DNA of 64,000 nucleotides from positions 568,813 through 632,812 of the forward strand of contig CAZVVT010000001.1 of NCBI GenBank assembly GCA_964630595.1. Reading direction: 5' to 3'. This stretch comes from an uncultured bacterium (GTDB lineage: Bacteria > Chlamydiota > Chlamydiia > Chlamydiales > VFKH01). The position numbers and the translations under genes were made by a program. Positions 1 to 64,000 of the stretch are shown in pieces; within the stretch, counting starts at the first letter, position 1, and each line of letters begins with the position of its first letter. The notes beneath the pieces were generated by a model that worked only from the letters and a program-made list of their open reading frames with translations, had not been told where the DNA came from and did not search any database.

Positions 1-12718: not shown

Positions 12719-13675
12719 ATGGCAGCAGCAGGTGGGGCAGCTTCGGGAGCTGGGGGCTTTGATCGGACACAGACGGAGCTTCTTAAGCTTCAGGATTCAG
12801 GTCATGTCTTGGGAAGGCACAAGGTCTCTCGTGTTGTGGTTGCTATAGCAAGAGAATCTCTTGAGTCGGGTGCCACTCCTTACGAGAAGGTGCCTGATGC
12901 GGAGGTGCGGGAGATGCTACGGTCTTTTCGTGAATTAAGGCCTGACGCCAGCGGTCCCATTGACGCTATTTTGGCTCGGATAAAAGCTCCTCAAACGCCT
13001 TCTGCAAGCAAACGTCTTCCCAAAGACGTCATCGGTGAAATCGGAGCGATACTTGGGGCCAAAGAGGTTCAAGAGCGCTTCATTGAGGCTGGCGAAGAGG
13101 ATAATGCTGAGGTTCTGCAGTTTCTTTGGCAAAATTTCCAAGACCAATTAGATGATGCCACTATCCAAAAGGTCTTTAATGGTGCCGTTGAACGGGGACG
13201 CACCCATGTTTTACGATGGTTTGGAGACATTCCAGAGCTTTTAAATCGCTTGGGTAATGACAAAATCAGGCAAGCCTTCCGCTCTGTCTTAGCCGATACG
13301 CCGTGGACACTAGGTGCTCTAAAAGGTTTCGCTCATCCAGCCATTGTTCCTCGCCTGGATCCCTTTTGGATCCGAATGATGTTCACAAGTGCTGCAAATG
13401 TGGATAAGAGAGAAACCGTAAAGTGGTTTTGCAATACCCCCATCTTCGCTGCTCACCTCGATACAGGCCCCGATGATGATCTGATTCGAAACACTTTTCA
13501 ATACGCTGCGGAATTTGGACGCCTCCCTATTGTGAAGGAGATTCATGCGCATTTTGCGGCGTGCCTAAATATGCGCACGATCAGAGAGTCTCTCTACCGT
13601 GCGAAGCAGAATGGTCACACCGATATGGTGCAATGGCTTCGCACCACTTTCCGAGAGCTTGAATTTCAGGGCTAA
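12719..13675 (+). CDS. Hypothetical repeat protein with ankyrin-like helical hairpins, inserted between bioB and bioF
   Basis: Four copies of the pattern I(R/Q)xxFxxAxxxG(R/H)xxxVxW(F/L): AVERGRTHVLRWF, SAANVDKRETVKWF, AAEFGRLPIVKEI, AKQNGHTDMVQWL. Confidence 0.5.
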   Translation: MAAAGGAASGAGGFDRTQTELLKLQDSGHVLGRHKVSRVVVAIARESLESGATPYEKVPDAEVREMLRSFRELRPDASGPIDAILARIKAPQTPSASKRLPKDVIGEIGAILGAKEVQERFIEAGEEDNAEVLQFLWQNFQDQLDDATIQKVFNGAVERGRTHVLRWFGDIPELLNRLGNDKIRQAFRSVLADTPWTLGALKGFAHPAIVPRLDPFWIRMMFTSAANVDKRETVKWFCNTPIFAAHLDTGPDDDLIRNTFQYAAEFGRLPIVKEIHAHFAACLNMRTIRESLYRAKQNGHTDMVQWLRTTFRELEFQG

Positions 13676-13745
13676 TCCTTTTAGGGAATATTTTCACTAA
13701 CCAATTGTTCTACATGCTACCCTTCTGCTCTCAGAATCAGGTGTA

Positions 13746-14744
13746 ATGGACTTTCTTTTAGATCGACTTCAAGCGCGCGGCGCACTGAGAAGACGCCTTG
13801 TTGCACCGCAGCAAGGATTTGTTGATTTTGCCTCGAACGATTACTTAGGCCTCGCTAAGCGCGCTCACGCACCCCTACAAGGTTCGACAGGCTCGCGTCT
13901 GCTCACCGGCAACCAGAAAAAGTTTGAGGAGGTCGAAGAGCGCATTGCGCACTACTTCGGCGCGGAAAGCGCCCTCATCTACAGCGCCGGCTACACTGCC
14001 AACCTCGGCCTGATTTCGTGTGTTGCGCAAGAAGGAGACGCCATCTTCTTCGACACCGAGGCACACGCCTCCATCCACGACGGCATCGCTCTTTCGAAAG
14101 CCGCCGCCTACCCCTTTCGCCACAACGATCTTGCGCATCTCGAAGAGCGCCTCAAGATTTCCGCGCACCAACGCTTCGTTCTTGTCGAGTCGCTCTACTC
14201 CATCAGCGGCGACTTCGCTCCGCTCGTAGAGCTGCACGCGCTGTGCGAGCGCTACGGCGCTCATCTCATCGTCGACGAAGCGCACACCTCCGGCCTCTAC
14301 GACTGCCCCATTCAGCCCTTTGCACGCATGATCGGCTTCGGCAAAGCATTCGGCTTTCATGGCGCCGCCATCGTCGGCAGCGCACTACTCAAAGAGTACC
14401 TCATCAACTTCTCGCGCAGCTTGATCTACTCCACAGCGCCCTCCTTTTTCCATGTCATTGGCGATCTTCTTACCATCGACCTCGCCCCTTTGCGCGCACA
14501 ACTCTTCTCCCTCTGCCGTTCACCGATCATCCCCATCTACGTGGACGATCCTCGCGCGCTCTCTGCAGAGCTAGCACGAGAAGGCTTTGACATTCGCCCC
14601 ATTCTCTCTCCCACGACACGCAAACCCTGTTTGCGCCTCGTAGTTCACGCCTTTAACACCCCAGAACAGATCCAATCCCTCAAAACATGTCTCCAAAAAT
14701 TGTGGTCGCCGGCATTGGCACAGATGTCGGAAAGACTCTTGTAG
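13746..14744 (+). CDS. bioF: 8-amino-7-oxononanoate synthase
   Basis: FASNDYLGLA, VDEAHTSG, PLP-lysine region GFGKAFGFHGAAI. Position in the bio cluster. Confidence 0.85.
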   Translation: MDFLLDRLQARGALRRRLVAPQQGFVDFASNDYLGLAKRAHAPLQGSTGSRLLTGNQKKFEEVEERIAHYFGAESALIYSAGYTANLGLISCVAQEGDAIFFDTEAHASIHDGIALSKAAAYPFRHNDLAHLEERLKISAHQRFVLVESLYSISGDFAPLVELHALCERYGAHLIVDEAHTSGLYDCPIQPFARMIGFGKAFGFHGAAIVGSALLKEYLINFSRSLIYSTAPSFFHVIGDLLTIDLAPLRAQLFSLCRSPIIPIYVDDPRALSAELAREGFDIRPILSPTTRKPCLRLVVHAFNTPEQIQSLKTCLQKLWSPALAQMSERLL

Positions 14745-15259
14745 CTGCACTCATCGCGCGCAAATTGGGCTATTCGTACTGGAAGCCCATTCAGTGCGGC
14801 CTGCCCAAAGATAGCGACTTCGTGAAGGAGTTCGCCCCCGTAATCCCCGAAGCCTACTGCTTGCAAACGCCCTGCAGCCCACACGAAGCCGCTGCACGCG
14901 AAGGAGTTGTCTTCGGCGATCTGCGGGCGCCCAACATTCCGCTCGTCATTGAACCAGCCGGCGGACTCATGGTGCCCATCGACCACCGCCTCTTCATCGA
15001 TCTCGACTGGGACGCTGAATGGGTGCTCGTCTCGCGCTACTACTTGGGCTCCATCAACCACACACTGCTTTCCGCTCACCTTTTGCGCAGCCGCGGCGTG
15101 CGCGTTAAGGGCATTGTCTTCAACGGCATGGAAAATCCCTACACGAAAAAGGCCATTCTAGCTCAATCTGGACTCACAGAACTTTTTTCGATACCCGAAA
15201 TTAATGGACCTATTAACGCGCGACTTCCAGAGTTGCTGGCATCCGTTCGCCTCAGCTAA
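14687..15259 (+). CDS. bioD: Dethiobiotin synthetase
   Basis: N-terminal P-loop VVAGIGTDVGKT, about 190 aa, between bioF and bioA. Confidence 0.85.
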   Translation: MSPKIVVAGIGTDVGKTLVAALIARKLGYSYWKPIQCGLPKDSDFVKEFAPVIPEAYCLQTPCSPHEAAAREGVVFGDLRAPNIPLVIEPAGGLMVPIDHRLFIDLDWDAEWVLVSRYYLGSINHTLLSAHLLRSRGVRVKGIVFNGMENPYTKKAILAQSGLTELFSIPEINGPINARLPELLASVRLS

Positions 15260-16382
15260 CGACCACTACTTGCCCGTCGTTGCCGCGGAGGGCGAGTGGC
15301 TCATCGCCGAAGGCGGACAGCGCTACCTCGATGCCACCTCCTCATGGTGGTGCAATCTGCACGGCCACTGCCATCCCCACATCGTGCAGGCCATCGCCAC
15401 CCAAGCCGCCACTCTCGACCACGTTCTCTTCGGCAGCGCCACACATCCACAAGCCGTGCGCCTCGCAGAACGGCTTCTTGCGCTCACCGGCTTCGACAAG
15501 GTCTTCTTCTCCGACAATGGATCGACAGCGGTTGAATCAGCACTGAAGATGGCCATCCAATCCTCCAAACGCCGAGGGCCCATCCTCACGCTGAAAAACA
15601 GCTACCACGGCGACACCTTCGGATCGATGTCAGTGGCAAAGAGCGCCTTCCACACTCCCTTCGCCCCGTACTGCTTTCCCACCATCGCACTCGACCCCGC
15701 TCATCTCGATCTCACTCCTTATCTAGATCAAGAGCCCCTTCTCTTCATCTATGAGCCCGCCATCCAGGGCGCTGCCGGCATGCGCCCTTATTCCACGATT
15801 GCTCTCGACGAAATCATCGGCCAATGCCGTCGCTGGGGCATTCTCACCATCGCCGACGAGGTAATGACAGGCTTTGGTCGCACCGGCCCTCTCTTCGTCT
15901 CCTCTGCTTTGCGCCACCAGCCGGACTTTCTCTGCCTCTCGAAGGGAATCACAGGGGGCACGCTGCCCATGGCCGCCACACTCACCTCCAACGCCATTTT
16001 CCGCTCCATCGACCGCTTCCTGCACGGCCACACCTACACGGCCAACCCCATTGCGTGCGCCGCCGCCAACGCCAGCCTCGACCTCCTCGCGGGCTCTAAC
16101 CGCACCCACATCGAGCAGGCCTTCCAACGCCTCAAAACGCTGAAGGCGCCGCGCGTAACCGTCCTCGGCACCATCGCTGCCATCGAACTGCCCTCCTCCG
16201 CCGGTGTTGTCGACCACTTCCTCCAGCGCGGCATTTTAGTGCGCCCGCTGGGCAATGTACTCTACTTCATGCCCCCCTACTGCATTAGCGACGAAGCCCT
16301 TAACCTCCTGATCGAAGCTGTTTATGAACTCCCTGCTCTCCAAAATCGCCGCCAACCCTCAGCTGCATATTCGCTGGCTTAA
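15204..16382 (+). CDS. bioA: Adenosylmethionine-8-amino-7-oxononanoate aminotransferase
   Basis: CWHPF, SSWWCNLHGH, DEVMTGFGRTG, PLP-lysine LCLSKGITGG, C-terminal LYFMPPYCIS. Collinear with E. coli BioA. Confidence 0.9.
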   Translation: MDLLTRDFQSCWHPFASANDHYLPVVAAEGEWLIAEGGQRYLDATSSWWCNLHGHCHPHIVQAIATQAATLDHVLFGSATHPQAVRLAERLLALTGFDKVFFSDNGSTAVESALKMAIQSSKRRGPILTLKNSYHGDTFGSMSVAKSAFHTPFAPYCFPTIALDPAHLDLTPYLDQEPLLFIYEPAIQGAAGMRPYSTIALDEIIGQCRRWGILTIADEVMTGFGRTGPLFVSSALRHQPDFLCLSKGITGGTLPMAATLTSNAIFRSIDRFLHGHTYTANPIACAAANASLDLLAGSNRTHIEQAFQRLKTLKAPRVTVLGTIAAIELPSSAGVVDHFLQRGILVRPLGNVLYFMPPYCISDEALNLLIEAVYELPALQNRRQPSAAYSLA

Positions 16383-16905
16383 CACCCTCTCGTACTTGGA
16401 GAATTGCGGCGCGCGCAAAATTGCCGCCTGCCAACACTCCACTAAAGTACAGCGAGAAATGCTCAAGCACGCCGCGGAGGAGTTTCGCCACGCCTTCCAC
16501 CTCAAAGAACAGATCCGCAAACTGACCACCCACCCACCCATCGACTACAGCCCCGATACAATGCTGGGCGCAAGCGCCAGCTTGCAGTACCTCAATCGCC
16601 TCGACATCGAAGTCTGCCGCTTCCTGAAAGCCAATGGCTACAGTCCCATTCGCGATATTGCCTACCTTTTAGTGACCTATGCCATTGAGCTGAGAGCAGA
16701 TGCGCTCTATCCCGAGTACCACAAGGCGCTGAAGTCAACGAAGTCAACCGTCACGGTCAAATCCATCATGCTGGAGGAAGAAGAGCACCTGCGTGAGATG
16801 GAGGAGCAGCTCAAAGCCTATCCCGAATCCCTCAAAAAGATGGCCATTGATCTGGAAGCCACCCTCTTTGAAAATTGGTTGCGCAGCATAGAGGCTACCC
16901 TTTAA
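16324..16905 (+). CDS. Ferritin-like di-iron carboxylate protein of unknown function, last gene of the bio cluster
   Basis: 193 aa with the ligand pattern E / ExxH / E / ExxH: LENCGARKI, AAEEFRHAFH, YAIELRAD, LEEEEHLREM. Its start overlaps the bioA tail by 59 nt. Confidence 0.6.
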   Translation: MNSLLSKIAANPQLHIRWLNTLSYLENCGARKIAACQHSTKVQREMLKHAAEEFRHAFHLKEQIRKLTTHPPIDYSPDTMLGASASLQYLNRLDIEVCRFLKANGYSPIRDIAYLLVTYAIELRADALYPEYHKALKSTKSTVTVKSIMLEEEEHLREMEEQLKAYPESLKKMAIDLEATLFENWLRSIEATL

Positions 16906-16917
16906 AGTGGTGGTGTG

Positions 16918-17349
16918 ATGGACTTTACAAAACTTCAGCAAGATCTCGCCGAAATTTTAGAGGAAGTGAAGAGGACTCTTCAACTTCCCATCGATGCCAA
17001 AGGCAATCTGCAACCCGGCGCTAGTCTCACTCTGGAAGATCTCGAAAAACTCCTGAGTCGCACGCAGGGCATGGTCGATCAGCTCAACAGCCGCGCCGAA
17101 GCGGTCGCAAAAGAGTCCGGCATGACCCGCGAAGAGATGGCGGAAAAGCTCAAAGATCCTAAAAACTTCTCTCCCGAAGAGTGGCAAACTCTCCAGGCGA
17201 TGAAGAAACAGGTCGAGCAGTTCCAGAACATGCTCAAGCGTACCGTCGTGATGCAAGGCGATGAAAAGCGTATCTCTCACGAACGCGAGCGCCTCAAACA
17301 GACCGGCAACCCCGAAATCCTGAAGCAAAAAAGCTGGATGAAACTGTAA
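16918..17349 (+). CDS. Hypothetical charged coiled-coil protein
   Basis: 143-aa ORF from ATG 16918 (GTG at 16915 in the ORF track). Lys/Glu-rich with no recognisable motifs. Confidence 0.45.
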   Translation: MDFTKLQQDLAEILEEVKRTLQLPIDAKGNLQPGASLTLEDLEKLLSRTQGMVDQLNSRAEAVAKESGMTREEMAEKLKDPKNFSPEEWQTLQAMKKQVEQFQNMLKRTVVMQGDEKRISHERERLKQTGNPEILKQKSWMKL

Positions 17350-17406
17350 TTATTTACGGTTTCTTTTTTCTTTGTAGTTCCCTATTCTTGCCACCTCGAT
17401 TAGTTC

Positions 17407-19554
17407 ATGCTTCGACGTTGGCTTCTTCTATTTCTGCTTCCCCTGACGATCTTTTCCGATACCTGCATGGAAGAACTCATGCGCGATTTGAAAACGGTCG
17501 AGTGTGTGGAAGAGCGATCACGTTCTGATCGCTTGCCGTTGATCTATAACTACTACGGTCAAGTCGGTACACTCGCCCTGCCCTCTGCGCGCGCGGCCCG
17601 CATGGGTGAATTGACGGGTGGTTACACCTACCTCTATCCCTACCACGACTACTTCATGACGATGCAGTTCTTCGAACGCATGGAGCTGTCGGGCATCTAC
17701 CGCGTCTTCAGCGGTATGCAAGATGACTTGTTGAGCCCCTTGGGTTTTGGCGACTTTTCAGACAAGGGAGCCAGCGTCAAATTCAACTTCATGTTGCCCG
17801 AAGATACCGGCTTTGTGCTGCCGGGCATTGCCGTCGGTGTGAATGACTTTTTGGGCACCGATCGCTTCTTCGGTCAGTATGTTGTCGCCACGCAAGTTCT
17901 GCCCGACCTCAACACGGAGATTTCGGCCGGTATCGGCTTTGGTTATTTGCACGGCATTTTTGGATCAGCGGCCATCACACCCATGCGCACCTGGTGCTGG
18001 CCGTGGAATACGCTCACCTTCATCGGGGAATATGACCCCATCGACTACGAAGCGGTAGAGCCGCACCTGCGTGGACGCAAAAAGAGCTCGAAATCCAACT
18101 TCGGCGCACAATGGGGTTGGAACCGTTGGCTACGCTTCGCTGTATCGCGCTGGCGCGGCGAGGTGACGACGATTTCGGGATCGTTGACGTGGGACATTGG
18201 AACCACACAAGGCTTCTTCCCCAAAGTCAAAAACCCTTGCCAGTACACTGCGCCCGCCAACAAACAGGCGATGGGGCGCATCAGGCCCAAGCGCAGTGTG
18301 ATCGAAGAGATCGGCTTTGCTTTAGATACTCAAGGCTTCATTTTGATGGAGGCCACGCTCGAGCCAGGCTGCCAAAGCGGACGCAAGCACCTGCGCCTTG
18401 TCGTCATCAACGAGCAATGGCGCGATGAATGCGAAGTGCACCAGCGCCTAGCCAGCCTGCTCGCCTTTGCCACGCCTAGCAACATCGAGACGGTGACGGT
18501 AGTTCTCGATGCCGACAGCATTAAGTGCCAACAGTACACCTTTCGCCAGCATGACTTAACGCTCTACACCTGCGGCAAACTCTCTGCAGCGGAACTGCGC
18601 GTACTCTCACCGATGAGCGAGGTGACCTGTCCCGGGCCTTGCGCAGAAACACTCTTCAAGAAAAAAGAATTGGTCTTTGATTGGGGCCTGCGCCCACGCT
18701 TTAGAACCTTCTTCGGCGCTGCGCAGGGCAAATTCAAATACGCGCTCGACTTGATCTTCCCGATGGAGGGGTACATCTGGAATGACCTCTACTGGCGCTT
18801 TGTTCCCGGCTGGACGCCGCTCTCCACAGCGCAAGGACTGGGCTCGTATGATATTCTCAACCCCTCACGTCTGCTCAACGTTCACAGCGACTTAATCCTC
18901 TACTACCAAAAGAGGGACTTCCGCGTGGAGCAGGCCTTCTTGCAACAGGCCCTCAACCTACACCCCGCGCTCTACTTCCGCGCAACGGCGGGTATCGTCG
19001 ACATTGCCTACGCAGGCTTGGGCTCTGAGCTGCTCTACTACCCGGTCAATTCAAAATGGGCTCTGGGTCTAGAAGGGGGCGTCTGGCGCAAGCGCGCCTA
19101 CAGCGGTTGGGGCTTCCAAAGCAAACTGCGCAAGTTTCCTCCCGGAGGCATCATCGCCTCCGCCAGCCAAGCCGAGTGGTTCTCCTATAATGTGCTCCCT
19201 GAGTACTTCCTCGACCTCTATTACGGTTTTGACTTTGCTCCGCTCAGCGTCAAGTTCAGCCTCGGCCAATTTATGGCGGGTGACTTTGGACTGAAAACCG
19301 AGCTCTTCCGCTACTTCCCCAGCGGCCTACGCCTTTCGCTCTGGTACACCGTCACGAACGGCAATGATAAGGTCAACGGCACGACCTACCATGACAAGGG
19401 CATCTCCTTCTCGATGCCGCTCGACATCATCTTCAAAGAGACATCGCGCATCCGCTTCGGCTACGCCATGTCGGCTTGGCTGCGCGACGTAGGCTACCGC
19501 CTCGACTTCGGTCGCCCCCTCTACCCCACCATCTATGAAGAGCGTCACTATTAA
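17407..19554 (+). CDS. YjbH-family outer membrane protein
   Basis: Signal peptide. Collinear with E. coli YjbH: LPSARAARMGELTGGY, DKGASVKFNF...LPGIAVGVNDFLGTDRFFGQYVVATQV, GSELLYYPVNSKWALGLEG, SLGQFMAGDFG, KGISFSMPLD. Confidence 0.8.
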   Translation: MLRRWLLLFLLPLTIFSDTCMEELMRDLKTVECVEERSRSDRLPLIYNYYGQVGTLALPSARAARMGELTGGYTYLYPYHDYFMTMQFFERMELSGIYRVFSGMQDDLLSPLGFGDFSDKGASVKFNFMLPEDTGFVLPGIAVGVNDFLGTDRFFGQYVVATQVLPDLNTEISAGIGFGYLHGIFGSAAITPMRTWCWPWNTLTFIGEYDPIDYEAVEPHLRGRKKSSKSNFGAQWGWNRWLRFAVSRWRGEVTTISGSLTWDIGTTQGFFPKVKNPCQYTAPANKQAMGRIRPKRSVIEEIGFALDTQGFILMEATLEPGCQSGRKHLRLVVINEQWRDECEVHQRLASLLAFATPSNIETVTVVLDADSIKCQQYTFRQHDLTLYTCGKLSAAELRVLSPMSEVTCPGPCAETLFKKKELVFDWGLRPRFRTFFGAAQGKFKYALDLIFPMEGYIWNDLYWRFVPGWTPLSTAQGLGSYDILNPSRLLNVHSDLILYYQKRDFRVEQAFLQQALNLHPALYFRATAGIVDIAYAGLGSELLYYPVNSKWALGLEGGVWRKRAYSGWGFQSKLRKFPPGGIIASASQAEWFSYNVLPEYFLDLYYGFDFAPLSVKFSLGQFMAGDFGLKTELFRYFPSGLRLSLWYTVTNGNDKVNGTTYHDKGISFSMPLDIIFKETSRIRFGYAMSAWLRDVGYRLDFGRPLYPTIYEERHY

Positions 19555-20719
19555 ACCCGGACATCTGTCCGGCTGCGTCGTTGTCCCGCCCTCCAAATCC
19601 AACAGTCTGCGCGCTCTGCTCTTTGCCTCTCTATCGGATCAACCCAGCCGCATCGAAAATCTCCTCGCTTCTCCCGATACCGAATGCATGCAGCGCGCTC
19701 TCCACCATATCAAAGAAGGTTTGCCTATCGACTGCGGCAACTCAGGGCTAACCTTCCGCTTCATTACCGCTCTCGCTGCTCTCCAAAGCCGTCCTATCAC
19801 CATCACCGGCGACCACTCATTGCAAGCCCTGCGTCCCTCTCACGCACTCATCGAAGGGCTGCAGCAACTTGGATGCCGCGTCATCTCCAACGGCTTTGCT
19901 CCCATCACCGTCCACGGACCCTTGCGCGGTGGCCACGCACTTCTCTCCGGCCGCGACTCGCAGCCCATCTCTGCACTTCTCATCGCCTGCTCTCTCGCTG
20001 ACGGCCCTACCACACTCACTGTCGAACCGATGGGCGAAAAGCCGTGGATTGCGCTCACGCTCTCCTGGCTCAAACGCGCCGGCATCGATATCACACAAAC
20101 GGGCAACCGGTTTCATCTTCCCGGAAACGCACGTCCCCAACCACTCAACATCACCATCGGCGGAGATTGGAGCAGCGCCGCTTTTCCCCTCGCTGCTGGC
20201 CTTCTCTCCGGTCCGATCGAACTGACCGGCCTCGATCACAGCGACGGCCAAGGCGACCGCGCCCTCCTCGACGTTCTCGCGCGCATGAATGCCGACATCA
20301 CTCTCACACCAACAGGCCTCATTGCTCGCCACTCGCAGCTGCAGGGCACCGACATCGACGCTGATGACATCATCGACGCCGTCCCCATCCTCGCTGTCCT
20401 CTGCTGCTTCGCGCAAACGCCCTCGCGCATCTACAACGCCCACCAAGCGCGCCTCAAAGAGTGCGACCGCCTCCACACCATGACCACCGAGCTTGCCAAA
20501 ATGGGCGCGCGCATTACTGAAGCTGATGACGGCCTCACCATCCACCCCGCGCAACTGCACGGCGCTGCTCTCGATAGCCACTGCGACCACCGCGTCGCCA
20601 TGGCCCTCACCATCGCCGCTCTGCACGCAAAAGGCGAAAGCACCCTCACGGGCTCTTCCTGGGCCGCCAAAACCTACCCCGATTTCTTTTCTGTCGTTAG
20701 AAGATTAACGAACCTTTAA
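19535..20719 (+). CDS. aroA: 3-phosphoshikimate 1-carboxyvinyltransferase (EPSP synthase)
   Basis: N-terminus MKSVTIKPGHLSGCVVVPPSKSNSLRALLFA parallels E. coli AroA. First gene of the aro operon. Confidence 0.9.
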   Translation: MKSVTIKPGHLSGCVVVPPSKSNSLRALLFASLSDQPSRIENLLASPDTECMQRALHHIKEGLPIDCGNSGLTFRFITALAALQSRPITITGDHSLQALRPSHALIEGLQQLGCRVISNGFAPITVHGPLRGGHALLSGRDSQPISALLIACSLADGPTTLTVEPMGEKPWIALTLSWLKRAGIDITQTGNRFHLPGNARPQPLNITIGGDWSSAAFPLAAGLLSGPIELTGLDHSDGQGDRALLDVLARMNADITLTPTGLIARHSQLQGTDIDADDIIDAVPILAVLCCFAQTPSRIYNAHQARLKECDRLHTMTTELAKMGARITEADDGLTIHPAQLHGAALDSHCDHRVAMALTIAALHAKGESTLTGSSWAAKTYPDFFSVVRRLTNL

Positions 20720-20731
20720 GCTATACAAACA

Positions 20732-21133
20732 ATGAGAGTCGTTCTTTTTGGGCCACCGTGTGGAGGCAAAACGTGGATTGCGAAACACTACGCAAACTAT
20801 TTTGACCTCGATGAAGCCATTGCCGAGCGGACAGGGCGCACGCCACGCGAAATTCCGGAGAAGGAGTTTCGTGCACTAGAGAAAGAGATGCTCCACACGA
20901 TTGGCGATCAGCAGGTGATTGCCGTCGGCGGGGGCACGGTGCTCGATCCGGAGAATGCCGCCTTTCTAAAGAAGCTGGGGTTGATGGTGTTGGTGCTGCC
21001 CTCCGAAGAGACCCTGCGCGCGCGACTGACCAAAATGGGGCGGGAATACCTGATTCCAGAACTGGCCAAGAGGAAGGGGACGTACGAAGCGCTAGCCGAT
21101 ATCATCGTCGATCCCACACAATGGGAGGCGTGA
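20732..21133 (+). CDS. aroK: Shikimate kinase
   Basis: Walker A LFGPPCGGKTW, 133 aa, between aroA and aroC. Confidence 0.8.
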   Translation: MRVVLFGPPCGGKTWIAKHYANYFDLDEAIAERTGRTPREIPEKEFRALEKEMLHTIGDQQVIAVGGGTVLDPENAAFLKKLGLMVLVLPSEETLRARLTKMGREYLIPELAKRKGTYEALADIIVDPTQWEA

Positions 21134-22119
21134 ATCGTTTTGGCCTGCGCTATACCTTTACTACCTTCGGCGAATCCCACGGCCCGCAGATCGGTGTCGT
21201 CATCGACGGCTGCCCCGCCGGCTTAGAGCTGAGTGAAGCGGACATCCAGGCTGAGCTCGACAGACGTGCCCCCGGCAACCACCCCTTCGCCTCACCACGC
21301 AAAGAGCCCGACTGCGCCCGCATCGTCTCCGGCGTCTTCGAGGGCATAACAACCGGCGCACCCATCGCTGTGGTCATCGAAAACCGCGACGTCGACTCCT
21401 CTAAGTACGAAGCGATGAAAGACCTTCTGCGCCCAGGTCACGCCAATGGCCCCTACCTCGCCAAGTATGGCCACTTCGACTGGCGCGGCGGCGGCCGAGC
21501 CTCTGCGCGCGAAACCGTCGGCCGAGTCATTGCCGGCGCCATCGCCAAAAAACTCCTCAAAGACATCACCATTACCGCCCACATCGATCGCATTGGACCC
21601 CACTTGCCCAACGAAGCATTGCATCTGTTGCAAGAGGTTAAGGATCAAGGAGATAGCATCGGTGGCATCATTCGCTTTGAGGCACACGGTGTGCCTGCAG
21701 GGCTGGGCGATCCGATCTACCAGCGGCTCGATGCACGCTTAAGCTATGCCCTGATGAGCATTCCTTCTACAAAAGGCGTGGAGATCGGCAGCGGCTTTGA
21801 GGCGGCGCTGATGCGCGGCTCGCAGTGCAACGACCTCTACGAAAGCGCTACGACAACGGCCACCAACCACAGCGGCGGTATCTTGGCCGGCATCTCCAAC
21901 GGCATGCCGATCTTTGGCCGCGTTGCCTTCAAACCAACCTCCTCGATTGCTCAACCACAAGCCACCGTCACCACAACCGGACAGCCCGCAACCCTCGAAT
22001 TGCCTCCAGGCTCACGCCACGACCCCTGTCAACTCTTCCGCGCACTGCCGATTGTAGAAGCCATGGTCGCTGTCGTGCTTGCCGACGCATGGCTGCTCAA
22101 CCGCACCTCCAAATTATGA
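21121..22119 (+). CDS. aroC: Chorismate synthase
   Basis: FTTFGESHGPQIG, RPGHANGPYLAKYG, GGGRASARET signatures. Confidence 0.93.
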   Translation: MGGVNRFGLRYTFTTFGESHGPQIGVVIDGCPAGLELSEADIQAELDRRAPGNHPFASPRKEPDCARIVSGVFEGITTGAPIAVVIENRDVDSSKYEAMKDLLRPGHANGPYLAKYGHFDWRGGGRASARETVGRVIAGAIAKKLLKDITITAHIDRIGPHLPNEALHLLQEVKDQGDSIGGIIRFEAHGVPAGLGDPIYQRLDARLSYALMSIPSTKGVEIGSGFEAALMRGSQCNDLYESATTTATNHSGGILAGISNGMPIFGRVAFKPTSSIAQPQATVTTTGQPATLELPPGSRHDPCQLFRALPIVEAMVAVVLADAWLLNRTSKL

Positions 22120-22976
22120 TTCACTACGGCCCTATTCCAACTCTCGACGGCATTTTGATTGCTGACGCCAATGCCCCTTTTTTGCGCACTCCCGATCTGC
22201 TGCTGCCTGGTGGAGAAGAGTGCAAGACACGCGCATGGAAGGAGTACATCGAAGACTTTCTCGACGAACGCGCCTGTGGCCCTGAGACAACGCTCATCGC
22301 TTACGGCGGTGGATCCATTCTCGATTTAGTTGGCTTTACAGCAGCCACATGGTGCCGCGGGATCAACTTCCTTTCTGTGCCCACAACGCTGCTGGCGATG
22401 GTGGACGCATGCTATGGCGGCAAAACGGCGATCAACTCTGCGCGCGGAAAAAATCGCATCGGTGCTTTTTGGCCCGCGAAAGAGATCTATATCGACCCAC
22501 TTCTGCCCATGCCCGACTGGCTCATCGAAGAGGGGAGATCGGAGATGATCAAACACGCTCTCATCGCCTCTCCGACGCTCTTTGACAAGCTCGAAGCAGG
22601 CGAGCCTCACCACACACTCATCGAAGAAAACCTCGCGATCAAAAAACACTTATGCGAAACCAACCGCGATCTTCTCAATTTCGGCCACACAGTAGCCCAT
22701 GCAATCGAATCGCTCACCGATTACGAAATCTCACACGGCCACGCAGTGGGTCTTGGCCTACTTGCCGAGGCACATGCATGCGGGATGCCGCAATTAGAGC
22801 GTCTGCTCGCAATGACGCGCTGGGCCATGCCACAGCTATCTGTGGAGGCACTTCTCGATCAGATGCGCTACGACAAAAAAGCGAAAAATGGCATTCCACA
22901 CATATCTACGCACGAGGGTTTGCGTCCCATTGATCTACGAGAGTCTCTTACATGGCTATTAGAATCGGTGTCGTAA
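22116..22976 (+). CDS. aroB: 3-dehydroquinate synthase (short form)
   Basis: ATG 22116 overlaps the aroC TGA (ATGA). Motifs AYGGGSILDLVGF, PTTLLAMVDACYGGKTAIN, NFGHTVAHAIE. The track ORF extension from 21825 lies inside aroC. Confidence 0.88.
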   Translation: MIHYGPIPTLDGILIADANAPFLRTPDLLLPGGEECKTRAWKEYIEDFLDERACGPETTLIAYGGGSILDLVGFTAATWCRGINFLSVPTTLLAMVDACYGGKTAINSARGKNRIGAFWPAKEIYIDPLLPMPDWLIEEGRSEMIKHALIASPTLFDKLEAGEPHHTLIEENLAIKKHLCETNRDLLNFGHTVAHAIESLTDYEISHGHAVGLGLLAEAHACGMPQLERLLAMTRWAMPQLSVEALLDQMRYDKKAKNGIPHISTHEGLRPIDLRESLTWLLESVS

Positions 22977-24049
22977 ACGGTCCTGACCGCGAATCGATTC
23001 ACCGCCAAACAGCGAAGGCAGAAGCGCTCGCAGATTGGGTGGAGTGGCGGCTCGATCTCTTCGACACTCTCGATCTTGTGCGTCCGAAGAAGACCCTTCT
23101 TCTCACCGACAAAAAAACCGATCGTCTTCTTGCTGCCATTAAACGCTTTCAACCGGAATGGGTTGATCTCGATGTGCATCAAGGCCATTTGCGTTCACAA
23201 ATATCCTGCAAGGTGCTTGCCTCTACACATAGCAACGAAGAGCCTCCCTCCTTCGCTCACGACGCATTTAAGCGCGCTGCAGTCACCGAAAGTCCCATCG
23301 ATGCGCTGTCGTGTTTACCGATTGGTGAGCGCTCTTCTTTCGCACGCTTTCTCTATCCACTCGTCTATGCAGCGACAGAAACGCCCGTTGCTGTCGGACA
23401 ACCCACACTCGAAACCCTTTCACAGCTCGCTCTCGGCGGCACTCCTTACGGACTTCTCGGCAACCCCATTTCGCAAAGCATCAGCTTTGAAACGCACAAT
23501 CCCATTCTCAAGCCACTCAACGCGCTCTATGTGAAAATCTGTCTCGAAGAGCATGAGCTCGGCCCCTTCTTGCAGAAGGCAACGATGTTTGGCGGCTTCA
23601 GCGTGACCATTCCTTTCAAAGTGCGCATCATCCCTCATCTCCAAGGTCTACTGCCTTGTGCGCAACGTACAAGGGCTGTTAACACTCTCTTGCCCGGTTG
23701 GATTGGCGCAAACACTGACTATCTTGCGCTGCAAGAACTGCTTCCCCATGTGCCCAGCGTGCGCATCATCGGCAGAGGAGGGGCTGCTAAAGCCGCGCGC
23801 ACGGTGCTCGAAGATCGCGGCACGCCGATTCATGATGAGGGCTCTTATGTCATCAATGCCACGCCTGCTGACTACGCGTGCGACTTTGACATGCGCCTAC
23901 ACACGCCCACAGGACGGCAGCTCTTCGCACACCAGGCCGCGCACCAAATGCGCCTCTGGTTTGGCATCTATCCCTTGCAGCAGCTCCAGAGCGCGGCGCG
24001 CACCGTACGTAATGATGAGATCTGCACCGGCACGCTTGATCGCCGTTAA
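22952..24049 (+). CDS. aroE: Bifunctional 3-dehydroquinate dehydratase / shikimate 5-dehydrogenase
   Basis: N-terminal type I DHQase-like region, then AroE motifs GLLGNPISQSIS, GFSVTIPFK, AVNTLL, GANTDY, QAAHQMRLWFG. Confidence 0.8.
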   Translation: MAIRIGVVNGPDRESIHRQTAKAEALADWVEWRLDLFDTLDLVRPKKTLLLTDKKTDRLLAAIKRFQPEWVDLDVHQGHLRSQISCKVLASTHSNEEPPSFAHDAFKRAAVTESPIDALSCLPIGERSSFARFLYPLVYAATETPVAVGQPTLETLSQLALGGTPYGLLGNPISQSISFETHNPILKPLNALYVKICLEEHELGPFLQKATMFGGFSVTIPFKVRIIPHLQGLLPCAQRTRAVNTLLPGWIGANTDYLALQELLPHVPSVRIIGRGGAAKAARTVLEDRGTPIHDEGSYVINATPADYACDFDMRLHTPTGRQLFAHQAAHQMRLWFGIYPLQQLQSAARTVRNDEICTGTLDRR

Positions 24050-24952
24050 GCTCTCCATCAACACAGCATCTACATCCAGCCACGGCGCAGCGGCCTGAAT
24101 CATCGCCCACTCACCGCTCACATGATACGCAGCAATCGGCAAATGGCTGGCTTTACGAAGTGCCGCAATCACATCGAGATAGAGCGTGGCCGGCTTGACC
24201 ATCAAGATATCAGCGCCCTCTTGCTCATCGAGCTGCGCCTCCACCAAAGCATCGCGCGCATTGGCCGGATCCATCTGGTAGCTGCGCTTGTCGCCAAAGG
24301 CCAAATGCGACCGCAGCGCATCGCGAAAAGGCCCATACAAACCGCTGGCGTACTTGGCGGTGTAGGAGAGAATGATGACCTCTTGGTGGCCCGCCGCATC
24401 GAGCGCGCGACGAATCGCCCCCACACGCCCATCCATCATGTCGCTCGGCGCAATCACGTCGGCCCCCGCCTCCGCGAGCACCACGGCCATGCGCGCCAGC
24501 ACCTCTACCGTCTCGTCATTCAAAACTTTCTGCCCCTCTACCAGACCGTCATGACCATGCGGTGTGAAGGGATCGAGAGCTACATCCGCCACCACCATCA
24601 AATCGGGCAGCTGCTGCTTGAGTGCTCTGATTGCTCTCGGAATAAGCCCCTGGCTGTCCACGGCGTGCGCCACATCCTTGTGCCGAATCACGGGAAAGAG
24701 CGCCACGGCGCGTGCGCCCATCTCGTATAGCTCACTCGCTTCTTGCACCACCTCATCGATCGGAAGGCGAAATTGGCCGGGCAAACTTTCGATGGCGGAG
24801 CGTGGCTCATCGACCACAAAAAGGGGAGCAATGAGGTCAAAAGGCTGCACGCGCACCTCGCGCACCAGCGAGCGAATGGCTTCGTTTTGTCGTAAGCGTC
24901 TGGGTCTGCGTAACATGCACAGAATGATTCGCTTTTTGCCTGAAAAACTCAA
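23897..24952 (-). CDS. hemB: Porphobilinogen synthase (delta-aminolevulinate dehydratase), Asp-rich metal site
   Basis: RRPRRLRQNEAIRSLVRE, DVALDPFTPHGHDGL (Asp-rich, Zn-independent type), Schiff-base Lys in ILMVKPA. The true start may be ATG 24916. Confidence 0.92.
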   Translation of the reverse strand: MSFSGKKRIILCMLRRPRRLRQNEAIRSLVREVRVQPFDLIAPLFVVDEPRSAIESLPGQFRLPIDEVVQEASELYEMGARAVALFPVIRHKDVAHAVDSQGLIPRAIRALKQQLPDLMVVADVALDPFTPHGHDGLVEGQKVLNDETVEVLARMAVVLAEAGADVIAPSDMMDGRVGAIRRALDAAGHQEVIILSYTAKYASGLYGPFRDALRSHLAFGDKRSYQMDPANARDALVEAQLDEQEGADILMVKPATLYLDVIAALRKASHLPIAAYHVSGEWAMIQAAAPWLDVDAVLMESLTAIKRAGADLIITYGARRALELLQGIDAKPEAHLVRGLVCEELPSCGRV

Positions 24953-24974
24953 GGGGCGCTACCATGGCTTCACT

Positions 24975-26591
24975 ATGGATGAGTTCAGCGATGCCCAACG
25001 ACAAACCCTTCAACGGTATGTCACCAGCACGACAAGTAATATTTTTGCGCTGATGAACCTGCCTGAGGTGATCAAGGGGGCGCTCTTTTCGCGCTACTCT
25101 CGCTCCACGCTCGGCCTGCGCGCCCTGCTCATGAAGGAGTTCATCCAAAACGAGGAGACCAACTTCGACGCCATCGTGGGCGGCAAAGAGGTGGACGCGG
25201 AAGATCAGAAGTTCGCCATCCAGAAAGCGCAGAACTTCTACGACCGCATCCTTGATGGCTACGGCGACGACTCCATTGCCGAACTGGGCGGCGCCCACCT
25301 CGCTATCGAAAACGTCTCCATGATTGCGGCCAAACTGATCGAAGACAGCCGCATCGGCGGCTCTCCGCTGGAGAAATCCACTCGCTACATCTACTTCGAC
25401 CAGAAGGTCAATGGCGACTACCTCTTCTTTCGAGAGCCGGTGCTGATGACCTCCGCCTGGCGCACCCTCTATGTAGAGACGTGCAACTTTCTTTTCGAAA
25501 CCTACTCTGCGCTCATCCCGCCGCTCACAGCGATCTTTGAAGAGAAATTCCCCTACGATCCCGAGACGCCCAAAAGCGCCTACACAGCTGCGCTGCGCGC
25601 GAAGGTGCTCGACTGCCTGCGCGGCATCCTGCCCGCGTCCACAATGACCAACATGGGCATGTTCGGCAATGGGCGCTTCTTTGAGCAGCTCATCCACCGC
25701 CTGCGCTGCTCTCCTCTGGGCGAACTGCAAGATATCGCCGACAAATCCTACACGGAACTCGCCAAAGTGATTCCCTCTTTCATCTCGCGCGCTGACCGTG
25801 ACCACCGCCACCACCAAAGCTACGAAGCCTTCCGCGAGTCGATGAACAATGAGATCGAGATGGCTGCTGCGGAACATGAGGTAAAAGTGCCCTCGTCCGC
25901 CAAAGAACCGGGCGTGCGCCTCATCTACGCCGACAAAGATGGCCCTTCACGCGTCGCTGCAGCACTTCTCTGGGCGCGCATGGATCACCCTCTGCAAGCG
26001 CTCCAGCAATACACCGCTTCTCTGAGCGACGAAGAGCTCGCCAAAATTCTTGAAACGGGTTGTAGCCAGCGGGAAAACCGCCGCCAAAAATCCCCCCGCG
26101 CGCTGGAACACGCCACATTCACTTTCGAAATCGTCGGCGACTTCGGCATGTACCGCGACCTCCACCGCCACCGCATGCTCACGCAAGAGCGTCAGTTCCT
26201 CTCCTGCGACTACGGCTACTGGGTCCCCAGCGAAATCGTCGGCACCGATCTGGAAGGCCCCTATATCGAAGCGATGGAGCGCGCCAAAAAAGCCTACGAC
26301 TCGATCGCCACCGACTTCCCCGAAGAGGGCCAATACATCGTCCCCATGGCGTACAACGTTCGTTGGTACTTCCACGTCAACCTCCGTTCTCTGCAATGGC
26401 TCTGCGAACTGCGCTCTGCTGCCGCCGGCCACCCCACCTACCGCTTCGTTGCGCAAGAGATGGCAAAACAGGTCTGTGCTGCCTTTCCCGCTTTCGAACG
26501 CTACTTCGCCTTCGTCGACTATGACGGCTACACCATGGGCCGCATGAGCCAAGAAATCCGCCGCGCCACCAAGAAGGAAGCCGCCGTCTAG
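24975..26591 (+). CDS. thyX: Flavin-dependent thymidylate synthase, long chlamydial-type form
   Basis: FSRYSRS and YRDLHRHRM (ThyX RHR motif). About 538 aa from MDEFSDAQRQ. The upstream part of the 24564 ORF is antisense to hemB. Confidence 0.88.
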   Translation: MDEFSDAQRQTLQRYVTSTTSNIFALMNLPEVIKGALFSRYSRSTLGLRALLMKEFIQNEETNFDAIVGGKEVDAEDQKFAIQKAQNFYDRILDGYGDDSIAELGGAHLAIENVSMIAAKLIEDSRIGGSPLEKSTRYIYFDQKVNGDYLFFREPVLMTSAWRTLYVETCNFLFETYSALIPPLTAIFEEKFPYDPETPKSAYTAALRAKVLDCLRGILPASTMTNMGMFGNGRFFEQLIHRLRCSPLGELQDIADKSYTELAKVIPSFISRADRDHRHHQSYEAFRESMNNEIEMAAAEHEVKVPSSAKEPGVRLIYADKDGPSRVAAALLWARMDHPLQALQQYTASLSDEELAKILETGCSQRENRRQKSPRALEHATFTFEIVGDFGMYRDLHRHRMLTQERQFLSCDYGYWVPSEIVGTDLEGPYIEAMERAKKAYDSIATDFPEEGQYIVPMAYNVRWYFHVNLRSLQWLCELRSAAAGHPTYRFVAQEMAKQVCAAFPAFERYFAFVDYDGYTMGRMSQEIRRATKKEAAV

Positions 26592-26593
26592 AC

Positions 26594-27163
26594 TTACATC
26601 ACGCTACAGTCACAGCACCGATCTGGATCACGACGATTTCTCTCTGCTGCAATCTGAGCCGCCACTTGCAGAATCGCTGCGTTAATGAATGCTAAGATGG
26701 CTTTATCACGCTTTCTCGCCACCCCACTGCAGAATCCGACATCCCCAGGACGTTCCCGAGTTCCGTCAAGAGTAAACCCAGTGAGACACGGCCGAACCAA
26801 TTCAGCCATTCTGCTCAATCCCTCTAAAGCAACATATGGTGGCTGCGTCGTAATCAGTCTCACTACTTCAGCATGCAGGACTTCTGGCGAGGGATGTATA
26901 TGGTAGTGCGTAATATGGATCGTTCCATCCGCTTCTTCTTTCATCGTAACGCCACGAGGTCGAGCAGGGGGCACTCCTCTATTTGGATATACACCAGTTA
27001 AACGCAAGGATCTTTGAGCAGCAGGAGCTCTTATCTCAACAAGAACTGCTATGCTCCTTCCCCCTTTAGCCTCTCCTTTAGCCTCTCCTACAGCTCGTGG
27101 ATCGTCCACCCTTTCCGTTCTCCTTGCTTCACGAGATGCATAAAAGTTAGTCGCTGCTGCCAT
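26594..27163 (-). CDS. Hypothetical protein
   Basis: 189-aa ORF with GC below the local average. Contains a 12-bp x2 tandem repeat encoding GEAKGEAKG. No recognisable motifs. Confidence 0.4.
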   Translation of the reverse strand: MAAATNFYASREARRTERVDDPRAVGEAKGEAKGGRSIAVLVEIRAPAAQRSLRLTGVYPNRGVPPARPRGVTMKEEADGTIHITHYHIHPSPEVLHAEVVRLITTQPPYVALEGLSRMAELVRPCLTGFTLDGTRERPGDVGFCSGVARKRDKAILAFINAAILQVAAQIAAERNRRDPDRCCDCSVM

Positions 27164-27230
27164 ATAAACCCTTTATTAAAAAACCCAATATAGTTTAATT
27201 CAGCAGACCATTTTTTCTACATTCATAAGG

Positions 27231-27349
27231 AATTTTTCTTTATTGCGAGAGGGTTGCATACTGTCTCGGCGTATGAGGACGGGTTCGGTTTTAGGGGCGG
27301 CACTGCTGGTGGCGGAGACGACGATTGGTGCGAGGATGTTGGCGCTGCC
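27231..27349 (+). pseudogene. Orphan duplicate of the tyrP-1 leader plus first 25 codons
   Basis: Matches 28026-28143. Identical aatttttctttatt leader start, then MRTGSVLGAALLVAETTIGARMLAL versus MRTGSVLGAALLVAGTTIGAGMLAL (72/77 nt in the coding part). Diverges completely after codon 26. Confidence 0.9.
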
Positions 27350-27392
27350 ATTTATTAGCGCTGCGTCCACATATTTACTGACAAAACCTCTC

Positions 27393-27941
27393 TCAAAGAG
27401 GCCCATCGTAATCTCTACACTCCAGAGAGCGTCCGCCGCCTAAAAGCGATATCTTATTCAAGACCTCTTGGATTTCAGTATGAATAGAACATCGAGATGA
27501 ATCTAAAATAAGATCGTAATCAAAACCTAGACTTGTAGGGGTTTGGAAAACTTCTGCAAAGGTTTTTTCCACATACGTGCGCGCGTAATAAGCTCTCTTT
27601 GTTGATCGCTGCAATAGAGCAGCTCTTTTAGCATCTCTTTCGAGAAGTTTTGGCAAAGGGGCATATACTAAAACATACAGTTCATTTTCCTGATTTGCCC
27701 TTCGCCAAGGGATTTGAGTGTCAACTATGAGATTTCGATTTTGCGATTGAAAAGAGAGAATAGTTTTCTCAATCAGCTCATCTGCTCCTTCTTCAGTGCA
27801 ACAATTGTTTTCAATCAACTCATCGCAATCTAAGTAACTCCATGAGAGGCCTAGTTCTTGAATGAGAGCTTTAGACAACGTAGATTTCCCCCCACAAGAA
27901 GGTCCAAATACAAAAATTATCGAAGCTAAGAAAAAAAGCAT
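27393..27941 (-). CDS. P-loop kinase, chloramphenicol-phosphotransferase-like (CPT) fold; cargo of AT-rich islet 3
   Basis: Walker A VFGPSCGGKSTLSKAL, LIVDT, YVLVYAPLPKLLERDAKR (parallels the CPT layout). ATG 27941 has a GGGGAG SD-like sequence upstream. A sampled line is about 33 percent GC. Confidence 0.6.
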   Translation of the reverse strand: MLFFLASIIFVFGPSCGGKSTLSKALIQELGLSWSYLDCDELIENNCCTEEGADELIEKTILSFQSQNRNLIVDTQIPWRRANQENELYVLVYAPLPKLLERDAKRAALLQRSTKRAYYARTYVEKTFAEVFQTPTSLGFDYDLILDSSRCSIHTEIQEVLNKISLLGGGRSLECRDYDGPL

Positions 27942-28066
27942 TGGCCTGCTCCCCAAAAATCGGGCCAAATAGAATTCAAGAGAGCAAAGCTAGGCCCAGC
28001 TATCCTTTATGTCAATGGGAGTAGTAATTTTTCTTTATTAGTGTGAACTGTATACTGCTTGGGCGT

Positions 28067-29143
28067 ATGAGGACGGGTTCGGTTTTAGGAGCGGCGCTGC
28101 TGGTGGCGGGGACGACGATTGGGGCGGGGATGTTGGCGCTGCCGACGGTGCTCGGGCCAGCGGGGTTTTGGCCATCGGCGGGAGTGCTAGCGGTCTACTG
28201 GCTCTTGAGCTACTTCTGCGGGCAGATGTTCATTGCGGTGACGCTGGCCTTTGAAGAGCCAGTGAATCTGCATAGCATGGTGAAGGCGACGCTGGGGCGC
28301 GGCGGAGAGATCCTCTGCTGGGTGCTCTATTTGGGGCTGCTCTATTCTCTGACCGCGGCCTACTTGTCAGGCGGTCATGCCATTGTGAAATCATTGACCG
28401 GCATCGAGCCTACGGTATTGTTGGTGGTCTTCGGCGCGGTGATTGCCATGGGCGCTTTTGCCGTTGATTGGGTCAATCGCGTTTTCATGGTCGGTTTGGT
28501 GGTGGCCTATGTGATGCTGATCGGTGCGATGGCGCCCAAACTCGACTTGTCGCTGCTTTCGCGCACCAACGGTTCGATGGTCTGGCTGGCGCTGCCGACG
28601 GTAGTTACATCGTTTGGATACCAGATCATCATTCCCACTCTGTCGCAGTACTTGCACCGCGATCGCAAGAAAATCCACAGAGCCGTCTTGTGGGGCAGCT
28701 TGAGCGGCCTGATCGTCTATCTGATTTTCCAGTTCATCATGCTCGGATCGGTAACACCGGAGCAAGTCGCCTTTGCACAGAAAGCGGGTGAGCCCATTTT
28801 GCCATCGACGATCGCCGTGGCCTTTTCTTTCTTTGCGATCATCACCTCTTTGCTAGGTGTGAGCTTGTCGCTCAGAGATTTTCTCGGTGACGCCTTCCGA
28901 ATGAAGAACAGAGCGATTCCTGTTGTGCTGACCTTCTTGCCACCGCTGCTCTTTGCAATACTGATCCCGCGCGCGTTTTTGATTGCGCTGGATTGGGCCG
29001 GCATCATCGTCTGCCTGCTTTTGGGGCTGATGCCCGTTGCTCTTGTGCTGCGCAAAAAGCTTCCTGGATGGCGTGCGAAGGCAGCTGTTGTTGTCATCGG
29101 TTACACGGCAACCATCATTGCTGACTGGGTACAACGCTTATGA
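28067..29143 (+). CDS. tyrP: Aromatic amino acid (Tyr/Trp) permease, HAAAP family, copy 1
   Basis: MRTGSVLGAALLVAGTTIGAGMLALP N-terminus, about 11 hydrophobic segments. ATG 28067 is preferred over GTG 28043. Confidence 0.85.
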   Translation: MRTGSVLGAALLVAGTTIGAGMLALPTVLGPAGFWPSAGVLAVYWLLSYFCGQMFIAVTLAFEEPVNLHSMVKATLGRGGEILCWVLYLGLLYSLTAAYLSGGHAIVKSLTGIEPTVLLVVFGAVIAMGAFAVDWVNRVFMVGLVVAYVMLIGAMAPKLDLSLLSRTNGSMVWLALPTVVTSFGYQIIIPTLSQYLHRDRKKIHRAVLWGSLSGLIVYLIFQFIMLGSVTPEQVAFAQKAGEPILPSTIAVAFSFFAIITSLLGVSLSLRDFLGDAFRMKNRAIPVVLTFLPPLLFAILIPRAFLIALDWAGIIVCLLLGLMPVALVLRKKLPGWRAKAAVVVIGYTATIIADWVQRL

Positions 29144-30285
29144 AACGAATGATCGGAGCAACGCTGTTGGTCGCCGGCACCGCCATCGGCGCGGGCATGC
29201 TCGCATTGCCTGTGGCTACAGCGCAGGGCGGTTTTCTCGCCTCAGCGGCAGTCTTTATCGGCGTCTGGTTTGTTACGCTTATCTCCGCATTCTTAGTGCT
29301 CGAGGCGTGCTTGTGGTTGCCCGGTGAAGTGAATCTGGTTTCGTTGAGTCGCGCAACACTGGGGCGCGCGTGCGCTGCCGTTGTGTGGGTGCTCTTCTTG
29401 TTGCTGCTCTACTCGCTCACTGCGGCCTATCTCTCCGGCAGCGGCTCTATCATCAATTCTGCATTGCACGGCCTCTTCGGCATCACACTGCCGCATGAAG
29501 TGCAGGTGCTCATTCCGTTGATCCTGCTCTCGCCCTTTGTGGTCCTGGGCACCAGCACCGTCGATCTCTTCAACCGCATCCTCATGATCGGTCTCATCGG
29601 CACCTACCTTGTTTTGGTGGGCGCTGCGACACCACGCGTCGATCAACTCTCCGCCGGCCACTTCGCCCCACTCTTCGGCGCCCTGCCCGTTATCGTCACT
29701 TCGTTCGGCTTCCACGTCGTGATTCCCTCCCTGACCTCTTACCTGAAACATGACCGCCGCAAGTTGCAGTGGGCCATCTTCTGGGGCAGCCTTCTGGCCC
29801 TGTTCGTCTACCTTGCGTGGGAGGCCATCGTCTTCGGCGTCGTGCCGATAGAGGGGCTCCTGGATGTGCAAGCACGCGGCGTTCCCGTCACTGATGCCCT
29901 GGCCGCTCTGACTGGCAAGCCGTGGATCCAAACCTCCGCCATCCTCTTCTCCTTCTTCGCCATTGTCACCTCCTTCCTGGGGCTTTCGCTCAGCCTCTTT
30001 AGCTTCCTCCGTGACGGCACCCAGCACCGCTTTGGCAAGATCCGCATCGCCCTGCTTACCTTCCTCCCGCCCCTGCTCTTCGCCCAGCTCTTTCCCAAAG
30101 GCTTCATCCTTGCCCTGGAGTACGCCGGCGTCATCGTCGCCCTCATCTCCGGCATCCTGCCCGCCTTCATGGTCTGGAAGGGGAGGAGGCACTTTAGCGG
30201 CTGGCGCCTCGGCGGCGGCAAGCTGGTCCTCATCGCTCTGATTCTGCTATCATTCGTGGTAGCTATTTCGGACCTGCTGAAATAA
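29140..30285 (+). CDS. tyrP: Aromatic amino acid (Tyr/Trp) permease, HAAAP family, copy 2
   Basis: MKRMIGATLLVAGTAIGAGMLALP. Paralog of the preceding gene, with an ATGA start/stop overlap. Confidence 0.85.
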   Translation: MKRMIGATLLVAGTAIGAGMLALPVATAQGGFLASAAVFIGVWFVTLISAFLVLEACLWLPGEVNLVSLSRATLGRACAAVVWVLFLLLLYSLTAAYLSGSGSIINSALHGLFGITLPHEVQVLIPLILLSPFVVLGTSTVDLFNRILMIGLIGTYLVLVGAATPRVDQLSAGHFAPLFGALPVIVTSFGFHVVIPSLTSYLKHDRRKLQWAIFWGSLLALFVYLAWEAIVFGVVPIEGLLDVQARGVPVTDALAALTGKPWIQTSAILFSFFAIVTSFLGLSLSLFSFLRDGTQHRFGKIRIALLTFLPPLLFAQLFPKGFILALEYAGVIVALISGILPAFMVWKGRRHFSGWRLGGGKLVLIALILLSFVVAISDLLK

Positions 30286-30377
30286 CTCAAGAAAAGTCGT
30301 CATTCCTGCACAAGTGACTTTTATTATTTAGCCATCTCATAATGCTCAGGACTTACTTGTTATTTTGGGAGGGTTTT

Positions 30378-31277
30378 ATGGCTGCAGTAGCTAGAAGTTT
30401 TGGTAGAGTAGCAGCAGGTTTCGCTAGTGCGGGTGCAAGCTCTATGGTGTTTGGCCGAAGGGTCTTCCATTGCGCCAGCGGAAAAAGCTGCGAGAGGATA
30501 GACATCACTGGCTCGATTACTTCAACAAATGACGACCTCAATCTAACTCGTGTTGTCGCGTCACAAGTTAACGGCAAAAACGTCGGGCTCTCGCTTTCGG
30601 CAGTCCTTTCGGACGTTACTGCCAAGGGGAACGTCAGGCTCTGGAATTCAACTGTCGACGGAAATGTTCTTGCTTCGGGAAACGTTACTTTTGAAAACTC
30701 CCGCTGCAATAGCAGGGTTGAAGTCGCGGGTTCTGTAACCTTACTCGATCACAGTCGGATTGGCTCTGGTTCTTCTGATGAAGCTTTTACGATAACAGAC
30801 TCTGCTGTCGATACTAGTTTCATTGCACAAGGCCCTGTAAAAGCCTGTCGCGCATCCATTTCTGGCCGGATTGTGTCTGAAGGAGAGCTACAGTTGGAGT
30901 GTTGCCACGTAGGTTCCGCAGCAGCACCATCGATGAGCATCAAAAAATCCACAATTTATGGTGATGTATCCACCGAAGTAGCAAGGATTTTCTTCTCTAG
31001 TATTCGCGGTACGCTTCGTTGTCGCCAATCAACTCTTGAACTCAAGGGCTGCACTATCAAAAATATTCATATCGCAGCTCCTCTCGAGAGCACCGAGGAG
31101 CTAACCGATAACGGAAAGCATGCGATTCGCGTCTTCTTAAGTGATGAGACAACAGTTGATAGTATAACTTTTGCTTCTGACTGTTGGGGAACCATTTATG
31201 CAACAAAAACAACAGCTACAGTTAAAAAGGTCGTCAACGGGCATTTCAATCTTTTTTGGGCTCTCTTTGCGCCATAA
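30378..31277 (+). CDS. Hypothetical beta-helix (bactofilin-like repeat) protein; cargo of islet 4
   Basis: ATG 30378 preceded by GGGAGG. Repeats such as VTAKGNVRLWNSTVDGNVLASGNVTFENSRCNSRVEVAGSVTLLD resemble polymer-forming bactofilin/DUF583 windings. Confidence 0.5.
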   Translation: MAAVARSFGRVAAGFASAGASSMVFGRRVFHCASGKSCERIDITGSITSTNDDLNLTRVVASQVNGKNVGLSLSAVLSDVTAKGNVRLWNSTVDGNVLASGNVTFENSRCNSRVEVAGSVTLLDHSRIGSGSSDEAFTITDSAVDTSFIAQGPVKACRASISGRIVSEGELQLECCHVGSAAAPSMSIKKSTIYGDVSTEVARIFFSSIRGTLRCRQSTLELKGCTIKNIHIAAPLESTEELTDNGKHAIRVFLSDETTVDSITFASDCWGTIYATKTTATVKKVVNGHFNLFWALFAP

Positions 31278-31284
31278 ACCGTCT

Positions 31285-31317
31285 TTTGTGGTAGCCATTG
31301 CGGACCTACTGAAATAA
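31285..31317 (+). repeat. Orphan duplicate of the tyrP-2 3' end (10 codons + TAA)
   Basis: 29/33 nt identical to 30253-30285; FVVAIADLLK* versus FVVAISDLLK*. The 10-mer agtcgtcatt is also shared at 30295-30304 and 31335-31344. Confidence 0.8.
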
Positions 31318-31402
31318 TGTCCTAAAGTTACCGGAGTCGTCATTAATGGGAGCTTCGGTCTTGTTTGGAGGCGCTTAATACGGTAAACTGTCTTTATATC
31401 TC

Positions 31403-32443
31403 ATGAAAGAAAGACTTCTTACCGGTGACCGCCCTACAGGGATGCTGCACCTGGGCCACTACCTCGGCTCGCTCAAAAATCGCGTAGCGCTGCAAGATCG
31501 CTACGACTGTTTCTTCATCGTCGCCGATCTGCACATCTTAACCACCAAGCCCACTAAAGAAGATCTGCTCGCCTCGCGCGAATCAACCGTACAGATGGTC
31601 ACCGACTACTTGGCATGCGGCATTGATCCGAAAAAATCCTCCATCTATTTGCAATCCGCTATCCCTAGCGTTTGCGAACTCAACCTCTTTTTCGAAATGA
31701 TGATTTCGCTTAACCGGTTGACCGGACTGCCCAGCTTGAAAGAGATGGCTCGCGCAGTCAATATGGAAGAATTTTCTTTCGGTCTGATCGGTTATCCCGT
31801 TTTGCAATCCGCCGACATTCTCGGCCCGAAAGCCTCTGTCGTGCCGGTCGGGAAGGACAATGAAGCGCATGTGGAATGCACACGCGACATCGCGCGCCGC
31901 TTCAACAATCTGTACGGAGAAGTTTTTCCCCTTCCACAAACCATTCTGAGCGATGTGCCCTCGCTGATCGGTACCGATGGCAAGGCGAAGATGAGCAAAT
32001 CCCTCAACAACTCCATCTTTCTTTCCGATGATGCAAAGACCGTCGAGAAGAAGGTGAAGGGCATGTACACCGATCCAAATCGCCTTCACGCGAATGTACC
32101 AGGGACAGTAGAAGGCAATCCCGTCTTCATCTACCACGATGCTTTCAATCCGAAGAAAGCGGAAATTGCAGAGATGAAACGCCGCTACAAAGAAGGAACC
32201 ATTGCTGATGTAGAGGTGAAGATGGCGCTCGTAGAGGCCCTCAACACATTCCTAGAGCCGATTCGACAGAAACGTGCCGAGATTGTTGCTGACAAAGGAT
32301 TGGTAGAGCATGTCATTGTAGAGGGCACGGAAAAAACACGCGCCGTGATTGATGCAACTGTTGCTGAGGTGCGATCTGCGATGGGATATTCCGGTTTCTG
32401 GAACAAGCTGCGCCGCGTAGCTAAAGAGCGATGTTCAAGTTAG
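31403..32443 (+). CDS. trpS: Tryptophan--tRNA ligase
   Basis: Class I motifs [10 protein letters not shown] (HIGH) and KMSKS; 346 aa. Confidence 0.95.
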
Positions 32444-34392
32444 TCTCCGACTACAAGCCCGCCGGTGATCAGCCACAAGCCATCGACAAGCTGGTGTCAG
32501 GGCTAAATGAAAAAAAGCGCGCGCAAGTTTTGCTCGGCATCACCGGCTCCGGCAAGACCTACACCATGGCCAACATTGTAGCGAGCGTGCAGCGCCCCAC
32601 ACTTGTTCTTGCACACAACAAAACACTTGCAGCACAGCTCTACGAGGAGTTCAAAACTTTTTTTCCGAGCAATGCGGTGGAGTATTTCGTTTCGTACTAC
32701 GACTACTATCAACCCGAAGCCTACATTCCGCGCACCGACACTTACATCGAAAAAGATATGGCGATCAACGATCAAATCGATCGCCTGCGTTTGAGTGCAA
32801 CGAAATCACTCCTCGAACGAAATGATGTGCTCATCGTCGCCTCCGTCTCCTGCATCTACGGTTTGGGTATGCCGGAGTACTACGCCAAAATGCTTTTCAA
32901 GATGGAAGTGGGCCAAGTCATTCGCCGCGATGATCTGCTGCTGCGCCTCGTCGATATGGCCTACACGCGCAACGATATGGATCTCGGCCGCGGAAATTTT
33001 CGCGCGCGCGGCGATGTGATCGAAATCATTCCCTCTTATGAGGACAGCATCGCTCTGCGCATCGAATTCTTCGGCGATACGATTGAGCGCCTCTCCATGG
33101 TCGACCCACTCACCGGTAAGGTCCTTAGCCGCCACGACCACCTCGTCCTCTATCCCGGCTCGCACTACGTAACGCCCGAGGAAATTCGCTGGAGCGCTAT
33201 CCAGAGTATCCAGGCGGAGCTCAAAGAGCGCCAAGACCAGTTGGATCCGCTCTATAAGCAACGCCTGATCGAACGTACCAAGTACGATGTCGAGATGATC
33301 CGCGAAATCGGCACCTGCAAAGGCATCGAAAACTACTCCCGCCACTTCAGCGGCCGTGCCCCCGGCGATGCCCCTTCCTGCCTTCTCGACTACTTCCCAA
33401 AGGACTTTTTGCTCTTCATCGATGAGTCGCATCAAACTGTGCCTCAAGTACATGCGATGTACAATGGCGACCGCGCGCGCAAGCAATCTCTGGTCGAGTA
33501 CGGCTTTCGCCTCCCTTCCGCCTTCGACAACCGCCCACTCAAGTTCCACGAGTTCTACGACAAGATCAACCAAGTCATCTACGTCTCCGCCACTCCCGGC
33601 ACCTTCGAAGTGAATGATTCGGGAGGAAACGTAGTTGAGCAAATTATCAGACCGACGGGTTTATTAGACCCTGAAATCACTGTAAAGCCAGCATCTTCTC
33701 AGGTTGACGATGTTTTGAATGAGATCCGCATTGAGGTCGGCAAAGGCCGCCGCGTGCTGGTCACCACGCTCACTAAGCGACTCTCCGAAGAGCTCACCCA
33801 ATTTCTTTTGGAGTTGGGCGTGAAAGCCAAGTACCTCCACTCCGATATCGACACCATCGAACGGATGGAGATCCTGAGAGACCTCCGCCGCGGCGGCTTT
33901 GACGTGCTGGTCGGAATCAATCTATTGCGGGAAGGGTTGGATATCCCGGAAGTCAGCTTAGTCGCTATCCTCGATGCCGATAAGGAGGGCTTTCTGCGCA
34001 GCGAAACTTCGCTCATCCAAACCTGCGGCCGCGCCTCCCGTAATGCCGAAGGTCGTGTTATCCTCTATGCCGATAAGCAGACAAAAGCCATCGACACCAC
34101 CATTGCCACTGTATCAAAGAGAAGAGCTACCCAAGCCGCCTACAATGCAGCGCATGGCATCACTCCCAAGACCGTCATCCGTGCCATAGGGGAGGGGTTT
34201 GGCCCCGGCGGCGAACCTGTAAAGCCAACTATCGACAAAGCCTTAGCCGCTCACATGTCCGCCTCGGATATCACGAAGAAGATCAAGGCGCTGGAGCGCG
34301 ATATGCACAAAGCCGCCAAGGAATGGCGCTTTGAAGAGGCAGCGGCTTTACGCGATCAGATTCGCGAGCTCACCACGCTTCTACTCACTTAA
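32431..34392 (+). CDS. uvrB: Excinuclease ABC subunit B
   Basis: [12 protein letters not shown]alker [10 protein letters not shown]-terminal UVR domain [13 protein letters not shown]. Confidence 0.96.
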
Positions 34393-35094
34393 TGCTGGAA
34401 TGATGGAGCCCTGATAGCGCTCACAGAGGTACTCTTTCACGCCCGGGGCCGTCAGCGCCTTCTGTAAAGCCACGATTTCAGGCCGTGTCTCATCTCCCGC
34501 GCGAATCACTACCCAGTTCACGTACTGAGAATGCTCATCCTCGAGGATGAGAGCGTCTTTGCAGGGTGTAAAGCCAGCTTGTAAAGCGAAGTTCGCCGGA
34601 ATGACCGCGAAATCCACCTCATCCAGCGTCTTGGGCAAAAGCACCGCATCCAGCTCTACAATCGTCCCTTCACGAAAGCCCGACTGCGCCAGCAGTTGGA
34701 GCGCTCTTTCACGGTTTGTTGGATCAAGAGGCACAGCAATCCTGGCTTTACAACGAACCTCTGTCCATTTCTTCGAGTAAATCCCCATGGGCTCTAGGTG
34801 TACAGGGGCCAGTAAAGCCAGCCGATAGCCGAAGTTATCGACCTGCTGACGGAAAAATGCCTCATGCTGGAAGAAGTTGGCATCGATTTCGCCCTCCGCA
34901 AGCGCTCTATTGGGAATGTTGTAGTCATCGACCACAATGACCCTTACTTCGTATCCTTGCCGCTCTAATTGCGGCTTTACAACGCAGTCCAGGATCTCTG
35001 CATGAGGAACAGCCGTTGCAGCGATCTTCAAGCTCTTATCATTGCCAGAACAGGCAACTAATAGCAGTAAAGCCAGCAAACAACTCCATTTCAT
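34381..35094 (-). CDS. metQ: Methionine ABC transporter substrate-binding lipoprotein (NlpA/MetQ family)
   Basis: Lipobox LLLVACSG, MetQ-like length, downstream of metI and metN. Confidence 0.8.
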
Positions 35095-35726
35095 ACCAAA
35101 CCTCTACGTATTTTAATGGCTTTACAGCCCCAATTGCCTGCCCTCTGCAGCATAATAACTAGAACAATGAGCAAAAGGCAGCAAGCTACCATGATCGAAA
35201 CATTGTACTGCCAATAGCCATATTGTATCGCAACCTTTCCCAGGCCGCCTCCACCTACCAAACCAGCCATCGTGCTGTACCCTAGAAGGCTAATGCTCAA
35301 GTTAGAGAGCGCTAAGACCAGCTGCGGAAGCGATTCCGGGATGATGACCCGCGTAATCTGCTGCCAGCGGGTGGCTCCCATCGCTTGAGCTGCCTCTAAA
35401 AGCCCTGGATTTACATCCTCAAAGGCGCTCTGCGCCAGGCGAGCGAAGAAGGGGATAGCTGCCACCGTGAGGGGAACAATGGCCGCTGTGGTGCCAATGG
35501 AGGTCCCAATCACCCACTTTGTGAAGGGGATGAGGGCTACAAGAAGGATCGCGAAAGGAAAAGAACGTCCGATGTTGGTTAATCCGGTCAAAAGTGTGAA
35601 TGTAAAACCGGTTTTACATTGCACCATCAGCATCGCCAGCCCTAAACCCAGCGCTGCGGAGAGGATTGTAGAGACGACAACCATGTAAATGGTCTCCAAA
35701 AGGGCCATTGGGATCAATTCCATCAT
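35091..35726 (-). CDS. metI: Methionine ABC transporter permease
   Basis: EAA loop LLEAAQAMGATRWQQITRVIIPE, 5 TM-like segments, ATGA coupling on both sides. Confidence 0.85.
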   Translation of the reverse strand: MMELIPMALLETIYMVVVSTILSAALGLGLAMLMVQCKTGFTFTLLTGLTNIGRSFPFAILLVALIPFTKWVIGTSIGTTAAIVPLTVAAIPFFARLAQSAFEDVNPGLLEAAQAMGATRWQQITRVIIPESLPQLVLALSNLSISLLGYSTMAGLVGGGGLGKVAIQYGYWQYNVSIMVACCLLLIVLVIMLQRAGNWGCKAIKIRRGLV

Positions 35727-36634
35727 AAAAACCTCACTACTCTCACGCCATTCGACTCTAAAAACCCGATAGCTCGGTCTACTTCTTCGGCTTTACCGGT
35801 AATTTGGACGCATAGTCGGCCCACCATCTTGTCCCGCACAGGGTCAATGGATCCGCTCAAGATATTCACATCGACGGGGAAGGCACGCACCACCTGGCTA
35901 ATGAGCGGTTGGCCGGCCGCCTCCCCGTGAAAGACCAGACGCATGAGCGGTCCTCTTCCTTCATCGTGCAAACCAAGCAGCTGCTGAGTCACAGGGCTCT
36001 TGGGAGCACAGAGGAGCTGCTCTACTGAGCCGATCTCGACGATTCGACCATGGTCGATGACCGCTGCTCGATGACAGAGAGCTTTCACCAGGTCCATCTC
36101 GTGCGTAATCAATAGGAGGGTGAGGCCACGCTCGTTCAGCTTTCTCAACAAGCTGATGAGTTGCCGTACACTCTCGGGATCGAGAGCCGAGGTCGGCTCA
36201 TCGAAGAGCAACGCTTTTGGCCGGGCCGCAAGGGCTCTCGCGATGGCCACCTTTTGTCGCTGCCCTCCGCTCAGGCGAGCGACTGGCCTGTTGGCGTAGG
36301 CAGTCATGCCCACCAGCTCGAGCGCCTCGGCTGCCCACTCCAATGGAAGGCCATGGAGCTTCAATGGGAAGGCCACATTCTCCAGCGCGGTCATTGAGGA
36401 GAGAAGGTGAAGCTGCTGAAAGACGAAACCTATCAGGGAGGGGTGAGGGATAAAGGGTTTGCCGTCCCAGGTAATCGAGCCGCCCGTCGGTTTGGTCAAG
36501 CCGGCTAGGAGTCGGAAGAGGGTAGTTTTACCTGCGCCGCTGGGGCCCACAATCCCGAAAACTTCCGATTGTTCCACGTGGAACAATAGGTTTTTGAGGA
36601 TCGGATCGAAGCTTAGGTTGTTGAATTTAAACAT
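35723..36634 (-). CDS. metN: Methionine ABC transporter ATP-binding protein
   Basis: GPSGAGKTT, LSGGQRQKVAIARAL, LLFDEPTSALD, and a C-terminal NIL-like domain. Confidence 0.88.
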   Translation of the reverse strand: MFKFNNLSFDPILKNLLFHVEQSEVFGIVGPSGAGKTTLFRLLAGLTKPTGGSITWDGKPFIPHPSLIGFVFQQLHLLSSMTALENVAFPLKLHGLPLEWAAEALELVGMTAYANRPVARLSGGQRQKVAIARALAARPKALLFDEPTSALDPESVRQLISLLRKLNERGLTLLLITHEMDLVKALCHRAAVIDHGRIVEIGSVEQLLCAPKSPVTQQLLGLHDEGRGPLMRLVFHGEAAGQPLISQVVRAFPVDVNILSGSIDPVRDKMVGRLCVQITGKAEEVDRAIGFLESNGVRVVRFL

Positions 36635-37278
36635 GTTCGAAGCATTTCCTCGCGAGGGTTGTCCGAGGTCCAGTTAGGCGTTGTTCCACGGGCCAGTTGG
36701 GTGATTTCTTTGTCAGTAAGAGCCAATAAAATGGGGAAGGGAATATTTAACTTGTTTATAGTCAGTTGTTTACGCAAGTATCTGAGGATCAACCAGGGAA
36801 ATAGGGGCAAAAGAAGAATCGCTTCCCAAGGCTTCTCCAGGAGAGCGGAAAAGACTCTTTGGCGCGCCTTTGTAAACACTCGAGAAGCTAAAAATTCCTC
36901 AAAACGCGGCTCATTAAAACCCGCTCTCACCGCGTGGACGAGTTCGTGAGCGATCACCTCTGATTTGTCGTAACCAAATGGTATTGAGCGTCTTACGTGA
37001 ATTGCAGCAAAGCGTGTTCCATCTACAAAGCAGGCGGCCGCCTCCCAGGGCAGCAGCCCCTTATTAGAATAGGTCACTCGTGCCCATGTAGGCGCGAGTC
37101 CGAAGCGCTTTTCCAACCACTCATGGCCGCTTTCTGCACCTATAATAGGACTGTTTTCGATGCGGTCCAGGTACTCGTCCCACTCTTCGTGCGGGCTTGG
37201 AATGATTCCTAGATGAAGTAATTTGTTCCAGTCCAACGACTTGGATATTTGTTTTGCCATAGAAAGCCCATCTATCAT
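36613..37278 (-). CDS. Hypothetical protein with HExxH metallopeptidase-like motif
   Basis: 221-aa ORF with AHELVHAV followed by EPRFEEFLA and a hydrophobic segment. Family not recognised. Confidence 0.45.
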   Translation of the reverse strand: MIDGLSMAKQISKSLDWNKLLHLGIIPSPHEEWDEYLDRIENSPIIGAESGHEWLEKRFGLAPTWARVTYSNKGLLPWEAAACFVDGTRFAAIHVRRSIPFGYDKSEVIAHELVHAVRAGFNEPRFEEFLASRVFTKARQRVFSALLEKPWEAILLLPLFPWLILRYLRKQLTINKLNIPFPILLALTDKEITQLARGTTPNWTSDNPREEMLRTCLNSTT

Positions 37279-37349
37279 ACAGGTATTTTGAGATTTTTGT
37301 AGCGGGAATTGGCTGCAATGACGCTACAATTTGCAGGTTTTAAGGCCAA

Positions 37350-39782
37350 ATGACCAAAGATAAGAAGCTGGTGATCGTAGAATCACCGACGAAAATCAAG
37401 ACCCTGAAGAAGTTCCTGGACTCCTCTTATATATTCGAGTCGTCGCTCGGGCACATCATCGATTTGCCCAAAAAAGGGTTCGGCATTGACCTCGAGGGCA
37501 GCTTTGATCCTGAATACGCTCCCCTTGCCGAAAAGAAAGAGGTCATCGAAAAACTCAAAAAAGCTGCCAAGACCGCCTCCACCGTCTTCCTCTGCCCTGA
37601 CCCTGACCGTGAAGGGGAAGCCATTGCTTGGCATATCGCCTCTATCTTGCCGAAGAAAACGCACTTTGTTCGCGCCGCGTTCCACTCCATTACCAAAGAT
37701 GCTGTACGCGAAGCGCTTGCGCACCCTCGCGAAATCGACATGGACCTGGTTCATGCGCAGCAAACGCGCCGCATTCTCGATCGCATTGTCGGTTACAAAA
37801 TTTCGCCCCTTCTCATGCGCCGCGTTACACGAGGCGGCAGCGCTCTCTCCGCCGGTCGCGTTCAATCCGTTGCGCTCAAACTGGTTGTGGATCGCGAAAA
37901 AGAGATTGAAGCCTTCAAGCCCGTCGAATACTGGCGTGTAGAGGTGCAGCTGAAGAAAGATGATCGCACCTTCAAAGCCTATCTTTTTTCCGTCGATGGC
38001 AAAAAAGTAGAAAAAGAGCTTGTCGAGGGCAAGGACGTTTTCCTCGTTCCCAATGAAAAAACAGCTCACAGCTTGCTGCAGAGGCTGGAATCGGCAAAAT
38101 ACGTCGTTGATTCTGTAGAGCTCAAAGAAAAACGCCGTCAACCCGGCGCGCCCTTCATCACCTCCTCTCTGCAAATGGAAGCCAGTCGCCATTTCGGTTT
38201 CTCCGCAACGCGCACCATGCGTCTTGCCCAAGATCTCTACGAGGGCGTTGATCTCGGCAACGAGGGCAGCGAAGGTCTCATCACCTACATGCGTACCGAC
38301 TCTGTTTCGCTTTCTGCAGAAGCAATGAATGAGCTGCGTCGCATCATTCCCAAAGAGCTTCTCAATCCAGAAATTCGCTCTTTCGCTAGCCGCAAGAGCG
38401 CACAGGAAGCGCACGAAGCGATTCGCCCCACCAACTTCAACCATCCTCCTGAGTCTGTGAAGCGCTTTCTCTCGCGCGAGCAGTTCCAAATTTACGAACT
38501 CATTTGGAAGCGCACCCTTGCTTCGCAGATGCTTCCCGCCGTCTACGACACAGTCTCCGCAGATATTGAAACGGGCAAAGGGCTGCTCTTCCGCGCCACT
38601 GGTTCGATTCTGAAAGAGCCCGGCTTCCTCTCTCTCTACGAAGAGCGCGAAGATGAAGAAAAAGAGGGCGAAGAGCGCCTTCCTCTTCTCGAAGAGGGCG
38701 ATCCACTCAAGCTCGTGGACAAAACAGCCGAGCAATCCTTCACAAAACCACCACCGCGCTACACAGAAGCCTCTCTCATCAAAGAACTCGAACGACTGGG
38801 CATTGGACGCCCCTCCACCTACGCGACGATCATGAATAAGATCCAAAGTCGCGACTACACGGTGAAAGAGCAGCAGCGCTTAAAGCCCACAGAACTGGGC
38901 CGCGTCATTGCCGAGTTTCTCGAAGTCAACTTCCACATCATCATGAACGTCGGCTTTACGGCGGAGATGGAAGAGGACCTAGAGCGCATTGCAGAGCACA
39001 AAAAAGAGTGGAAGAAGGTCGTCAAGGCCTTCTGGAAGGAGTTCGAACCCATTCTCAAACATGCTGAGAAGGAAGCCTTCGTTCCCAAAATCACCATCGA
39101 TGAGCCCTGCCCTAAGTGCGGCGCTCCCGTGCAGAAAATTTGGGCCAAGGGACGCTACTTCTTCGGCTGCAGCCGCTATCCCGATTGCGACTACACCGCC
39201 TCTGAAGAAGAAAAATCCTTCAACAAAGATGACTACGCGCCCGATTTCAACTGGGAGCAGCCCTGCCCCATCTGCGGCGGCCCTACAAAAGTACGTCACG
39301 GCCGCTACGGTGCCTTCCTCGGTTGCATGAAATATCCCGAGTGCAAGGGCATCATCAACATTCCGAAAAAGGGCGAGCATAGCTTAGGCAAATGCCCCGC
39401 CGTTGGTTGCCCCGGCAAGTTGATGGAGCGCAAATCGCGCTTTGGCAAAATGTTCATCGCCTGCTCCACCTATCCCGAGTGCGATGTCATTGGCAACACC
39501 TTAGAGCAGATCAACGAGCAGTATAAGGATCACCCACGTACACGATCGGTGAAGAAGAAGTTCAAACTCTCTGCAGAGCTTGAAGCGCTAGTGGGTCCTG
39601 CAAAAAATCGTCCTGAGCTGACCAAAAAAATGTGGATCTACATCAAGGCGAACAATCTTCAAGATGAGAAAAATCGCCGCATGATTGTGCCCGACGCAGC
39701 TCTTGCTAAACTCATCGGCTCGAAAGAGCCCTTTGATATGATGCAGTTAGCTCGCAAGCTCTCGAGCCAAATTGGCGGATGA
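37350..39782 (+). CDS. topA: DNA topoisomerase I with C-terminal SWIB/MDM2 domain
   Basis: TOPRIM LVIVESPTKIKTLKKF, active-site Tyr LITYMRTDS, three CxxC Zn ribbons, then the SWIB-like tail LSAELEALVG...ELTKKMWIYIKANNLQD. Confidence 0.95.
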   Translation: MTKDKKLVIVESPTKIKTLKKFLDSSYIFESSLGHIIDLPKKGFGIDLEGSFDPEYAPLAEKKEVIEKLKKAAKTASTVFLCPDPDREGEAIAWHIASILPKKTHFVRAAFHSITKDAVREALAHPREIDMDLVHAQQTRRILDRIVGYKISPLLMRRVTRGGSALSAGRVQSVALKLVVDREKEIEAFKPVEYWRVEVQLKKDDRTFKAYLFSVDGKKVEKELVEGKDVFLVPNEKTAHSLLQRLESAKYVVDSVELKEKRRQPGAPFITSSLQMEASRHFGFSATRTMRLAQDLYEGVDLGNEGSEGLITYMRTDSVSLSAEAMNELRRIIPKELLNPEIRSFASRKSAQEAHEAIRPTNFNHPPESVKRFLSREQFQIYELIWKRTLASQMLPAVYDTVSADIETGKGLLFRATGSILKEPGFLSLYEEREDEEKEGEERLPLLEEGDPLKLVDKTAEQSFTKPPPRYTEASLIKELERLGIGRPSTYATIMNKIQSRDYTVKEQQRLKPTELGRVIAEFLEVNFHIIMNVGFTAEMEEDLERIAEHKKEWKKVVKAFWKEFEPILKHAEKEAFVPKITIDEPCPKCGAPVQKIWAKGRYFFGCSRYPDCDYTASEEEKSFNKDDYAPDFNWEQPCPICGGPTKVRHGRYGAFLGCMKYPECKGIINIPKKGEHSLGKCPAVGCPGKLMERKSRFGKMFIACSTYPECDVIGNTLEQINEQYKDHPRTRSVKKKFKLSAELEALVGPAKNRPELTKKMWIYIKANNLQDEKNRRMIVPDAALAKLIGSKEPFDMMQLARKLSSQIGG

Positions 39783-40889
39783 GAACCAAACCGTTTTTGC
39801 GCCCGTTTCAAGCCATAGCCACTGGGTGGGGCTGGGCAGCACAATCGTTGTTTTCTTGCCCATAGCGGCCGCCAAACGCACTTCTGCAGAATCTACTCCA
39901 ATCACCTCATCCATGGCGGCGATCATGGCCGCAATTTCGAGAAAGGTTTGTCCCTGATATCCCAAAGGCGTCACATTTTCCGGCAACTCTCGCGGCGGCG
40001 GCTGCAGCAAAAAGAGTGTATCTCCTGGAGCCAGCGCGAGCACTTTCTGCAAAGTAATCGCCTCTGTCGCTTGTGGATCACCCGCATCAAAGCGCCAGAT
40101 GATGCCCACTTTGTGGCCCTCTTTCGGCACATCTTCTGTTATCGGATCTGCCTTCAGGTACCCTTCTGGATAGGGAATTTCATCTGCAAAATAGAGCGGA
40201 AGCGCCGACAAACTGATGCGCATATCATATTTGAGTTGGTCACTCAGCGTTAACCAATCCACAATTTCTACGTCGAGTCCTTTACGAAACAATTCTTGCA
40301 GTTCCTGTCCGGGCTCAAACAAAACGTGCGCTCCTTTTTCTTTGAGCGCCTTCAAATAACGCACTAAAACAATCGTATCGGTAATAGGAGTGTCATTCGA
40401 GACATAGATACGCAAACTTTTAAGCGATTTTTGTTCCTGCAATAGCTGCAAATCCTCTAAGCGTCTCTCTTCCTTGGGAATGACGGGCGGTTTGATATGA
40501 AAACGAGCTTCGTGCAGGGAAAACTGCGGATCGATGAAGAGCGCGTTGAGATAAACCTTCATTGCTTCATGAGGGTTTTTCAACGCCTCCTGCGTCCGCC
40601 CAAGATAATCCCAGCCTTCTATCAATTGCGGATCAAAGACCACGCTTGTTTTAAAGCGGCGCAGCGCTTGTTTATAATCTCCCTGACGGAAACAGGTAAT
40701 GCCCAACCCCAAATGCGCCTCCGCATAGCCCGATTCAAAGAGAATCGCTCGCTCAAAAGATTCTTTCGCCAAGGGAAGATTGTTTTCTACAAGCGCCTGC
40801 TGGCCTGTTGCATAGGCATCATGTGCTGCTTGCTTATTCAAATCTGTCGGTTCGGCAAAGAGAAATGCGAAGAGCAGCAGCCAGGTCAT
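39747..40889 (-). CDS. TPR-repeat protein with C-terminal GT9-like (heptosyltransferase-fold) domain
   Basis: Start at ATG 40889 (ATGA overlap with the RND gene stop). Signal-like N-terminus and TPRs (AEAHLGLGITCFRQGDYKQALRRF). C-terminal pattern KVGIIWR...FLEIAAMIAAMDEVIGVDSAEVRLAAAMGKKTTIVLPSPTQWLWL. Confidence 0.6.
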   Translation of the reverse strand: MTWLLLFAFLFAEPTDLNKQAAHDAYATGQQALVENNLPLAKESFERAILFESGYAEAHLGLGITCFRQGDYKQALRRFKTSVVFDPQLIEGWDYLGRTQEALKNPHEAMKVYLNALFIDPQFSLHEARFHIKPPVIPKEERRLEDLQLLQEQKSLKSLRIYVSNDTPITDTIVLVRYLKALKEKGAHVLFEPGQELQELFRKGLDVEIVDWLTLSDQLKYDMRISLSALPLYFADEIPYPEGYLKADPITEDVPKEGHKVGIIWRFDAGDPQATEAITLQKVLALAPGDTLFLLQPPPRELPENVTPLGYQGQTFLEIAAMIAAMDEVIGVDSAEVRLAAAMGKKTTIVLPSPTQWLWLETGAKTVWFSSANLARELAS

Positions 40890-43800
40890 GCTTTTTTCCG
40901 TCGTAGACGCTCCAAACAGATGAACACCACAGGCGTGAGGAAAAGCGTTAATAGCTGGGAAAACATCAACCCGCCTACAACAACTAACCCCAGCGGCCGG
41001 CGCGAACTTGCAGAAGAGCCAAAACCAATAGCGATAGGCAAAGCGCCCATGATCGCCGCTAGCGTTGTCATCATGATCGGACGAAATCTGATCATGCAAG
41101 CTTTGTGGATCGCATCATGCGCAGGCGCATTCTCTTCTTTCATAATGTCGAGAGCGTAGTCGATCATCATAATACCGTTTTTTTGCACGATACCGATGAG
41201 CAAAAAGAACCCCACCATCGCAAATAAGGAGAGCATTTCTCCAAACAAAAGCAGTGTAACAACGCCTCCGAGCACGGCCACAGGAAGAGCTGACAGCACC
41301 GTGAGAGGGAATATATAGCTTTCGTAGAGAACACCCAGAAGAATGTAAATCATGAAAACCGTCACGAATACCAGCACTAATAACCCAAACATCATAGCTT
41401 CAAATTCTGCAGCGGTACCAATCGATTGACCGCTCACTGATTTGGGCGCTAATTCCCGAATTTTCTCGCCAATCGTTTGTAGAGCCTGGCTTAAGGGCAA
41501 TTCTGGGCGCAAACTAAAGGCAATCGTCACCGCTGGCAATTGGTTGATGTGGTTGACCTGTGATGGCCCGGCAATACGCTGAATGTCGATCAGATCTTTG
41601 AGATACGTCAGCCCTCCATTCTTCGTATTCTTAATTTGAATGAGGTCTAAATTGCTCGGGTCTTGCTGATAGATCGGCAAGATCTCCATGATCACATAGT
41701 ACTGGTTGATAGGCGCATCAATTTCGGTAATTTTTCCCGTCGAATAGGCAAGCATCAGAGCATTTTCAATGTCTTTTGCTGAAATGCCCAAAATGGAGGC
41801 GTGTTCCCGCTGAATCGTCATTTTTAATTCAGGAGTGTTGATCAACATGTTGTTGTTCACGTTGATGAAGCCGGGTGTTTGTTGCAGCGCCGCAGTAATA
41901 TCACTTGCGGCCTGATAGAGATCTGCAGTGCTCAGAGAAGTAAGTGCATACTGAAAATCCGCATTGCTTCCTGTGCCCGAGTCGAGATTGAGCAGCGGAA
42001 GTGGCCGCATAAAGACGTTAATGCCGGGTACTTGCGTAACGAGTGGATAGAGCTCCTTCATTACGACATCGATGTTCTGGCGTGTGCCAAAAGGCTTTAA
42101 TCGAACAAAGCTAGTTCCTGCATTACTTGTTGTACTCGTCACAGCAACAACATCCTGAACATTGGGATTAGCCAGGAAAATCTTGTTTAGGCTCATCTGG
42201 TGAGCCGTATTGCTTGCTGATGAGATGCTTTGCGAGCTCTGCGTAGCAGCGATAATGAAGCCCATATCATCATCGGTAGAAAAGGTCGAAGACATCAGGT
42301 GGAAGCAAAGAACGGTGAGAGCAAGACAGCTAAGCCCTCCTAAAAGAGTCGTTTTAGGCCAATCCAAAACCTTTGTCAGCAGAGGATCGTAGATGCTGAT
42401 CAACTTATGGTTTAAGCGCTCTGAGAATGCCGAAAGGCGACTTACCTTATCGGCCTTTGCAACCAACTTTGCGCACAACATGGGTGTCAAAGTCAGTGCA
42501 ATCGCACCGGAAATCAAGATGGCCACTGCAATGGTGACTGCAAACTCATGGAAGAGCGCTCCCAGCATTCCCGGAAGAAAAAGAATGGGAATAAATACGA
42601 TGGAGAGCGCAAGCGTCATCGTAAATACAGTTGTGCTGATTTGTTTAGATCCGTCCAGAGCAGCCTGTAGAGGCGTTTTTCCCATTTCCGTATGACGCAC
42701 AATATTTTCTAAAACGACAATGGCATCGTCGACAACGAAACCAATGGAAAGAGAAAGAGCCATCAAGGAAAGCGTATCGATGCTGTAATTGAACAGATAC
42801 ATCACAGCAAAAGTGGCAACGATAGTGACGGGAAGAACAACACTGGGAATCAGCGTATCCGTGACGCGTCCTAAATAGATGAAGATCACCGCTACGACCA
42901 GAATAATGGAGAGAAAAAGAGTGAAAATCACATCGTGCACCGATTCATTGATCACTGCCGAGCGATCAAAAATCGTCTTGAGAGAGATGTTTCCAGGCAG
43001 CTGCGCTTGCAGCGACGGCATCAGATCATTGATTGCTTTGTTGATCGCTACTGTGTTCGCTCCCGCCTGCCTACGGATGGCCAACACAACGCACATCTCT
43101 TGTGTGTCACGATCTACGAAATAACTCAGCTGCTTGTTATTTTGTACGCTATCGATGGTATTGCCCAATTCACTCAAGCGAGCAAAGGTGCCATCTTGCG
43201 CTTTGTAAACGATCTGGTTGTATCCATCCCCATTCATCAATTGGCCATCGTCAGCAAAAAGAAAAAACTCTTGCTGGCCATCAATATTGCCGATGGGTTG
43301 GTAGACGTTGGCTGACATCACTGTCTGTGCAAGCGTTGCAAAGTCTTGACCGCGCGCTGCCACCAGCTGCGGATCGAGTTGAATGCGGGGCGAATAGGGT
43401 GTGCCATACACCTGCACTTGCGCTACGCCCGGCACCAGCGAAATGCGCTCTCCAATGTAGGTATTACCCCAATCGTAAAGCTCTCCCAGTGGCGCGGTAT
43501 AAGAGCTTAAGCGCAGGTAAAGAATGGGCGCATCTGCGGGGTTTACACGCTGATAGGTCGGATTGGCGGGCAGATTCTGCGGCAGCTGGGTCAGCGCGCC
43601 GGAAATAGCGCCGTTCACGTCGGAGGCCGCTCCATTCAAGTCGGTATCCATGGTGAATTGCAGCACAATCTGCGTCTGCCCCAATGTGTTTTGGGAGGTC
43701 ATCATCGACAGCCCCTCGATCGACATGAAGGCCTTTTCCAGCGGCGTGGCGACTGAGTTCGCCATCGTATCGGGGTTAGCGCCGGGCAGGCCCGCTGTCA

Positions 43801-43939
43801 CCACAAGAACGGGATACTCCGCAGCGGGCAAATCGCTCACCGGCAAGCGGATGTAGGAAAGCACTCCAAAGAAAACAATCGCAATCATGACCAGAGTGGT
43901 CATTACAGGACGTTCGATGAAGGGCTTAGAGAGGTTCAT
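40886..43939 (-). CDS. RND efflux pump inner-membrane transporter (AcrB/HAE1-like)
   Basis: 1017 aa with the FIERPVMTTLVMIAIVFFG N-terminus and a 12-TM/2-loop architecture typical of AcrB. Confidence 0.9.
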   Translation of the reverse strand: MNLSKPFIERPVMTTLVMIAIVFFGVLSYIRLPVSDLPAAEYPVLVVTAGLPGANPDTMANSVATPLEKAFMSIEGLSMMTSQNTLGQTQIVLQFTMDTDLNGAASDVNGAISGALTQLPQNLPANPTYQRVNPADAPILYLRLSSYTAPLGELYDWGNTYIGERISLVPGVAQVQVYGTPYSPRIQLDPQLVAARGQDFATLAQTVMSANVYQPIGNIDGQQEFFLFADDGQLMNGDGYNQIVYKAQDGTFARLSELGNTIDSVQNNKQLSYFVDRDTQEMCVVLAIRRQAGANTVAINKAINDLMPSLQAQLPGNISLKTIFDRSAVINESVHDVIFTLFLSIILVVAVIFIYLGRVTDTLIPSVVLPVTIVATFAVMYLFNYSIDTLSLMALSLSIGFVVDDAIVVLENIVRHTEMGKTPLQAALDGSKQISTTVFTMTLALSIVFIPILFLPGMLGALFHEFAVTIAVAILISGAIALTLTPMLCAKLVAKADKVSRLSAFSERLNHKLISIYDPLLTKVLDWPKTTLLGGLSCLALTVLCFHLMSSTFSTDDDMGFIIAATQSSQSISSASNTAHQMSLNKIFLANPNVQDVVAVTSTTSNAGTSFVRLKPFGTRQNIDVVMKELYPLVTQVPGINVFMRPLPLLNLDSGTGSNADFQYALTSLSTADLYQAASDITAALQQTPGFINVNNNMLINTPELKMTIQREHASILGISAKDIENALMLAYSTGKITEIDAPINQYYVIMEILPIYQQDPSNLDLIQIKNTKNGGLTYLKDLIDIQRIAGPSQVNHINQLPAVTIAFSLRPELPLSQALQTIGEKIRELAPKSVSGQSIGTAAEFEAMMFGLLVLVFVTVFMIYILLGVLYESYIFPLTVLSALPVAVLGGVVTLLLFGEMLSLFAMVGFFLLIGIVQKNGIMMIDYALDIMKEENAPAHDAIHKACMIRFRPIMMTTLAAIMGALPIAIGFGSSASSRRPLGLVVVGGLMFSQLLTLFLTPVVFICLERLRRKKA

Positions 43940-44985
43940 TTGACGCTAACAGGCGCTCCATCAAAGAGATTTAATTGCCCATCGGTGACGACCAAATCGC
44001 CCTTGTTCAAGCCGGAGAGCACCTGAACTGTTGTATCCGTGCCTACTCCCAAGGTAATAATCGCCGATTTCGTTGTCATATCGGACTGCACAACCCAGAC
44101 ATAAGCCCCATTCTGGCCATACTGTACGGCCATTTTCGGAATCGTTAGAGCATTGTGAATAGAGCCTAAATCAACGCGCAGGCGAGTGAATTGTCCCGGC
44201 CATAATTTCAAATCGTTGTTATCAAAACGCGCTTTGAGTGCAATGGTACCCGTGTTGATATTCACCTCATTGTCCAAGGCGTATAGAGCTCCTTGAGCGG
44301 GCTGCTGGCTGGGATCTAAAAAAGTGGCCTGAACGAGCACGCTGGCAGCCGAACGCACTTTATTCAAATCTCGCTCTGAAAGAGAAAAGAGCACATCGAG
44401 CGGCTGCACTTGAGTCAGCGTAACAAGAGTGTCTTGGGTGTTGGCAATGTTGCCCACCTGATAGTTCATAAAACCCATTACGCCATCAATGGGAGCAACA
44501 ATCTGCGTATATCCCAAATTGGTTTTCGCCGTTTCTACATCGGCTAAAGCAGACAGAAGATTTCCTTTGGCATCGAGCAACTCTTTTTCATAATTTGCCA
44601 TGTCCAAAACAGAGATAAAATCTTGTTCTACCAGTTTGCTATAACTATCGTAGCTGGCTTGCGCATAGACTAAGTTGGCCTTTGCCGCATCGAGCGAACC
44701 ACGCGCTCTCTGCACGTCGGCTAAAAATAGAGTGGGATCGATGGCCACCAAAAGATCCCCTCGATGCACCATATCCCCCTGCTTGAAAGGAACCGCGGTG
44801 ATTTGTCCGCTCACTTGCGCCTTGACATCGACGGTGTTAGGTGGCGTCAACGTACCAAAGGAAGTGATGTAGATGGGGATATCCGCCTCTTGTACCGCTT
44901 GCGCTGTGACAGGATATTCTACCTTTGCCTCGGGCGGCTTCTTGCATCCTGCAAGAAGAACCAGCAACAGAACCAATATTCTCAC
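43936..44985 (-). CDS. RND efflux membrane fusion (periplasmic adaptor) lipoprotein
   Basis: Lipobox LLAGCKK, biotinyl-lipoyl-like and beta-barrel HlyD-type regions, ATGA coupling to the pump gene. Confidence 0.85.
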   Translation of the reverse strand: MRILVLLLVLLAGCKKPPEAKVEYPVTAQAVQEADIPIYITSFGTLTPPNTVDVKAQVSGQITAVPFKQGDMVHRGDLLVAIDPTLFLADVQRARGSLDAAKANLVYAQASYDSYSKLVEQDFISVLDMANYEKELLDAKGNLLSALADVETAKTNLGYTQIVAPIDGVMGFMNYQVGNIANTQDTLVTLTQVQPLDVLFSLSERDLNKVRSAASVLVQATFLDPSQQPAQGALYALDNEVNINTGTIALKARFDNNDLKLWPGQFTRLRVDLGSIHNALTIPKMAVQYGQNGAYVWVVQSDMTTKSAIITLGVGTDTTVQVLSGLNKGDLVVTDGQLNLFDGAPVSVK

Positions 44986-46355
44986 GGTGTCACCTCTTGG
45001 CTCACTAACACCCCACCTGTATACGCCAAATTGGCCATTGAAGTGTGCACTTGTGTTTCAGAACTGATCAAACTCGATCGTGCATCGCTCAACGTAGCCT
45101 CGGCATTGATCACATCGACAATGTCCTTCGTTCCCTTTTTATACCCCGTCAAATTGGAGTCAAAGGAGTCGCGCGCATATTCTAAATATTTTACAGAATA
45201 ATCATAGCTCTCTAAAGCTGTAAGAACCGAATTATAATTCGTAACCACATCGAGCTTTGCCTCCAACTGTGATTGGTCGTAACTATAGAGCTGCGCCTCT
45301 AGGGAGGCCAAATTTTGTTGGATATTTCCCTGAATATAAAACCCGGTAAAGATGGGGTAGCTCAACGAAAGATCTGTGACATAGGTAAGCCCGGGCGAAT
45401 TACCGATTTTGAGATACCAGGTTTTCTCCACATAGCCCGAAAAACTGATCGAGGGATAATTCTGTGACTCTGTTGCCAGCAAGGTATGGTACTGCGCCTT
45501 AATGGCAGCCCTTAACGAAGCTAAATCGGCGCGACAACACTTTGCACGCGCCACGAGATACTCCACATCATGGCGCAATTTGAGCGTTTCAATCGGCGCC
45601 GGCTCTGCTAAAACCATTTTATAGGTGGGGTCAAGGCCAATATTTACAGCCGTTTGCGCCAAAGAATTAGAAAGATTACCTTGGGCTGAAACAACGTTAA
45701 GTTTTGCTTTTGTATAATTAGCTGCAGCCTGCGCTACGTCCACGTGGGTGGCCAAGCCCGCTTTCTTTTTCGCCTCAGAAAGGTCCAGCACTGTCTTTGC
45801 ATCATGTAAATCGGCTTCTCGTGCAACAAGCTGACTTCGTGCATTGATCGAGGCCCAATAGGATTGAATCGTGTTGATCATGACCGTTTGGATCTGCCAG
45901 TTGTAGCTCCACGAAGCAGCATATAGCGTAGCGCAGGCAGCGGCCGCGGTATTTTCCCGTCCTCCAAAGTCCCAAAGCAGATAGTTTAAATAAACAGCGG
46001 CGTCAAAACTGCTATAAGTAATTCCTGAAAATGCCTGCGCAACAGCGGGAAAGCGTTCGCGATTGACATCGATTGTCCCCGTCACACTCGGATAGTACGA
46101 AGACTCTGCTATCGTCACGCCAGCTGCTGCAGCGCGCGCCTGGCTCCAGGACTGCTTCGTCAGCGGGCTGTTGTAGAGCGTGAGATCCACCAATTCGCCG
46201 AGAGAGACTGACTGGTTGTCGACGGGCAGAGCCGGACATTTATTACACGGTGGCGGCTTTGGCTTAACTGTGGGAATGCAGGGCGAAAGCGGCAATATCG
46301 GAACATTTTGCGAACAGGCAGTCAGAAATAGGAGAGCGAGAAAAAGCAGCCGCAT
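44982..46355 (-). CDS. Outer membrane efflux lipoprotein (TolC/NodT family)
   Basis: Lipobox FLTACSQ, two OEP repeats with a coiled-coil pattern, first gene of the efflux operon. Confidence 0.85.
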   Translation of the reverse strand: MRLLFLALLFLTACSQNVPILPLSPCIPTVKPKPPPCNKCPALPVDNQSVSLGELVDLTLYNSPLTKQSWSQARAAAAGVTIAESSYYPSVTGTIDVNRERFPAVAQAFSGITYSSFDAAVYLNYLLWDFGGRENTAAAACATLYAASWSYNWQIQTVMINTIQSYWASINARSQLVAREADLHDAKTVLDLSEAKKKAGLATHVDVAQAAANYTKAKLNVVSAQGNLSNSLAQTAVNIGLDPTYKMVLAEPAPIETLKLRHDVEYLVARAKCCRADLASLRAAIKAQYHTLLATESQNYPSISFSGYVEKTWYLKIGNSPGLTYVTDLSLSYPIFTGFYIQGNIQQNLASLEAQLYSYDQSQLEAKLDVVTNYNSVLTALESYDYSVKYLEYARDSFDSNLTGYKKGTKDIVDVINAEATLSDARSSLISSETQVHTSMANLAYTGGVLVSQEVTP

Positions 46356-46378
46356 GAGTAAAAGGGGATTTATAGCCC

Positions 46379-48214
46379 CTAATCACTATAGCGTCTAGTA
46401 CTTGGCACAACTTGTAAGAAATGTTTTGGGATCTCGCTGCAAAAACGACTGGGTCGCATGACACGAAACGTGCCCCACAACTTGCGCGTGCGCGATGCAC
46501 ACAGCGTTAGTTGCTCCTTCGCGCGCGTCATGCCGACATAGCAGAGGCGCCGCTCCTCTTCAATGCCCTCAGGTGACGAGCGCGAGTTGGCATGCGGAAA
46601 GAGCTCTTCTTCCAAACCGACGAGAAAAGCGTAGTTGAACTCGAGCCCTTTGCCGTTGTGAATCGTCATAAGAGAGACCTTTTCGGTACTCATGTCTGCC
46701 TCGTCCAGCTGCGATTTGAGAGAAAGCTCTTCGAGGAATGCCTCCAAGCTGCCCTCCCATTCGCTCGCTTTTGTCACCAATTCGCTCACGTTCTCTTTGC
46801 GATCATCGGCCGTCTCGGGGTCTTCTTCGAGCGCCTCGCGTATGCCGCTGCGTTTGACCGTCTCGGCAACAATATCGCCGACGGAAAGCGTCTGCGCTAA
46901 CACGCGCAGCTGCGTAAGCACCTCCACATACTCTTGTAAGCCGCTCTTTTGCTTCGCCGAAAGTTTGATGCCTTCCCCTGAGACGATTCGCGCAAGTGCA
47001 TGAACGATCGGCAGTTGCTGCTCGCCTGCCCACGCCGTGATCTTCTCCAGCGAGGCTTCGCCAAAACCGCGCTTGGGTAGATTGATCGTGCGCCAAAAAG
47101 AGACGATATCCGTGGGATTCGAGATCAGACGCAAATAGGCGAGCACGTCCTTGATCTCTTTGCGCTGATAGAAGGAGACGCCGCCGACAATCACGTACGG
47201 GATTTTGCGTCGCAAAAGGGCATCCTCAAAAGTTCGTGACTGAAAGTTGGTGCGGTAGAAGATCACCATCTCACTTAAACGAGAGCCTTGCCGCCGCGCA
47301 TCTTCGATTTGGCGCACGACAAAATATGCCTCATCATGTTCATCATCAGCAATATAGAGACGAACCTTGGGCCCCTCGCCACGCTCACTCCAGAGGTTTT
47401 TTTCCAATCGTCCTTCGTTGTTGCGAATGACAGCATTGGCGGCCTCCAGGATATTGCTGCGACTACGGTAGTTCTGTTCTAGGCGAACGATGGGGGCGCC
47501 GGGAAAATCCTGCTGGAAGTGCAAAATATTGCGAATGTTCGCACCGCGCCAGGAGTAGATCGACTGATCGGGGTCGCCTACGGCAAAGAGGTTGAGACTC
47601 TCCTTGGAGAGCATCTTGGCGAGGCTATACTGCGCTGCGTTGGTGTCTTGGTACTCGTCGATGAGGAGATAGCGCCAACGTTGTTGGTACTCGGCAAGCA
47701 CTTCGGGGTGCTCGCGGAAAAGCTTAACGGGCAGCACCAAAAGGTCGTCAAAGTCGACGGCGCCACACTCGCGCAATTTCTTCGTATAGGGCTCGAGAAT
47801 GGCATCCTCTTTCAGGCCGTTTTTGAGCTGGGAGATCTGCTGGCGAGCGACTTTGGGATCCTCCACCATGGGGCGCAAGATCTTGAGGACATCCTCCTCG
47901 TCATAGATGGTGAAGTTTTTCGGCAGGCCAAGAACCTCCCCCTTTTCGCGCAAGATGCGCACTCCTAAGCTATGGAAAGTGCAGATGAGAACGTTGGCTG
48001 CCGTGCGGTGGCGTACCCTCTCCGCCATCTCACCGGCTGCCTTATTGGTGAAGGTCATCGCCAAAATGGACTCGGGCGCCACGCCACTCTCGATAAGATG
48101 GATGATCCGCTCGGTGACAATGCGGGTCTTGCCGCTGCCTGCACCTGCAAGCACTAAGAGGGGGCCGTCGCGGTGGTGCACAGCAGTCTTTTGAGCGGAA
48201 TTGAGATCTACCAT
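46379..48214 (-). CDS. uvrD: ATP-dependent DNA helicase, UvrD/PcrA/Rep family
   Basis: LAGAGSGKTRIV (motif I), LLIDEYQDTN (motif II), YVGMTRAK (motif VI). Confidence 0.9.
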   Translation of the reverse strand: MVDLNSAQKTAVHHRDGPLLVLAGAGSGKTRIVTERIIHLIESGVAPESILAMTFTNKAAGEMAERVRHRTAANVLICTFHSLGVRILREKGEVLGLPKNFTIYDEEDVLKILRPMVEDPKVARQQISQLKNGLKEDAILEPYTKKLRECGAVDFDDLLVLPVKLFREHPEVLAEYQQRWRYLLIDEYQDTNAAQYSLAKMLSKESLNLFAVGDPDQSIYSWRGANIRNILHFQQDFPGAPIVRLEQNYRSRSNILEAANAVIRNNEGRLEKNLWSERGEGPKVRLYIADDEHDEAYFVVRQIEDARRQGSRLSEMVIFYRTNFQSRTFEDALLRRKIPYVIVGGVSFYQRKEIKDVLAYLRLISNPTDIVSFWRTINLPKRGFGEASLEKITAWAGEQQLPIVHALARIVSGEGIKLSAKQKSGLQEYVEVLTQLRVLAQTLSVGDIVAETVKRSGIREALEEDPETADDRKENVSELVTKASEWEGSLEAFLEELSLKSQLDEADMSTEKVSLMTIHNGKGLEFNYAFLVGLEEELFPHANSRSSPEGIEEERRLCYVGMTRAKEQLTLCASRTRKLWGTFRVMRPSRFCSEIPKHFLQVVPSTRRYSD

Positions 48215-48226
48215 AGAATACGGTCA

Positions 48227-49435
48227 GTGATTGTACGCCTCCTTCTTTTCTTTTTCTGCTTCTCTCTTTCCGCTCAGGTGACTGTCGGACTCGATCGTCT
48301 GCTCGATGAGCCTACGTTTCAGCCACTTATCGCTGGAAAACGGGTGGGATTAATCACCAACCACACTGCGCTGTGCCGGGACGGGAAGCTCGCCATGGAT
48401 CGCATGCATGAAAGCCGCCGCCTGGTAGCTCTCTTCGCTCCCGAGCATGGGCTGACGGGAACTTCGTATGCAGCCGACTTCGTCGAGGATGGACTATATA
48501 AGGGGGAGGTACGCGTCTACTCGCTACATGGAGCCACGCGCCGCCCGACAAAAGAGATGCTCAAGAACGTCGACGTTCTGGTCTTCGACATCCAGGATAT
48601 TGGTTCGCGTTCGTACACCTATATTTCGACCCTCTTCTATGCGATGGAGGAAGCGGCCAAGGCGGGCATCCCCGTCATTGTGGCCGACCGCCCTAACCCG
48701 ATGGGAGGGCTGATTGTGGACGGCGTGGGTGTTGAAGAGAAGTGCCGCTCTTTCTTGGGGTACATCGACATTCCCTACTGCCACGGCATGACGGTGGGAG
48801 AGCTCGCTCTCTATTTCAACGACCAATACCGCGTAGGCTGCGATGTGACCGTGGTTCCTATGAGCGGCTGGCATCGCTCGATGCTCTTTTACAACACAGG
48901 CCTCATCTGGGTGCCCACCTCTCCCAACATCCCCGAGGTCGACACCCCTCTTTTCTACTCGATGTGCGGCATCGTCGGAGAAATCAAGCTGATCAACAAT
49001 GGCGTGGGTTACACGCTGCCCTTCAAGGTCGTTGCTGCTCCCTGGATCGATGCAGAGCAGCTGGCGGAAAAGCTCAACCAGCAGCGCTTTCCCGGCGTGA
49101 CTTTCCTACCGATTCACCTCAAACCCTTCTTCGGCCCGATGCAGGAAAAGCTCTGCCACGGCGTGCAGATTGTGGTGACCGATCCTAAGAAACTGCTGCC
49201 GGTGCAGACGCAGTATCTCATCGTCGGCATGCTAAAAACGCTCTACCGAAAGCAGTTTGATGAGGCCATTGCCAAAGTCAACCCCACCACCTTTGGAAAA
49301 ATTTCTGGTAAAGAAGAGGTGTTGCGTATTTTGAAGGAGGAAAAGTACGCTATTTGGAAGCTGCGCGCCCTAGCTCAAGAAGACCGACAACGCTTCATGG
49401 CCTCCCGCGCTCGCTACCTTCTTTACCCGGAGTAA
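48227..49435 (+). CDS. DUF1343 / NamZ-like exo-beta-N-acetylmuramidase
   Basis: GLITNHTA, FAPEHGL, VFDIQDIGSRSYTYIST. Signal-like VIVRLLLFFFCFSLSAQ. Start uncertain: GTG 48227 or GTG 48173, which would overlap uvrD. Confidence 0.7.
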   Translation: MIVRLLLFFFCFSLSAQVTVGLDRLLDEPTFQPLIAGKRVGLITNHTALCRDGKLAMDRMHESRRLVALFAPEHGLTGTSYAADFVEDGLYKGEVRVYSLHGATRRPTKEMLKNVDVLVFDIQDIGSRSYTYISTLFYAMEEAAKAGIPVIVADRPNPMGGLIVDGVGVEEKCRSFLGYIDIPYCHGMTVGELALYFNDQYRVGCDVTVVPMSGWHRSMLFYNTGLIWVPTSPNIPEVDTPLFYSMCGIVGEIKLINNGVGYTLPFKVVAAPWIDAEQLAEKLNQQRFPGVTFLPIHLKPFFGPMQEKLCHGVQIVVTDPKKLLPVQTQYLIVGMLKTLYRKQFDEAIAKVNPTTFGKISGKEEVLRILKEEKYAIWKLRALAQEDRQRFMASRARYLLYPE

Positions 49436-49439
49436 TTCC

Positions 49440-50060
49440 ATGGCTGGCGCCGTAGATCGTAGACCCCTTCTTGTCATCCCTGAGGACTATTTTGAGCCTC
49501 TTTCAAAAGATGTGATTTCTCGCATCAGGGGAAAGTCTTTTCAGGATCTTGGACCCATATCATTGAAAGATTTGTGTTATTTACGAATAGATCACGTTAA
49601 TTTTGCTGGAGAATGGTCTGAAGGTGAGATTATTGTTCATAAGAACATTGCCGCAAAGGTGCAGAGCATCTTTACACAGCTCTTCGAACAAGGATATCCG
49701 ATTCAGTCGATGCGGTTGATTGATGACTTTGATGCCGATGACCATAGATCAATGGCTGCGAATAACACTTCTGCCTTCTGCATGAGGCCCATTACGGGCG
49801 GCGTGAGGTGGTCCGAACATAGCTACGGCACGGCGATCGATCTCAATCCCCTCTACAATCCCTATGTAAAAGGGGCAACAGTTTTGCCGCCCGAGGGGGC
49901 TGAGTGGGCAGATCGCACGAAGCGTCACCGGGCAACCATTACCGACGCCGTTGTAAAAATCTTTACAGACCAAGGGTTCGAATGGGGTGGAGACTTCGAA
50001 GGCCGCAAGGACTACCACCACTTTGAATACCCACGAGAGAACTTGGATCAAACCGACTAG
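49440..50060 (+). CDS. Peptidase M15 (VanY-like D-Ala-D-Ala / LD-carboxypeptidase family)
   Basis: SEHSYGTAIDLNP and WGGDF...DYHHFEY, a Zn-ligand pattern typical of M15. Confidence 0.75.
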   Translation: MAGAVDRRPLLVIPEDYFEPLSKDVISRIRGKSFQDLGPISLKDLCYLRIDHVNFAGEWSEGEIIVHKNIAAKVQSIFTQLFEQGYPIQSMRLIDDFDADDHRSMAANNTSAFCMRPITGGVRWSEHSYGTAIDLNPLYNPYVKGATVLPPEGAEWADRTKRHRATITDAVVKIFTDQGFEWGGDFEGRKDYHHFEYPRENLDQTD

Positions 50061-50079
50061 TTGAGTTAAGCTACACCTT

Positions 50080-51132
50080 ATGGCAACGACACAAGAAGAA
50101 TCGAAGAAGAAAGCACTCGAAGCGGCGATCTCGCACATTGAGCGACAGTTTGGCGAAGGCGCCATCATGAGCCTCGGCAAACACTCCAAGGCGCGTGAGA
50201 TTGGCGTGATTAAAACGGGCTGCATCGCCCTCGACATTGCCCTGGGCATTGGCGGAGTTCCGCGCGGTCGTGTTGTCGAAATTTTCGGTCCTGAGTCCTC
50301 CGGCAAGTCGACACTGGCGACACACATCGTGGCCAATGCGCAGAAAGCAGGCGGTGTGGCTGCCTATATCGACGCGGAGCACGCTCTTGACCCAGGCTAC
50401 GCAGCGAAGATTGGCGTAAATGTGAACAACTTGATGATTTCACAGCCCGATTGCGGTGAAGATGCATTGAACATTGCCGAGACGCTAGCTCGATCCGGCG
50501 CAGTCGATGTCATTGTCATCGACTCTGTTGCGGCGCTGGTGCCCAAAAGCGAACTCGAAGGGGAAATCGGCGATGTGCAGATGGGCTCGCAAGCGCGCAT
50601 GATGTCGCAGGCTCTGCGCAAACTTGCCTCCTCGCTGGCGAAGAGCAACACCTGCGCGATTTTCATCAACCAGATCCGCGACAAGATTGGCGTAATGTTC
50701 GGCAGCCCCGAGACCACCACAGGCGGCCGCGCGCTGAAGTTCTACTCCTCCATTCGTCTCGATATCCGCCGTATCGGCAGCATTAAACAGGGCGAAACGC
50801 CCGACATCGGCAACCGCGTGCGCGTCAAGGTCGTCAAGAACAAGATGGCGCCCCCTTTCCGCTCCGCCGAGTTCGACATCCTCTTCAACGAGGGCATCTC
50901 TCATACCGGCTCCGTTATCGACATGGCCCTTGACCTCAACATCATTGAGAAGAAGGGTTCCTGGTTCTCCTACCAGAACAACCGCCTCGGCCAAGGCCGC
51001 GAGCAGGTTCGCGATGAGCTGAAAAAGAATGCCAAGCTGCTTCAAGAGCTGGAAGCGCAGGTTTACTTAAAGGCGGCACAAAACCCCGCCGCCCGCCTCG
51101 GCCCCGAAGAGATCGACGCGGCGCTTAATTAA
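50080..51132 (+). CDS. recA: Recombinase A
   Basis: [14 protein letters not shown]alker A; full-length RecA collinearity. Confidence 0.97.
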
Positions 51133-51748
51133 GCCGCTCGCGCGCTTCGGCAATCGGTCTTGTGCGCCAGTAGTCGTACTCTTCCCAGGAGATAAGGCAA
51201 CTGGCAGGGACATTGTCTACACACAAAATGCCCTGTAAATGGTCGATTTCGTGCTGCAGAATGCGTGCATACCACCCTTTAGCAACGATATGGACCGGCT
51301 CTGCTTGTTCGTTGAGAGCTGTGACATGGACAATGCGCGAACGGCAACGGAGCACCGCGTGGTCGGGCACGCTGAGGCACCCTTCAAAAAATGCGACCTC
51401 TCCCTCTCTGTAGGTAATGCGCGGATTGATGAGGACGTGAAAAGCAATTGGCTCTCGCTCGCGCTCTTCTAAAACAGCTGGATCAATGTCTTTGAGAAAC
51501 TCTTCTCGATCTTGCACCACAACCAGCTGAATCGATTCTCCGATTTGCGGAGCGGCAAGACCCACGCCCTGGTCGTATACCGTCTCCTTCATGTTCGCAA
51601 TCAGCTGCTGGATCTCTGGGCTGACGATCTCCTCTTTCGATAAGGCCCGCGCTTGCGCGCGAAGGACGGGATCAGGAACAGATACAATGGGAAGTTGCTT
51701 AGAAACTAACATTGAAAAAGTCATAAGCGAAATGAAAATCCATTTCAT
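51125..51748 (-). CDS. def: Peptide deformylase
   Basis: [27 protein letters not shown] 51748 overlaps the rpoD stop (ATGA) and adds a hydrophobic N-terminal extension. Alternative starts at 51724 and 51712. Confidence 0.9.
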
Positions 51749-53451
51749 TCTGCTTCGATCATGTCCAAGAACGCTTTGAGCTGGCGCGCTCTTGTGGGGT
51801 GACGCATTTTGCGCAGAGCTTTGGCTTCGATTTGGCGGATGCGTTCACGAGTGACATTGAACTCTACGCCCACCTCTTCGAGAGTTTTGGGCTTACCATC
51901 GAGTAGGCCGAAACGCTGGATGAGTACGGTGCGTTCACGATCGGTGAGAGTGGAGAGAACATCGTTCATCTTGTCTTTCAAGATCGAATAGCCCGTTGCT
52001 TCTGCAGGGGATTCTACGGAAGTATCTTCCAGGAAGTCGCCAAATTGACTTTCGCCGCTATCGCCCACTTCGGCTTGCAGCGAGATGGGGTGTTGCGCAA
52101 TCTTGTAGATTTCACGGATACGCTCTGGCGTAAGCCCTAATTCTACAGCGAGCTCCTCCGGTGTTGGCTCGCGGCCGGTCTCCATCATCAACTTTTTCGC
52201 TCCGCGCAGCACTTTGTTGATCGTCTCGATCATGTGCACGGGAATACGGATGGTGCGCGCCTGATCGGCAATAGCGCGCGTCACGGCCTGGCGGATCCAC
52301 CAGGTTGCATAGGTAGAGAACTTGTAGCCACGACGGTATTCGAATTTTTCCACGGCCTTCATCAGGCCCATGTTGCCCTCTTGGATGAGGTCGAGGAAGG
52401 AGAGACCGCGGTTGGTGTACTTTTTCGCAATCGAGATCACCAGTCGCAGGTTGGACTCCACCATCTCGCGCTTCGCTTCTTGGCTCTTGTCCATCCAGCG
52501 TTGGAGCATGCGCACATCGCGCTTGAATTCATCGAGGGTGCGACCGGCAGCCAGTTCGCGCGCGGCAAGGCGGCGACGGGCAGCATCGAGCTTGGCTTTG
52601 GCAAACTTGTTCTTCTCCGCGCGCGGAATGAGATCATTAATCTCCTTCTCGAGCTTCTGGAAAACATCCCAGGCGCGCAGAATCTGCTCGGAGAAGTCGT
52701 CGATGATATTCTGGCGGTAGCAGAAACGTTTGAGGTAGGCTTGCGTGCGGATGCGCCCCTTTTCGATCTCCTCTTGAAGCTTGACGGCATCACTCTTCTT
52801 CGGGTTGCCGTGAAGCAAATTGCGCAAGAGACCTTCGAGGATGAAGTCCTCTTCTTTCAGCAGTTGGCAGAGCTTGGGAAGAAGCTTGAGAAAATGCTGC
52901 TTGTCTTCCAGCTCTTTTTCCGCCACCACTTTATCAAAACGCTCTTTGGCGAGTAGCAGCCAGTGACCAATCGAGATCGCCTCTTTCGTCGAATAGCGGA
53001 AGCGCATGATGATGTGCTGGATCTGCCACTGCGCCTTTTCAATACGCTTGGAGATCTCCACCTCTTGCTCGCGCGTGAGAAGAGGAACAGAGCCCATCTC
53101 TTTAAGGTACATGCGGACGGGATCGTCTGCAGTCCCTTCAGAACGCTTGGGCAGAGCTTCAAGCTCTTTTGCCTCTTTCTTACGCTCTTTCTGCTTCTCA
53201 ACATCGACAGCAGAATGGATTTGAATGTCCATGCCACTGAGGTAGATCAGGACTTGGTCAATGAGCTCGGGAGAGTCGAAGCTCATGGGGAGAACTTCGT
53301 TGATCTCTTCGTATGTGACCCAGCCTTGCTCGCGTGCTAAAGCGACGAGCTGGTCAATTTTTTCTTGAATATTAGCGTCGCCGACGCTCTCTGAATTTCG
53401 GGGGGGCATTAGGACTGCTAATATTGTTTCCTCACTGGAGCTTTTTGTCAA
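51745..53451 (-). CDS. rpoD: Primary RNA polymerase sigma factor (sigma-66 type)
   Basis: Near-identical blocks to chlamydial RpoD as I recall it ([86 protein letters not shown]). The track start is TTG 53451; ATG 53409 is an alternative. Confidence 0.95.
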
Positions 53452-54128
53452 TGAAAGGGCATCGTAGGTCGGTGCAATCGCTGGCCTATGACCTCCAGTT
53501 CCATATCGTAGCCGCTGATAGAGCTATCCAGCAGTACCCCTATCGGTGCATCGAATGTAAGGGTTTGGTCCACGTAAAACAGGGGGAGCACAAACAACCC
53601 CACTACTTCCACCTCTCACGCATCGGCTGCCGCACCACTTCCAAAAGCCGCGAACATTGGGAGGTGCAGTTCCATCTCAAACGCACCTTCACCTCTGCTA
53701 TCTTAGAACACCCTTTTACGGAAATAGGTCGGATAGCTGATTGCTATGTACCTGATCTTAAATTAGTTATAGAAGTTCAATGCTCTCCCATCCCTGTTCT
53801 TGAGATGCGGCAGCGAACACTGGACTACGAATCCCGCGGACTGTTTGTGCTCTGGATTTTGCATACCAAGAATTTCAAGGGAAAGACGGTGCCGGAGTTC
53901 TTTTTACGCCACCGCACGCACTACCATACCTCGATCGATGCGCAGGGGCATGGCCATATCTTCGATCGCAAGGGGGGCATTCCCGACTTAAACCAAATGA
54001 AGCACAAAGCCGGTCGATTTTTTTTCGCGCATGACTCTTTTGATAGAAGCAGCGGTCAAAAAAGAGCCGTCGTTCATGTTCCGCAAAAAAATTTTTTGAC
54101 GGTCTTTACCCATCCCCACGGGATTTAA
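53451..54128 (+). CDS. CoiA-like competence-family nuclease protein
   Basis: [63 protein letters not shown] parallels B. subtilis CoiA. Confidence 0.7.
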
Positions 54129-54543
54129 CAGAAACCAGGGATTTCACCTCGAAGCGCAATTCTTGGATGATGGCGTCTTTCTGCTTGATGAGCTCGGTCT
54201 GCTGCGTCAGATGGTTTTGGACGGTGTCGGCTTGCTGTCGCAAGTGAGCCAGCTCCTCATCTCTGCTTTTGAGAGAGCTTTCCAGCACGCTGATCCTATC
54301 ATCGCGCCCATCGGGTCCGGAGGCCAGCGCCGGTACCGGCTCTTCAGGAAGAAGGTCCTCGCTCACCACTCTACTGCTGCGCAAAGAGCGCTGCATGAGA
54401 AAGAGTCCCATAAAGGCAAAGAGCATGCCCATGGCGATCAGCCCCCAAAAGGTGCGGGGGTTATAGCTCTGCAGTGCGGCAAACAATATATAGGTGAAGA
54501 AGGGGAGCAGATAGTAGAGGATAAAAGCTTTTTTATTTTCCAT
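54106..54543 (-). CDS. Inc-like membrane protein (bilobed hydrophobic domain + coiled coil)
   Basis: FILYYLLPFFTYILFAALQSY-NPRT-FWGLIAMGMLFAFMGLFLM hairpin near the N-terminus, then a heptad-like C-terminal region (DEELAHLRQQADTVQNHLTQQTELIKQKDAIIQELRFE). Confidence 0.5.
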   Translation of the reverse strand: MENKKAFILYYLLPFFTYILFAALQSYNPRTFWGLIAMGMLFAFMGLFLMQRSLRSSRVVSEDLLPEEPVPALASGPDGRDDRISVLESSLKSRDEELAHLRQQADTVQNHLTQQTELIKQKDAIIQELRFEVKSLVSVKSRGDG

Positions 54544-54545
54544 TA

Positions 54546-55403
54546 TTATTCCTCAATCTCGATACAAGCACTTAAGCCATTTACTCTCTTTTGCGGGCTG
54601 CGCGGATCGACTGCAGAGAGGGGCTCTATGCAGACGAAGGAGGCGTCTTTGGGGTGCCAAAGCTGCCACGAGGCAGGGCCCGGTGTTACATAGCGTACGT
54701 GGACTTTGCTTTTTTCAAAATGATGATCGATCCAGCCCATGCGCGCATCGGGGTGCGGGAAGAAGCCATGGTCGCAGGGCTCTTCAAAGCGGTAGGCCAT
54801 TTCGTTGTTATTGTAGTGAAAGAGGGGCGGCACTGGCTTAATCCCCGCAGGCGTACGGCAAGCGGGTTGCACCTTCGAGGTGACCTCTGTTCCTCTCTTA
54901 TAATAGTAGTGAAGTCCGCAGACAGAGGGGCGATCACCCGATAATTGCAGATTAATCCAGAGGCCCCACTCCACAATACGGGCCTCAAAAATCATGCGAA
55001 AGTTAAACCCTTCCAGCTCTTTATATGTGACACCGCGCCAGTTCATCTCTCCGTTGATCTCTGCACGCAGATAGCCGCGCTCACGCGCTGTTACCTTCCA
55101 CGGCACATAGCGCCCAATGCCGTGCGAAAAAGGCTCGGCAATGCCTCTCTCCTTCATCAGTTTTAAGTGAGGAAAAAGAGTGATATCCTTGACGGGAGGA
55201 GGATTCGTGCGGTGGTGAAAGTGGGGACCAATGATGGCTCCCAGCCCTGCTCCACGCTCTTCGAAGAGCTCCAGCGTTGATTGGTCGATCAGCTGCCATT
55301 CCCCGATTTTCAGACTCAGCAGGTTCATCCCTTTTTCCGGAGTGAAGACTGCTTCTATCGCTTTGCGGCTCGGCGTTTGGCCTAGGAGCTCAATGGTTTC
55401 CAT
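54546..55403 (-). CDS. Aldose 1-epimerase (galactose mutarotase-like) family protein
   Basis: Weak family-level resemblance only: about 285 aa beta-rich, with GPHFHHR and His/Asp/Glu spacing like mutarotase-fold proteins. Confidence 0.4.
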   Translation of the reverse strand: METIELLGQTPSRKAIEAVFTPEKGMNLLSLKIGEWQLIDQSTLELFEERGAGLGAIIGPHFHHRTNPPPVKDITLFPHLKLMKERGIAEPFSHGIGRYVPWKVTARERGYLRAEINGEMNWRGVTYKELEGFNFRMIFEARIVEWGLWINLQLSGDRPSVCGLHYYYKRGTEVTSKVQPACRTPAGIKPVPPLFHYNNNEMAYRFEEPCDHGFFPHPDARMGWIDHHFEKSKVHVRYVTPGPASWQLWHPKDASFVCIEPLSAVDPRSPQKRVNGLSACIEIEE

Positions 55404-55827
55404 TCTGGACGCTTATACCACTCTTAGTAAGAAAAGCAAAGTAAGCAGCAGCGGCGAAGAGCGCGAGGGCTTTGATCAGGTCGCTGGTAGGAAAGGGCTT
55501 TTCCAGTGCAGAGCGAGACGGATCACTAGAATCGAAGTAGACGGTCCAGGATTGTTCCGCCATCGCTTTGAGAGCAGGCTCGAGAACATAGGGGTTACGA
55601 CCATCAACGGTATGGAGAAGGCTGGCGCCTCGAACGAGTGTTCCATTCACCGAATATTCGTAGATCAACTTAGGGATGTAGTAGTCGCCCTCTTTCGCAG
55701 TAGTGAGCTCAATGAGGTGCGCGGGAGCTGCCGAGTCTAGTTGAAATTGGTTCCAAAGTGTGGAGAAAACAGAGGCGGTATAGAAAACACCGCCTAGCAC
55801 AAACAGGGCAATCGCTGCCCAGCGCAC
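55390..55827 (-). CDS. Small membrane protein, DUF3592-like topology
   Basis: N-terminal TM (AAIALFVLGGVFYTASVF), a central beta-like region (YIPKLIYEYSVNGTLVRG), and a C-terminal TM (LALFAAAAYFAFL). Confidence 0.35.
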   Translation of the reverse strand: MRWAAIALFVLGGVFYTASVFSTLWNQFQLDSAAPAHLIELTTAKEGDYYIPKLIYEYSVNGTLVRGASLLHTVDGRNPYVLEPALKAMAEQSWTVYFDSSDPSRSALEKPFPTSDLIKALALFAAAAYFAFLTKSGISVQNGNH

Positions 55828-55832
55828 TTTCT

Positions 55833-56099
55833 TTAAGCCGCCAAGCGCGATTTCACGCGATCGACTTTGCCTCTCTTGAAGATGCCTCTCTTAAGTCCTT
55901 TATCCATAAGACTATAGATAGAGCTCAGGAGGGTTTTCGCTTCTTCTGATTGGCCAGCACCGACAGCTTCTCTGTACTTACGCACCGTAGTTCCTACAGT
56001 GGATTTGTAGGAGCGGTTGCGCAAGCGGCGCTCTTCATTTTGCCGCGCTCTTTTCTTCGCGGAGGGGATACGGGCGGCGGTCTTCTTCTTCTCGGTCAT
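55833..56099 (-). CDS. rpsT: 30S ribosomal protein S20
   Basis: MTEKKKTAARIPSAKKRARQNEERRLRNRSYKS from ATG 56099. The longer ORF to 56153 adds non-S20 residues. Confidence 0.9.
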   Translation of the reverse strand: MTEKKKTAARIPSAKKRARQNEERRLRNRSYKSTVGTTVRKYREAVGAGQSEEAKTLLSSIYSLMDKGLKRGIFKRGKVDRVKSRLAA

Positions 56100-56170
56100 T
56101 ATAGTCCTCAAATAACTGCAGACATTATGCCTATCTAGTAGAAAATTTCTCAAGGGCTTAGTATTCCGCT

Positions 56171-56761
56171 ATGATCGACGATGTCTCTTCTGTAGGTCCT
56201 CCCCCTCCACCAGCGCCTCCGCCGCCAGGACCCAGTGGGCCCCCTCCCGCTGGCCCTCCAGGGCCATCCGGCGGTGGCGGTGGAGGCCCTCCTCCTGCAG
56301 CCGGCTCCGGCTCCGGCGGCGGCCCTCCTCCTGCACCAACGCCTGCAGACGCTCCCACTGATCCTTTTATAGCCGGAGGAACCATCTCCGATGTAGAGGT
56401 AACGCAGGCGGGCTATGTCTACTTCAACTTGACCATTCCCACCACCACCTCCGGATGGAACCAGGTCTATACCTATCGCGGAGCAGTAACCGCCGCGCAG
56501 CAAGCGCAGCTTGCCGCTGCCGGTTATTCGCCTCAGTCACTAGAGGATCTATCTCCTCCTCCGACGGTCACTTGCCAGGCCGCTTCAAACCAATCGACCA
56601 ACTTCCCCACAAACATGAACCAGTTTCAGGAGGAGTTTCCCGACCAATACGCCAAGTTCATGCAGGCGTTTGAGATGGGCGTGTTTACGCAGGTGAACAA
56701 CCAGCAGAACACGGCGATGCAGCAGATGAAGTCGACGATGCAGGAGATGTCGCAAGACTGA
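56171..56761 (+). CDS. Hypothetical protein with N-terminal poly-proline/glycine low-complexity region
   Basis: MIDDVSSVGPPPPPAPPPPGPSGPPPAGPPGPSGGGGGGPPPAAGSGSGGGPPPAPTP, then a Q/N/T-rich C-terminal half. Divergent from rpsT. Confidence 0.55.
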   Translation: MIDDVSSVGPPPPPAPPPPGPSGPPPAGPPGPSGGGGGGPPPAAGSGSGGGPPPAPTPADAPTDPFIAGGTISDVEVTQAGYVYFNLTIPTTTSGWNQVYTYRGAVTAAQQAQLAAAGYSPQSLEDLSPPPTVTCQAASNQSTNFPTNMNQFQEEFPDQYAKFMQAFEMGVFTQVNNQQNTAMQQMKSTMQEMSQD

Positions 56762-57695
56762 CGCGCACAGCTTCTTCGCTAGCGCAGATATGCACACGCT
56801 TCTTCGCCCTCGTTACGGCGGTGTAGAGCAATTGTTTGTTCAGCCCTTTGCTCTCCGGCAAGTAGAGATAGACTTCGTCAAACTCGCTGCCTTGCGACTT
56901 ATGCACCGTCAAACAAAAGGCCAGATCGTGTTTGGGCAGATCCCAGATCGAATATTGCGCGCCGGGAAAATAGGCTTGCTCGTTTTGGATAACGCCGAGC
57001 TGTCCATTGAAGAGCCCGCTACGCTCATCATTTTCTAAGATGATGATGGGGGTGAAGAAGGGGCGACGCTTTCTCTGCAGTCGCAGCAGCATCGCCTCAT
57101 TGATTCCCTCGCAACCCATCGGGCCCGTTGTTACAGGCGAGAGCGCAACGGCTCTTTGCTGCTCGCGCAACGCCTCTTGCGGCGAGTCGGTGAGGTAGCC
57201 GTCGGGACTCAAGTCAATGCTGGCTTTACAATGGCTCATCACGCGCGCGACATCTCCTACACGCACCGCATCGGCGAGATCGAGAATTTCCGGACGCTCA
57301 CTGCGCATCACGCGCGTTAAGCGTGTGGTGGGATAGCGATCGATCAAGTCGAGAAAGGGTTGGCCCAAACCAATGGGAGAGAGCTGATCGGGATCGCCGA
57401 CAAAGACAAACCGCGCATCGCGTTTGGCACACGAGGCGAGTCGCGCCATCAGAGGCAAATCGACCATCGATGATTCGTCAACGATGATCGCATCGTGGGG
57501 AATCACCTCATAGCGCGAGAGCAGTCGATGAATCGTCATCGCCTCCAGCGGCTTGAGCCGTTCCACCGCCTTTCCCGTAGGCGCAATCACAACAGCGTTC
57601 GGCAGCGCCTTTGCCAGCGAGATCAGCGTTGTGCTCTTGCCCGTGCCCGGCCCTCCCGTAATGATGGTCACAGGATGGGCAAAGGCCGCCTCCAC
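56685..57695 (-). CDS. recD: Exodeoxyribonuclease V alpha subunit (short RecD; start unresolved)
   Basis: ITGGPGTGKST, IIVDESSMVD, TVHKSQGSEFD, YTAVTRAKKRV. The first canonical start is GTG 57695, but in-frame RecD-like sequence continues upstream to the recB stop. Confidence 0.85.
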   Translation of the reverse strand: MEAAFAHPVTIITGGPGTGKSTTLISLAKALPNAVVIAPTGKAVERLKPLEAMTIHRLLSRYEVIPHDAIIVDESSMVDLPLMARLASCAKRDARFVFVGDPDQLSPIGLGQPFLDLIDRYPTTRLTRVMRSERPEILDLADAVRVGDVARVMSHCKASIDLSPDGYLTDSPQEALREQQRAVALSPVTTGPMGCEGINEAMLLRLQRKRRPFFTPIIILENDERSGLFNGQLGVIQNEQAYFPGAQYSIWDLPKHDLAFCLTVHKSQGSEFDEVYLYLPESKGLNKQLLYTAVTRAKKRVHICASEEAVRVSLATSPASSTSSAASPCSAGCSPA

Positions 57696-57784
57696 CGCTG
57701 CACGCTGCTGCGGCAGAAGATGCTCCTCCAGCTGCGGCAGAGCAAGAGAGGGCAGCGAACGCTCCAGCTTCTCTAAAATAATTT

Positions 57785-60169
57785 TTATGATGCGGGAATG
57801 AATAGCACACCTCCCCCGCGCACAAAGATATAGAAGATGCCGGCGTAGTGACCGCCGAAGGGCTTTAGGTAATCAGCAAACGCCTCGCCGTAGAGCCTCG
57901 CCTGCAGCGTATAGTCTTCCACTTCCATCACCTTGCGCAAACTCGTCTCATCATAGCTGGGCAGCGCGTGAGTCTTCCAGTCGATGAGATAAAACTTTCC
58001 TTCGTGCTCAAAAGCGGAGTCGATATAACCCTTGATCATGCCCTGACTTCCGCGGTGTAAAAACTCCACCTCTTTCAAATGTAAAGCCGGCTTTACATTT
58101 GCTAAGCAGAATCCATTCAACGGCTTATGAAAAGTTATCAACACCCACTCGCAAACTTTTTCGATGTGCGTTTCGAGAATGGTGCCGCGTAATTTGCCCT
58201 CGATCAGCGCGCGATCATTGGGATCGGTAATTTCCTCGAAAATTTCATGAATGAGCACGCCCACTTCAGCGCCGGAAGGAACACCGTCATTTGCATGCTC
58301 GATTGTGCCGCGCTGCTGCAATGCCGTGAAGGAGAGCACTGGGTCGACGTTGTCGATCTGCGGAGGAGGAAGGCGAATGAGGGGAACTTCTTTCTTCGCT
58401 GCATGGACGACAACTTCGCTCTTTTCCGCTTTCACAATCGTTGCCAGCCCTTTCTCGCACAGACGGTCTAAGAGATCTTCGCCCACGGTTTCGAGAAAGA
58501 GCTGCTGTGGGCTGTTTTCCATCTTTGGATGGCGGAAGAGAAAGAGGTGCTGTTTGGCGCGTGTGACAGCCACGTAAAACTGGCGCAGCTTTTCTGCACG
58601 CTGCTCTTCTAGGAAAGCGGCATAGGCGGGGCTTTCACCGGCAACATGTAGTGCCTCTTCATGCTCGAAGAGCAGCGCCTCCATCTTCGCCGGTTTGCAC
58701 AGACCGAGAGCAAAGACAACGCGAAACTCTAGCCCCTTGCTCTTGTGAATGCTCAAGATCGCCACTCCCTCGCCGCCCTCTTTTGCCTCCGCTTCCCAGC
58801 TCTCTAAACCATTCAGCACACGACCGGGCAGCAGTGGATCGCGCATCCACTCCTCTTCCGCCAGCTCTTCGATATCGAAAACGGCTCCCGTGCGCAGCGC
58901 CGCCGCTGCAAATCCTTTCTCGATCCATACCTCTTTGAGCTGCGAAAAGCGCTGCCGAGTTTCCACAGGATCGCATCCGATGAACTGCGGCATCATCAGC
59001 AAAGCTTTGATCATGCCGGGATCCTCGGGAGAAAGCAGCGCCTCTACCAACGCCTTTAATTCGACGAAACGGCTCTTTGCAGGCTGCCGATTGGTGCAGG
59101 GAATCCCCGCCTCTTTCAACATTTTTTCCACAAGACCGGCTTCGATGCGATCATCGACCAACACCGCCATCTCATCAAACGGGATATCCAGTTTTGCTGC
59201 TTGCGCGACAATGGCAGCGCGCAGTTCATCCAGCGTTTTGCCCTCGATGATGAAGAGCGCCTGCCCCATCGACTCTTTTGCCGCCTCCACAACCGGAGCC
59301 TTCTCCTTGTAGTGGATGCGCGGCAGATGGAGCCACTCTCTTTCCGCAAAGAGCGCGTTGAAGACATCGATCAGCTCTTTTGAGGAGCGCCAATTCGTGC
59401 TCAAGTGCACGTGATGGTCAATGGACTGCTTGGCTTCCATGTAGGTATAGACATCGGCGCGTCGAAAGGAATAGATCGACTGCTTGGGATCTCCAATCAA
59501 ATAGAGCGGGCAGCGATCCAAAAAGAGCCCGGAAAGAATTTTCCACTGCAGTGGGTCGGTATCTTGAAATTCATCGACAATGACCGCGTCCGCCAAATCT
59601 TGGCGAATCAGCGGCAGGCCATCCACCATGCGGTGGAGCAGATCATCTTGCGTATGAAAATAGTGGCGTCCGCTGACCTTAATACGCTGCAGCCGCTCTG
59701 CAACAATGGAAGTGAGATCTCCCTGCACAGCAACGGGCAGTCTTCCTTTCAGCTGCCGCGCGATCTTATTCGCAAGAAAGGGGATCGAGACCTTGAGCTC
59801 TTCCGGGTCAATGTCTTCCAGCCCCTGCCAAGCGATATCGAAGAGAAGAGCGTCGATGCTGGCTCGGTTTTCCTCCGGCGCTGGAACCAACGTGAGCTTT
59901 TGCAGCACCTGCGCACAAAAAGAATGGATCGTTGAGATTGGTGCATCAAGGAATTTTTTTAACGCCTCTTCCACTTTGGGGCTTTTATGGCGCGCTTCGA
60001 GCAGATGTTTGCGAATGCGCATCTTGAGTTCCGCGGTGGCAGCGCGTGTGAAGGTCATCACCAAGATGCGGTCGATGGGCACACCTGCGATCACCTGCTC
60101 AACGACGAGATTGGCGATGGTGTGCGTTTTGCCCGTGCCTGCAGAGGCTTCGATGACGCAGCTCTTCAT
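57785..60169 (-). CDS. recB: Exodeoxyribonuclease V beta subunit-like helicase-nuclease (compact RecB)
   Basis: IEASAGTGKTHTI, VDEFQDTD, YVAVTRAK, and the C-terminal PD-(D/E)XK motif GYIDSAFEHEGKFYLIDWKT. Confidence 0.88.
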   Translation of the reverse strand: MKSCVIEASAGTGKTHTIANLVVEQVIAGVPIDRILVMTFTRAATAELKMRIRKHLLEARHKSPKVEEALKKFLDAPISTIHSFCAQVLQKLTLVPAPEENRASIDALLFDIAWQGLEDIDPEELKVSIPFLANKIARQLKGRLPVAVQGDLTSIVAERLQRIKVSGRHYFHTQDDLLHRMVDGLPLIRQDLADAVIVDEFQDTDPLQWKILSGLFLDRCPLYLIGDPKQSIYSFRRADVYTYMEAKQSIDHHVHLSTNWRSSKELIDVFNALFAEREWLHLPRIHYKEKAPVVEAAKESMGQALFIIEGKTLDELRAAIVAQAAKLDIPFDEMAVLVDDRIEAGLVEKMLKEAGIPCTNRQPAKSRFVELKALVEALLSPEDPGMIKALLMMPQFIGCDPVETRQRFSQLKEVWIEKGFAAAALRTGAVFDIEELAEEEWMRDPLLPGRVLNGLESWEAEAKEGGEGVAILSIHKSKGLEFRVVFALGLCKPAKMEALLFEHEEALHVAGESPAYAAFLEEQRAEKLRQFYVAVTRAKQHLFLFRHPKMENSPQQLFLETVGEDLLDRLCEKGLATIVKAEKSEVVVHAAKKEVPLIRLPPPQIDNVDPVLSFTALQQRGTIEHANDGVPSGAEVGVLIHEIFEEITDPNDRALIEGKLRGTILETHIEKVCEWVLITFHKPLNGFCLANVKPALHLKEVEFLHRGSQGMIKGYIDSAFEHEGKFYLIDWKTHALPSYDETSLRKVMEVEDYTLQARLYGEAFADYLKPFGGHYAGIFYIFVRGGGVLFIPAS

Positions 60170-62793
60170 GAAAGCCTCTCTTGCCAGTAAGCGGTTTCAT
60201 CTGCGGGATAGGGAATGCGCAGTGCAGCAAACCGCTCGCGGTAAGGGTTGCTGCTGCCAAAGGGAACTTCGTAGGGGTCATTGCTACAGTGGAAGGGCAG
60301 AGGTACCTGCATAGCGCGCTTATAGAGAGCAACGAGCTCTTCGAAGGGGAGAGCCTCTAGCGCTTCTTTGTTGCGCAAAGGAATCAAACTGGTGCCCAGC
60401 GCTGCAGCATAGGGCAGAGATTTGAGTCGCTGGCTTTCGTGCGCAATGACAATACGCCCTTGCGGATCAATGCCGCGAATCGTTCCATCCATGCGCGCAA
60501 CCAGCGTCAGCTCTTCTCTTCGGATCTTCCACTTGTCAAACCCCTTGTCGATGCGCGCAAAGCGTTTTCGAATCTCCTCGCGCACCACGCTGCCCAAAGG
60601 TTCGGGTGGAATCTGTCCTGTGCGCTGCAAGTCGGCCAAGATCGCTTCCGGATTTTCGAGAACAGCGCGCTGCTCAATGCGGTCGAGATCCGATCCGCTG
60701 AATTGCACACGCGCTTCCATGTCGGGCCATTGCAGGCGAATGCCCAACCCTTTTTCGAAGTAATGACGCAGCGGATCGCTCAACATGCGCTCCATATCGC
60801 GCAGCATAATCAACTTCTCTTCGCGCTTTTCTTCCTTTGCTTGTGCGCGCTTGATGGGTTCTTCGATGAGAAGATAGCTCTCCGGTCTGCGCACTACATT
60901 CAGACCAACCTGCTCAAGTAGCTGCGTGACGAGAAGGCTGGGAGCGGGATCTTCGGGCAAGCACACATACGAAGCGGTCCAGCGCTCGCGCGCGGAGAGC
61001 AGTGTTTCCAAGAAAAGCAAGCGATCCAAATCCCCTAGCGTGGGGCAAAAGTCCGCCCCCGGTTCATTGGCGAGCAAATCGAGAGCGCTTTGCGTTTGCA
61101 CACGTGGGAACTTTTCCAAACTCATGCCCAGCAAATAGACATGTTTGGCAGGAACAGCGCGCAGAGGCAAAAGTGAGCAGCAAACAATCGCGTTCATCTG
61201 CGCCATCTGTGGCGGTTGCTCGCCCTCTCTTTTCAACATCTCTTTGATGCGATGAACCATAGAGGAAAAGCTGACGAGAAGCTCTCCTGTAAGCCCCGAG
61301 TCATAAACCTCTTCGAAATAGCGCCCCTGCAGCTCTTTGAGCCAGGAATTCCACTGCGTGATGCTCTTTTCTTGGGGCGAGCGCATGAAGGCAAAATCGT
61401 CTTTCAGTCTATGTAGGAAGGCCAATGCTTGATCAAAGAGCTGGTACTGCTCCAGCGCACAACGCTGCGTGAAGTCTGTTCGATTCGTTTCTGCCTCTAG
61501 GAAGCGCTGCAGAGTCTCTTCCCAAGTCCCCAGCTCTTGCTCTACAAATTCGGTATTATAAGCCGCCTTGTGCCAACGTGCGCGATCGGCGGCATGCAGG
61601 CCCCAGCGCAGGCCATAGTCTGCAAGCCACCGGATGATCTGCGCCCCCTCTCTTGCCGACCAGCGTTGCTTGGCCAAAATCGCTGGATTGCTCAGCAGCA
61701 ACTTCAAATCGTCAAGATCTAGCCTGCTCTCTACCAACTCTAACAAGTCTAAAAGACCTCGCAGATGGAGATTGCACCGCTGCAGCGTAGTGTCGAGAAA
61801 CTGAAGCGGCACTGTGGTAAAAACTGCTTCGAGATAGGGAATATACTCCGTGATTTTGGGTGCCATCACCAAAATATCTTTGGGCTGTAGTCCACTCTTT
61901 ACAACTTGCTCGAAGAGATGCTCCACTTCATGTCTTTTGGAAACACATTCCACTACTTGAATACTACCGTCATCTGCCGGAGGCGCTCCGCGATCAATGG
62001 CCTGCACCCAATTGAGTAGTGTGGGCGGCTCTTCTACAGTAAAGACGTCGCTGTGGTCGCTGGGCCACGCGGAAACGAAGGCGCGCGCGGTTTCATAGCC
62101 CGCCTCTTCAATGGAGAGAGCAAAGCGTCTTTCCACCTTTCCCCAATGCGCCTCTTCATCGAAATAGGGCGATGATGTGAGGCAGTAGAGCGTTGTATTG
62201 CACTGTGCAAAAAAATCGAGGTAGACCTTCTCGATAAAGCTAGGACAGAAGAGGTGGATCTCCACATCGCTGGCAATCTTCTTCTCCCAAGGTAGCGGAC
62301 CGACAAAAGACTGGCGAAAAAGCTGTGCTTGAAAACCTGTTTTGCGCGCACACAGCTGCCACCCACACTTCGCATAGCGCAAGAAATGCTCTGCGAGCTT
62401 ATCGGCAAACTCGGCGATCAGGGTGCGCTCGCCGTAAGTATCACTGCCCGTCACCCCAAGAAGACTGAGCGTCTGATCGAATTCCCGGTCGCGTCCCAAC
62501 CGAATCTCTTTCTCCAGCTGGAGCCCAAGTAGTCGCTTCGAGGGCAGCCCCACTCCGCACAGTTTGGTCATCGCCTCATCCAAGAAGGGATACTGTAGGC
62601 CAAAAACCACCCCCCCTTCCTCCACCATCTGCGCCATCACGTAGCGCTTCATCGCCTGAGAGGGCACAATCAGCCAGCGCTGTTTGAGGGCAGCCCCAAC
62701 CCTCAAATTTTTTTGCAGCGTCCCTACTAGGACTTCAACGCGGTTAGAGAAAAGTGCCTTCGCCACGTCATTAAGATACCCTAAACGAAGCAT
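60166..62793 (-). CDS. recC: Exodeoxyribonuclease V gamma subunit-like protein
   Basis: N-terminus LFSNRVEVLVGTL resembles the RecC start, about 875 aa, ATGA-coupled to recB. ATG 62793 is preferred over TTG 62853, which would overlap the divergent MFS gene. Confidence 0.7.
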   Translation of the reverse strand: MLRLGYLNDVAKALFSNRVEVLVGTLQKNLRVGAALKQRWLIVPSQAMKRYVMAQMVEEGGVVFGLQYPFLDEAMTKLCGVGLPSKRLLGLQLEKEIRLGRDREFDQTLSLLGVTGSDTYGERTLIAEFADKLAEHFLRYAKCGWQLCARKTGFQAQLFRQSFVGPLPWEKKIASDVEIHLFCPSFIEKVYLDFFAQCNTTLYCLTSSPYFDEEAHWGKVERRFALSIEEAGYETARAFVSAWPSDHSDVFTVEEPPTLLNWVQAIDRGAPPADDGSIQVVECVSKRHEVEHLFEQVVKSGLQPKDILVMAPKITEYIPYLEAVFTTVPLQFLDTTLQRCNLHLRGLLDLLELVESRLDLDDLKLLLSNPAILAKQRWSAREGAQIIRWLADYGLRWGLHAADRARWHKAAYNTEFVEQELGTWEETLQRFLEAETNRTDFTQRCALEQYQLFDQALAFLHRLKDDFAFMRSPQEKSITQWNSWLKELQGRYFEEVYDSGLTGELLVSFSSMVHRIKEMLKREGEQPPQMAQMNAIVCCSLLPLRAVPAKHVYLLGMSLEKFPRVQTQSALDLLANEPGADFCPTLGDLDRLLFLETLLSARERWTASYVCLPEDPAPSLLVTQLLEQVGLNVVRRPESYLLIEEPIKRAQAKEEKREEKLIMLRDMERMLSDPLRHYFEKGLGIRLQWPDMEARVQFSGSDLDRIEQRAVLENPEAILADLQRTGQIPPEPLGSVVREEIRKRFARIDKGFDKWKIRREELTLVARMDGTIRGIDPQGRIVIAHESQRLKSLPYAAALGTSLIPLRNKEALEALPFEELVALYKRAMQVPLPFHCSNDPYEVPFGSSNPYRERFAALRIPYPADETAYWQERLS

Positions 62794-62815
62794 TTCTTTT
62801 TTAAGGGTTCCATAT

Positions 62816-64000
62816 ATGATGCAACGCATGGATAAGGACCTGGTTCCCTTCAACTATTTGAACGTCACCCAAGTGCTCGGCGTGATCAACGACAACTTAT
62901 TTAAGTTGTTGCTAGTCTTCTACTTAATTCAAGTTGACGGCCCTGAATATGGAGCTTCGATTCTCGCTTTAGCAGGGGCTGTTTTCGTCCTGCCCTTTCT
63001 GATCTTTTCCGTACCGGCCGGAGGGATGGCCGACCGCATTAGCAAGCAGCGGATTGTACAATGGACCAAGGTCTTTGAAATCTTCACCGCTATTGTTGGG
63101 ACGATCGGTTTTTGGGTCGGCTCCGCCTGGATTCTCTATCTTATGCTCTTCTTGCTGGCTGTGCAGGGGGCGATTTTTGGTCCCTCCAAGTACAGCATCG
63201 TACCGGAGCTGGTTCCCGAGGAAAAGCTCTCCAAGGCCAATGGACTGCTCTCTTCGTTTACCTTTCTAGGAATCATTATTGGTACATCGCTGGCCGGTCC
63301 CTTAGTACAGCTCACGCGGCGCAATTTCGTTGTTGCCTCTTTCGCCTGCATTCTCATCGCCGTAACTGGTTGGTGGACAAGCACACGCATTAAGAAAACC
63401 CCCTCTGCAGGTTCGCGCAAGGAGATCCCCTGGTTCTTCGTACGCGATGTGATCCGAACGTATCAAAAGGCAGCGCGCACAGAAAACTTGTTAACTGCCA
63501 TTTTGGGGTCGGCCTTTTTTCTCTTTGTGGGCGGCTACGTACAGATGAACATCATTCCCTATACGATTGAAGCACTCGATGGTAGCGACATTGCGGGAAG
63601 CTACTACTTTCTCCTCACAGCGCTCGGCATCGGCCTGGGCTCACTCACGGCGGGCAAACTCTCCGGCAAAGAGGTTCTTCTGGCTCTCTGCCCCTTTGGC
63701 GCCTTAGGCATGGGGCTCTTTCTACTCGGTCTGGGGCTCATTCCCCATTCGCTCTGGTGGGATCTGCCGCTGCTATTTGCGGTGGGTTACGCCGGCGGGC
63801 TCTATCTCATTCCTATGGACGCCTACATCCAGTCGGCCAGCCCACGCGCCAGCTGCGGCGAAAATGTCGCTGCCAACAACTTCGCCGCTTTTGTGGGCGT
63901 ACTGATCGCTTCGGGCTTGATCTGGTTCTTTCATGACGTTCTACACTGGAGAGCCCCTGCAGGCTTCACCGTAATGGGAGCTCTCTCGATGGGTATGACG
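62816..64000 (+). CDS. LplT-like MFS lysophospholipid transporter domain protein (3' end outside window; possibly an LplT-Aas fusion)
   Basis: Not in the supplied track because there is no stop in the window. ATG 62816 is preceded by AAGGG. Hand translation MMQRMDKDLVPFNYLNVTQVLGVINDNLFKLLLVFY... stays open to 64000. LplT-like blocks GGMADRISKQR and GPSKYSIVPELVPEEKLSKANGL. Confidence 0.75.
   Translation, partial: MMQRMDKDLVPFNYLNVTQVLGVINDNLFKLLLVFYLIQVDGPEYGASILALAGAVFVLPFLIFSVPAGGMADRISKQRIVQWTKVFEIFTAIVGTIGFWVGSAWILYLMLFLLAVQGAIFGPSKYSIVPELVPEEKLSKANGLLSSFTFLGIIIGTSLAGPLVQLTRRNFVVASFACILIAVTGWWTSTRIKKTPSAGSRKEIPWFFVRDVIRTYQKAARTENLLTAILGSAFFLFVGGYVQMNIIPYTIEALDGSDIAGSYYFLLTALGIGLGSLTAGKLSGKEVLLALCPFGALGMGLFLLGLGLIPHSLWWDLPLLFAVGYAGGLYLIPMDAYIQSASPRASCGENVAANNFAAFVGVLIASGLIWFFHDVLHWRAPAGFTVMGALSMGMT

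What the first reader, a model, noticed from the sequence alone, without database searches (positions are those of the whole stretch)
16324..16905. Uncharacterised di-iron protein translationally coupled to bioA: candidate for the missing pimelate-moiety step
The window has bioB, bioF, bioD and bioA but no bioC/bioH, bioW, bioI or bioZ. The last gene of the cluster overlaps bioA by 59 nt. It encodes a 193-aa four-helix-bundle-like protein with the full E/ExxH/E/ExxH di-iron ligand set (LENCGARKI, EEFRH, IELRA, EEEEH), the chemistry used by acyl-ACP desaturases and aldehyde-deformylating oxygenase. BioI shows that oxidative cleavage of acyl-ACP can supply pimeloyl-ACP. A di-iron oxygenase doing an analogous job would be a new route. 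The pimelate genes could simply lie elsewhere in the genome.
Basis: inference. Interest (0 to 1): 0.6.

Follow-up and report, generated by a model that had tools for sequence, protein, structure and literature searches.

The report
BioE pimeloyl-forming oxygenase after bioA

Summary
A 193-aa ORF (16324-16905, +) overlaps bioA by 59 nt and carries a complete E/ExxH/E/ExxH ligand set: E26, E53, H56, E122, E152, H155.

The inferred function is also right, but it is already published. The family is BioE, a ferritin-like di-iron oxygenase that cleaves C14-C18 acyl-ACP/CoA at C7-C8 to give pimeloyl-ACP/CoA (PMC12704756, PMC12915131, both December 2025). The second paper includes a Chlamydia enzyme.

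Evidence for membership:
- The window protein is 47% identical to a Chlamydia-genus orthologue that contains five of the published "CpbioE" primer-derived peptides exactly. It is 48% identical to a Sphingobacterium orthologue close to the Elizabethkingia enzyme.
- All six ligands are invariant in 51 homologues.
- Ten of the eleven published acyl-channel residues are identical.
- In a 151-genome sample of the window's phylum (Chlamydiota, judging from related named MAGs), all 50 genomes with both genes have bioE next to bioA. Four bioA genomes without bioE have a BioC-like gene next to bioA.
- The window's own complete 1.36-Mb genome has no BioC, BioH, BioW, P450 or second FabH.

Verdict: an uncharacterised orthologue, from another chlamydial family, of a known enzyme. 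Interest is low. The scan had noted the operon's long overlaps before, on this same window.

The parts
16324..16905 (+). bioE: 193-aa ferritin-like di-iron oxygenase, inferred to form pimeloyl-ACP
   Evidence: ORF. It is 47% identical over 193 columns to a Chlamydia-genus BioE and 48% to a Sphingobacterium BioE. The AF2 model is all-helical with pLDDT 94.3 and pTM 0.90. It is a single copy in the genome.
16324..16382 (+). 59-nt overlap between the 3' tail of bioA and the 5' end of bioE, implying co-transcription and probable translational coupling
   Evidence: Coordinates. The bioA HMM match ends at residue 375-376 of 392, so the overlap lies in a non-conserved tail. In related loci the bioA/bioE junction is mostly a 4-nt ATGA overlap; L062 also has 59 nt.
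16399..16401 (+). codon for ligand E26 (equivalent to EmBioE E26 and CpBioE E41)
   Evidence: Read from the sequence. Invariant in A1. Aligned with the primer-derived peptides.
16480..16491 (+). E53-F-R-H56, the first ExxH motif (EmBioE E53/H56; CpBioE E68/H71)
16687..16689 (+). codon for ligand E122 (EmBioE E125; CpBioE E140)
16777..16788 (+). E152-E-E-H155, the second ExxH motif (EmBioE E155/H158; CpBioE E170/H173)
15204..16382 (+). bioA, adenosylmethionine-8-amino-7-oxononanoate transaminase
   Evidence: TIGR00508, 395 bits, E 2.7e-118; PF00202
14687..15259 (+). bioD, dethiobiotin synthase
   Evidence: TIGR00347, 82.7 bits against a cut-off of 83.3; PF13500, E 6e-37
13746..14744 (+). bioF, 8-amino-7-oxononanoate synthase, the consumer of the BioE product
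   Evidence: TIGR00858, E 8e-66; PF00155
11029..12033 (+). bioB, biotin synthase
   Evidence: TIGR00433, 402.6 bits, over the cut-off

Best explanation
The ORF is the bioE gene of an environmental chlamydia-like bacterium. It is the last gene of a bioF-bioD-bioA-bioE transcription unit; bioB lies upstream, separated from bioF by two inserted genes.

Its product is a helical-bundle, ferritin-like protein that binds two iron ions through E26, E53, H56, E122, E152 and H155. By homology with the characterised enzymes, it takes a long-chain (C14-C18) saturated acyl chain into a hydrophobic channel. The chain is most probably carried on the cell's own ACP from type II fatty-acid synthesis.

Using O2 and an external electron donor, the enzyme oxidises the chain in several steps and cleaves the C7-C8 bond. 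[quoted passage not shown] BioF then condenses pimeloyl-ACP with alanine, and BioA, BioD and BioB complete biotin.

What is shown here: the gene, its ligands, its orthology, its synteny, and the lack of any other pimeloyl route in the genome. What is inferred from the published orthologues: the chemistry, the chain-length range, the O2 and reductant requirement, and the products. What remains open: whether the carrier is ACP or CoA, the oligomeric state, and the physiological reductant.
For: (1) Orthology to characterised enzymes.
- Peptides translated from the published EmbioE and CpbioE primers (Table S2 of PMC12915131) align at the expected positions. Examples: Em IHAKWLNTLSFMENAGARKIS against window LHIRWLNTLSYLENCGARKIA, and Cp AYILVTYAIELR against AYLLVTYAIELR.
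- A Chlamydia-genus genome (G028, locus L106) encodes a 223-aa protein with five of those Cp peptides exact and the paper's residue numbering. It is 47% identical to the window protein over the full length, E 6e-56.
- Sixteen Chlamydia-genus orthologues are 45-52% identical to it.
- The Sphingobacterium protein P0127 is the closest proxy of EmBioE, with 1/21 and 2/24 mismatches to the Em primer peptides. It is 48% identical to the window protein.

(2) Conserved residues.
- All six ligands are invariant in 51 homologues.
- Of the 11 CpBioE channel residues whose alanine substitution abolished complementation, 10 are identical in the window protein: W18, L22, L25, I33, L90, V117, I121, L128, Y129, Y132. 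The eleventh, L205, is W185.

(3) Synteny. The order bioB-bioF-bioD-bioA-bioE holds in essentially all 76 related loci that are long enough. In 151 genomes sampled from the window's phylum, 50 of 53 bioE genomes have bioA, always adjacent. The four true bioA genomes that lack bioE have a full-length BioC-like gene beside bioA.

(4) The genome is 100% complete and has no BioC, BioH, BioW, P450 or second FabH. It does have ACP and FabH in one cluster, BirA and BioY.

(5) The AF2 model has pLDDT 94.3 and seven helices. The best TM-score in the PDB (0.57) is to an aldehyde-deformylating-oxygenase-type protein, 5ux2_B. Other hits are ferritin-like di-iron proteins. This agrees with the published statement that cADO is the closest solved relative.
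Against: - No experiment has been done on this protein.
Identity to them rests on primer-derived fragments and on near relatives.
- The published carrier-binding residues are poorly conserved. CpBioE K102/Y103/D106 correspond to L87/Q88/N91, and EmBioE K46/R87/H91 to M46/L87/N91. Only R31/K32 and Q88 are kept. ACP versus CoA preference therefore cannot be read from the sequence.
- Foldseek E-values are all weak (best 0.017), and no BioE structure is solved.
- Pfam and NCBIfam have no model for the family. They give only sub-threshold COQ7 hits.
- The genome also has BioY, so biotin could be imported and the pathway might be dispensable.
Confidence: 0.9

Rival explanations
1. The protein is a ferritin-like accessory factor of the late pathway, not a pimeloyl-forming oxygenase. 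For example, it could be an iron donor or protector for the Fe-S enzyme BioB, comparable in role to the mycobacterial BioB helper BsaP.
For: Foldseek's best-ranked hits by E-value are Dps-like and thioferritin iron-storage proteins. The gene sits in an operon with the Fe-S enzyme bioB.
Against: - It is orthologous to enzymes shown to make pimeloyl-ACP/CoA (33, 51, 53, 54).
- It conserves a hydrophobic acyl channel (10 of 11 residues), which a storage protein would not need.
- Under this reading the genome would have no source of pimelate at all.
- bioE and bioC are mutually exclusive next to bioA in the sampled phylum. That fits a replacement of the early pathway, not a helper of BioB.
Confidence: 0.04
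2. The protein is a COQ7/MiaE-like di-iron hydroxylase acting on an unrelated substrate, such as a quinone or a tRNA base, and sits next to bioA by chance.
For: Sub-threshold hits to COQ7: PF03232 at 18.6 bits against a cut-off of 23.5, and NF033656 at 15.7 bits against 180. MiaE appears among the weak Foldseek hits.
Against: The hits are below cut-off and cover only 50 residues. The adjacency to bioA holds in all 50 sampled genomes that carry both genes and in about 70 further loci, which excludes chance. Sequence identity to BioE is 45-52% over the full length.
Confidence: 0.01
3. The gene is a decaying remnant with no function. The organism imports biotin through BioY, as several Chlamydia species do after losing the operon.
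For: BioY is present. Remnant bioE copies with internal stops exist in some relatives: G019, G086, G100. bioA and bioD score slightly below their equivalog cut-offs.
Against: The ORF is intact, with all ligand and channel residues kept. The bioB, F, D and A genes are all intact. Published Chlamydia species that keep the operon also keep BioY.
Confidence: 0.05

Closest known systems
BioE of Chlamydia (CpBioE; Zhang et al., Adv Sci 2025, PMC12915131)
   Same: - The same six di-iron ligands: CpBioE E41, E68, H71, E140, E170, H173 correspond to window E26, E53, H56, E122, E152, H155.
- Ten of eleven acyl-channel residues are identical.
- The same position directly downstream of bioA in a bioBFDA-E cluster.
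- No GntR/MocR-type BioL regulator in the genome.
- 45-52% identity to 16 Chlamydia-genus orthologues.
   Different: - It comes from a different chlamydial family (f1 against f4).
- It lacks the 15-residue N-terminal extension, so its numbering equals that of EmBioE.
- Three of the six proposed ACP-interface residues differ non-conservatively (K102 to L87, Y103 to Q88, D/H106 to N91); two more change conservatively (F39 to Y24, K46 to R31).
- The overlap with bioA is 59 nt rather than short.
- Two foreign genes lie between bioB and bioF.
- Activity, the monomeric state and the acyl-ACP-only specificity are untested here.
BioE of Elizabethkingia meningoseptica / Chryseobacterium indologenes (Xu et al., PNAS 2025, PMC12704756)
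   Same: The length and N-terminal numbering match (E26, E53, H56). L22, R31, K32, Q88, Y117 (window Y114), I124 (window I121) and L131 (window L128) are conserved. The primer-derived fragments are 55-75% identical. The window protein is 48% identical to the closest available proxy, Sphingobacterium P0127. The predicted fold is ferritin-like and nearest to cADO.
   Different: EmBioE is a homodimer, accepts both acyl-CoA and acyl-ACP, sits at the head of a bioEFD unit and is repressed by the MocR-type BioL. Here the gene is last in the unit, no BioL exists, and three CoA-headgroup residues (K46, R87, H91) are not kept.
Cyanobacterial aldehyde-deformylating oxygenase (cADO), the ferritin-like di-iron oxygenase superfamily
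   Same: A helical-bundle di-iron carboxylate site with E/ExxH/E/ExxH ligands and a long hydrophobic substrate channel. It gives the highest TM-score in the PDB search (5ux2_B, TMq 0.57).
   Different: There is no detectable sequence similarity. The reaction differs: cADO removes C1 from an aldehyde, whereas BioE cleaves C7-C8 of an acyl thioester in a 10-electron oxidation.
BioI (CYP107H1) of Bacillus subtilis
   Same: The same logic: O2-dependent cleavage of the C7-C8 bond of long-chain acyl-ACP to give pimeloyl-ACP.
   Different: BioI is a haem P450 with an unrelated fold and cofactor. No P450 exists in this genome.

Membership tests
BioE (ferritin-like di-iron acyl-ACP/CoA C7-C8 oxygenase) | Six di-iron ligands, E / ExxH / E / ExxH, at positions homologous to EmBioE E26, E53, H56, E125, E155, H158 | tested here: met
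   The window protein has E26, E53, H56, E122, E152, H155. They align with the published ligands and are invariant in 51 homologues.
BioE (ferritin-like di-iron acyl-ACP/CoA C7-C8 oxygenase) | Full-length sequence similarity to a characterised BioE. The paper's own search criterion was more than 40% identity and more than 85% coverage to EmBioE. | tested here: met
   - 47% identity over 193 columns to the Chlamydia-genus protein that carries five exact CpbioE primer peptides.
- 48% identity over 195 columns to Sphingobacterium P0127, a family the paper lists as BioE-bearing.
- Caveat: full-length EmBioE itself was not available. Only its primer-derived fragments were compared.
BioE (ferritin-like di-iron acyl-ACP/CoA C7-C8 oxygenase) | Hydrophobic long-chain acyl channel: CpBioE W33, L37, L40, I48, L105, V135, I139, L146, Y147, Y150, L205 | tested here: met
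   Ten of eleven are identical (W18, L22, L25, I33, L90, V117, I121, L128, Y129, Y132). L205 corresponds to W185.
BioE (ferritin-like di-iron acyl-ACP/CoA C7-C8 oxygenase) | Genomic linkage to the late biotin genes bioF, bioD, bioA and bioB | tested here: met
   The gene overlaps bioA in the window. The same order holds in about 70 of 76 related loci. bioE is adjacent to bioA in all 50 sampled genomes of the phylum that carry both.
BioE (ferritin-like di-iron acyl-ACP/CoA C7-C8 oxygenase) | The host genome lacks the other pimeloyl routes (BioC-BioH, BioW/BioI, BioZ) | tested here: met
   on a genome rated 100% complete. In the phylum sample, BioC-like genes next to bioA occur only in genomes without bioE.
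BioE (ferritin-like di-iron acyl-ACP/CoA C7-C8 oxygenase) | Ferritin-like helical-bundle fold, closest among solved structures to cADO | tested here: inconclusive
   The AF2 model is confident and all-helical (pLDDT 94.3). The best TMq, 0.57, is to a cADO-type protein, and the other hits are ferritin-like. However, no Foldseek E-value is below 0.017, and the ligand geometry in the model could not be inspected.
BioE (ferritin-like di-iron acyl-ACP/CoA C7-C8 oxygenase) | Carrier-binding surface: EmBioE F24, R31, K32, K46, R87, Q88, H91; CpBioE F39, K46, K47, K102, Y103, D106 | tested here: inconclusive
   The window has Y24, R31, K32, M46, L87, Q88, N91. R31/K32 and Q88 are kept and the rest differ. 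Carrier preference cannot be assigned.
BioE (ferritin-like di-iron acyl-ACP/CoA C7-C8 oxygenase) | Activity: O2- and reductant-dependent conversion of C14-C18 acyl-ACP/CoA to pimeloyl-ACP/CoA plus the Cn-7 acid; rescue of E. coli delta-bioH / delta-bioC | not testable with these tools
   Known only for EmBioE, CiBioE and CpBioE.
COQ7 (PF03232 / NF033656) | A score over the curated cut-off | tested here: not met
   18.6 bits against 23.5, and 15.7 bits against 180, each over about 50 residues only.

The most novel reading that the evidence does not exclude
BioE may be a major alternative to BioC-BioH for starting biotin synthesis, not a rare route of a few families. Three observations point this way. 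It forms at least 548 clusters at 50% identity, and named members include Sphingobacterium, Bdellovibrionota, Leptonema and 'Verrucomicrobia' MAGs. In the sampled phylum it is the pimeloyl gene in 50 of 54 bioA-bearing genomes. It is mutually exclusive with a BioC-like gene at the same operon.

In this lineage the carrier-binding surface has diverged from both characterised enzymes. The feedstock could therefore differ, for instance host-derived fatty acids loaded onto ACP.
Probability: 0.3. Interest if true: 0.35.

Novelty: new member of a known kind. Interest (0 to 1): 0.2.

Why it matters
It explains how this reduced 1.36-Mb chlamydial genome makes biotin without BioC/BioH, BioW/BioI or BioZ. 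A single O2-dependent enzyme diverts long-chain acyl-ACP into pimeloyl-ACP.

For the field the point is modest, because the enzyme family and its presence in Chlamydia were published in December 2025. This analysis adds three things:
- Orthologues occur across many non-Chlamydiaceae chlamydial families, with very stable bioBFDA-E synteny.
- bioE and bioC-type genes are mutually exclusive beside bioA across the sampled phylum.
- Current Pfam and NCBIfam libraries have no model for the family, so it is still annotated as 'hypothetical protein' everywhere.

Tried and rejected
- A PDB sequence search found no solved BioE and only noise.
- Foldseek against the PDB gave only weak ferritin-like hits.
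- The supplement of PMC12915131 holds no protein sequences or accessions. I used its primer table instead.
- A pattern search with the CpbioE cloning-primer 5' end (23 nt, up to 2 mismatches) found nothing in 30 Chlamydiaceae genomes. The species used in the paper may be the one genome whose access is limited (G005), which I did not pursue.
- Screening the representative proteins with the published residue numbers found proxies for EmBioE (P0126, P0127, P0132) but none for CpBioE.
It returned only chlamydial or 'Verrucomicrobia'-labelled MAGs, so named Elizabethkingia or C. psittaci loci could not be fetched.
- The best BioC-like and BioH-like ORFs of the genome were examined and rejected as generic methyltransferase and hydrolase.
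- The promoter/terminator scan found no more sites than shuffled sequence. It was used only to note a hairpin after the next ORF.

Full report
**Observation**

The ORF 16324-16905 (+) exists, starts with ATG and encodes 193 aa. It overlaps bioA (15204-16382) by 59 nt. Only four sense codons precede the ATG in frame (open frame 197 aa). Conserved residues begin at H15/W18, so the start is fixed.

The bioA profile match ends at residue 375-376 of 392. The overlap therefore lies in a non-conserved tail of BioA.

They give the ligand set E26, E53-x-x-H56, E122, E152-x-x-H155.

The surrounding genes are as follows:

| Gene | Coordinates |
|---|---|
| bioB | 11029-12033 |
| GyrI/Cass2-like gene | 12142-12645 |
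| ankyrin-repeat gene | 12719-13675 |
| bioF | 13746-14744 |
| bioD | 14687-15259 |
| bioA | 15204-16382 |

Pfam and NCBIfam have no model for the ORF. They give only sub-threshold COQ7 hits.

**What it is**

A literature search found that the family was described in December 2025 as BioE. Xu et al. (PNAS, PMC12704756) showed the following for the Elizabethkingia meningoseptica and Chryseobacterium indologenes proteins:
- They are ferritin-like non-haem di-iron oxygenases.
- They bind about 2 Fe per monomer.
- They need O2 and a reductant (PMS/NADH in vitro).
- They cleave C14-C18 acyl-CoA or acyl-ACP at C7-C8, giving pimeloyl-CoA/ACP plus the Cn-7 acid.
- They complement E. coli strains that cannot make the pimeloyl precursor.

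Zhang et al. (Adv Sci, PMC12915131) extended this to a Chlamydia enzyme, CpBioE. It is monomeric, uses acyl-ACP only and has no BioL repressor. They listed its ligands (E41, E68, H71, E140, E170, H173), its acyl-channel residues and its ACP-interface residues.

**Membership**

I could not fetch the named sequences, so I used the primer table of the Adv Sci supplement. Peptides translated from the EmbioE and CpbioE primers align to the window protein at the expected positions, with 55-83% identity. The N-terminal numbering of the window protein is the same as that of EmBioE (L22, E26, R31, K32, E53, H56).

I then fetched the bioE region of 16 genomes of genus g6. This genus has 1.0-1.3 Mb genomes in one or two contigs and is evidently Chlamydia.
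- One genome (G028, locus L106) encodes a 223-aa protein. It contains five of the internal CpbioE primer peptides exactly and has the paper's numbering.
- That protein is 47% identical to the window protein over its whole length, E 6e-56.
- All 16 orthologues are 45-52% identical to the window protein.

The Sphingobacterium protein P0127 is the closest proxy of EmBioE among the representatives. It has 1/21 and 2/24 mismatches to the Em peptides and is 48% identical to the window protein.

Residue conservation is as follows:
- All six ligands are invariant in a 51-sequence alignment.
- Ten of the eleven CpBioE channel residues are identical, and the eleventh is a conservative change.
- The proposed carrier-binding residues are only partly kept: R31, K32 and Q88 are present, but L87, N91 and M46 differ. 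ACP versus CoA preference is therefore open.

An AlphaFold2 model from the alignment is confident (pLDDT 94.3, pTM 0.90) and consists of seven helices. Foldseek against the PDB gives only weak matches, all to ferritin-like, Dps-like or haem-oxygenase-like di-iron proteins. The highest TM-score (0.57) is to an aldehyde-deformylating-oxygenase-type protein. This agrees with the published comparison. No BioE structure is solved.

**Context and phylogenetic profile**

Among 76 related loci from genome records, all from Chlamydiota or MAGs labelled 'Verrucomicrobia', the order bioB-bioF-bioD-bioA-bioE is kept in essentially every locus long enough to show it. The bioA/bioE junction is usually a 4-nt ATGA overlap. 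Longer overlaps occur in several loci, including one of 59 nt.

I sampled 151 genomes of the window's phylum:
- 53 have bioE and 55 have a bioA-like match.
- 50 have both, and in all 50 the two genes are adjacent.
- The three bioE genomes without bioA carry fragments or copies with an internal stop.
- Four of the five bioA-only genomes (G023, G051, G063, G103) have a full-length BioC-like gene (155-173 bits) within 2 kb of bioA.
- The fifth 'bioA' is a sub-threshold aminotransferase.

So bioE and bioC are alternative occupants of the same operon.

**The window's own genome**

The genome is 1.357 Mb in 10 contigs, rated 100% complete, with 52.8% G+C.
- It has one bioE.
- No BioC or BioH reaches its cut-off. 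The best candidates are a generic class-I methyltransferase and an alpha/beta hydrolase.
- It has no BioW, no P450 and only one FabH.
- It has no GntR-type HTH, so no BioL.
- It does have ACP next to FabH, BirA and BioY.

The substrate (long-chain acyl-ACP) and the user of the product (BioF) are thus both present.

**Mechanism**

Shown here:
- an intact, conserved gene that is co-transcribed, and probably translationally coupled, with bioA;
- a complete di-iron ligand set and acyl channel;
- orthology to characterised BioE;
- no alternative pimeloyl route in the genome.

Inferred from the orthologues:
- O2- and reductant-dependent multistep oxidation of C14-C18 acyl-ACP;
- C7-C8 cleavage to pimeloyl-ACP and the Cn-7 acid;
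- use of pimeloyl-ACP by BioF.

Unknown: the physiological reductant, the oligomeric state and the carrier preference.

**Rivals**

Each of these has little support:
- An iron-handling helper of BioB. This is contradicted by orthology, by the acyl channel and by the exclusivity with bioC.
- A COQ7/MiaE-like hydroxylase placed next to bioA by chance. This is contradicted by the invariant synteny.
- A decaying remnant. This is contradicted by the intact operon and residues.

**Novelty**

The specific protein is at most 59% identical to anything in the databases. It comes from a chlamydial family other than Chlamydiaceae, so it is a new member of a known kind.

The earlier scan note on this same window (e1-3579635) concerns the three 56-59-nt overlaps in the operon. 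The coordinates confirm them.

Noticed in passing
window 12142-13675: Two genes lie between bioB and bioF only in this genome: a stand-alone GyrI/Cass2-like small-molecule-binding protein (12142-12645) and an ankyrin-repeat protein (12719-13675). In more than 70 related loci, and in the same-family genome G033 (L092), bioB is followed directly by bioF. A GyrI-like homologue lies within 1.5 kb of the bio cluster in two other loci (L032, L051). Whether it senses a biotin intermediate is unknown.
   Followed up: partly
window 14687-14744, 15204-15259, 16324-16382: There are three consecutive same-strand overlaps of 58, 56 and 59 nt: bioF/bioD, bioD/bioA and bioA/bioE. In relatives the bioA/bioE junction is mostly a 4-nt ATGA overlap; L062 also has 59 nt. 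The window keeps an ATGA at the bioE start, but its TGA is out of the bioA frame. The long overlaps therefore look like 3' extensions of the upstream genes in this 53% G+C genome.
   Followed up: partly
G023, G051, G063, G103 (phylum sample): Four genomes of the phylum sample that have bioA but no bioE carry a full-length BioC-like gene (155-173 bits, just under the 185-bit cut-off) within 2 kb of bioA. bioE and bioC are mutually exclusive in the 151 genomes sampled.
   Followed up: partly
G019:C1:809665-809859; G086:C1:340973-341557; G100:C2:40807-41385: These are bioE remnants or copies with an internal stop codon. G019, a Chlamydia-genus genome without bioA, keeps only a 68-residue fragment. 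This is consistent with the published loss of the operon in some Chlamydia species.
   Followed up: no
protein P0149: A 1911-aa 'Gingipain domain-containing protein' annotated in the freshwater mussel Potamilus streckersoni begins with a BioE-like domain (47% identity over residues 18-195). It is probably bacterial contamination or a chimeric gene model.
   Followed up: no
PMC12915131, supplementary Table S2; L106: The primer table lists two different gene sequences under the name CpbioE. The first set matches the gene of genome G028 exactly in five peptides and encodes H106 (primer 'H106A'). The second, G+C-richer set encodes D106, as in the text. The sequence actually assayed should be checked before residue-level comparisons are made.
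   Followed up: partly
window 16915-17363: A 144-aa ORF (16915-17349) starts 10 nt after bioE. It has no family hit and no homologue in any of the 76 related loci. A terminator-like hairpin with a T-run follows at 17340-17363, so this ORF may end the bio transcription unit.
   Followed up: no
window 10206-11144: A 312-aa protein with a PTP-like phytase / dual-specificity phosphatase domain (PF14566, E 1.5e-19) and an N-terminal hydrophobic stretch lies just upstream of bioB. It could be a secreted effector of this intracellular bacterium.
   Followed up: no

Follow-up and report, generated by a model that had tools for sequence, protein, structure and literature searches.

The locus described here raises the question of why the beginning of tyrP-1, a Trp_Tyr_perm transporter gene, is present twice in the 64,000-nucleotide stretch of DNA that we analysed (the window), with a P-loop kinase gene lying between the two copies. 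In our assessment, the repeat is probably the footprint of a foreign-gene insertion in which the target was duplicated in place, and the upstream (orphan) copy is a functionless remnant of that event. The features of the locus are the following.

26594..27163, minus strand: ORF189, low GC3 (0.37), occupying the gap between thyX and the orphan
27228..27349, plus strand: orphan (left) repeat copy, the 45-nt tyrP-1 leader and the first 25.7 codons, ATG at 27273
27273..27443, plus strand: orphan reading frame, 56 aa, which extends past the repeat into the final 16 codons and the stop of the kinase gene
27350..28022, no strand assigned: inserted segment, 673 bp, 40.9% GC
27393..27941, minus strand: P-loop kinase gene, 182 aa, Walker A GPSCGGKS, GC3 0.33
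28023..28143, plus strand: functional (right) repeat copy, which runs on into the tyrP-1 body, ATG at 28067
28067..29143, plus strand: tyrP-1, the intact Trp_Tyr_perm transporter gene, with a stop that overlaps the tyrP-2 start (ATGA)

A preliminary description of this DNA had reported that the tyrP-1 leader and 25 codons occur twice, about 795 bp apart, and a repeat search and a gapped alignment agree on this. The gapped alignment pairs 27228-27349 with 28023-28143 (121-122 nt, ~86% identity) and places one or two indels in the leader part across both copies, and the repeat search returned a core of 92-95 nt at 91% identity (27255-27349 vs. 28049-28143). Start to start, the copies are 794-795 bp apart, and the pair has an E value of 1e-30 in a self-BLAST of the window. 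The repeat is made up of 44-45 nt of leader and 77 nt of coding sequence (25.7 codons), and similarity ends abruptly at each of its edges in the alignment. Both copies are GC-rich (0.62) like the host, which argues for their derivation from this genome.

The downstream copy heads an intact tyrP-1, as had been stated previously; the product of its ORF matches Pfam Trp_Tyr_perm (PF03222) over the full length of the family (E = 1.9e-69, residues 11-341), and the N-terminal GTTIGAGMLALP motif is intact. The orphan clearly resembles tyrP-1 and reads LLVAETTIGARMLALP, where the functional copy reads LLVAGTTIGAGMLALP. Its substitutions are G15E and G21R, both at glycines that are conserved in 11-12 of 12 aligned homologues. 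The preliminary description had placed both glycine changes inside TIGAGMLALP; the changes themselves are present, but the G-to-E change sits two residues before the motif. Its suggestion that the orphan is decaying is borne out with tyrP-2 as the outgroup, since the derived state is on the orphan at 4/4 polarisable differences. The ORF coordinates also bear out the overlap that it reported, in which the orphan ORF (27243-27443, or 27273-27443 from the ATG) shares 51 nt, at 27393-27443, with the minus-strand kinase ORF.

The kinase is the single gene in the 673-bp insert, and only 43 nt of the insert remain downstream of it. A version of the ORF extended to 27968 begins at an upstream TTG that is unused by homologues. 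The composition of the segment (41% GC, kinase GC3 of 0.33) contrasts with that of tyrP-1, tyrP-2, and thyX (GC3 0.70-0.78), a difference that points to an insertion; the flanking host genes have ~56-60% GC. Transfer is likewise suggested by the 74% identity of the kinase to its nearest homologue, which comes from a low-GC chlamydia-like contig, whereas the best match of the host TyrP-1 to any other protein in the databases reaches 47% identity. The contigs that carry kinase homologues have 38-45% GC, and a scan of genome contigs with TyrP-1 returned a single locus at 34% identity.

Gene order in relatives leads to the same conclusion. The two closest relatives share the order hemB-thyX-tyrP1-tyrP2-trpS-uvrB with a thyX-tyrP1 spacer of 155 bp and 3 bp, respectively, and the kinase, ORF189, and ORF311 are all absent from the locus in both. 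As thyX is directly followed by tyrP-1 in these genomes, the kinase segment is an insertion. The site in the two relatives (47% amino acid identity) is thus empty at the level of gene order; at this distance the original copy is not directly readable, and the predicted DNA pattern of the empty site had no match in metagenome contigs. ORF189, which adjoins the orphan on its outer side, is also foreign; no homologue of it was found anywhere searched. Given that this foreign gene lies beyond the orphan and lacks a repeat of its own, a second event must be assumed.

With regard to the kinase itself, the best matches in the fold comparison were APS, adenylate, and shikimate kinases, i.e., a generic NMP/APS-kinase fold. 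Pfam matches (AAA_18, AAA_33, and CPT) were all below the cut-off, and PADLOC, NCBIfam, and a PDB sequence search gave no toxin, defence, or specific-enzyme assignment. Judging from its sequence and modelled structure, the protein may be an accessory enzyme of ordinary appearance. We considered a shikimate kinase on account of the nearby aro genes and rejected it, as a native aroK is located at 20732-21133 and the islet kinase resembles SKI in the P-loop only. An abnormal extension of the kinase C-terminus into the junction was rejected as well, as tails vary across the family; the kinase codons that the orphan overlaps encode a non-conserved tail, which has low confidence in the structure model.

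The tyrP-1 locus is one of four islets in the window that share this architecture. The other three, all at or near 3' ends of host genes, are listed below.

1449..2631, plus strand: islet 1, rsgA, 99-nt 3' end duplicated (1449-1547, 2533-2631) at 95% identity; insert of 985 bp, 39.5% GC, carrying ORF267
11914..12685, plus strand: islet 2, bioB, 63 nt near the 3' end duplicated at 82.5% identity; insert of 646 bp, carrying a Cass2/GyrI-like gene
30250..31317, plus strand: islet 4, tyrP-2, last 36 nt duplicated at 86% identity; insert of 996 bp, carrying ORF311

The window contains six genes of clearly low GC3; direct repeats of a host-gene end, 36-122 nt long, border four of them, and the remaining two abut an orphan copy. 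No direct repeats were found around ORF189, ORF312, and ORF318. In islets 1 and 4, the repeat terminates precisely at the host stop codon. A tyrosine or serine recombinase gene was not found in any of the four inserts, and all four were without terminal inverted repeats (score at shuffle level) and without an end motif in common. The inserts also share no palindromic end motif of the integron attC kind and contain no integrase (IntI). We note that the preliminary description missed the main point, which is that the kinase segment is an insertion and that the repeat would be its flanking target duplication, one of four such cases.

The order of events that we propose begins with an ancestor in which thyX was followed almost directly by tyrP-1. 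A low-GC fragment of 673 bp, with a complete kinase gene and its own promoter, would have entered the extreme 5' end of tyrP-1, and ~120 bp of target (the leader and 25 codons) would have been duplicated in place, leaving one copy on each side of the insert. The simplest route may be that a break with long staggered ends captured foreign DNA; alternatively, a replication template switch could have resumed ~120 nt behind its departure point. A dedicated recombinase would be unnecessary for the duplication. With the downstream copy joined to the gene body, tyrP-1 would have kept its complete coding sequence and core promoter, so that the insertion was tolerated, and the upstream copy would have become a functionless stub that gained AT-biased substitutions. 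The orphans are indeed AT-shifted: a G or C in the functional copy is an A or T in the orphan 16 times, and the reverse occurs 7 times.

The closest described phenomenon for the tyrP-1 scar is insertion with long target duplication, which has been described for restriction-modification genes (Nobusato et al. 2000, Gene 259:99; PMC2853133). The published repeats are 46-423 bp long and frequently extend over the start codon or the stop codon of the target gene (Furuta, Abe & Kobayashi 2010, NAR 38:2428, PMC2853133), which leaves that gene intact; the authors propose a role for DNA breakage by the restriction-modification enzymes (PMC2853133). The islets in the window resemble these cases in having a short, compositionally deviant segment, direct repeats of variable length above 30 bp (36-122 bp here), no transposase, integrase, or inverted repeat, and a preserved target gene. 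On sequence grounds, the combination of variable repeat length with the lack of mobile-element features argues for an insertion of this type. The islets differ in their cargo, which consists of a GyrI/Cass2-like protein, a kinase, and two proteins of unassigned function (ORF267 and ORF311) instead of the restriction-modification systems that were the search criterion of the published survey (PMC2853133); family and fold searches found no restriction-modification domains in the kinase cargo. They also differ in their GC-rich chlamydia-like host, with four events within 64 kb, and in that the empty site here is seen at the level of gene order, not of nucleotides.

It is possible, though we regard it as unlikely, that the repeat was instead carried in by the element as a replacement gene end, in other words that a cassette brought the tyrP-1 leader and 25 codons from a close relative. 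A small integrative or circular unit would then have recombined by a site-specific or RecA-mediated (Campbell-type) process, leaving its own copy at the head of tyrP-1 and the native 5' end stranded upstream. Integrative elements that replace a gene end include e14 and phage 21 in icd (3' end) and SXT in prfC (5' end); they are 20-100 kb in size, carry an integrase gene, and rely on a defined core site. The promoter and the new 5' end that SXT supplies have a parallel in islet 3 (the tyrP-1 locus). As with e14 in icd and SXT in prfC, the repeat here corresponds to a protein-gene end, with one copy completing the working gene and the other left as a stranded pseudo-end, and the copies differ chiefly at synonymous sites. 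The inserts in the window are unlike these elements in that they measure 0.65-1 kb, contain a single gene, and have no recombinase or common core.

The repeat ends at the stop codon in islets 1 and 4 would be expected if the coding part alone had been kept similar. A random staggered break would rarely hit a stop codon twice, and these ends fit an element-borne replacement gene end better than a duplication in place. The differences between copies are skewed in the same direction, as 17/26 are at third codon positions, codon differences are synonymous in 16 cases and not in 9, and the 275 nt contain no indels, a pattern closer to that of coding sequence than decay alone would give. The third-position bias has p=0.0008 against an expectation of 1/3 but is marginal (p ~0.03-0.08) when selection on the working copy and AT-biased mutation of the GC-rich third positions are allowed for; with GC3 and mutation bias taken into account, codon positions do not tell an in-place duplication from an imported copy.

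A replacement gene end would also be in line with the occurrence of the same kinase gene in single-gene modules of low-GC relatives (L004 and L001). These modules are located beside the tmRNA gene, have repeats from the ssrA 3' end, and are bounded by a conserved ~30-nt motif that mimics the tmRNA 3' end, which indicates that att-like, element-borne repeats accompany the kinase cargo elsewhere. In these tmRNA-linked islands the motif is conserved in two genomes and hence element-borne, whereas the repeats in the window are host tyrP-1 sequence; the tmRNA-like motif was not found in the window, and the DNA homology of the kinase with other loci ends at the coding sequence. No integrase and no core or end motif common to the four inserts was found, and four different target genes would need four specificities. 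Furthermore, with repeats that are host-like in GC and a cargo of 41% GC, the donor would need to be a close, as yet unsampled relative in which the islet was already present.

The preliminary description had offered a functional reading, in which the tyrP promoter on the orphan copy yields an antisense RNA over the kinase 3' end, under joint control with tyrP and in the style of a type I toxin-antitoxin system. We consider this very unlikely. The promoter-like sites that bear on it are the following.

27195..27223, plus strand: extra promoter-like site TTAATT-17-TACATT, just outside the repeat and directed into the orphan, score 8.8
27234..27262, plus strand: orphan version TTTTCT-17-CATACT, weakened, score 6.6
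27987..28015, minus strand: promoter-like site TTGACA-17-TAGCTT of the kinase itself, located within the insert, score 12.4 (95th percentile of background, 8.9)
28029..28056, plus strand: promoter-like TTTTCT-16-TATACT in the functional leader copy, sigma-70-like, score 8.7, ~95th percentile of background

The idea that the leader contains a promoter is upheld to the extent that the functional copy has this sigma-70-like element, which, as read from the sequence, would yield a near-leaderless tyrP-1 mRNA. The orphan version has lost the first T of its -10 box, and a stricter consensus scan for promoters and terminators gave no match at either leader copy, with terminators at chance number. The layout would allow antisense transcription, as there are promoter-like sites in the orphan and just upstream of it, the genes are convergent with a 51-nt overlap, and no plus-strand terminator was found between the orphan and the kinase stop; the kinase hairpin at ~27385-27400 has no U-tract on the plus strand. 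On the other hand, no significant structure was predicted when the two leader copies and the convergent overlap were folded as RNA (z-scores of -1.25 to +0.67), and Rfam had no match in the region at gathering and permissive thresholds. The kinase family is solitary in eight unrelated neighbourhoods, without a tyrP fragment, a convergent partner, or any constant partner gene. The same repeat architecture surrounds three unrelated cargo genes in other orientations, and the orphan is explained without a function.

The likeness to type I toxin-antitoxin systems is one of geometry only, in that a convergent transcript may overlap a protein gene at its 3' end. A small hydrophobic toxin gene is lacking here, as is an antisense partner conserved among the homologues, and the soluble 182-aa kinase showed no match to a toxin family. 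The kinase also differs from Zeta/PezT-type kinase toxins, with no Zeta_toxin match in sequence or fold and no small gene adjacent. Convergent transcription into the kinase 3' end is possible and would probably be an incidental by-product, not a selected control circuit.

We find it still harder to accept that the orphan is the head of a third tyrP paralogue, left over from a tandem triplication in which most of the upstream copy was replaced or deleted. The resemblance to tyrP-1 and the tandem pair of tyrP genes, present here and in relatives, would suit such an origin. However, a tandem copy predicts that the tyrP-1 leader is preceded by a tyrP 3' end and not by kinase DNA, and it does not predict the abrupt loss of similarity at both edges; the relatives have two copies only, right after thyX, and the occurrence of the same arrangement at the 3' end of tyrP-2 and at rsgA and bioB would be left unexplained. 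An assembly artefact, in which two strain variants were threaded serially into a false repeat of ~90% identity, would account for the mostly synonymous differences but is scarcely credible, as a graph assembler needs reads for both insert-repeat junctions to make such a path, the orphan bears damaging glycine changes, and two public assemblies made independently from other sequencing runs agree at 100% identity through both copies (6.5 kb and 4.1 kb), which rules out a one-off artefact.

Taken alone, the tyrP-1 orphan would be a harmless scar. The value of the insertion with target duplication that we favour lies in its being one of four clean examples, within 64 kb, of single foreign genes gained with host genes left unbroken, in a compact genome of intracellular type without visible mobile-element machinery. 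As the end of the target gene is duplicated, the host gene survives. If the pattern were genome-wide, it would extend a little-studied mode of insertion beyond restriction-modification genes and into the Chlamydiae, and a low-GC3 gene with a flanking gene-end repeat could serve as a signature for dating and counting gene gains.

A broader proposal, which we hold to be quite doubtful, is that this genome gains genes mainly by recombinase-independent insertion with long target duplication at the ends of genes, and that the repeats turn the islets into cassettes that RecA can re-mobilise. If true, the islets would be excisable single-gene cassettes, transferable between related cells as an integrase-free cassette system, and the kinase modules flanked by tmRNA ends that occur in other chlamydiae would be a more evolved version of it. 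This main-route reading fits all four islets with flanking repeats and, arguably, each of the six foreign genes in the 64 kb. The host is a GC-rich, deep-branching, chlamydia-like genome.

The leader and 5' coding end of tyrP-1 occur twice in the window, as the preliminary description had reported, with the same spacing of 794-795 bp. Our searches by repeat detection and gapped alignment delimited the copies as follows.

27255-27349 and 28049-28143: core direct repeat, 95 nt, 91% identity (repeat detection)
27228-27349 and 28023-28143: extended repeat, 121-122 nt, ~86% identity (gapped alignment, and BLAST against two independent assemblies)

The repeat holds 44-45 nt 5' of the ATG and the first 77 nt of the coding sequence, with indels restricted to the leader portion in the gapped alignment, and its E-value was 1e-30 when the whole window was compared with itself. 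Two independent Logan assemblies from other sequencing runs matched the window at 100% identity across stretches of 6.5 kb and 4.1 kb that include both copies, so the structure is real.

The ORF continuing from the downstream copy matched the Trp/Tyr permease family (1.9e-69), and based on alignment with homologues we judged its true start to be the ATG at 28067. The upstream copy (the orphan) translates as MRTGSVLGAALLVAETTIGARMLAL, in which two glycines kept in nearly all aligned homologues are altered, and its frame extends to 27443, running over the final 16 codons and the stop codon of the minus-strand ORF 27393-27968. With tyrP-2 as outgroup, 4/4 informative differences were derived in the orphan, and across orphans the differences between copies were polarised towards A/T (16 vs 7). 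These changes bear out the suggestion that the orphan is a decayed duplicate. With regard to the intact gene, tyrP-1 (28067-29143) encodes 358 aa vs 378-415 aa in relatives, and its match extends no further than position 364 of the 393-position Pfam model. The tyrP-1 stop and the tyrP-2 start overlap as ATGA, no clear Shine-Dalgarno sequence was seen 5' of the tyrP-1 ATG, and its best -10 box would yield a nearly leaderless mRNA.

Between the copies lie 673 bp (27350-28022) of 41% GC, where host genes of the region have 56-60% GC. The only gene in this insert encodes a P-loop kinase of 182 aa (ATG at 27941) with Walker A motif GPSCGGKS and the remaining family-invariant residues intact; its GC3 is 0.33 vs 0.70-0.78 for tyrP-1, tyrP-2, and thyX. 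The nearest kinase homologues (74%, 73%, and 66-68% identity) are on chlamydia-like contigs of 38-45% GC, while no relative of the host TyrP-1 exceeded 47% identity, a disparity that points to recent import of the kinase. The structure model is of high confidence (pLDDT 89) and resembles APS, adenylate, shikimate, and related nucleotide kinases at 13-21% identity. A shikimate kinase is ruled out, since the native one is present in the adjoining aro cluster and the islet kinase would thus be a different enzyme. Searches of Pfam, NCBIfam, and PADLOC returned only sub-threshold generic P-loop matches, leaving nothing to mark it as a toxin. The insert also carries a strong promoter-like site on the minus strand (TTGACA-17-TAGCTT, 28015-27987; score 12.4 vs a background 95th percentile of 8.9).

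We compared the locus with the two closest relatives retrieved (TyrP 47% and 44% identical). The order aroB, hemB, thyX, tyrP-1, tyrP-2, trpS, uvrB is shared by the window and both relatives, in which thyX is followed directly by tyrP-1 (spacers of 155 bp and 3 bp) and tyrP-2 abuts trpS. The kinase and two other low-GC3 ORFs of the window, ORF189 and ORF311, were all absent from their thyX-trpS region. By this empty-site comparison, proposed in the preliminary description and made at gene-order resolution, the relatives being too distant for the nucleotide level, the kinase segment appears to be an insertion. The 155-bp spacer, that of the nearest relative (L012), is ordinary. L012 has an extra 404-aa gene (11467-12681) in the trpS-uvrB interval, missing at window 32443/32431, and lacks the aroA-aroK-aroC genes found in the window between a YjbH-like gene and aroB.

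A window-wide search for significant close direct repeats enclosing low-GC DNA returned exactly four islets.

1449-1547 and 2533-2631: islet 1, rsgA 3' end, 99 nt, 95% identity; insert of 985 bp with ORF267
11914-11976 and 12623-12685: islet 2, bioB 3' end, 63 nt, 82.5% identity; insert of 646 bp with a Cass2/GyrI-like gene
27228-27349 and 28023-28143: islet 3, tyrP-1 5' end, 121-122 nt, 86% identity; insert of 673 bp with the P-loop kinase
30250-30285 and 31282-31317: islet 4, tyrP-2 3' end, 36 nt, 86% identity; insert of 996 bp with ORF311

Given this shared architecture, the orphan tyrP-1 head is probably one case of a general insertion footprint and not a locus-specific device. By a crude gene call, only six genes in the window have GC3 <0.46, and four of them are the islet cargo genes. 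The other two, ORF189 (26594-27163) and an ankyrin-repeat ORF (12719-13675), each directly adjoin an orphan copy on its outer side, and neither is itself flanked by repeats, a pattern suggesting either that these gene ends were hit more than once or that their history was more complex. No terminal inverted repeats, common end motif, or recombinase gene were found in the four inserts.

The islet 1 repeat consists of the 3'-terminal 99 nt of rsgA with its stop codon, and both copies end exactly at TAA; its insert has 39.5% GC, and ORF267 has no family match. At islet 2, the working bioB now continues into the insert, which adds an 18-aa tail, the orphan copy retains the natural ending TSR*, and the Cass2/GyrI-like gene has its stop codon inside that copy. 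Upstream of bioB is a PTP-like phytase/dual-specificity phosphatase ORF (10206-11144, HCRGGRGRT motif) that could be an effector-type gene; the longest ORFs of the two overlap by 116 nt, and the true bioB start may be further downstream. The islet 4 repeat takes in the 3'-terminal 36 nt of tyrP-2, stop codon included. The only relatives of ORF311 are remote and repeat-like (best non-self E=7e-12), and ORF189 had no homologue among 5.8 billion proteins.

The closest published description of the islet 3 architecture is "insertion with long target duplication", found for restriction-modification (RM) genes by genome comparison, mostly in naturally competent species, with flanking repeats of variable length (46-423 bp) and without other mobility genes (PMC2853133). 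Islet 3 would likewise have arisen by in-place duplication of the target around an incoming segment. We favour this reading because the two repeat copies, unlike the cargo, are similar to the host in GC (0.62), and because of the A/T-ward differences of the orphans and the derived states in the tyrP-1 orphan. The main rival, that one copy was imported with the cassette as a working gene end, resembles e14 in icd and SXT in prfC, elements that bring such an end with them. It would naturally explain why the repeats of islets 1 and 4 terminate exactly at the host stop codon and why third codon positions hold 17/26 differences, with 0 indels in 275 nt. When the working copy is taken to be under selection and GC-rich third positions to mutate with an AT bias, the codon bias drops to p ~0.03-0.08; we therefore retain this model as the main rival, though an unlikely one. 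On the favoured reading of in-place duplication, islet 3 is the scar of an insertion, of a type already described but seldom remarked upon. Such scars occur here with non-RM cargo, in a chlamydia-like genome, and at notable density.

It had also been proposed that the orphan leader drives an antisense RNA into the kinase gene, in a type I toxin-antitoxin-like arrangement. A position-weight scan against background scored three promoter-like sites, all of which failed a stricter consensus scan.

28029-28056: functional leader, TTTTCT-16-TATACT, score 8.7 (~95th percentile of background)
27234-27262: orphan leader, TTTTCT-17-CATACT, score 6.6
27195-27223: just upstream of the orphan, TTAATT-17-TACATT, score 8.8

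Since no obvious plus-strand terminator lies between the orphan-side sites and the kinase stop, convergent transcription into the kinase 3' end is plausible, and nothing suggests selection for it. Regulation of this kind is unsupported: the promoter-like sites are weak, the part of the kinase that is overlapped (residues 166-182) is not conserved and is of low model confidence, neither an RNA family match nor unusual RNA structure was found at the locus, and kinase homologues stand alone in 8 different neighbourhoods, without a tyrP fragment or constant partner.

The same kinase is present in two low-GC chlamydia-like genomes (loci L004 and L001), where it lies in modules of one gene each, delimited by a conserved ~30-nt motif resembling the tmRNA 3' end and located next to a tmRNA gene, an arrangement that bears on the imported-gene-end rival. 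In 4 other genomes the gene lacks flanking repeats and has host-like GC. With such differing flanks, the kinase is itinerant cargo, the repeat type being set by the host locus and not by the gene. In L004 and L001, the motif (AATCAAAAGTTCTGAATGCGTCTC..CACCTCCAA) separates modules for the kinase, HIT, and ArsB at the following positions.

5880-5913, 6518-6551, and 7234-7259: tmRNA-3'-end-like motif in L004
856-883 and 2187-2214: tmRNA-3'-end-like motif in L001

The L004 modules are downstream of a tmRNA gene at 3387-3755; the L001 kinase follows a tmRNA-3'-end-like sequence (~200-262) with no ARAGORN call there. In both, minimal integrative modules seem to have accumulated in tandem. At a further locus, L002, a kinase homologue and an M48 peptidase gene are flanked by two copies (4692-4829 and 6580-6718; 98% identity) of a MITE-like palindrome, an element of 139 nt whose ends form long inverted arms.
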